Shown here: positions 1 through 32,000 of the stretch, piece after piece
Numbering within the stretch: position 1 is the stretch's first letter
Layout of the letters: each line of letters starts with the position of its first letter
Assembly (NCBI RefSeq): GCF_004376175.1
Contig: NZ_SNUY01000019.1
Coordinates: 17,815 to 49,814, forward strand
Source: Halalkalibacterium halodurans
GTDB lineage: Bacteria > Bacillota > Bacilli > Bacillales > Bacillaceae_D
Direction: 5' to 3'
Length of the DNA: 32,000 nucleotides
Made by a program: the position numbers and the translations under genes
The notes under the pieces: model-generated
Told to the model about the DNA's origin: nothing
What the model saw: only the letters and a program-made list of their open reading frames with translations
Database searches by the model: none

Positions 1-156
1 CTTTCCTAAAGCCGCCTAGTCAATTTTTAAAAAAATAATGGCAATAGGTTTCTTTGTCATGCACATTTTTGAAAATACAATGAAAATAATGAGTGTGCAG
101 GCCATTCCAATCCAATTTCCAGTAATTTTGGTTCATTTCACCCGGAAAATTGTTAT

Positions 157-588
157 TTATTCCGAGACTCTATTTAACCATTCAGTGCAAAGCACCCAAG
201 CGGTCACTGGATTTATGTATAGTTGTGCTGCCGTCCAATCAGCGATTGAATCTGGGACGGGGACGACCCAGCTAGCAGGTGCCGTGACATAGTCTTGCCA
301 AGTCCCTTCCCCTCTTAATGGAAGCACACGTTTTCCGAGCTATGATTTGAGAATGGGATTTCCTACTTCTTCCACAATTCCGATCCCTTCATAGCCAGGG
401 ATGCCAGGCAGGGAGGTGCGATGAGCATAAGCACCTGTGATCGGAATTAAATCAGAAGGGTTGATCGGTCTTAGGATCGTACGTACGACCATTTCGTCAC
501 TTTTTGGGGCAATGGTGGATCGATTTTCTATCGTTAACACGTGAGCAGGATGGCCGAATCGATGATACATAACGGTCCGATTGTTCAA
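157..588 (-). pseudogene. Decayed MDR-family NADPH:quinone oxidoreductase / enoyl reductase. It has an in-frame stop and is truncated.
   Basis: The ORF 340..588 encodes an MDR N-terminus ('RPINPSDLIPITGAYAHRTSLPGIPGYEGIGIVEEVG') and ends at a TAG (340..342). The same frame continues for about 60 codons with conserved MDR sequence ('GKRVLPLRGEGTWQDYVTAPASWVVPVPDSIADWTAAQLYINPVTAWVLCTEWL') to a TAA at 157..159. No Rossmann-fold half follows. Confidence 0.7.
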
Positions 589-603
589 TGCTAGCCTCCT
601 TTA

Positions 604-646
604 AAAGGGAGAGGGCGACTCCAACACCTTTCGAGTCACCCTCTTC
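604..646 (-). terminator. Putative intrinsic terminator after the micropeptide ORF
   Basis: Minus-strand RNA forms a ~12-bp stem AGAGGGUGACUC/GAGUCGCCCUCU. One position pairs as G-U only on this strand. The stem is followed by CCCUUUU. Confidence 0.5.
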
Positions 647-656
647 TTATACTTAC

Positions 657-746
657 TTAAAAAATGGAAACGCCCATTAACAAGCTTCCAACGACAATTG
701 TGATAATCATAATATAAATGATTAATTGTTGAAATTTTCGTGGCAT
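657..746 (-). CDS. 29-aa hydrophobic micropeptide (MPRKFQQLIIYIMIITIVVGSLLMGVSIF), single predicted TM helix
   Basis: ATG at 744..746 lies 6 nt after a GAGGAGGG Shine-Dalgarno. A basic N-terminus is followed by a ~20-residue hydrophobic stretch, and a hairpin lies downstream. The ORF is below the size cut-off of the supplied track. Confidence 0.5.
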   Translation of the reverse strand: MPRKFQQLIIYIMIITIVVGSLLMGVSIF

Positions 747-838
747 CTTATACCCTCCTCAAGCACACTCTTCTTTATTGTATAAGGAAATGCTTTTTCG
801 GACAAGGGAGCAATTGTAACTGATGGGAAGACCAATAT

Positions 839-867
839 TCGTCATGTCGGTCAATCCGTGGTAAAAT
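839..867 (+). promoter_or_regulatory. SigmaA-type promoter candidate for the epimerase/M20 genes
   Basis: TCGTCA-N17-TAAAAT with TG at 859..860, giving an extended -10 (TGgTAAAAT). It lies ~20 nt upstream of the RBS. Confidence 0.5.
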
Positions 868-885
868 GACGGTGAGGTGAGGAAC

Positions 886-1302
886 ATGGCTGAAAAATCA
901 AACAAGCTCGATCATATTGGAATTGCCGTAACATCGATTAAGGATGTTCTTCCGTTTTATGTAGGAAGCCTTAAATTAAAGCTTTTAGGGATGGAAGACC
1001 TTCCATCTCAAGGTGTGAAAATCGCGTTTCTTGAAATTGGTGAATCGAAAATTGAGCTCCTTGAGCCATTATCGGAGGAGAGTCCAATCGCTAAATTTAT
1101 TCAAAAGCGAGGGGAAGGGATCCACCACATTGCCATTGGGGTTAAATCGATTGAAGAGCGAATTCAAGAAGTGAAAGAGAACGGTGTGCAGATGATTAAT
1201 GACGAGCCTGTTCCAGGTGCTAGGGGAGCTCAGGTTGCTTTTCTCCATCCAAGATCAGCGAGAGGGGTACTATACGAGTTTTGTGAGAAGAAAGAGCAAT
1301 AA
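886..1302 (+). CDS. mce: Methylmalonyl-CoA epimerase-like VOC/glyoxalase-family protein (YqjC-like)
   Basis: Contains 'LDHIGIAV', 'IELLEP' and 'GEGIHHIAIGV', typical of MCE/VOC proteins. The ATG at 886 follows GGTGAGGTGAGG. The track ORF starts at the GTG at 877. Confidence 0.8.
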   Translation: MAEKSNKLDHIGIAVTSIKDVLPFYVGSLKLKLLGMEDLPSQGVKIAFLEIGESKIELLEPLSEESPIAKFIQKRGEGIHHIAIGVKSIEERIQEVKENGVQMINDEPVPGARGAQVAFLHPRSARGVLYEFCEKKEQ

Positions 1303-1341
1303 ACTGAAAACGTAAAACGTGATAGACGATGTACGATCGCG

Positions 1342-2472
1342 ATGGAGGTTATGATGGTTAACGAAAAACGAGTAGTCGAAACATTTTTAGAGCTAGTTCA
1401 AATTGATTCTGAAACGAAGCATGAAGAAAAAATTGCTCCTTTTTTAAAAGAAAAGTTTCAAGCGTTAGGGCTTGAAGTGGAAGAGGATGAAGCGGCTTCC
1501 ACAACAGAGCATGCGGCAGGAAACTTAATTTGCACTCTCCCTGGTACGACAGATGGGGAGACGATCTATTTCACGTCCCACATGGATACGGTCGTTCCAG
1601 GTCAAAATGTAAAGCCGTCGATTGAAAATGGCTATATCGTGACAGATGGAACGACCATTTTAGGAGCTGATGATAAAGCAGGAATTGCTGCCATGATCGA
1701 AGCCATTCTCGTTTTAAAGGAACAGCAAATTCCCCACGGTCCGATTCAGTTTGTCATTACAGTCGGAGAGGAATCAGGATTAGTTGGGGCCAAAGCACTT
1801 GACCGCTCCAAACTGAAAGCGGCTTTCGGGTATGCCCTAGATAGTGATGGCCCTGTTGGTGACATTATCGTAGCTGCACCAACTCAAGCAAAAGTACGGG
1901 CAACTGTTTACGGTAAGACTGCACATGCAGGGGTCGCTCCTGAAAAAGGGATATCGGCGATCACAGTGGCGGCGAAGGCGATTTCGAAAATGCCCCTCGG
2001 ACGGATCGATGACGAGACAACCGCCAATATTGGCCGGTTTGAGGGTGGATCACAAACGAATATCGTCTGCGACCGTGTCGATATTTTGGCTGAAGCTCGC
2101 TCCCTCGTCACTGAAAAGATGGAAGCACAAGTGAAGAAAATGAAACATGCATTTGAACAAACCGCCAAGGATATGGGGACAACAGCTGAGGTGAAAGTTG
2201 ACATTATGTATCCAGGCTATAAGCTAGATGATGGCGACCTCGTCGTTGAAGTTGCCAAACGAGCATTAACGAATATTGGCCGTGAGCCAAGACTGCTGAA
2301 AAGCGGTGGAGGTAGTGATGCCAACATCATTTCCGGATTCGGAATTCCGACGGTAAACCTAGCCATTGGCTATGAGGAGATTCATACGACTAATGAAAAA
2401 ATGCCGATTGTTGAACTGGTGAAAGCGGCGGAAGCGATCGTCTCGATTGCTAAAGAAGCTGTAAGCGTATAG
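1342..2472 (+). CDS. M20/M20B-family metallopeptidase (tripeptidase PepT-like / YqjE-like)
   Basis: Contains 'HMDTV', 'LGADDKAGIAA', 'EESGLVGA' and a C-terminal 'GGGSDAN' metal/catalytic-type motif. The true start may be the ATG at 1351 or 1354, just after GGAGG (1344..1348). Confidence 0.85.
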   Translation: MEVMMVNEKRVVETFLELVQIDSETKHEEKIAPFLKEKFQALGLEVEEDEAASTTEHAAGNLICTLPGTTDGETIYFTSHMDTVVPGQNVKPSIENGYIVTDGTTILGADDKAGIAAMIEAILVLKEQQIPHGPIQFVITVGEESGLVGAKALDRSKLKAAFGYALDSDGPVGDIIVAAPTQAKVRATVYGKTAHAGVAPEKGISAITVAAKAISKMPLGRIDDETTANIGRFEGGSQTNIVCDRVDILAEARSLVTEKMEAQVKKMKHAFEQTAKDMGTTAEVKVDIMYPGYKLDDGDLVVEVAKRALTNIGREPRLLKSGGGSDANIISGFGIPTVNLAIGYEEIHTTNEKMPIVELVKAAEAIVSIAKEAVSV

Positions 2473-2487
2473 CCATTAATAGAGAAG

Positions 2488-2519
2488 AACCGTACCTGAT
2501 CCTAGGTGCGGTTTTTTTG
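2488..2519 (+). terminator. Intrinsic terminator
   Basis: 9-bp stem AACCGUACC/GGUGCGGUU (one G-U pair) followed by a T7 run. Confidence 0.8.
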
Positions 2520-2627
2520 TACGTTCATATAGAGTTGGCGATAGGTCGAATTTTAAAAGTTAAACTAAAATGAAACATTTAAAAACGAACATTGAAAACG
2601 GTTATTGATATTAATATTCGATTAATG

Positions 2628-2656
2628 TTGATATTTTGTGTTTTTTTTGTTAATAT
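2628..2656 (+). promoter_or_regulatory. SigmaA promoter candidate for the FAD protein gene
   Basis: TTGATA-N17-TAATAT. A second TTGATATT copy lies 23 bp upstream. Confidence 0.55.
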
Positions 2657-2700
2657 GAATAAGGTTTTTGAGCAAAAAGACAAACGTTGGAGGTTGAGTT

Positions 2701-4143
2701 ATGAACAATGCATATGATGTCATTATTGTTGGAGCTGGTCCGGCAGGTATTTTTACTGCCTATGAATTGCTTGAAAAACAACCGACATTCAAATTGTTAT
2801 TAATAGATAAAGGACATTCGATCTATCAACGGCGCTGTCCGATTAATGAAAAGAAAATTGAAAAATGTCCACCGCCAGCAGGACGAAAAGAGTTTGCTGG
2901 CTGTTTGCCTGCCTGTTCCATTACGGCTGGCTTTGGTGGAGCTGGTGCCTATTCAGACGGGAAGTTTAATATTACGACGGAGTTTGGTGGGTGGATGCAG
3001 GATTACCTCCCACCGTCCGAAGTTCTTGAGTTGATTCAATATGTAGACGCGGTTAATTTGAAATATGGGGCTCCCGATGAAATAACAGACCCTACGACTG
3101 AGGCGGTAAGGGGCATTGAAAAGCGAGCTATGGGGGCTGGACTTAAACTATTGAGAGCGCAAGTACGACACTTAGGAACAGAGAAAAACTTAGAAATTTT
3201 AAAAAATATTTATGAGTCGTTAGAAGGCAGACTAGAAGCACGTTTCCGTACCGAGGTGGAAGATCTACTAACAGAAAAGACGGAAAATGGCTTAAAGGTA
3301 AAAGGGGTACGTTTAAAGAAAAAAGGCGAAGAGTTATACGCTGATCAAGTCGTGATCGTACCAGGGCGTGACGGATCTGAATGGCTCGGAGGATTGTTGA
3401 AAAAGCGCGGATTAACGATGATCAACAACCAAGTGGATATTGGTGTAAGGGTGGAAACATCTGATGTGATTATGGAAGACATAAACCGCCATCTGTACGA
3501 AGCTAAATTTATTTACAACACATCAGTAGGAACGAAGGTACGAACCTTCTGTTCCAATCCATCAGGTCACGTCGTTGTAGAAAATCATAGCGGGGTCATG
3601 ACTGCCAATGGACATGCTTATAAAGCGAAGGAGCTAGGAAGCCGGAATACGAATTTCGCCCTACTCGTCTCCCACACTTTTACAGAGCCGTTTGATCGCC
3701 CGATTCAATACGCCAAAGAAATTTCAGAGCGGGCAAACGATTTATCCAATGGTTCGGTCATCGTCCAAAAGTATGGTGACATTTTACGAGGCCGCCGCTC
3801 GACGGAGAAGCGAATTAAAGAAGGATTCATCGAGCCGACGTTAAAAGAAGCAGTTCCGGGAGATCTAGGTCTCGTTCTTCCCTATAATACGATGAAAAGC
3901 TTAATTGAAATGATGGAAGCACTTGACCATGTCACCCCTGGGATTGCCTCAGAGCATACGTTATTTTACGGAGTTGAGGCAAAATTTTATTCCGCTAGAC
4001 CGCAAGTAACGAAAGAATTTGAAACGGAAATTGCCGGTCTTTATGCTGGTGGAGATGGCGCTGGAATTACGAGAGGATTAGCGCAGGCGGGAGCAAACGG
4101 AGTTCACATCGCCCGCGCCATCATTCGCAAACGAGCAAATTAA
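2701..4143 (+). CDS. FAD-dependent protein of the COG2509 type (uncharacterised FAD-dependent dehydrogenase)
   Basis: N-terminal 'YDVIIVGAGPAGIFTAYEL' dinucleotide fold and C-terminal 'GLYAGGDGAGITRGLAQA'. RBS GGAGG lies upstream. Confidence 0.75.
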   Translation: MNNAYDVIIVGAGPAGIFTAYELLEKQPTFKLLLIDKGHSIYQRRCPINEKKIEKCPPPAGRKEFAGCLPACSITAGFGGAGAYSDGKFNITTEFGGWMQDYLPPSEVLELIQYVDAVNLKYGAPDEITDPTTEAVRGIEKRAMGAGLKLLRAQVRHLGTEKNLEILKNIYESLEGRLEARFRTEVEDLLTEKTENGLKVKGVRLKKKGEELYADQVVIVPGRDGSEWLGGLLKKRGLTMINNQVDIGVRVETSDVIMEDINRHLYEAKFIYNTSVGTKVRTFCSNPSGHVVVENHSGVMTANGHAYKAKELGSRNTNFALLVSHTFTEPFDRPIQYAKEISERANDLSNGSVIVQKYGDILRGRRSTEKRIKEGFIEPTLKEAVPGDLGLVLPYNTMKSLIEMMEALDHVTPGIASEHTLFYGVEAKFYSARPQVTKEFETEIAGLYAGGDGAGITRGLAQAGANGVHIARAIIRKRAN

Positions 4144-4355
4144 TGAACAGGGAACGCGTTGGCGTGCATCGGATTTCCAAACTCCAGACATTCTAACACC
4201 TTTTCTTCAGAGTCACCGACCATCATCGCAATTTCTGCAATGGTCGGTGTTTTAATATACTTCTGCTTGTACCATTCATTAACGAGAATTACTTTTTTAA
4301 ATAAGTTTGTGTATTCCTCATGAGGCATGAGTTGTCTTTTTCTCAACGCAGCCAA
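4140..4355 (-). CDS. Small hypothetical protein with a sigma-70 region-3-like / HTH-like segment
   Basis: 'KTPTIAEIAMMVGDSEEKVLECLE' resembles the PT(I/V)xEIAxxxxxSxExV segment of sigma factors. GAAGGAGG lies upstream, so the start is probably an internal TTG or ATG. The 3' end overlaps the convergent FAD gene by 4 nt. Confidence 0.45.
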   Translation of the reverse strand: MAALRKRQLMPHEEYTNLFKKVILVNEWYKQKYIKTPTIAEIAMMVGDSEEKVLECLEFGNPMHANAFPVH

Positions 4356-4477
4356 CCTCCTTCATCTAGTAAATACCGATCCTTTCATTTAGTGTAACAT
4401 ACTTTTTCTAAAAAAATGATGAAAAAGGGCTGAAATTTATTGAAAATTCTGTTTTCTTGTCGAGTTATTTTTCAAGG

Positions 4478-4497
4478 GGAACGTTTTTTCGTATAAT
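4478..4497 (+). promoter_or_regulatory. dinB promoter -10 (TATAAT, 4492..4497) with an abutting degenerate LexA/Cheo-like box
   Basis: GGAACGTTTTTTCG compared with CGAAC-N4-GTTCG matches 8 of the 10 defined positions. A TTTTCA -35 lies 17 nt upstream of TATAAT. Confidence 0.4.
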
Positions 4498-4536
4498 AAA
4501 GAAAAGCATTTTGTTTTCTGGAAGGAGGGAGGTCAA

Positions 4537-5778
4537 ATGGGAAAGGGACGTGTGATCTTCCATGTGGATATGAATAGTTTTTATGCGTCTGTGGAAATGA
4601 CGTACGACCCGTCGTTAAAAGGAAAAGCCATTGCTGTCGCAGGAAGTGTGAAGGATCGACGGGGAATCGTGGTCACGAGTAGCTATGAAGCAAGGGCGAA
4701 AGGTGTGCGATCGCCGATACCGGTTTGGCAGGCGCTCAGAAAATGTCCTGAATTGATCTTGATCCCTCCTAACTTTGATCGTTATCGATCTGCCTCGCAG
4801 AAGATCTTTTCTTTGCTTGAGGAGTATACGCCTTTGGTCGAAAAAGTATCGATAGATGAAGGGTATATGGATGTGACGACTACGATAAAAAAAGTTCATC
4901 CGCTTGAGCTTGCAAAGGAGATTCAGCAGCGAATCCTTGCTGAGATGGATCTTCCGTGCAGCATTGGGATCGCCCCAAATAAATTTTTAGCTAAAATGGC
5001 GAGCGATATGAAAAAGCCCCTTGGCATTACGGTTCTTAGAAAACGAGACATCGCTGAAAAACTATGGTCCCTTCCGATCGAAGAGATGTATGGGATTGGC
5101 AGACGATCAGTTGATACCTATAAAAAGTATCAGCTTCATACAATCGGTGATTTAGCGAAAGCAGATCCTGCATGGTTAGAGAAGAAATTTGGTATTAATG
5201 GGCCGAGGCTTCATTGCCGGGCCAATGGGATTGATGAACGACCTGTGGACCCAGAGGCTGTCTTTCATTTTAAAAGTGTGGGCAACTCGACAACTTTACC
5301 GGAGGACACGACAAATGAGGGACGGTTAACGGACGTGTTGCATCAGCTTTCCCACTCAGTCCATGTACGAATGAAACGAAAACATGTGTTTTGCTATGGT
5401 GTCCAGTTAACTATTCGCTACGATGACCGAAAGACGATTACACGAAGTAGGAAGCTTGAGCATCCGATTCAAGAAAAGGATGATATTTTTACCGTAGCTC
5501 TTTCCTTATGGAAGCAAGCATGGAATGGTCGACCTATCAGGCTTCTAGGAGTCACTGGGTACGATGTGATCGACAAAAAATATGCCTATGAGCCGCTGGA
5601 CCTTTTTCGCTATGAAGAGCAGATTAAGCAGGCGACGCTAGCAGAAACCATTTCATCTATCCATAAACGGTATGGTAAACCGATTGTCGCCAAAGGAAAA
5701 GACTTGGATCTTTTTAAAGAGGTAGATGAAACAAAAAAAGGAACGAGCTTTGACCGAGATTTTTTTCAGCATGATTGA
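4537..5778 (+). CDS. dinB: DNA polymerase IV, Y-family (DinB / PolY1-like)
   Basis: Contains 'IFHVDMNSFYASVE', 'SIDEGYMDVT' and 'SIGIAPNKFLAKMASDMKKP'. The 413-aa length matches PolY1-type enzymes. Confidence 0.95.
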   Translation: MGKGRVIFHVDMNSFYASVEMTYDPSLKGKAIAVAGSVKDRRGIVVTSSYEARAKGVRSPIPVWQALRKCPELILIPPNFDRYRSASQKIFSLLEEYTPLVEKVSIDEGYMDVTTTIKKVHPLELAKEIQQRILAEMDLPCSIGIAPNKFLAKMASDMKKPLGITVLRKRDIAEKLWSLPIEEMYGIGRRSVDTYKKYQLHTIGDLAKADPAWLEKKFGINGPRLHCRANGIDERPVDPEAVFHFKSVGNSTTLPEDTTNEGRLTDVLHQLSHSVHVRMKRKHVFCYGVQLTIRYDDRKTITRSRKLEHPIQEKDDIFTVALSLWKQAWNGRPIRLLGVTGYDVIDKKYAYEPLDLFRYEEQIKQATLAETISSIHKRYGKPIVAKGKDLDLFKEVDETKKGTSFDRDFFQHD

Positions 5779-5808
5779 TCGGGCTTTAAGGGAGGCCCGA
5801 TCTTTTTT
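5777..5808 (+). terminator. Intrinsic terminator
   Basis: GAUCGGGC/GCCCGAUC stem followed by T6. Confidence 0.8.
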
Positions 5809-5863
5809 ACTTCCAAAAACAAGACTTCCCCTATAGGCTAAGTTTTTTTGCGTTGTGACTATG

Positions 5864-5889
5864 TAAGATTGCAAGCCACTAACCGATAG
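5864..5889 (+). promoter_or_regulatory. SigD (sigma-28)-type promoter candidate
   Basis: TAAG-N14-ACCGATAG compared with the consensus TAAA-N15-GCCGATAT. It lies ~40 nt upstream of the FliK-like ORF. Confidence 0.55.
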
Positions 5890-5927
5890 TAGTAGTAGGG
5901 AAACAACAGAACGGAGCGTGAAAATGG

Positions 5928-8165
5928 ATGCAGATTACAAGTCAGCTACAACCGGGACAACAGCCGTCACAAGAGCGTTCAACCTCACTGCGAGAAGGGG
6001 ATATCCTTCGAGCGACGATTACAGAGCGACGGGGCGAGCATGAAGCAGTGCTTTCGGTTCGAGGGCGTGAAATAGTAGCAACGTTTAAGGAAGGGGTGCC
6101 TAAAGGAGAGCGGGTAACTGTTGAAGTAGCCAAAGCGGGAAAGGAACCGATAACGGTCCGATCGATTACCGAAGATAGTCGCGGCACCCAACGATCGGTG
6201 GAATCCCCTCCTTCATCCTCGGCAAGAACGGTTTTAGAACATTTAGGAGTGAAGCAGCCGTCAACTGAATTGGTACGGGCGGCGCAAATATTGTTGGACA
6301 AAGGAATCCAATTAACAGGAGATGGCGTACGTGAGCTCCAACGTTTTGTTGCGAGCGGGGATACGGATAAACGGTTAGAGACGATCCAAGCGTTAGCAAA
6401 CAAACGTTTAGAGCTTACGGGTGCCCATCTGCGCTCAATCCATGAAGCTCTCCATGGACGACCGATAAATGATGTGATGCAAGAGCTAGTAAAAGAAGTG
6501 GATCGAACGTTTCACGTGGACGGACGTGAGAGAACGGTTGCTCAAGATGAGCGGAATGCCTCGGTTCAAGTCATGCGTGAGCGGATTGAGCAGTTGTTAA
6601 GGCAGCACACCTTGCCCGAAAATACAAAGACTCAATTAGTCAAAGTACTTGAGCAGCTTCCGAAAATGAACAATGATGCCCTTGCTCAAGTCGAGCGTGT
6701 CATCCAAGGGATTGAAGCGCGGATGGCTACCGGTGAGCGAGCGCCAAATCTTGGGGACGTCATTCAAACGATGCGCCAGCAACTTCAAACAGAGAGCGAC
6801 TTTCTAAAAGCAATTGAACAGGTGCGAAATGACGTAATGACTCGATTAGGTGAAGGCCCTAGGTTGCAAATGGCAGTGGAGCAAGCCATTCAAGCAGCAG
6901 AGGCTCGGTTTGAACAAGGACGAGAGCTATCGGCAAGACAAATTGTTCACCAAGCGTTGGATCAACTGGAACAAGAAGCTGTTCCTAAGGAAAACGTCCC
7001 ATCTACTGGCTTATACCAAGGGCAAGAGCAGTTCCAAACAGCTGTAGCTCTAAATAGTAAAGCGATTGCTGTCACGACTGTAACAGAAAAAATGGCTGAT
7101 TTAACAGATCGTTTTAAAACATTTCAACGGGATATAAGCCGGCATTTAGTTGAGATCAATCGAATCATTGAACAAGTACGCTCACAAGCGAATCGTTCGG
7201 CTCAACCTTTGTTAGAAACGACGATCAAAAAGCTTGATCATGCGATTTTAAAAGGAGAATTCATGCTGTTTGCCGATATGAAAACAGAAAAGAGGCTCAT
7301 GCAAGCAAGTGGGCAGTTAGCTGAGGCTAAGAAACTTCTAGCGAAAGGACAACATCATGAAGCGAACCGCATCGTCCAAGAAGTGAAGCAACTTGTTGAT
7401 CGGCTACATTACAAGCCGTCCGAAACGAAAGTCATGCATTACACATCCCTGGCATCTCGTGATACGACCTTGCCACAACTATTTGCGGATACAGCAAGGC
7501 AAGTTGGACAGGACGCGTCGGCAAGAGGGATGTTTGAAGCGATTCGGGCTGTCGGATTTAATCGTGACAGTGAGTTGGCTCAGCAGTTTGCTTCTGGACG
7601 AGATCCAGGGCAACATAACAGTCAATCAAATATGAAAGCATTGCTTTTGCACATGCTTCGCTCGGAGGAAGAAGGCTCACGAACCTTTCAGCTCGCAAAT
7701 CAAGCGTTGAACAATGTAACTGGGCAGCAGCTTTTGAGCAAGGCTGATCACCATACCAATATGCAAACATTGTTTATGAACTTACCATTTTTATTAGAGA
7801 AGCAAGTGGAGAATTTGCAAGTGTTTGTTCAATCACGGAACGAGGGACAGAAGGTTGATTGGGAAAATTGTAGCTTGTTCTTTTTAATTGAGACGAAAAA
7901 ACTTGGAGAAATCGGCATACTTGTACAAGTCGTAGATCGTCAATTATCCGTTACGTTAAAAAATGACTTAGATGATTTTCCAGAGAAAATGGAGCCTCTC
8001 GTTGAAAAGACGAGTGAGCGAATAGAAGAGATTGGTTATCAAGTATCTGGGATTAAGTTTGCAAAAGCAACAGACGTTGAAGTGAAGCGGGACGAGGATG
8101 GCGAGCGTGCTCAACAACCTACACAGCCTATTTTTACGGAGAAAGGGTTTGATTTTAAAATATGA
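5928..8165 (+). CDS. FliK-like flagellar hook-length control family protein (745 aa)
   Basis: The Q/E-rich, low-complexity and probably helical middle is typical of molecular rulers. The C-terminal segment 'LQVFVQSRNEGQKVDWENCSLFFLIETKKLGEIGILVQVVDRQLSVTLKND' resembles the Flg_hook (FliK C-terminal) domain. Flagellar neighbours support the call. Confidence 0.6.
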   Translation: MQITSQLQPGQQPSQERSTSLREGDILRATITERRGEHEAVLSVRGREIVATFKEGVPKGERVTVEVAKAGKEPITVRSITEDSRGTQRSVESPPSSSARTVLEHLGVKQPSTELVRAAQILLDKGIQLTGDGVRELQRFVASGDTDKRLETIQALANKRLELTGAHLRSIHEALHGRPINDVMQELVKEVDRTFHVDGRERTVAQDERNASVQVMRERIEQLLRQHTLPENTKTQLVKVLEQLPKMNNDALAQVERVIQGIEARMATGERAPNLGDVIQTMRQQLQTESDFLKAIEQVRNDVMTRLGEGPRLQMAVEQAIQAAEARFEQGRELSARQIVHQALDQLEQEAVPKENVPSTGLYQGQEQFQTAVALNSKAIAVTTVTEKMADLTDRFKTFQRDISRHLVEINRIIEQVRSQANRSAQPLLETTIKKLDHAILKGEFMLFADMKTEKRLMQASGQLAEAKKLLAKGQHHEANRIVQEVKQLVDRLHYKPSETKVMHYTSLASRDTTLPQLFADTARQVGQDASARGMFEAIRAVGFNRDSELAQQFASGRDPGQHNSQSNMKALLLHMLRSEEEGSRTFQLANQALNNVTGQQLLSKADHHTNMQTLFMNLPFLLEKQVENLQVFVQSRNEGQKVDWENCSLFFLIETKKLGEIGILVQVVDRQLSVTLKNDLDDFPEKMEPLVEKTSERIEEIGYQVSGIKFAKATDVEVKRDEDGERAQQPTQPIFTEKGFDFKI

Positions 8166-8461
8166 TCATTTCTAGGCACATGAACCAAATCCAACGGCGT
8201 CATACAAGTGGCCGGACAGCAGCGGTAATTCAGTATGATGAAACGTCGGGTGATGCTCCGAAATTGGTGGCCCACGGAAAAGGACAAATCGCAGAACAAA
8301 TTATTGACATGGCTAAACGGAACAACATTCACATGCAAGAAGATCCGCTGCTCGTTGAAAACTTGCTTGACATGGATTTAGGGGATAACATCCCACCACA
8401 GCTTTACTCGGTTATGGCCGAAATTTTATTGCTTATCGAAGAAATGGAAAAGAACTATTAA
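8162..8461 (+). CDS. FlhB C-terminal-domain-only protein (YlqH / EscU-YscU-HrcU family)
   Basis: 'AAVIQYDETSGDAPKLVAHGKGQIAEQIIDMAKRNNIHMQEDPLLVENLL...IPPQLYSVMAEIL' matches the FlhB segment just after the NPTH cleavage site. The ATGA start/stop overlap with the upstream ORF implies translational coupling. Confidence 0.85.
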   Translation: MIISRHMNQIQRRHTSGRTAAVIQYDETSGDAPKLVAHGKGQIAEQIIDMAKRNNIHMQEDPLLVENLLDMDLGDNIPPQLYSVMAEILLLIEEMEKNY

Positions 8462-8485
8462 ACTCTGCTTTAATCACGTCGATAA
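8459..8485 (+). promoter_or_regulatory. SigD (sigma-28)-type promoter candidate for fliS-flagellin
   Basis: TAAA-N15-GTCGATAA compared with TAAA-N15-GCCGATAT: exact -35, exact spacing and 6/8 in the -10. Confidence 0.65.
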
Positions 8486-8517
8486 ATAAAATAGAATCAT
8501 CCGCTGGAGGTGTCCAT

Positions 8518-8943
8518 GTGTCGCAACTGTTAACCAATGAAGCACTCCATCAAAAAAGTCCTGAGGAAATCACGGCGCTTCTTTATGAAGCGTGTTTGGA
8601 TAAGATGGAAGCTACTGTTTGCGCGATAGAGGAAAAAGACTACATAAGGGCCAATGAGTCGATCCAACGAGCAATCGACATCTTGCACCGCTTAGGCGCA
8701 GGATTAAATTATGAGGCTGGAATCATTGCTGATCAGCTCGACCAATTGTACAACTACCTTGTAGACCTTCTCGTGGAGGCGAACTATCAAAAGGATGTAG
8801 TCAAGGTAAACGAAGGAATCAAGCTGCTAACACTGGTTATGTCTGCTTGGACGAAAGCGATGAAAACAAGGCAAGATCGCCAATCGAAGTCGGTGAAACA
8901 AAAGGCGACAATGTACGAAAATGCAGTGATGCATGAATCATAA
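8518..8943 (+). CDS. fliS: Flagellar export chaperone FliS
   Basis: Shows the FliS pattern 'LLYEACLDKMEATVCAIEEKDY...AIDILHRLGAGLNYEAGIIADQLDQLYNYLVDLLVEAN...AW'. GTG start lies 7 nt after GGAGG. Confidence 0.85.
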   Translation: MSQLLTNEALHQKSPEEITALLYEACLDKMEATVCAIEEKDYIRANESIQRAIDILHRLGAGLNYEAGIIADQLDQLYNYLVDLLVEANYQKDVVKVNEGIKLLTLVMSAWTKAMKTRQDRQSKSVKQKATMYENAVMHES

Positions 8944-8967
8944 ATAAAGGGTAAAGGGAGACGACCA

Positions 8968-10362
8968 ATGAAAATTAACAATAACATTCAAGCGTTAAAT
9001 GCGTATCGTAATTTGTACCAAAACCAATTTCTAACATCAAAAAACTTAGAAAAATTATCATCAGGTCTTCGCATTAATCGTGCAGCAGATGATGCGGCAG
9101 GCCTAGCGATTTCAGAAAAAATGCGCTCGCAAATTCGCGGGTTAAAAATGGCAGAACGCAATGCAATGGACGGCATTTCCCTCATGCAAACCTCTGAAGG
9201 TGCGATGCAGGAAGTGCACGCCATGCTACAACGGATGCGCGAGCTTGCGGTTCAGGCGGCGAATGACACAAATACAGAATATGATCGGGAGCAAATTCAA
9301 AAAGAGATCGACCAGTTAAAATTGGAAATTGACAGCATTTCTGAGAAAACGGAATTTAACACGCGCAAGTTGTTGAACGGCTTTAGTGCTGTACTCACTA
9401 CATTTGATGCAGGGGCAAACGAAGTGAATCTCGAAGGATTCCCGCGGGTGACGGATGCTAATTTGAAATCGGGAGAATATCGTTTAATTGTGGAAAACGT
9501 CTCCTACTCTTCAAGTGTGACTCAGCCGTCTGCTGGTTTAAAGGACGGGGATATCTCATTTGCTGATGCGATCGGTTCAGTGGATGAGGAAAATAAAATG
9601 AAGCTTGGAGAATACTCCATTCTTGTTCGTGAAGTGGTGCCAAACGGTGATGCGAAAATCGAAATTTTAGACCCAGACGGCTTATCGGTAGGGACAAAGG
9701 TAGTTGGAATTGGCACGAATGGAACAACGAATGAAACCGTAGCGGGCATTCAAATCGATACAACGAAAATTTCGACTTCTGGTACTGTGAAGATCAAGCT
9801 TGAAGTTAAGGCTGATCTCACGCTGCAAAGATCAACCGACGGCACATTTGAGCCAATTCAAGCTTCACGCACCTTAACATCAAACAATGGAATGTTCCGT
9901 CATGGTGGTGTGGAGTACAATTTCTACAACAACATCGAAGCAGGGAACTTAGAATTTACGATCACAAATAACGCTCTATCGTTTCAAATTGGGCCAAACA
10001 CAAATCAAAATGTGATGATTGATATTCCGAAAATGGATGTCGTTACACTTGGAATCGAAGAAGTTAGCGTATTGACTAACGCAGATGCGAACAAGGCGAT
10101 CTTCCAAATCGATCAAGCCATCAATAAATTATCAGACGCTAGAGCAAAACTAGGAGCTGTGCAAAACCGTTTGGAGCATACAGTGAACAACTTGCAGGTG
10201 ACACACGAGAACTTAACGGCTTCAGAATCTCGAATCCGCGATGCAGATATGGCTCTCTTGATGACGGAATTTACTCGAAACAACATCCTTAATCAATCAG
10301 CAACCGCCATGTTGGCGCAAGCGAATCAGCTTCCACAAGGGGTGCTACAATTGCTTCAATAA
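8968..10362 (+). CDS. fliC: Flagellin (464 aa) with an enlarged central variable domain
   Basis: Conserved N-terminus 'MKINNNIQALNAYRNL...LSSGLRINRAADDAAGLAISEKMRSQIRGL' and C-terminus 'LGAVQNRLEHTVNNL...SRIRDADMA...TRNNILNQSATAMLAQANQLPQGVLQLL'. Confidence 0.95.
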   Translation: MKINNNIQALNAYRNLYQNQFLTSKNLEKLSSGLRINRAADDAAGLAISEKMRSQIRGLKMAERNAMDGISLMQTSEGAMQEVHAMLQRMRELAVQAANDTNTEYDREQIQKEIDQLKLEIDSISEKTEFNTRKLLNGFSAVLTTFDAGANEVNLEGFPRVTDANLKSGEYRLIVENVSYSSSVTQPSAGLKDGDISFADAIGSVDEENKMKLGEYSILVREVVPNGDAKIEILDPDGLSVGTKVVGIGTNGTTNETVAGIQIDTTKISTSGTVKIKLEVKADLTLQRSTDGTFEPIQASRTLTSNNGMFRHGGVEYNFYNNIEAGNLEFTITNNALSFQIGPNTNQNVMIDIPKMDVVTLGIEEVSVLTNADANKAIFQIDQAINKLSDARAKLGAVQNRLEHTVNNLQVTHENLTASESRIRDADMALLMTEFTRNNILNQSATAMLAQANQLPQGVLQLLQ

Positions 10363-10369
10363 TGTTTGG

Positions 10370-10399
10370 GCGAGAGGGACTTTGTTCCTTTCGCTTTTT
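10370..10399 (+). terminator. Intrinsic terminator after the flagellin gene
   Basis: 8-bp stem GCGAGAGG/CCUUUCGC (one G-U pair) followed by T5. Confidence 0.65.
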
Positions 10400-10457
10400 C
10401 TTCTATTAAATATGCTACAATAGTCGTAAGATAAGCTCGAAGGACGGAGGAAGAACG

Positions 10458-10895
10458 ATGGATGTACAACGGGTAGGAAAAGCCGGATTACACCGGGTGG
10501 ATTCGAAAAAACAACAGACAGCAGCAGGCGTGTCATTTTCTGAAGTGATGGGCAAACAGCGAGATGAGAAGGCATATGAACGACTACAAGCGTTGATGTC
10601 CAAAATTGATGATCAAGGGAAGCTATTGTCGGAAACTCGTACGATAGAAGAATTGCGAAAATATAAAGAGCTTGTGAAAGAGTTTGTTGGAGATGCGGTA
10701 GAGCTCGGATTGCGGTTAGAAGAAAGACGGGGATTTAATCGCCGAGGGCGTACGAAAATCTATAAAATTGTGAAAGAAGTAGATCGAAAACTATTAGACT
10801 TAACGGACGCTGTATTAGCAAAAGAAAAAAAAGGTCTCGATATCCTCAACATGGTCGGAGAAATTAAAGGATTGCTCATAAACATATACGCTTAA
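10458..10895 (+). CDS. DUF327 / YaaR-family protein
   Basis: 'TIEELRKYKELVKEFV...RGRTKIYKIVKEVDRKLLDLTDAVL' fits DUF327 family features as I recall them. RBS GGACGGAGG lies upstream. Confidence 0.7.
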   Translation: MDVQRVGKAGLHRVDSKKQQTAAGVSFSEVMGKQRDEKAYERLQALMSKIDDQGKLLSETRTIEELRKYKELVKEFVGDAVELGLRLEERRGFNRRGRTKIYKIVKEVDRKLLDLTDAVLAKEKKGLDILNMVGEIKGLLINIYA

Positions 10896-10898
10896 TAC

Positions 10899-10934
10899 AA
10901 ACGCCCGGGACAATATCGTCATGGGCGTTTTACA
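10899..10934 (+). terminator. Intrinsic terminator, overlapping the stop codon of the convergent CPBP gene
   Basis: AAACGCCC/GGGCGUUU stem followed by UUUU. Confidence 0.6.
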
Positions 10935-11541
10935 TAAGAGGGAGCCAAATGAGTAATAAAGCATCAAAGAGTAGGTGAGAGAGGAGCGGTGGCCAAATCG
11001 ATTTCGTGCGAACAAACAGCCATCCCCAAACAAGGCCGGCCAAAAAAGCAGCAAGTACGAGCAGGAGGCTACTAGAAGCAGCATGGACTATTCCATAGAG
11101 CAATGCCCCAAAGATAATCGCTCGTCCTTCAGACATTTGGTTATGAAGAGTTCCTACTACATACCCACGCCAAAAAAGCTCCTCTCCAGGAATGATGAAA
11201 ACAAAAAGGACGAAATAATGCCACCATTCGGTAGGACGAATCATGTCATAAAGCGTTTCAAGGGAAGCGAGGAGTGGAATCCCTGTCAATGTGATCAGCC
11301 ACTTGCCAAAGGCGAAAAGCCCGTACAGGAAGAGGCCACTAAGAAGGGCAAAACCACAAATGGTCAAAGGCGGCTTCCGCTTAATGGGGATGCGACTAAA
11401 AAAGATGGCGATAGCCGAAAGAATGACGAGAGATATTGGGAATACAATACAAAAATCGAGTGGCTGCCATGAAAAGCTAGTCCATAATAGAAGCATCGCA
11501 AAAAATAGAATCCATCCGAATTTGACCGACACAACATCCAC
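10930..11541 (-). CDS. CPBP-family intramembrane glutamic endopeptidase (CAAX protease / Abi family)
   Basis: Polytopic membrane protein carrying the family motifs 'EELFWRGY', 'FGALLYGIVH' and 'HLLFDAL'. Confidence 0.85.
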   Translation of the reverse strand: MDVVSVKFGWILFFAMLLLWTSFSWQPLDFCIVFPISLVILSAIAIFFSRIPIKRKPPLTICGFALLSGLFLYGLFAFGKWLITLTGIPLLASLETLYDMIRPTEWWHYFVLFVFIIPGEELFWRGYVVGTLHNQMSEGRAIIFGALLYGIVHAASSSLLLVLAAFLAGLVWGWLFVRTKSIWPPLLSHLLFDALLLIWLPLM

Positions 11542-11614
11542 CTCATCCTTATGTACAGTAAGCTACCTTAGCTTTACGCTTTATTTACTATAAGCAAAAA
11601 ATGGGAGGAGTGCA

Positions 11615-12049
11615 ATGGGAAAAGGAACATTTGTTTATCGAACGACGATCACTTCTCCGCACGAGGAAGTGTGGGCTTTCTTTTCATCCCCTACTAATTT
11701 ACAAACTTTGACGAAGATCCCAAAGGTCGTGCTAGACTCAACGTCGGAGACAACACAAGGGAGCGAAATTGAGATGAAGCTCTTTGTCCTCGGAATCCCC
11801 TTTCAATGGAAGGCCTATATTGAAGCTTACAATCCGCCTTTTTCCTTTACAGATGTAGCGATCAAGATGCCATTTCCGATCGTCTATTGGAGGCATACTC
11901 ATCGTTTTACAACGGAAGGAGAGAGAACGGTGATGATCGATGAAATCCAATACGAGATTAAGATGGCGAACAAGCTTGTAATCTTCTTCTTAAGACGGAT
12001 GTTTCGTGCTCGTGAATCTGCTCTCCATCGCTATTTTCAGTCTATGTAA
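11615..12049 (+). CDS. SRPBCC (START/cyclase-dehydrase-like) superfamily protein
   Basis: Size is 144 aa. The N-terminal 'I.SP.EEVWAFFSSPTNL' pattern is typical of SRPBCC ligand-binding proteins. RBS GGGAGGAG lies upstream. Confidence 0.55.
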   Translation: MGKGTFVYRTTITSPHEEVWAFFSSPTNLQTLTKIPKVVLDSTSETTQGSEIEMKLFVLGIPFQWKAYIEAYNPPFSFTDVAIKMPFPIVYWRHTHRFTTEGERTVMIDEIQYEIKMANKLVIFFLRRMFRARESALHRYFQSM

Positions 12050-12080
12050 CACACCCCTCTTTTTTCCTTGAGGGGTGTGT
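12049..12080. terminator. Bidirectional intrinsic terminator between convergent genes
   Basis: Perfect 11-bp stem ACACACCCCUC/GAGGGGUGUGU with a T-rich loop. Confidence 0.7.
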
Positions 12081-12084
12081 CTCG

Positions 12085-13101
12085 TTAAAGCCATGCTCGG
12101 TCATATTGGCTCGGTCCGCTAATCGTCGTTCCTAGTTCAAGCGCCGCCTCTCTTGGCCAGTAGGGATTCCGTAATAATTCACGGGCCACAAAGATTAAAT
12201 CAGCTCGTTCGTTTTGTAAAATTTCCTCAGCCTGAATCCCAGATGTGATGAGACCAACCGCTCCAGTCGCAATATTTGCTTCATGACGAATCGCTTCTGC
12301 TAGAGGCACTTGGTAGCCAGGATATACAGGAATAGGTGCTGGGACGACCGCACCTGAACTGCAGTCGATTAAGTCAATTCCTTGTTTTTTCATCCATTTC
12401 GCTAATGTGATAAAGTCGGAGAGTTCGTTTCCCCCTTCAGCATATTCTGCTGCAGAAATGCGAACGAATAGTGGACCATCCCAAACGGTTTGAATTTCGC
12501 TGATGATTTCTCGTAATAAACGGTAACGGTTTTCAAGGCTCCCGCCATAAGCATCGGTTCGTTTATTGGTAAGTGGTGATAAAAATTCATTGATTAAGTA
12601 GCCATGTGCCCCATGAATTTCAATGATATCAAACCCGGCCTTCTTTGCCCGAAGCGCTCCTAGTTTAAACGCTTCGATGGTTTCGGAGATTTGCTCTTCT
12701 GTCATCGCATCAGGGGTCTTCATCTTGTCATATGGGATCGCAGAAGGAGCAATAATCGGCCCGTCTAGCTCCGCTTTTCGACCAGCATGGGCTAGTTGGA
12801 TCGCCGCCTTAGCTCCATGAGCATGAATGCGCTCCACTGTTTCTGTTAAGCCCGAAATGTGATCGTCACTCCAAATGCCGAGGTCATAAGGGGAAATTCG
12901 TCCTTGAGGTGTAACGGCCGTTGCCTCTACTATAATAAGGCCTACCTGACCGGCAGCGCGAGACTCGTAATGACTGATATGAAATGGACGTATTTTTCCA
13001 TCTTTCTGATCACTGGAATACATGCACATTGGTGACATGACGATTCGATTTTTTAACGTCACGCCTTTCACAACATATGATGAAAATAACTTATGTTCCA
13101 T
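12085..13101 (-). CDS. namA: NADPH dehydrogenase NamA (YqjM, Old Yellow Enzyme family)
   Basis: '[16 protein letters not shown]', '[10 protein letters not shown]' and '[24 protein letters not shown]' are YqjM-like. The ATG at 13101 lies 8 nt after AAGGAG and gives 338 aa. The track ORF begins at a GTG inside the RBS (13110). Confidence 0.93.
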
Positions 13102-13251
13102 AAAATCCACTCCTTCGCTTTTACGATTAATGGTAAACGTAAAACCGGTTTTATCGTACCACTTTTAAGTAAATACAGGCGACTATTTTGCTTATGAAGG
13201 AAGTCTTTGGATAAGCAGAGGCTTAAATGAATTTTATAGTAACGTTAAACC

Positions 13252-13287
13252 AACAAAAAACACATCGCAAACAAAAGCGATGTGTTT
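13252..13287 (-). terminator. Intrinsic terminator of the CBS-protein gene
   Basis: AAACACAUCGC/GCGAUGUGUUU stem followed by UUUGUUG on the minus strand. Confidence 0.8.
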
Positions 13288-13304
13288 CCTTACCCATGTT
13301 ATGT

Positions 13305-13745
13305 TTATTTTGGCTGTTGCAATTGGCGATTGATAAAGGAAAGGATCGTGCTTCTTGTAAGGATACCTAAAAATGAGCCGTCGTCATCAAGAATGCATAT
13401 AAACGGGTGCGCGATGGAGACTTTTAAGGCGCGAGAAAAGGAAGCCTTATGATGAATCGTTGGAATCTCAGGGTTCATGACGTCTTTCACAACGAGGTGT
13501 GCTAGCCGCTCCATTTCAATCCGTTCAACGCCGAGTAATGCGTCAAGAATGAGTGACTTGCTAATGACTCCGTGTAATTTCGAATGTTCATCTAATACTG
13601 GAATGGCCGTATACCCAGATTTAATTAAAACGAGGAGCGCGTGTTCTAAAGGATTGGACAAGTGAACATGGGCTACTTTATCGAATGGGATAACAAGTTC
13701 CTTTAAGTCATTATCCATAATGTTTTGCTTAATGAGATTTTGCAT
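13305..13745 (-). CDS. cbpB: CBS-pair domain protein, YkuL/CbpB-like (family of c-di-AMP-binding CBS proteins)
   Basis: 'KVAHVHLSNPLEHALLVLIKSGYTAIPVLDEHSKLHGVISKSLILDALLGVERIEMERL' aligns closely with B. subtilis YkuL as recalled. Size is 146 aa. Confidence 0.8.
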   Translation of the reverse strand: MQNLIKQNIMDNDLKELVIPFDKVAHVHLSNPLEHALLVLIKSGYTAIPVLDEHSKLHGVISKSLILDALLGVERIEMERLAHLVVKDVMNPEIPTIHHKASFSRALKVSIAHPFICILDDDGSFLGILTRSTILSFINRQLQQPK

Positions 13746-13910
13746 AAAGAATCACTTCTTCTCAATAATATTTTTTTGAACATGTTGGTCACGACCCTAC
13801 TACTTCATTTTCATACTATCGGTCGGTCAAACTCTTTGTCAAGGAACAGAGTGTATGGATTGAGGCAAATTTGGAAATGACTTATAAGAAAACACAATGG
13901 AAGTTGAAAG

Positions 13911-14162
13911 GTGATGGGTGTGCATACGAAACAGACTGTAAAGTATCGATGTGAACGATATCCTTCTGGGAACGAATATTACTACAAACAAGAGATAATC
14001 ACTCACGATACATGGGAAAACATTGAGTCTTTGCAATGGTCTACACCAAGACCGATTACCCGTAAAACCTTTTTGGCGAAAAAACAACAAGGATATAAAA
14101 TCGAATATGTGGACATCCAAAAGCCACCGGCAGAACTGATTCCGTTTACTAGAGACGAATGA
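13911..14162 (+). CDS. Hypothetical protein (83 aa)
   Basis: The ORF is followed immediately by a strong terminator. A TTGAGG-N17-TATAAG promoter candidate lies at about 13860..13888. No family was recognised and the start codon is uncertain. Confidence 0.5.
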   Translation: MMGVHTKQTVKYRCERYPSGNEYYYKQEIITHDTWENIESLQWSTPRPITRKTFLAKKQQGYKIEYVDIQKPPAELIPFTRDE

Positions 14163-14188
14163 AAAGGCAGGGTCCTCTGCCTTTTTTT
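14163..14188 (+). terminator. Intrinsic terminator
   Basis: AAAGGCAG/CUGCCUUU stem followed by a T7 run. Confidence 0.85.
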
Positions 14189-14348
14189 ATTTTTAGCTCC
14201 TTTAAAGGATAAGAAAAAACGAGCGCTTCCGTTAGTAAGACTTGGTCGTGAGCTAGTTTTTCTAACTTGTTGCTAAGGAGAGGATTTGATAAGGTTAGGT
14301 AGGAGAGGATGTTTGTGACGAACGCAAACAGAAAAAAAGGAGAACGAT

Positions 14349-15101
14349 ATGAAAAGGGTAGGTTGTTTAGTCGTTTTTTTACTTATGATGACTGGTTGTA
14401 ACTTAGTCACCGTAGAGGAAGGTGAGATATTGTCTGTGGACGCGCAAGGAGCGGGTTCCTTTACCCTTGATTTAGCGGAAGGAAACGTTACGATCCGTGG
14501 AGATGACGAAACGGAATCAATTGAGGTAGATGTGTCTTATGCAGTCACAGGGGAATCAGAGGAGGAAGCAAATGCCTTTCGCGAAGCCTTCACATCGGCC
14601 ATCCTTCAGCGGGAGGGAGATGTTGTCTCGTTAAACACAAAGATTCTTGGCCCTGATCAAGCGGAAGAAGGACGTATTCATTTAATGATTACGGTTCCTT
14701 CCGATTTAAGTATCGAATTAAAGCAAGCGGAAGGAGAGCTATTGATCGAAAATGCAACCAATGATCTCCACATCAATCAAGGAGCTGGTCCGATTCATTT
14801 GCGTCAAATTCGAGGAGAGATCCACATAACCGACGGCGCAGGTAGGATTAATATCGCAGAAGTTGATGGGCCTATTACGGTGCATGCGAAAACCGGTGAT
14901 GTGACAATGAAAACAATAACTGGTGATGTTGCCGTTATTGCGGGCTCCAGTGCGATCACGATAGAAGAGGTCAATGGCTCTGTTGAGGTCCGTGGTGGGC
15001 AAGGGAAAATGACCATCGATAGTATAGCAGGTAATGTGACGTTAACCGGTGATGGAGAGCGGAACCTTTCCAATATTGAAGGGGAGCTTATAGAGCAATA
15101 A
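14349..15101 (+). CDS. Lipoprotein with DUF4097-type beta-helical repeats (putative adhesin / LiaG-YvlB-like)
   Basis: Signal peptide with lipobox 'LMMTGC'. The C-terminal half carries repeated ~20-aa units ('G.I.I..V.G.ITV....GDV'). Confidence 0.75.
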   Translation: MKRVGCLVVFLLMMTGCNLVTVEEGEILSVDAQGAGSFTLDLAEGNVTIRGDDETESIEVDVSYAVTGESEEEANAFREAFTSAILQREGDVVSLNTKILGPDQAEEGRIHLMITVPSDLSIELKQAEGELLIENATNDLHINQGAGPIHLRQIRGEIHITDGAGRINIAEVDGPITVHAKTGDVTMKTITGDVAVIAGSSAITIEEVNGSVEVRGGQGKMTIDSIAGNVTLTGDGERNLSNIEGELIEQ

Positions 15102-15110
15102 TGGAGGTGA

Positions 15111-15140
15111 ACCACACTATTAAAAAGGTGTGGTTTTTTA
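15111..15140 (+). terminator. Intrinsic terminator
   Basis: AACCACAC/GUGUGGUU stem followed by T6. Confidence 0.8.
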
Positions 15141-15208
15141 ATTTGCTTCGCTAACACGTCTTCTGTTTTTTTGACGAGCCCGATTATGCCGCGGAGACAA
15201 AATTCACA

Positions 15209-15237
15209 TTGACATTTTTAGCTAAGATCGATAGAAT
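15209..15237 (+). promoter_or_regulatory. SigmaA promoter of the yezD-cysH operon
   Basis: TTGACA-N17-TAGAAT. Confidence 0.75.
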
Positions 15238-15250
15238 ACTATTAAACTAA

Positions 15251-15277
15251 TAAATCATATAAAATTACATGGAATTA
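15251..15277 (+). promoter_or_regulatory. Candidate CymR-type operator
   Basis: TAAATCATATAAAATTACATGGAATTA matches 15 of the 19 defined positions of the 27-bp CymR motif as I recall it (TAAWNCN2ANTWNAN3ATMGGAATTW). It lies just downstream of the -10. Confidence 0.4.
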
Positions 15278-15280
15278 AAA

Positions 15281-15315
15281 CCCTCCTTTAACGATTGATT
15301 ATGGATGAAGGGAGG
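15281..15315 (+). promoter_or_regulatory. Shine-Dalgarno-sequestering hairpin in the yezD leader
   Basis: CCCTCCTT (15281..15288) is the exact complement of AAGGGAGG (15308..15315), which is the yezD RBS. The loop is ~15-19 nt. Confidence 0.5.
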
Positions 15316-15323
15316 ACATTTCA

Positions 15324-15470
15324 TTGACACAGCCAGTAAACAAAGAATTAGAGCCTGTCTTTGACAAAGTGAAAGACCTATTGGAAGGATTAAAGTATGG
15401 ATCTGTGACAATTGTCGTACAGAATGGAAAAGTGATTCAAATTGAAAAAAATGAAAAAGTCCGATTGTAG
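15324..15470 (+). CDS. yezD: YezD-family small protein (DUF2292), 48 aa
   Basis: TTG start lies 8 nt after GGAGG. The product MTQPVNKELEPVFDKVKDLLEGLKYGSVTIVVQNGKVIQIEKNEKVRL carries the 'YGSVTIVVQ.GKVIQIEK.EK.RL' signature of YezD proteins, which commonly precede sulfur-assimilation genes. It is missing from the ORF track (<60 aa). Confidence 0.8.
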   Translation: MTQPVNKELEPVFDKVKDLLEGLKYGSVTIVVQNGKVIQIEKNEKVRL

Positions 15471-15499
15471 CATGAGCGCTGACTAGACAAACTAGAGGC

Positions 15500-15540
15500 G
15501 ACACAAAATTGGTGAATAGGCCAGCTTTGTGTCTTTTTTT
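15500..15540 (+). terminator. Terminator/attenuator-like hairpin between yezD and cysH
   Basis: GACACAAA/UUUGUGUC stem with an 18-nt loop (a possible 3-bp extension lies inside the loop), followed by T7. Confidence 0.5.
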
Positions 15541-15608
15541 ACACCAATGCTGTCCCGATTTAGGCTGAAATAGTGAATCGAAAATCTACATATCAACAAG
15601 GAGGGATA

Positions 15609-16307
15609 ATGGTGGACCAATCAATCCAAGTGAATATAAACGAAGTCAATCAAGCCTTGGAGCGTAAAGATAGCCTCGATGTGATTAAGTGGGCGTACAA
15701 AACATATGGAGATAAGCTCGTGTACGCCTGTAGCATGGGGGCGGAAGGAATGGTTCTAATCGATCTTATTAGTAAAGTGAGGCCGGACGCTCCAGTCATT
15801 TTTCTCGATACAGATTTTCATTTTTCAGAAACATATGAATTGATTGAACGGGTCAAGGAGCGGTACCCGAAGCTTCAGCTGAAGTTAGTGAAGCCGGAAC
15901 TTACACCTGAGGAGCAAGCAGAAACATACGGTGATCGCCTGTGGGAACGTCAACCAGACCTTTGCTGTAAGTTGCGGAAGCTCGTCCCGTTGGAGAAGGA
16001 ACTTGCCCAATACGACGCATGGATGTCAGGGCTGCGCCGAGATCAATCACCGACTCGAAAAAATACTCAATTTGTGAATGAGGATCGCCGCTTTGGTTCA
16101 ACGAAAATTTGTCCTTTAATCCATTGGACCAGTGAGGAAATTTGGATGTATATCGAGCTTCATCAATTACCGTATAATGACCTTCATGATAAGCAGTATC
16201 CAAGTATCGGCTGCGAGTATTGCACGCGTCCTGTAAAAGAAGGAGAAGATGAACGAGCAGGCCGCTGGTCCAACACATCAAAAACAGAGTGTGGATTGCA
16301 CCAGTAA
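15609..16307 (+). CDS. cysH: Adenylyl-/phosphoadenylyl-sulfate reductase CysH (Fe-S type)
   Basis: Close to B. subtilis CysH ('[18 protein letters not shown]', 'CCKLRK', 'GCEYCT', C-terminal 'KTECGLHQ'). The ATG at 15609 follows AAGGAGGG. The track ORF starts at the GTG at 15573. Confidence 0.95.
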
Positions 16308-16346
16308 TTTCTAAAAATAAAGAGTAAAAAGTGGAGGGGAATCATC

Positions 16347-17492
16347 ATGTCATTAAGTCAACCACATGGAGGAACGTTGGTCCAACGTTTTCATCCAGAA
16401 GCAAATGTAGAAAGTGTAGAAAAATCAATTGAGCTCGATGCCTTTTCATTGTCCGATTTGGAACTAATTGGAATAGGGGCGTTCAGCCCTTTGACAGGTT
16501 TTCTTACAGAGAAAGATTACAGATCAGTTGTTGAATCGATGCGACTTGAAAATGGGACGGTCTGGAGCATTCCAATTGCATTGCCTGTGACAGAAGAAAA
16601 AGCTGCCACCTTGTCCGTTGGGGATGTCGTCAAGCTTGATCATCAAGGCGAAACCTACGGCCTATTAACTATCGAGGATATTTACCAACCAGATAAAGAA
16701 GTGGAGGCTGAAAATGTTTACCGGACGACCGACCTTGCCCACCCTGGGGTGAAGAAGTTATTTGATCGTCCAAACGTCTATATTGGTGGTCCAATTACGT
16801 TAACGAAACGGGTGGAGCGGACGAAATTCTCAAGTTACTATCTTGATCCAAAGGAAACGAGAGCCGTTTTTGCAGAAAAAGGCTGGAAACGTGTGGTCGG
16901 GTTCCAGACGAGAAACCCCGTGCACCGTGCCCACGAATATATTCAAAAAACAGCCCTTGAAATTGTGGACGGTCTTTTCTTAAACCCTCTTGTCGGGGAA
17001 ACAAAAGCGGACGATATACCAGCTGATGTTCGAATGGAAAGCTACGAAGTATTGTTAGAAAAATATTATCCGCAAGACCGTGTATTTTTAGCGGTATTCC
17101 CTGCAGCGATGCGCTATGCTGGACCAAGGGAAGCGGTCTTCCACGCTCTTGTTCGCAAAAACTATGGCTGCACCCACTTTATTGTAGGGCGTGACCATGC
17201 AGGAGTAGGCGATTATTACGGAACGTATGACGCGCAGCTTATTTTCCATCATTTCACAAGAGAAGAACTAGGCATTACACCGCTCTTTTTCGAACATAGC
17301 TTTTACTGCAAGGCATGCGGAAACATGGCTTCTACAAAAACTTGTCCACATGGTAAAGAGCATCACGTCATTTTATCTGGGACGAAGGTTCGTGAAATGC
17401 TCGCAAACGGTGTGACACCACCGCCTGAATTTAGCCGCCCTGAGGTTGTGAACGTATTGATCAAAGGGATGCAAAAAAAAGTAGAAGTTTAA
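16347..17492 (+). CDS. sat: Sulfate adenylyltransferase (ATP sulfurylase)
   Basis: Contains '[15 protein letters not shown]' and '[16 protein letters not shown]'. Size is 381 aa. Confidence 0.95.
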
Positions 17493-17511
17493 GATGAGAG
17501 GATGAGTACGA

Positions 17512-18588
17512 ATGCTGACTGTTGTAGCATTTGCCATTGCCTTCTTCTTCGCCATGAACATCGGGGCAAGTGGTACAGCCGCTGCCATGGGACCTGCTTA
17601 CGGGAGCGGCGCCATAAAACGAAAAGTCGTTGCCATGCTACTCGTCGGCATTTGCGCCTTTATCGGTGCCCTCTCAGGAGGAGAAGTGGTAAAAACGATT
17701 GGTAGCGGCATTATTCCTAGCGACATCGTCCAAATTGAAACGGTCATTGTCATGCTAGGTGCCGCTTGCTTAAGCTTGTTTATTGCGAATATATTAGGTA
17801 TTCCCCTATCCACAAGTGAGGTTGTCGTTGGAGCGATTGTCGGGGTCGGTATTGCCTATCAATCTCTTTATTTTGAGAAATTACTCATCATCGTTTCCTT
17901 TTGGGTGATCGTGCCGATTGTAGCTTTCGCCCTCTCCCTTGTGTCAGGCTTTTTAATTAAACGCGCCGAAAAAAAGTGGCCGTTTTTAAGAGGAAAGGGG
18001 AAATGGCGGAAGTGGCTTGTCATCCTTCTCATCCTTAGCGGTTGTATGGAAGCGTTCGCCGCTGGAATGAACAATGTCGCAAATGCGGTCGGTCCTCTCG
18101 TAGGAGCAGGTTTGATTGGGATTGAGCTTGCTGTTGTTGTAGGTGGCGCCTTCGTCGCTCTCGGAGCATTGCTTTTAGGTGGAAGGGTACTCGAAACGAA
18201 CGGAAAAAAGATTACCCGCTTATCATTGCTTCAAGGAAGCGCAGTATCGATCACAGGTGGGGGTCTTGTCATTATCGCTTCGATTTTCGGCTTGCCTGTC
18301 CCATTAACACAAGTAACGACCTCAGCCATTGTCGGGGTCGGTACGGCGGATAATGGCTTTAAGCTCTGGCAGAAAAACATCATTAAACAAATTATAAAAG
18401 TTTGGATTGTTTCGCCCATCTTTTCTCTCGTGCTTTCGTACGGATTTGTCCTCTTATTTTTGCAGGCAGATCTATATACATTTTTCGTCATTGTTAGTGT
18501 GTTTATTGCTACCGTTGGTACGTTTAGCTTGATTCATACAGTTCGCCAAGAGAAGCGTACGACTCACGATCAAGGTGGCGGCATCTGA
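17512..18588 (+). CDS. cysP: PiT-family permease, CysP-like sulfate permease
   Basis: Polytopic membrane protein with the PiT signature 'AMNIGASGTAAAMGPAYGSG' and a repeat half ('GMNNVANAVGPLVG'). It sits inside the cys operon. Confidence 0.85.
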   Translation: MLTVVAFAIAFFFAMNIGASGTAAAMGPAYGSGAIKRKVVAMLLVGICAFIGALSGGEVVKTIGSGIIPSDIVQIETVIVMLGAACLSLFIANILGIPLSTSEVVVGAIVGVGIAYQSLYFEKLLIIVSFWVIVPIVAFALSLVSGFLIKRAEKKWPFLRGKGKWRKWLVILLILSGCMEAFAAGMNNVANAVGPLVGAGLIGIELAVVVGGAFVALGALLLGGRVLETNGKKITRLSLLQGSAVSITGGGLVIIASIFGLPVPLTQVTTSAIVGVGTADNGFKLWQKNIIKQIIKVWIVSPIFSLVLSYGFVLLFLQADLYTFFVIVSVFIATVGTFSLIHTVRQEKRTTHDQGGGI

Positions 18589-18704
18589 AAGGGTTAGGAA
18601 ATGAATAAGGTGAAAGAGGGCTAACAGCGACAGCTTACCATTGTTTAACTTTAAAACATAGTAAACAGATATGAATTTGAAGAAAATAAAGGAGTGGAGA
18701 AATA

Positions 18705-19313
18705 ATGGGAACGTCCAATCAGCCGCACATTGTGTGGCATGAAGCGAGTGTGTCTAAAGAAGAACGGCAAAAGCGAAATCGTCTAAAAAGTTGTGTTGTT
18801 TGGTTCACTGGTCTTTCTGGTTCGGGGAAATCCACGCTTGCCAATGCCTTAGATCGAAAGCTTTTTGAAGAAGGGATTCATAGTTATGTATTAGACGGGG
18901 ATAACATTCGTCACGGTTTGAATGCGGGACTAGGCTTTAGTGAAGAGGATCGGAAGGAGAACATTCGCCGGATTGGAGAAGTGGCTAAATTGTTCGTGGA
19001 CGCAGGAGTTGTCACATCAACCGCCTTCATTTCACCATTTCGCGAAGATCGTGACAAAGTTCGAGGGATTTTAGATGATGGAGAATTCATTGAGGTGTAT
19101 GTGCGCTGTCCGCTCGAAACTTGTGAAAAACGTGATCCGAAAGGGCTCTATAAGAAAGCTAGAAGTGGTGCTATTCCGGAATTTACTGGTATCAGCTCAC
19201 CGTATGAAGAGCCAGTCAATCCAGAACTGATCATTGATACGGATCAGTTAACGGTCGAGGAAGCGGTTGAGAAAATATATGCCTATCTACATGCACAAGA
19301 AAGTGGAAAATAA
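18705..19313 (+). CDS. cysC: Adenylyl-sulfate kinase
   Basis: Contains '[15 protein letters not shown]', '[11 protein letters not shown]' and '[10 protein letters not shown]'. Confidence 0.95.
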
Positions 19314-19410
19314 CGCTTAAGTAGGGATATAAGGATTATGCTCTTAGCATAGCTTTACATTGCCCGAAAATAACGCATGAAAGAAGAAATGGGTTTATGA
19401 TTATGTATCA

Positions 19411-19438
19411 AAAGAAGAGGAAGAAGCCTCTTCTTTTT
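19411..19438. terminator. Bidirectional intrinsic terminator (cysC / S8 protease)
   Basis: Perfect 10-bp stem AAAGAAGAGG/CCUCUUCUUU with U-runs on both strands. Confidence 0.8.
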
Positions 19439-19453
19439 GATTTGGTCGACGTG

Positions 19454-21226
19454 TTATGAGGTACGAATGGCTTTTAACGCGGCCTCGATGTCGATTTCAC
19501 CATGTCCGTAGTACACATCGTGTCCTTTTGGACCGAGATCCTTCGCGGTCTCCTTCATAATGTCCATCACCTCTTGGTTGCTAAGATCGGGCCGTAAGCT
19601 GCGGATTAGCCCAGCAAGACCTGCAGCGTGGGGAGAAGCCATAGAGGTCCCAGACATGACGGTATACTGGTTGTCAGGGAAGAGACTAGGGATGTGCTCC
19701 CCTGGTGCTGTGACATCGATATGCTTTCCGAAGTTTGAAAAGAATGCTCGGTTCCTCGTATCATCGACAGCAGCCACGGTTAGAACTTCTTCGTAGATTG
19801 CTGGATAAAGGGGGTCTTCCACATTGTCATTTCCTGAGGCTGCAATTAAGACGACATCGTGATCATAGGCATATTTGACGGCGTCACGCAATGCATCAGA
19901 ATGATAATAGTCCCCCAAGCTCATATTGATGACCTTCGCTCCATGATCTGTTGCCCAATAGATCCCCTTTGCTACTTCAAATGAACTTCCTTCCCCGTTA
20001 TCATTCAGTACTTTCACTGGTAAGATTTCGCTTTTCCATGAAATGCCTGCAATCCCCGTAACGTTGTTCGTCACAGCCGCGGCTACCCCTGCGACGTGAG
20101 TACCGTGTCCGTGCTTATCCGCAAAGTTATCATTTCCTTCTACAGCATTGTATCCATTGACAATTTTATCTTTAATGTCAGGATGATTCGGGTCTACCCC
20201 TGTATCGAGAATCGCGATTTTTACGTTTTCTCCGCTAGCCAGTGACCAGCCTTCTTCAATGTCTATTTGCTGTAAATTCCATTGATATTCTTTAAAAAAC
20301 TCATCGTTCGGAGTGACTGGAGTCTGTATTTGCTTTGTGAAGCGATAGTTAGGCTCTGCAAAGTCCAAGTCATAATCACGTGACAATGCCTCTACTATTT
20401 CAACTGTCGTTTGATTTGGTGACTCAATGACGAAGAATGGAGGTGCTTCCTCTACTACTCGATAAGGATTGGTGGCGAACCATGCAGCTGGGTCACGGTT
20501 TGGTTTAAACCGGATAACGGCCTGATGCTCATGGTAGGCGGGACCTTCCTCTTCTTGTCCTTCAGATTGGACGTGAATATCCCAGCCAAGTTCCGGCACA
20601 GTTTCTGATGTAAGCTGTGTCGCCCGTTCATCTTGGTCTTGCCAACTCACATCGGGGTTGTCACCACCGATGAAAAAATTTCCATTCGTATCAGCGACAG
20701 CGGCAATATCCTTGACATACTTTTTCACAAACTCAAGGTTCAATTCACCGATCAATAGGCGGCCGTCGTCTGTTGTTTCACCGATGAGCATATAGGTGCT
20801 GTCATCCACATTGTAAGGGTCCGAGTAACGTTGATTGTGATGCACATGGGTAAGAGCTTTAACATCATCACGGTGAAGGGTACCGACTTTCTGTGTAATC
20901 TTGTTCGCTTCAGCGATGGCAAATCCTTGCATGTGAGGGTGCTCGTCAATTTGTTGCCGGAACTCATCCTTTATCGTCGGATCTTCTTCTAATTGCTCGG
21001 ACCACCTCTGCAATTGTTCCGCCATTTGCTTAATAAACATCGACGTCGTGAGGGATAAATCTTCTGCTAGAAGATGATCCATCGCTTCTGTTTCTAACGT
21101 TTTTGGGATCTCCTTCGTTTGAATGAGTGCTTGATCTTGGTCCCTCACATGGCCAATTGCTACGATAAACAAAAGAGCGAGGACGCCGATGACGATCACG
21201 AGAGTTTTCATTGTCTTCATGTTCAT
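19454..21226 (-). CDS. Membrane-anchored S8 (subtilisin-family) serine protease with a Cache/PDC-like N-terminal ectodomain and a prodomain-like segment
   Basis: Catalytic motifs 'ILDTGVD', 'HGTHVAG' and 'GTSMASPHAAG'. N-terminal TM helix 'LVIVIGVLALLFIVAI'. Residues ~60-200 ('MQGFAIAE...YSDPYNVDDSTYMLIGETTDDGRLLIGELNLEFVKKYVKDIA...NGNFFIG') look Cache-like. The start may be the second ATG at 21220. Confidence 0.85.
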   Translation of the reverse strand: MNMKTMKTLVIVIGVLALLFIVAIGHVRDQDQALIQTKEIPKTLETEAMDHLLAEDLSLTTSMFIKQMAEQLQRWSEQLEEDPTIKDEFRQQIDEHPHMQGFAIAEANKITQKVGTLHRDDVKALTHVHHNQRYSDPYNVDDSTYMLIGETTDDGRLLIGELNLEFVKKYVKDIAAVADTNGNFFIGGDNPDVSWQDQDERATQLTSETVPELGWDIHVQSEGQEEEGPAYHEHQAVIRFKPNRDPAAWFATNPYRVVEEAPPFFVIESPNQTTVEIVEALSRDYDLDFAEPNYRFTKQIQTPVTPNDEFFKEYQWNLQQIDIEEGWSLASGENVKIAILDTGVDPNHPDIKDKIVNGYNAVEGNDNFADKHGHGTHVAGVAAAVTNNVTGIAGISWKSEILPVKVLNDNGEGSSFEVAKGIYWATDHGAKVINMSLGDYYHSDALRDAVKYAYDHDVVLIAASGNDNVEDPLYPAIYEEVLTVAAVDDTRNRAFFSNFGKHIDVTAPGEHIPSLFPDNQYTVMSGTSMASPHAAGLAGLIRSLRPDLSNQEVMDIMKETAKDLGPKGHDVYYGHGEIDIEAALKAIRTS

Positions 21227-22949
<1,723 letters not shown>

Positions 22950-23182
22950 CGTATCCCTACTTTCGCAAGTGTGGTAAGTGCTGTTAGTTTGTCTCGTGGG
23001 CAGGGAAGTATGCTTATCCTTTTTGAAATAGGAAAGCCGTACAGTTACCCACTAAAAACGTAGCAACCAACTACGATGAAGTGAATCAAGGTGAGCATGT
23101 CCACTGATGATCACTAATCGTAAGTGAAAACTTACTTTACTGCCAAGCATAATGCGAAAGCGATCTAACGATGTATAAGGGC

Positions 23183-23219
23183 AAAAAATAGCCTTAGTGC
23201 CGATGTGGCACTAAGACTA
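23183..23219 (-). terminator. Intrinsic terminator of tnrA
   Basis: 13-bp stem (one pair is G-U only on the minus strand) followed by U6. The stem begins at the stop codon. Confidence 0.8.
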
Positions 23220-23519
23220 TTTGCGAAGGTTGAACGCTGCGTTAAGCTGTCCTCGCAACATGCGATCCCGAACTTCTTTTTTTCGCAACTGCTTTTGCTC
23301 CATTTTTCGTATTTCAAATGTTTGCATACCGTCTTCCATTTTGTTCGCAATGTCTATTAAACGTTCGACATCTAAAAAAGAGTATTTGCGCGTACCTCCG
23401 GGCGTTCGCTCAGGAAACACAAGTTTGCGCTCCTCGTAGTAACGAATTTTCCGTTCAGTCAACCCGGTTAACTCACTCACCATCCCAATTGTAATCACTT
23501 TTTTATCTTTATAAGACAC
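23217..23519 (-). CDS. tnrA: MerR-family nitrogen regulator TnrA
   Basis: '[63 protein letters not shown]' and the C-terminal 'LRGQLNAAF' parallel B. subtilis TnrA. The GTG at 23517..23519 lies 9 nt after GAGGGG. The track ORF extends to 23597. Confidence 0.85.
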
Positions 23520-23576
23520 GTGATTCAACCCCTCATTAGCGTCTTGTTCAAAATGTTCTGACCTTTGTTGATTTTT

Positions 23577-23605
23577 ACTATAGCATAAGTGGAACAAGAG
23601 GAACA
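23577..23605 (-). promoter_or_regulatory. tnrA promoter candidate (weak -35)
   Basis: On the minus strand, TGTTCC-N17-TATAGT. The poor -35 is consistent with activator dependence. Confidence 0.45.
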
Positions 23606-23612
23606 GAGGGTA

Positions 23613-23629
23613 TGTTAGATTTTCTTACA
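23613..23629. promoter_or_regulatory. TnrA/GlnR box
   Basis: TGTTAGATTTTCTTACA is a perfect match to TGTNA-N7-TNACA. Confidence 0.75.
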
Positions 23630-23635
23630 AATAAA

Positions 23636-23664
23636 TTGGAACGCACATGTCGGTCGTGTAAGAT
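23636..23664 (+). promoter_or_regulatory. Promoter candidate for the siroheme operon
   Basis: TTGGAA-N17-TAAGAT. Confidence 0.55.
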
Positions 23665-23794
23665 ATAATTAATAGCCCTTGGACATAAACGGAATGAAAA
23701 AGGGGAAGATGAAAAAAGATTTTTATGATAGGATATTGTTTATAAAACAGATATAAAAACTCGGAAATAACTTTGATGGGTGGGAGAAATCGCG

Positions 23795-25252
23795 ATGAAC
23801 AAACAAGGAAAAGTTTACTTAGTAGGAGCGGGACCTGGTGATCTTCGCCTTATGACATTAAAAGGAAAAGATTGTTTACAAAAGGCCGATGTCGTACTGT
23901 ATGACCGTTTAGTGAATCCGCTCTTTTTAGAGTGGACAAAACCCGAAGCGGAATTGATCTATTGCGGAAAACTACCAGACCGCCATTTGCTTAGGCAGGA
24001 AGCGATTAATGAACTGTTAATTGAAAAGGGACGCCAAGGAAAAGTCGTCGTTCGCTTAAAAGGGGGAGACCCGAGCGTATTCGGACGAGTTGGAGAGGAA
24101 GCAGATGTGCTAAAAGAAGCAGGTTTGCCGTATGAGATCGTTCCTGGGATAACCGCAGGAATTGGCGCTTCTACCTATGCTGGAGTTCCCGTGACTCATC
24201 GGGATTATGGGGCTTCCTTTACGGTTGTAACCGGCCACGATAAATCGCCATCTGGACAACCGCTCATCGATTGGCATGCATTAGCTAACGGTATTGATAC
24301 GATCGCTTTTTACATGGGGGTAAGCAACCTTCCGTACATCACGGAACAGCTTATCGCCCACGGAAGGGATCTAGAAACGTGTGTTCTATTAATCCAATGG
24401 GGAACGATCGGGAAGCAACGTGTCGTCGAAGGACGTTTAAATACAATTGTTTCAAGGGTAAAGGAGGAAGGTATCACAAACCCGGCCATTACTCTAGTCG
24501 GTAATATCGGAAAATTACGAACAGAGAAAAGTTGGTTTGAGTCGCAGCGTCTTTTTGGCCATCAAGTGTTGATCGGGAGGACGACTGCAGAGGAAGGCGG
24601 GCTAGCGAAAACTCTTATGGAGGCAGGAGCCGAAGTGTTCGAATTTCCACGTTGGCATGTAACATCGAAACCATGGGGAGTAACCCCTAATGAGGTGCAA
24701 GAGGCGGATCACCTCGTTTTCACTTCACCCCATAGTGTCCACTTTTTCTTTGAAAGCTTAACTGAACAAAGCATTGACATTCGGCACATTCGCGGCTCCT
24801 TTTTTGCAGCCTCAAAAAAATCGCTTAAAATCATTCGTTCTTTTGCCTGTACTGCGGCCCTCTTGCAAGAGTTGCCTGCTGGAGGGAAAACGATCATTTT
24901 CGGTGATGAAGAAAATGAAATGAAGCGAAAATACTCGTTCGAAGGGGCAAGCTATGTCTCGACACATCAAAAGGCATTGGTCCCTCAATCGCTTCGAACC
25001 TGTAGGCGGTTGCTTGATGAAGGACGAATTGAAACGCTTGTGTTTCCGAGTGCCGCTTCTGTCAATGCCGTAATAGACGGGCTAGAGCAATGCGGGGAAT
25101 CCGTTGGGACGTTATCGCAAGCTAAAACGGTTATTACGTTCGGACCGGAGTCCTCAAAAGCGGCGAAAGAAGCAGGATTTCAAGTGGACATTCAATTAGA
25201 AGCTCCTTCTGCTCAATTGCTAATTGAAACGTTGGAAGCGGTAAGAGTATAG
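23795..25252 (+). CDS. cobA: Uroporphyrinogen-III C-methyltransferase (SirA/CobA) fused to a uroporphyrinogen-III synthase (HemD)-like domain
   Basis: The N-terminal ~250 aa is SUMT ('KVYLVGAGPGDLRLMTLKG', 'VVRLKGGDPSVFGR', 'VPGITAG'). The C-terminal ~230 aa resembles HemD ('VLIGRT...', 'LVFTSPHSV', 'LVFPSAASV'). The ATG at 23795 lies 8 nt after GGGTGGGAG. Confidence 0.85.
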   Translation: MNKQGKVYLVGAGPGDLRLMTLKGKDCLQKADVVLYDRLVNPLFLEWTKPEAELIYCGKLPDRHLLRQEAINELLIEKGRQGKVVVRLKGGDPSVFGRVGEEADVLKEAGLPYEIVPGITAGIGASTYAGVPVTHRDYGASFTVVTGHDKSPSGQPLIDWHALANGIDTIAFYMGVSNLPYITEQLIAHGRDLETCVLLIQWGTIGKQRVVEGRLNTIVSRVKEEGITNPAITLVGNIGKLRTEKSWFESQRLFGHQVLIGRTTAEEGGLAKTLMEAGAEVFEFPRWHVTSKPWGVTPNEVQEADHLVFTSPHSVHFFFESLTEQSIDIRHIRGSFFAASKKSLKIIRSFACTAALLQELPAGGKTIIFGDEENEMKRKYSFEGASYVSTHQKALVPQSLRTCRRLLDEGRIETLVFPSAASVNAVIDGLEQCGESVGTLSQAKTVITFGPESSKAAKEAGFQVDIQLEAPSAQLLIETLEAVRV

Positions 25253-25263
25253 GGGGTGTTTCA

Positions 25264-26103
25264 GTGAAAGGAATTGTTTATATCGGTCATGGAAGCCGAG
25301 TAGAGGAGGGCAATGAGCAACTGCGCGCATTTGTGAAAAAAGCGATTGAGCGCAAAAGGGATATTCCGATTCAAACCATTGGTTTTATTGAGCTAGCTGA
25401 GCCATCGATTGAAGAGGCGATCGATGAATGTGTAGCAATGGGCGCTACCGATATCGCGATCGTTCCCGTTCTCCTTTTAGCAGCTGGTCATGCAAAGGTG
25501 GATATTCCACAAGAAATTGAACGAGCAGAAAAGAAGTATCCTGAAGTGACATTTTCATATGGCCGGCCATTCGGTGTGGAGACCGTCATTGTCGATGTGT
25601 TTAAGCAGCGACTTGAAGCAGTAGGTTTAAAACATGTGAACGGTCTCCCTACCTATGATGATCGAGAAGAAGCGACGATCCTCCTCGTAGGACGGGGAAG
25701 TAGTGATCCAGATGCGAATAGCGATTTAGTTAAGATTTCTCGCCTTTTATGGGAGTACGTTCCCGTCATGGAGGTAGAAGTTTGTTTTTTAGCGGCAACC
25801 CGTCCGTCTTTAGATGAAGGACTAGAAAAAGTAATCCGTTTAGCAGGTAAAAAGGTGTATCTTTTGCCGTACCTGCTCTTTTCAGGTGTTCTCATGAACA
25901 GTCTGCAAGCGAAAGTGAATGAATTAAATGAAACATTATTAGATAAAGAATTTTTGCTATGTCATTACCTTGGCTTTGATGATCAGCTTGTTGATATACT
26001 TGTAGAGCGCGTGGATGAAGTGTTGGAACATAAAATAAGCGGGAATCCCGATCTATATCTCAATCGTCTATCGGAGCAAGCGATTGGAGTCGAAGGTTTG
26101 TGA
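25264..26103 (+). CDS. sirB: Sirohydrochlorin ferrochelatase (SirB / CbiX family)
   Basis: Two CbiX-like halves ('IVYIGHGSR', 'ILLVGRGSSDPDAN'). Lies between cobA and sirC. Confidence 0.85.
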   Translation: MKGIVYIGHGSRVEEGNEQLRAFVKKAIERKRDIPIQTIGFIELAEPSIEEAIDECVAMGATDIAIVPVLLLAAGHAKVDIPQEIERAEKKYPEVTFSYGRPFGVETVIVDVFKQRLEAVGLKHVNGLPTYDDREEATILLVGRGSSDPDANSDLVKISRLLWEYVPVMEVEVCFLAATRPSLDEGLEKVIRLAGKKVYLLPYLLFSGVLMNSLQAKVNELNETLLDKEFLLCHYLGFDDQLVDILVERVDEVLEHKISGNPDLYLNRLSEQAIGVEGL

Positions 26104-26741
26104 CGCTCCCTGTTATGCTTAACGTGCAAAATCGATCGGTTGTTTGTGTTGGTGGAGGAGAAGTTGCAGCAAGGAAAGTAAGATCTTTTGTCAAGGAAGG
26201 GGCACATATGACCGTCGTGTCCCCCTCATTGCACGAGCAGCTTCGGCCCTATGCAGATAATGGTCAGATCGTCTGGAAGAAGAAAGAGTTTCAACCCTTT
26301 GACTTATCTGATGCTTGGTTCGTGCTTGCTTGTACGAATGATCGCGCGCTAAACGAGCAAGTCGCTATCTTGGCGAATAAAAACAAACAGTTGTGTTATG
26401 TGGCAGATGACCCTCAGGGCAGTGATGTGACGTTTCCTGTCGTCAAGCATAAAGGAGCGATAACGGTTGCCTTATCTACTGGAGGGGCCAGTCCAACGCT
26501 TGCGAGAACACTTCTTGAGGAGATCGTATCTCATATGCCGGATGATATGGACGAGATTTTAGTATTTTTAGCGGAAGCTCGTGTAAAAGTGAAACAAAGA
26601 ATTGCGGATGAGTCGGTACGTAGAGAGCTATTAAAGAAATTGGCTACCCCGGCTGTTTACCACCAATCAGATCGGTACGTTTGGCTTGAGGAGCAGATTA
26701 AAACCTATACAGACACATTCGGTGGAAACGACAAACAATGA
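26100..26741 (+). CDS. sirC: Precorrin-2 dehydrogenase (SirC, siroheme synthase N-terminal-domain type)
   Basis: Contains 'VVCVGGGEVAARKVRSF' (NAD fold) and 'GGASPTLARTL'. The 4-nt overlap (GTGA) with sirB suggests coupling. An alternative ATG lies at 26115. Confidence 0.8.
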   Translation: MTLPVMLNVQNRSVVCVGGGEVAARKVRSFVKEGAHMTVVSPSLHEQLRPYADNGQIVWKKKEFQPFDLSDAWFVLACTNDRALNEQVAILANKNKQLCYVADDPQGSDVTFPVVKHKGAITVALSTGGASPTLARTLLEEIVSHMPDDMDEILVFLAEARVKVKQRIADESVRRELLKKLATPAVYHQSDRYVWLEEQIKTYTDTFGGNDKQ

Positions 26742-26762
26742 AGTGAAAGGAATCTTATTCGA

Positions 26763-27284
26763 GTGCGATTGCGAACAGCGGAAGCAGAAGCGGACTATAA
26801 GCGTTTATTCGAATTAATGTATGTAGCAGCGGACCAACAATGGCGTGAATACAACGGCCCCTATTTTCCGTTTGAAGAGGAAACGTACGAGACATTTTAC
26901 GAATCAAAGAAAAAAGCTTTTGCTGAAGGACGATTAAAGCTGATCGACGTTAAAGGTGCCATTATCGGAACGGTCAATTATTATTGGGAGTATCAGCCGA
27001 CACGTTGGCTCGAAGCTGGTATCGTGATCTATGACTCTACGTTTTGGAATGGAGGCTACGGCACGGAAGCCTTCAAACAATGGATCACAGAGTTGTTTGC
27101 TAACGATCCGGAAATCGCGCGAGTTGGCTTTACGACATGGTCAGGGAATCCAGGAATGATGAAGATCGGTGAAAAGCTCGGGATGATGTTAGAGGCTCGG
27201 TTGCGAAAGGTAAGATACCATCGAGGAACATATTATGATCAAATTCGTTACGGCGTGTTAAGGGAAGAATGGAAAAGTAGATGA
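26763..27284 (+). CDS. GNAT-family N-acetyltransferase (RimJ/RimL-like)
   Basis: Contains 'WNGGYGTEAFKQWITELF' (acetyl-CoA loop region) and 'GNPGMMKIGEKLGM'. Confidence 0.75.
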   Translation: MRLRTAEAEADYKRLFELMYVAADQQWREYNGPYFPFEEETYETFYESKKKAFAEGRLKLIDVKGAIIGTVNYYWEYQPTRWLEAGIVIYDSTFWNGGYGTEAFKQWITELFANDPEIARVGFTTWSGNPGMMKIGEKLGMMLEARLRKVRYHRGTYYDQIRYGVLREEWKSR

Positions 27285-27315
27285 ACGCCTCTAAAAACTT
27301 GGCATACGTTCCACG

Positions 27316-27324
27316 TGCTATAAT
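27316..27324 (+). promoter_or_regulatory. Extended -10 promoter candidate for the lipoprotein gene
   Basis: TGcTATAAT. The nearby TTGGCA is only 14 nt upstream, so it probably does not act as a -35. Confidence 0.45.
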
Positions 27325-27399
27325 GAAAGAAAAAAATGGTATCGATGTGAAAATGATGAAATCACAGGGTGGGTCCGTTTCTGTTTTGAGGAGGTGAAC

Positions 27400-28011
27400 A
27401 TGAAAACAAAGCTTAGGGGAATCATATTGCTTATTAGTTTGTGTCTCATTTGTGTTGGATGTAGCACTAGTATGGCTTCCGATCAAATGACAGTCAAGCG
27501 ACTAGAGCCGAAAACCAATTTAGAAGAACGATTGCTGTCGGCTATAGGGAGTCCGCCTTTGTTTGAAATTGATCACTTACCGGTAGAAAAAACAGTTGAG
27601 TTTGGAGTTGAATTCTATGAAAACGGGGAAATGGTTGGCGACGCTGAAGCAATTGGCTTGTTGACCGATGGAACAGAAGAGGAAGTGATCGACTCGCTCC
27701 AGCTTTTGTTTCAGTTAAATGAGAGTGGGGAAGAACACTACTCTTCGAAAGTGGTTGCTTTTGACGAGGTCGGTGGGACTTATACAGGTTATGGAGGTAA
27801 CACGAACATTTCACTTGATGGAAGATGGCTCAGTGGCTATATCGTCGAGGAAAAGGTGCCGCTTGAAAAAGGAAACAAACAATATTTAGGCTACATTGCT
27901 CAAAATGATAGTGATACGATTTCAACCCTGTCAATTGATGAGGAAGTGAAGCTAGAAGACGAAGTAGGAAGATACGATCGTATACTACTTTATTACGTTC
28001 TGATCGAGTAA
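27400..28011 (+). CDS. Hypothetical lipoprotein
   Basis: Signal peptide with lipobox 'ICVGC'. The ATG at 27400 lies 5 nt after GAGGAGG. No family was recognised. Confidence 0.7.
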   Translation: MKTKLRGIILLISLCLICVGCSTSMASDQMTVKRLEPKTNLEERLLSAIGSPPLFEIDHLPVEKTVEFGVEFYENGEMVGDAEAIGLLTDGTEEEVIDSLQLLFQLNESGEEHYSSKVVAFDEVGGTYTGYGGNTNISLDGRWLSGYIVEEKVPLEKGNKQYLGYIAQNDSDTISTLSIDEEVKLEDEVGRYDRILLYYVLIE

Positions 28012-28088
28012 TAAATGAGGAGGATGACCGAGTCATTCGTACAATATGAGGCGAATTTGCTGAATGCCCACCGTCAGTAATGGAGAGA

Positions 28089-28136
28089 GGCTAGTATCCG
28101 CGAACAATGGAAATAAGCGGTGCTAGCCAATTTTGC
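28089..28136 (+). terminator. Possible terminator after the lipoprotein gene
   Basis: ~10-bp stem GGCUAGUAUC/G(G)UGCUAGCC followed by AAUUUU. The U-tract is weak. Confidence 0.4.
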
Positions 28137-28137
28137 A

Positions 28138-28167
28138 TTGACGAGTGGGCTATGTTAGTTTTAGAAT
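28138..28167 (+). promoter_or_regulatory. SigmaA promoter of the aspartokinase gene
   Basis: TTGACG-N18-TAGAAT. Confidence 0.65.
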
Positions 28168-28176
28168 GTTCTAAAA
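28159..28176. promoter_or_regulatory. Perfect 8+8 inverted repeat overlapping the -10 (operator candidate)
   Basis: TTTTAGAA-TG-TTCTAAAA. Confidence 0.5.
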
Positions 28177-28274
28177 TGTTGAAAAAAATCGTCTTCAAAA
28201 GGTGTTGATGAACTGCAAATGTCACTCCATTTGAACGGCAGAAAAAGAGAAATCGATAGGAGATGGAGAGTAGC

Positions 28275-29645
28275 ATGAAAGTAACGAAGTTTGGTGGAAC
28301 ATCCGTTGCGAGTGCAGAGCAAATTCGCAAGGTGGCTACGATTGTAGCAGATGATGTGGAGCGTAAAATTGTCGTCGTTTCAGCTCCTGGGAAGCGGCAT
28401 TCAAGCGATACAAAGGTGACGGATTTGTTAATTCGTTTAGGAGAAACGTACTTAGAAAAGGGATATGCGAATGAGGAGCTAGAGGCGGTTTTACGACGGT
28501 ATGAAGAAATTGCTAAAGGGTTGGAGCTCGGCCAAGAGATCATTGATCAAATTGCGAACGATTTACACACAAGGCTAACCTTTAACCAAAGCAACCCCGG
28601 TGCATTTATGGATCAACTCAAGGCAAGCGGGGAGGACAACAACGCGAAGTTAATTGCTGCCTATTTGCAAACCAAAGGAATGAATGCAGTCTATGTAAGC
28701 CCAAAGGAGGCCGGCCTGTTGGTCAGTGATGAACCTGGAAACGCCCAAGTGTTACCTGAGGCGTATGACCATTTAAAAAAGCTTCGTGAACGTGACGAAA
28801 TGATCGTATTCCCAGGTTTTTTTGGTTTTTCTCCAGACGGAGCTCTCGTCACATTTCCGCGAGGAGGCTCGGACATTACTGGAGCGATTTTGGCCGCTGG
28901 GGTGAAAGCGGAACTGTATGAGAATTTTACAGACGTGGATTCCGTGTTTGCTGCGAACCCAAATGTCGTTGAAAGTCCGGCGCAAATTCGGCGCATGACT
29001 TATAGAGAAATGCGGGAGCTTTCCTATGCGGGCTTTTCCGTCTTTCATGATGAAGCGTTAATTCCAGCATTTCGGCAAAAGATTCCCGTTTGTGTGAAAA
29101 ACACGAACAATCCTAGCTCACTAGGAACAATGATTCTAGCAGAGCGAGAGTACTTTTTAAATCCTGTCATCGGGATTGCGGCAGATAAAGGGTTTGCGAC
29201 TATTTATGTTCGCAAATATTTAATGAACCGTGAAATAGGGTTCGGGCGTCGGCTGTTGCAAATTATTGAAGATGAAGGCCTTTCATATGAGCATATCCCG
29301 TCAGGAATTGATGATGCCTCGGTCATTCTTCGGCAGGAGCAACTGACGGATGAAATCGAGCATCGGATATTAGCACGAATAAAAGAGGAGCTTTGTGTCG
29401 ACGATGTGTTTGTTGAAAAGGATTTTGCTATGGTGATGATCGTTGGTGAAGGAATGCATAACACTGTCGGCATTTCAGCACGAGCCACGGCTGCGCTTGC
29501 TAGAGCTCATGTCAACATTGAAATGATTAACCAAGGATCGTCTGAGGTTAGTTTAGTGCTTGGCATACACGAGAAAGACGCCGATGCGGCCGTCCGTGAA
29601 TTGTATGAAGAATTTTTCGGTGGTGCCGAGGAAACGGTTCAATAA
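28275..29645 (+). CDS. Aspartate kinase (monofunctional, ~456 aa, YclM/aspartokinase III-like size class)
   Basis: Contains 'MKVTKFGGTSVAS', 'VVVVSAPGK', 'GGSDITGAILA' and C-terminal ACT-like repeats. The ATG at 28275 follows GGAGATGGAGAG. Confidence 0.92.
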   Translation: MKVTKFGGTSVASAEQIRKVATIVADDVERKIVVVSAPGKRHSSDTKVTDLLIRLGETYLEKGYANEELEAVLRRYEEIAKGLELGQEIIDQIANDLHTRLTFNQSNPGAFMDQLKASGEDNNAKLIAAYLQTKGMNAVYVSPKEAGLLVSDEPGNAQVLPEAYDHLKKLRERDEMIVFPGFFGFSPDGALVTFPRGGSDITGAILAAGVKAELYENFTDVDSVFAANPNVVESPAQIRRMTYREMRELSYAGFSVFHDEALIPAFRQKIPVCVKNTNNPSSLGTMILAEREYFLNPVIGIAADKGFATIYVRKYLMNREIGFGRRLLQIIEDEGLSYEHIPSGIDDASVILRQEQLTDEIEHRILARIKEELCVDDVFVEKDFAMVMIVGEGMHNTVGISARATAALARAHVNIEMINQGSSEVSLVLGIHEKDADAAVRELYEEFFGGAEETVQ

Positions 29646-29682
29646 AAGGAAGCTCTGTCGATCAAAGACAGAGCTTCTTTTG
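29645..29682. terminator. Bidirectional intrinsic terminator (aspartokinase / NaChBac)
   Basis: Perfect 11-bp stem GAAGCUCUGUC/GACAGAGCUUC flanked by A4 and T4. Confidence 0.85.
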
Positions 29683-29687
29683 TATCA

Positions 29688-30512
29688 TCATTTCAATTGT
29701 TTAAGCAAGCTTTTTAGCTCGGCTACGTCTTTTCTTAAGGCTGAGATTTCTTGTTTTAACCCATCGGCTTCACCATCTTCCTCATTGTCCGTTAACTCTG
29801 CTTTTTCAACGTTATTGACGATTACACCGATAAACAAGTTAAAGATGATAAACGTACCGATTAAGACAAAGCTGACAAAATAAAGCCAAGACCACGGAAC
29901 TTCGGCAAAAATTGGTCGCATGACGCCGCTCGCCCATGACTCTAGCGTGACCACTTGGAACAATGTTAACAAACTAAGCTGTAAATTACCGAAATATTCA
30001 GGCGACACATGCTGAAATAACATCGTCCCGATAACGGCAAAAATATAGAAGAAAATGCTCATCAAGATTAAGATGTTTCCTAACGCCGGGATCGTCATCA
30101 CCAACGCATCAACTAACCTGCGCAACGATGGAACAACTGAGATGGCCCGTAGTACCCTGAGAACCCGTAAAATACGGAGAACCGTCACAAATTGAGCACC
30201 TGCAAATATATGACCTGCGGCTACAATTAAGAAATCAAACCAATTCCATGAACTTCGAAAAAAAGCTGATTTCGGATTCGAAGCTAAAAAGCGCATCGCA
30301 ATTTCAATCGTGAAGATCCAGAGAAGAACAAGATCTATTCGATAGAATAACCATTTATGATCAGCATAAATACGTGGATAGGTTTCGATTCCAACGATAA
30401 GGGCATTAAAAAGAATTAACGCGATCACCGTAAACGTAAACGCCCGATGATTCACGATTTTTTGCATTTTACTAGTGAAGCTGTTCTGTTTCTGTCTAGC
30501 TTCCATTTTCAA
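29688..30512 (-). CDS. NaChBac: Voltage-gated sodium channel NaChBac (single 6-TM domain, BacNaV family)
   Basis: The 274-aa product matches, from memory, published NaChBac (MKMEARQKQNSFTSKMQKIVN...). It has S4 arginine repeats 'RILRVLRVLRAISVVPSLRRL', the selectivity filter 'TLESWAS' and a C-terminal coiled coil. Confidence 0.97.
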   Translation of the reverse strand: MKMEARQKQNSFTSKMQKIVNHRAFTFTVIALILFNALIVGIETYPRIYADHKWLFYRIDLVLLWIFTIEIAMRFLASNPKSAFFRSSWNWFDFLIVAAGHIFAGAQFVTVLRILRVLRVLRAISVVPSLRRLVDALVMTIPALGNILILMSIFFYIFAVIGTMLFQHVSPEYFGNLQLSLLTLFQVVTLESWASGVMRPIFAEVPWSWLYFVSFVLIGTFIIFNLFIGVIVNNVEKAELTDNEEDGEADGLKQEISALRKDVAELKSLLKQLK

Positions 30513-30565
30513 TGATCCACTCCTTTAATCTACTTGCACTCGTTCTATTTTACTAGAATTTAAGA

Positions 30566-30595
30566 AAACAGAAAAGGTTCGGATCTCCTCTGTTT
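30566..30595 (-). other. Strand-specific hairpin upstream of NaChBac (possible terminator/insulator)
   Basis: 11-bp stem AAACAGAGGAG/CUUUUCUGUUU. Two positions pair only on the minus strand (G-U). The stem is followed by UCUU. Confidence 0.4.
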
Positions 30596-30930
30596 CAATA
30601 AATATTTATTCTTAACGTTCCATACTCTAGCAAAGGTGAGGGGTACGCATGACTAAAGGGGAGCTGAGCTACAGATTTCATTAAAATAGTTAGAATTTGG
30701 TGAGGGCGAACAAGTGAACATAGCTAGACTCGGGCAATTTAATTAGCCCAATCCGCTGGGGATCAAATAACTTATATTCAGGTGGATCGTTATGCTTTCC
30801 CTTGATCGTTTTTCAACTTACACAGATGGACTTGATCTAGAAATCGATCGTGCCAAATCATGATTAATTCAAATAAAAAGTGAGGCCGTATAGAGGGATA
30901 GACATGGATTCGAATGGACTTCAAGGAAAA

Positions 30931-30944
30931 CAAACGTACGTTCT
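30931..30944 (+). promoter_or_regulatory. LexA (Cheo/SOS) box-like site, distal
   Basis: CAAACGTACGTTCT compared with CGAAC-N4-GTTCG matches 8/10 defined positions. The central GTAC fits RNRY. Confidence 0.5.
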
Positions 30945-30972
30945 TGAAATCGAATGTACGTTCGTGTATACT
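30944..30972 (+). promoter_or_regulatory. Strong sigmaA promoter of the WYL-like ORF
   Basis: TTGAAA-N17-TATACT, followed by GAGGTGAG (30988..30995) and the ATG at 31001. Confidence 0.7.
30951..30964 (+). promoter_or_regulatory. LexA (Cheo/SOS) box-like site filling the promoter spacer
   Basis: CGAATGTACGTTCG compared with CGAAC-N4-GTTCG matches 9/10 defined positions. It lies exactly between the -35 and the -10. Confidence 0.6.
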
Positions 30973-31000
30973 GGAGTTAAAGAGAACGAGGTGAGAAGAC

Positions 31001-31225
31001 ATGGAAAAGTTACTCAGACGAAGTGTGCAAGAACAATTAATTCTCGCTGCGATTTATCAATCTTGCTCTGGTGAATTTACGCAGCGAAACCTATTGGTAA
31101 AGTCATTTAACGATACCCATGTGGTGGCATATTGTTTCTTGCGTAAGCAAACGCGTATGTTCAAACGGGATCATTTTTTATCGGTTCAGCCGGATCATTC
31201 AAACGTTTCTCGTCCTGCTTGGTAA
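31001..31225 (+). CDS. 74-aa hypothetical protein with a WYL-domain-like core
   Basis: Has a good RBS and promoter. 'ILAAIYQSCSGEFTQRNLLVKSFNDTHVVAYCFLRKQTRMFKRDHFLSV' fits the WYL-domain pattern (xxYxxxxGexxxRxxxPxxl....xxxAyCxxRxxxRxFrxDrIxs), although the WYL triad position reads HVV. A terminator follows. Confidence 0.55.
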   Translation: MEKLLRRSVQEQLILAAIYQSCSGEFTQRNLLVKSFNDTHVVAYCFLRKQTRMFKRDHFLSVQPDHSNVSRPAW

Positions 31226-31226
31226 A

Positions 31227-31260
31227 CAAAAAGAACCACCTGTTGGTCGATGGTTCATTT
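31227..31260. terminator. Bidirectional terminator (WYL-like ORF / proC)
   Basis: GAACCA/UGGUUC outer stem with an inner CC/GG pair, flanked by AAACAAAAA (read as UUUUUGUUU for proC) and AUUU. Confidence 0.6.
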
Positions 31261-31271
31261 ATAATGAAGAT

Positions 31272-32000
31272 CTACTTTTTAATTTCCAATGAAGGGGTGG
31301 AACCGAGTTCACGTGAACGATTTATGGCTGCAGTGATAGCTTCTTCGATTGCTTGCTGCATTTGCTGCTGTTCGAGAACGCGAAGACCTGCCTCTGTGGT
31401 CCCCCCTGGGCTCATCACTTCCTTATATAATTCCTCTGCCGTTTTCGATGTTTGCTCAAGTCGTTTGCCAGTCCCAATAAGCGTCTGGGAGATGAAGGCT
31501 TTCGCTTCGCTTTCTGTAAGCCCAGATTGTACCGCCGCTCGCTCCATTGCTTCTACCATGTAATAAAAGTAGGCGGGACCGCTACCGGCAAGTCCCGTGA
31601 CAGCGTCAAGTTTATCCTCCGTTACTTCTGTCACTGTACCGATGGCCGTAAATATAAGGGTCGCTAGCTTTACATGAGAGGCGTTAGCATACCGGCCACC
31701 GCACAATCCTGTGGCGGATGCCCCGACTTTTGCTGATGTATTTGGCATCGTTCGGACAACAGGTACCTCATGTGCAAGCAACGTTTCGATGTAGGAGGTC
31801 GTTGTGCCCGCGAGTACGGAAATAAACAGCTGTTTCTCTGTTATTTCGCCGCGAATTTCTTCAATCGCCTCTTCAATGTTTTTTGGCTTCATCGCTAGAA
31901 ATATGATCGTTCCTTGGCGTACAGCTTCTTGGCGATTTTGCGTGGTGCAAATCCCATAACGATCTTCGAGTTTTGTTAGCTTTGCTTCATCACATAGGTT
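31272..32000 (-). CDS. proC: Pyrroline-5-carboxylate reductase ProC, with the 5' end outside the window
   Basis: Contains 'AMKPKNIEEAI', 'RTMPNTSAKVGASATG', 'GSGPAYFYYMVEAM' and 'VMSPGGTTEAGLRVLE'. The frame stays open upstream of the track's ATG (31892) to the window edge ('...LEDRYGICTTQNRQEAVRQGTIIFLAMKPK'). Confidence 0.93.
   Translation of the reverse strand, partial: NLCDEAKLTKLEDRYGICTTQNRQEAVRQGTIIFLAMKPKNIEEAIEEIRGEITEKQLFISVLAGTTTSYIETLLAHEVPVVRTMPNTSAKVGASATGLCGGRYANASHVKLATLIFTAIGTVTEVTEDKLDAVTGLAGSGPAYFYYMVEAMERAAVQSGLTESEAKAFISQTLIGTGKRLEQTSKTAEELYKEVMSPGGTTEAGLRVLEQQQMQQAIEEAITAAINRSRELGSTPSLEIKK

Follow-up and report, generated by a model that had tools for sequence, protein, structure and literature searches.

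The window analysed here is a 32,000-nucleotide (32-kb) stretch of the Halalkalibacterium halodurans contig NZ_SNUY01000019.1. At positions 31001-31225 of its plus strand, the list of open reading frames gives a 74-amino-acid protein, with an ATG at 31001 and the stop codon at 31223-31225. This stand-alone WYL-domain protein differs by a single residue from BAB05221.1, the BH1502 product of strain C-125, and is referred to as BH1502. In H. halodurans, the product is annotated as hypothetical only, and the gene is flanked by an ion channel gene and a P5C reductase gene. A promoter scan placed a TTGAAA-17-TATACT promoter at 30944-30972 of the plus strand (-35 hexamer at 30944-30949, -10 hexamer at 30967-30972). 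It has 10/12 consensus matches and is the sole such site between positions 30500 and 31400. Direct reading of the sequence shows a ribosome-binding site, GAGGTG (30988-30993, plus strand), 7 nt 5' of the ATG. Every sequence element described by the initial annotation was confirmed in its place, including this near-consensus sigma-A promoter and the 74-aa ORF with its strong ribosome-binding site.

Past the stop codon, a GC-rich hairpin (31233-31256) separates the mini-WYL gene from the P5C-reductase-like gene that converges on it, and is likely the terminator shared by both. Its score in the terminator scan was for the minus strand. Because on the plus strand the hairpin is followed by ATTTAT only, termination of the mini-WYL transcript at this point is something that we infer.

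The promoter carries two LexA (Cheo) boxes. Box 2, CGAATGTACGTTCG (30951-30964), is internal to the promoter and covers 14 of the 17 bases between the -35 and -10 hexamers. It has one mismatch to CGAAC-N4-GTTCG, as expected from the nine of ten matching positions first attributed to it. Box 1, CAAACGTACGTTCT (30931-30944), has two mismatches, in agreement with the earlier count of eight of ten, and lies exactly 20 bp upstream of box 2. It abuts the -35 hexamer so closely that the two share one T, the last of the box and the first of the hexamer. The core promoter is thus overlapped by both operators, by box 2 in the spacer and by box 1 at the -35.

Mismatch counts by themselves say little about these boxes. 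Apart from box 2, no site in the 32-kb window is within one mismatch of CGAAC-N4-GTTCG, yet 1.0 such one-mismatch sites are expected and 1 is observed; for two mismatches, 14 sites are expected and 12 observed. Counts at this level are no more than chance, and the significance of the boxes in the window has to come from their position and from the comparison across species. We trained a PWM on 186 boxes that precede family genes of other species and calibrated it on family promoters. Boxes 1 and 2, with 20.1 and 18.5 bits, were the two best sites in the 32-kb window, followed by one of 15.1 bits, and compare with a family median of 19.1 bits.

The cross-species comparison used a family sample retrieved with a degenerate DNA pattern applied to the coding sequence only, which yielded 109 members, each from a different species of Bacillales. 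Of 107 independently sampled family loci, 104 had a Cheo box, with no more than one core mismatch, in the 120 nt upstream of the start codon. The core GAAC-N4-GTTC was perfect in 74 of the 107, where the background rate is 0.0017 per interval searched, and 57 had two or more boxes. A box was likewise present at every one of the 13 loci, from phages and chromosomes, that had been collected ahead of the pattern scan (our own stretch of DNA not counted). The modal family arrangement, GTTC followed by 3 nt and the -10 hexamer (64/117 loci), is also that of box 2 of BH1502. This phylogenetic footprint is very strong and, as far as operator sequences can tell, argues for LexA control of the family. 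It also supports the reading of the BH1502 promoter as LexA-repressed, which had been proposed from the window alone.

Both boxes can be followed into a related alkaliphile. The syntenic orthologue of H. ligniniphilum is 55% identical to BH1502, so that the ORF is kept in a close relative. Its promoter aligns gap-free with that of BH1502, and both box positions are retained in an unchanged 20-bp register. The H. ligniniphilum box 1, CGAACTAATGTTCT, aligned to CAAACGTACGTTCT, has a perfect core. In H. halodurans, each of the two boxes carries one core mismatch; for this reason, the tight repression of BH1502 expected by the initial annotation is a property that we infer.

The promoter resembles Bacillus SOS promoters in operator sequence, in the overlap with the core promoter and in having multiple boxes; in Firmicutes, such promoters typically carry one to three boxes (PMC2248561). 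It differs from them in the 20-bp spacing, which is specific to Halalkalibacterium. The spacing of two helical turns, first presented as part of a classic layout, holds exactly in the window and in H. ligniniphilum, but we reject it as a family rule. For other family members, the second box is typically found 30 bp upstream of the -10-linked one or 23-24 bp downstream of it. A full-text literature search for the GAAT half-site sequence gave no match. The same GAAT half-site is presumably present in the B. subtilis recA operator, a likeness that we do not count as evidence.

More than 100 Bacillales species, along with their prophages and plasmids, carry members of the uncharacterised family to which BH1502 belongs. 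An exhaustive HMMER search recovered at least 120 clusters at 50% identity; a word-indexed protein search returned BH1502 itself only. The Pfam WYL profile (PF13280) matches BH1502 over profile positions 5-69 of 70 with an E value of 3.6e-4. At 20.9 bits this is 0.9 bit short of the gathering threshold of 21.8 bits. Many homologues have precomputed PF13280 matches, and several, among them the syntenic orthologue, carry the NCBI name "WYL domain-containing protein". NCBIfam had no match for BH1502 or for a typical family member, which, as far as those models go, places it outside the curated named families, YqzH-type small SOS proteins among them.

The AlphaFold2 model of BH1502 (pLDDT 93.2) has one N-terminal helix (residues 2-11) followed by five bent strands (14-20, 26-36, 40-45, 50-55 and 59-64), the arrangement of the Sm-like fold. 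In Foldseek searches, the top 16 PDB matches were WYL domains throughout (TMq 0.71-0.80), the best of them from BrxR, CapW, PafBC and DriD (TMq 0.75-0.80, probability 1.0). The family profile also matched the WYL domains of the DdPif1 and SsPif1 helicases (E 1.8e-11 and 3e-10) and that of CapW (E 5.7e-4). Modelled structure and profiles agree with the Pfam match below cut-off that BH1502 is a WYL/Sm barrel, and the isolated WYL domain seen at the outset is borne out. According to the model, the WYL domain occupies residues 1-64 of the 74. No HTH family was matched in the Pfam search, as had been noted earlier. A WCX domain is absent as well, with only about ten low-confidence residues past the last strand.

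The closest characterised sequence relative of BH1502 is the C-terminal WYL domain of Pif1 helicases (TePif1, DdPif1, SsPif1), with the best E value, 1.8e-11, extending over the whole domain. The two share the channel residues R...C...R..R/K. The ligand channel of WYL domains is lined by conserved basic residues and frequently a cysteine (Makarova et al. 2014), and BH1502 has both. In the alignment to DdPif1, R29, R48, R52 and K55 correspond to R464, R491, R495 and R498, and C45 to C488 (PMC9964779). R29, C45 and R52 are invariant in an unbiased phmmer alignment. Among the members from the pattern scan, position 48 is R or K in 103/110, and position 55 in 77/110.

The isolated WYL domain of TePif1 binds ssDNA and not dsDNA, and a R470A/C494A/R501A/R504A mutant has lost the binding (bioRxiv 10.1101/163188). 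The TePif1 domain does this on its own, with no WCX domain. BH1502 keeps, in R29, C45, R52 and K55, the counterparts of the four residues needed by the isolated TePif1 domain. By analogy, the BH1502 family probably binds ssDNA, and a nucleotide-binding role appears less likely. The ssDNA pocket of DriD is complete only with the linker and the WCX domain (PMC9186387). Since BH1502 has no DriD-type linker or WCX domain, its affinity for ssDNA may be low unless it is partnered. The searchable literature yielded no report on expression, LexA binding or ligand binding for the BH1502 family and no description of a mini-WYL family. A full-text search for BH1502 gave no match, and a search for stand-alone WYL proteins retrieved no characterisation.

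The gene neighbourhood links the family to DNA damage tolerance. A YolD-like gene directly adjoins the mini-WYL gene in 19/109 species loci and in most phage copies, for example in the phages B13, Mimir87, BMBtp1 and Tadhana. Y-family polymerase genes of the YqjW/UvrX type are adjacent in three loci (L081, L027 and L101), and one is located about 360 nt downstream in a fourth (L076). The polymerase of L081 was assigned to the Y-family by Pfam and that of L101 by NCBIfam PRK03103, and those of L027 and L076 by phmmer likeness to L081. In some loci, the neighbours are SbcD/SbcC, an SRAP-like gene or lexA. About 80% of the family loci, including BH1502, have no adjoining YolD or polymerase gene. 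BH1502 is in this sense an orphan locus, which makes its own link to translesion synthesis an indirect one. A YqjW-YqjX operon is present elsewhere in the H. halodurans genome (BH2741/BH2742, BAB06460/BAB06461; supplement of PMC6511836). A protein of 119-129 aa encoded downstream in eight loci was considered as a divergent YolD or WYL protein and rejected (hhalign probability below 1%), and the downstream ORF of AP45 had no Pfam match.

YolD proteins (PF08863) and mini-WYL proteins are alike in being small, stand-alone WYL-like/SH3-barrel proteins, often encoded directly side by side. The YolD family (YqjX, YolD, YozL) has been assigned to the WYL-like superfamily, and YqjX is SOS-induced in B. 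subtilis (PMC4012209, PMC6511836). Its members are encoded in SOS DNA-repair operons together with YqjW/UvrX polymerases (PMC6511836, PMC4012209). BH1502 itself is not a YolD. It had no PF08863 match at E values up to 10, and hhalign against the 19 YolD-like neighbours gave a probability of 22.7%. YolD proteins are longer (about 80-120 aa), with an N-terminal extension, and do not have the R/C/R/K channel motif; mini-WYL is a distinct family. The initial annotation knew of no SOS-induced stand-alone WYL protein in Bacillus. This calls for a qualification, given the WYL-like YolD family and its SOS-induced YqjX.

Most likely, BH1502 is a LexA-repressed, free ssDNA-binding module that would act in damage tolerance. 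As a monocistronic SOS gene, it would be silent in the undamaged cell, where LexA dimers on both Cheo boxes would block sigma-A RNA polymerase. Upon DNA damage, LexA self-cleavage stimulated by RecA-ssDNA would clear the promoter, and the strong ribosome-binding site would drive synthesis of the 74-aa product. This product is a bare WYL domain, a Sm-like barrel with a basic channel formed by R29, R48, R52 and K55 and the invariant Cys45. Our proposal of a free ssDNA-binding module follows from the Pif1 C-terminal WYL domain, whose channel binds ssDNA even when the domain is isolated. It would be present only during the SOS response, with ssDNA gaps or 5' tails as targets. Most plausibly, it would serve as an accessory factor for the YolD/PolY2(UvrX) translesion module of Gram-positive bacteria, which is repeatedly co-encoded with its homologues. 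We lean towards this explanation as a whole, from SOS induction through free ssDNA binding to the accessory role beside YolD/PolY2, and consider it reasonably probable.

In Pif1, the WYL domain is fused to a helicase motor, to which it feeds ssDNA, whereas BH1502 is a separate protein of 74 aa under predicted LexA control and with no enzyme attached. BH1502 shares the WYL/Sm fold with DriD, PafBC, CapW and BrxR, and with it the theme of DNA damage or ssDNA leading to a response. HTH-WYL-WCX regulators have about 290-330 aa per WYL-bearing chain with an N-terminal HTH, and a WCX domain at least in DriD and PafBC; BH1502 has neither domain. Furthermore, DriD and PafBC act independently of LexA as sensors that switch transcription on, in contrast to BH1502, which is a predicted output of the LexA circuit.

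The family as a whole may have a more specific role. Tentatively, mini-WYL proteins could be an unrecognised LexA-controlled part of a Gram-positive translesion "mutasome" (PolY2/UvrX, YolD and RecA), or else a split ssDNA-responsive regulator working with a small LexA-like wHTH protein; we regard this pair of options as possible but doubtful. As part of a mutasome, the protein would be a free ssDNA-sensing subunit that recruits or licenses the YolD-polymerase complex at ssDNA gaps. If either option is true, the family would be a new and widespread player in the Bacillales SOS response, which is also carried as a cassette by temperate phages.

For BH1502, being half of a split WYL transcription factor is unlikely. 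The free WYL domain would serve as the sensor, for ssDNA or a nucleotide, and signal to a separately encoded small winged-helix protein, which would add a second damage-dependent transcription layer under LexA. Over 90% of WYL proteins have an HTH fused to them (PMC6789036), and a wHTH gene of about 74-85 aa immediately follows the mini-WYL gene, frequently with an overlap, in Brevibacillus (L063, L065), on pBstUI51 (L141) and in P. larvae phages (L019). There is a weak likeness between this wHTH and the N-terminal domain of LexA (TIGR00498, E 0.0057; PF01726, E 0.05). However, such a neighbour is present in only 6/109 species loci, besides the Anoxybacillus plasmid pBstUI51 and the P. larvae phages, and none is adjacent to BH1502 between its ion channel and P5C reductase genes. 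Moreover, the Pif1-type WYL domains, its closest sequence relatives, are not transcription factors.

Even less probable is an origin as a prophage-derived "moron" with a role outside repair, either as a decoy or sponge for the ssDNA or nucleotide signals to which BrxR- or CapW-like WYL-type defence regulators respond, or as a modulator of prophage induction or anti-phage defence. The distribution of the family would fit such an origin in several respects. Homologues occur in the moron region between lysis genes and integrase of temperate Bacillales phages and in plasmid-prophages, integrases recur near nine genomic family loci, and many short stand-alone WYL proteins are found in phages. The family is also patchily distributed and diverges fast between sister species (55% identity). 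On the other hand, the gene sits at stable chromosomal sites without mobile-element genes in Halalkalibacterium, in B. sonorensis/B. haynesii and in the Mesobacillus/Rossellomorea group, and its recurrent neighbours are DNA-damage-tolerance genes, not defence systems. PADLOC returned weak generic WYL matches for BH1502, which amounts to no defence-system assignment.

The Sm fold raises the question of an Hfq-like, damage-induced small protein that targets RNA instead of DNA, which we consider very improbable. Hfq proteins came next after the WYL domains in Foldseek (TMq about 0.67-0.70), and DriD binds ssRNA too, although more weakly than ssDNA (PMC9186387). Yet WYL domains outscored Hfq both in structure and in sequence, the conserved residues of the family fit the WYL ssDNA channel, and the neighbours of mini-WYL genes are DNA-repair genes. 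Finally, a chance ORF with no function, preceded by equally fortuitous promoter-like and LexA-like sequences, for which one could cite the chance-level mismatch counts and the hypothetical-only annotation, is effectively refuted by the number of clusters, the conserved residues in 109 species members, the high-confidence AlphaFold2 model, the near-universal boxes and the syntenic orthologue.

WYL domains have so far been known as the ssDNA- or nucleotide-sensing part of larger regulators and enzymes; mini-WYL would be a lone domain as the output of the LexA circuit. It is a well-supported addition to the predicted Bacillaceae SOS regulon, with a very clean operator footprint. The role of YolD and the make-up of the Gram-positive counterpart of Pol V are a standing question (PMC6511836), for which a co-encoded, co-regulated putative ssDNA-binding partner is a concrete and easily testable candidate. 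With its 74 residues, mini-WYL is moreover a minimal WYL domain on which to study the biophysics of ligand recognition. Within the family, BH1502 is atypical at a few positions, with A16-A17 where other members have E-[MI], and F59 where 109/110 have I.

The gene at 31001-31225 (+) encodes mini-WYL, which we rate as a putatively SOS-regulated, free-standing WYL module of a conserved Bacillales family. The window is from Halalkalibacterium (Bacillus) halodurans, and the 74-aa product shares 99% identity with BAB05221.1 (BH1502, UniProt Q9KCR7). The ORF runs from the ATG at 31001 to a stop codon at 31223-31225 and is preceded by an RBS (GAGGTG, 30988-30993) and a predicted operator-containing sigma-A promoter. 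The latter consists of LexA-like box 1 (CAAACGTACGTTCT, 30931-30944), the -35 hexamer TTGAAA (30944-30949), box 2 (CGAATGTACGTTCG, 30951-30964) and, after a 17-nt spacer, the -10 hexamer TATACT (30967-30972). The promoter, both boxes, the RBS and the ORF described in the initial annotation were all recovered in the window. Upstream lies a divergent gene for a 274-aa ion-transport channel of the voltage-gated type (29688-30512, minus strand), presumably NaChBac of B. halodurans, and downstream a GC-rich hairpin (31233-31256) separates mini-WYL from a convergent P5C-reductase-like gene; mini-WYL is therefore monocistronic. Its gene context in the window holds no functionally related neighbours.

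Mismatch counting alone gives no above-chance signal for the boxes. The window contains one site matching the Bacillus LexA operator (Cheo box, CGAAC-N4-GTTCG) with at most one mismatch, where about one is expected per 32 kb, and 12 with at most two mismatches, where about 14 are expected. The case for LexA control is therefore built on where the boxes lie and on how relatives compare. When scored with a PWM derived from 186 boxes of other species' mini-WYL promoters (among the matches listed), box 1 (20.1 bits) and box 2 (18.5 bits) are the top two sites in all 32 kb, compared with a family median of 19.1 among the matches listed and 15.1 for the next best site in the window. Furthermore, a TAnnnT -10 follows the GTTC of the box at a distance of exactly 3 nt in 64 of 117 loci among the matches listed, and the window shows the same fusion (GTTC-GTG-TATACT).

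All 13 other loci of a first sample, gathered from phage BLAST and exact-protein look-ups, carry a Cheo box whose core (GAAC-N4-GTTC) has at most one mismatch, 41-59 nt before the ATG as measured from the box next to the -10 in each locus, and most have a second box. A scan of GTDB species-representative genomes, using a degenerate pattern from the coding sequence only (I18-Y19, R29, [YF]44-C45, R52, F54, I59-L60), retrieved at least 120 loci, at least 109 of them encoding family members. Among the matches listed, these are all Bacillales except one Clostridium, and include Bacillaceae, Paenibacillaceae, Brevibacillus, Sporosarcina, Halobacillus, Lentibacillus, Terribacillus and Tumebacillus. 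Again among the matches listed, upstream sequence of 120 nt or more is available for 107 loci; of these, 104 carry a box whose core has zero or one mismatch, 74 a perfect GAAC-N4-GTTC, and 57 two or more boxes; the background in the same loci and a same-size window is 0.0017 perfect and 0.035 one-mismatch cores. Three loci are box-less. In two of them (L063 and L065, Brevibacillus) mini-WYL directly follows a YolD-like ORF of the same strand and is thus probably operon-internal. These promoter comparisons make it very probable that LexA controls the mini-WYL gene.

The closest orthologue, WP_017728217.1 of H. ligniniphilum, is only 55% identical, and this was the nearest relative in any other species in all searches, which indicates rapid evolution of the gene between sister species. 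The region is syntenic (aspartokinase, IS110, ion channel, mini-WYL, FAD oxidoreductase, P5C reductase), and the promoter itself aligns with the window without gaps. Box 1 there is CGAACTAATGTTCT, with a perfect core, and of box 2 the right half (GTTCG) alone is retained, together with the 20-bp register and the -10. The boxes are kept, to this extent, in a related alkaliphile, as the initial annotation had suggested checking. The 20-bp spacing that it had emphasized holds in H. ligniniphilum but is lineage-specific: elsewhere in the family the -10-linked box has its companion about 30 bp upstream or 23-24 bp downstream. In Alkalihalobacillus trypoxylicola a perfect box is fused to the -10. 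The ion channel/mini-WYL pair is also kept in H. ligniniphilum (locus L142, Pfam Ion_trans recorded); an IS110-family transposase (L142 533-1741) is inserted between the aspartokinase and ion-channel genes, and the FAD-oxidoreductase gene between mini-WYL and P5C reductase is absent from H. halodurans.

We propose that LexA represses mini-WYL and that DNA damage would induce it. The free WYL domain would then bind ssDNA at gaps, 5' tails or RecA-filament substrates, and may assist or regulate translesion machinery of the YolD/PolY2 type, which H. halodurans encodes in trans. Mini-WYL is repeatedly co-located with YolD and Y-family-polymerase genes. Most copies, BH1502 included, are orphans in unrelated chromosomal contexts. 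A YolD-like gene (PF08863) is the one strongly recurrent neighbour: it adjoins mini-WYL in 19 of the 109 species loci among the matches listed, most often following it directly in the same orientation or diverging from it across the intergenic region that holds the box. In phages B13, Mimir87, BMBtp1 and Tadhana, too, a YolD-like gene sits beside mini-WYL. A Y-family polymerase is next or close to mini-WYL in four loci among the matches listed: L081 (mini-WYL, polymerase, YolD; IMS domains confirmed by Pfam), L027 (mini-WYL, polymerase; phmmer similarity to L081), L101 (divergent pair) and L076 (a divergent SRAP-like gene, then mini-WYL, a 129-aa protein and the polymerase; phmmer similarity to L081). 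The L101 polymerase matches NCBIfam PRK03103, which we take to be the YqjW/UvrX type. SbcD/SbcC occur among the neighbours in L025, L034 and L048, and lexA itself in L015. The YolD family falls within the WYL-like superfamily, a role as the UmuD counterpart to YqjW/UvrX polymerases has been suggested for it, and YqjX is SOS-induced in B. subtilis (PMC4012209, PMC6511836); a YqjW-YqjX operon lies elsewhere in H. halodurans C-125 (supplement of PMC6511836). A translesion-related role is a tentative reading, which we hold to be possible rather than probable. The finding is solid, and unexpected enough to concern SOS and translesion specialists, with mini-WYL as a concrete candidate for the YolD/PolY2 question.

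Mini-WYL and the YolD proteins are alike in size, in regulation and in the genes around them. As a YolD protein it was rejected (no PF08863 match, hhalign probability 22.7%), and so was membership in the HTH-WYL-WCX regulators; the defining features of these families were tested and are lacking.

First in weight among the rivals is a split regulator composed of a WYL and a wHTH protein. A second partner of mini-WYL, rarer than YolD, is a small wHTH of about 74-85 aa, directly downstream and often overlapping, in L063, L065, the Anoxybacillus plasmid-prophage pBstUI51 (L141 3213-3437) and P. larvae phages such as Tadhana (L019 3167-3424). It is weakly similar to the LexA N-terminal DNA-binding domain (TIGR00498, E 0.0057; PF01726, E 0.05), and the two proteins may form a split WYL + HTH pair. 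Second in weight is a prophage-derived decoy or defence modulator.

The WYL fold itself is almost certain. When 1.84 billion cluster representatives were searched exhaustively with HMMER, at least 120 clusters matched at E <= 0.001, nearly all of 60-100 aa and aligned end to end. The phmmer family alignment has invariant Y19, R29, C45, R52 and L60 and the consensus M..LL.RS......EIIY.S..G..TQR.I.V........AYC..RK..R.FK...ILS..P. An AlphaFold2 model built with the family alignment (pLDDT 93.2, pTM 0.77) has one N-terminal helix and five strands and predicts a WYL fold with an intact putative ssDNA channel. Its first Foldseek matches in the PDB are the WYL domains of BrxR, CapW, PafBC and DriD (probability 1.0, TMq 0.75-0.80). 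Hfq proteins come next (TMq ~0.67-0.70), and an Hfq-like RNA binder is third in weight among the rivals. Chance is effectively excluded, and the operator is conserved family-wide, in the pattern-scan loci among the matches listed and in the 13 first-sample loci.

Sequence-profile comparison ranks the Pif1 C-terminal WYL domains (DdPif1, E 1.8e-11; SsPif1, 3e-10) first among solved relatives, followed by CapW (5.7e-4). PF13280 matches are precomputed for many family members, and several bear the NCBI name "WYL domain-containing protein". The H. halodurans protein scores 20.9 bits, 0.9 bit short of the gathering score of 21.8, which explains its "hypothetical" label. Despite this shortfall, its fold, its motif and the family around it make mini-WYL a WYL-domain protein. 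The model, Foldseek and the profile matches also bear out the earlier view of an isolated domain: there is no HTH or WCX domain, for which 74 aa leave no room. Genome and phage annotations include short stand-alone WYL proteins; our literature search returned no paper characterising one or tying this family to LexA. Its function is what we infer, and both building blocks are familiar. The phage family phrog_6785 (396 positions, function unknown) matches mini-WYL at profile positions 31-94 (E 2e-10), suggesting that this WYL subtype also occurs as the N-terminal domain of larger phage proteins.

The Pif1 WYL domain is an autonomous ssDNA-binding module, to which mini-WYL may be likened in its working. 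The isolated TePif1 domain binds ssDNA and not dsDNA, and its R470A/C494A/R501A/R504A mutant loses binding (Andis et al., bioRxiv 10.1101/163188). The modelled ssDNA contacts of DdPif1 (R464, R491, R495, R498, R501) were equated with TePif1 R470, R501 and R504 (Rety et al., PMC9964779). HMMER aligns R29, C45, R48, R52 and K55 of mini-WYL with DdPif1 R464, C488, R491, R495 and R498, and all four mutated TePif1 positions are conserved. The unbiased phmmer alignment shows no variation at R29, C45 and R52; in the pattern-scan alignment, among the matches listed, position 48 is R/K in 103 of 110 and position 55 K/R in 77 of 110. Because these positions are conserved, mini-WYL is predicted to bind ssDNA or nucleic acid, a reading we favour by a little. 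A caveat is that in DriD the linker and WCX domain, both lacking here, complete the pocket (PMC9186387).

Several further arrangements were observed. A 119-129-aa protein is conserved immediately downstream of mini-WYL in L052, L096, L077, L107, L122, L106, L119 and L076; Pfam and NCBIfam give no match for it, and by hhalign it is related to neither YolD nor WYL. The L076 copy separates mini-WYL from the polymerase, with the SRAP/YedK-like gene divergent upstream. In Bacillus sp. Marseille-P3661 (L015 3512-5549), a divergent YolD-like/mini-WYL pair sits ~700 bp from lexA, flanked by glnA and DUF896/tkt genes, and thus inside the classical lexA neighbourhood. In Terribacillus (L034, L048) a YolD-like gene is divergent from mini-WYL, followed by a YqcI/YcgG-family and an SbcD-like gene, with an SbcC-like gene in L034 alone, an arrangement reminiscent of the yhaONM region that LexA regulates in B. 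subtilis. In Salirhabdus (L025) the SbcD-like gene is directly 3' of mini-WYL, with no YqcI/YcgG gene between. The window also encodes a 413-aa DNA polymerase IV (4537-5778, plus strand; NCBIfam PRK01810, 2.4e-199), presumably of the PolY1/YqjH type, with a weak Cheo-like site (GGAACGTTTTTTCG, 4478-4491; two mismatches, PWM 11.8 bits) ~45 nt before its ATG; since it is ~25 kb from the mini-WYL gene, its proximity is probably coincidental.
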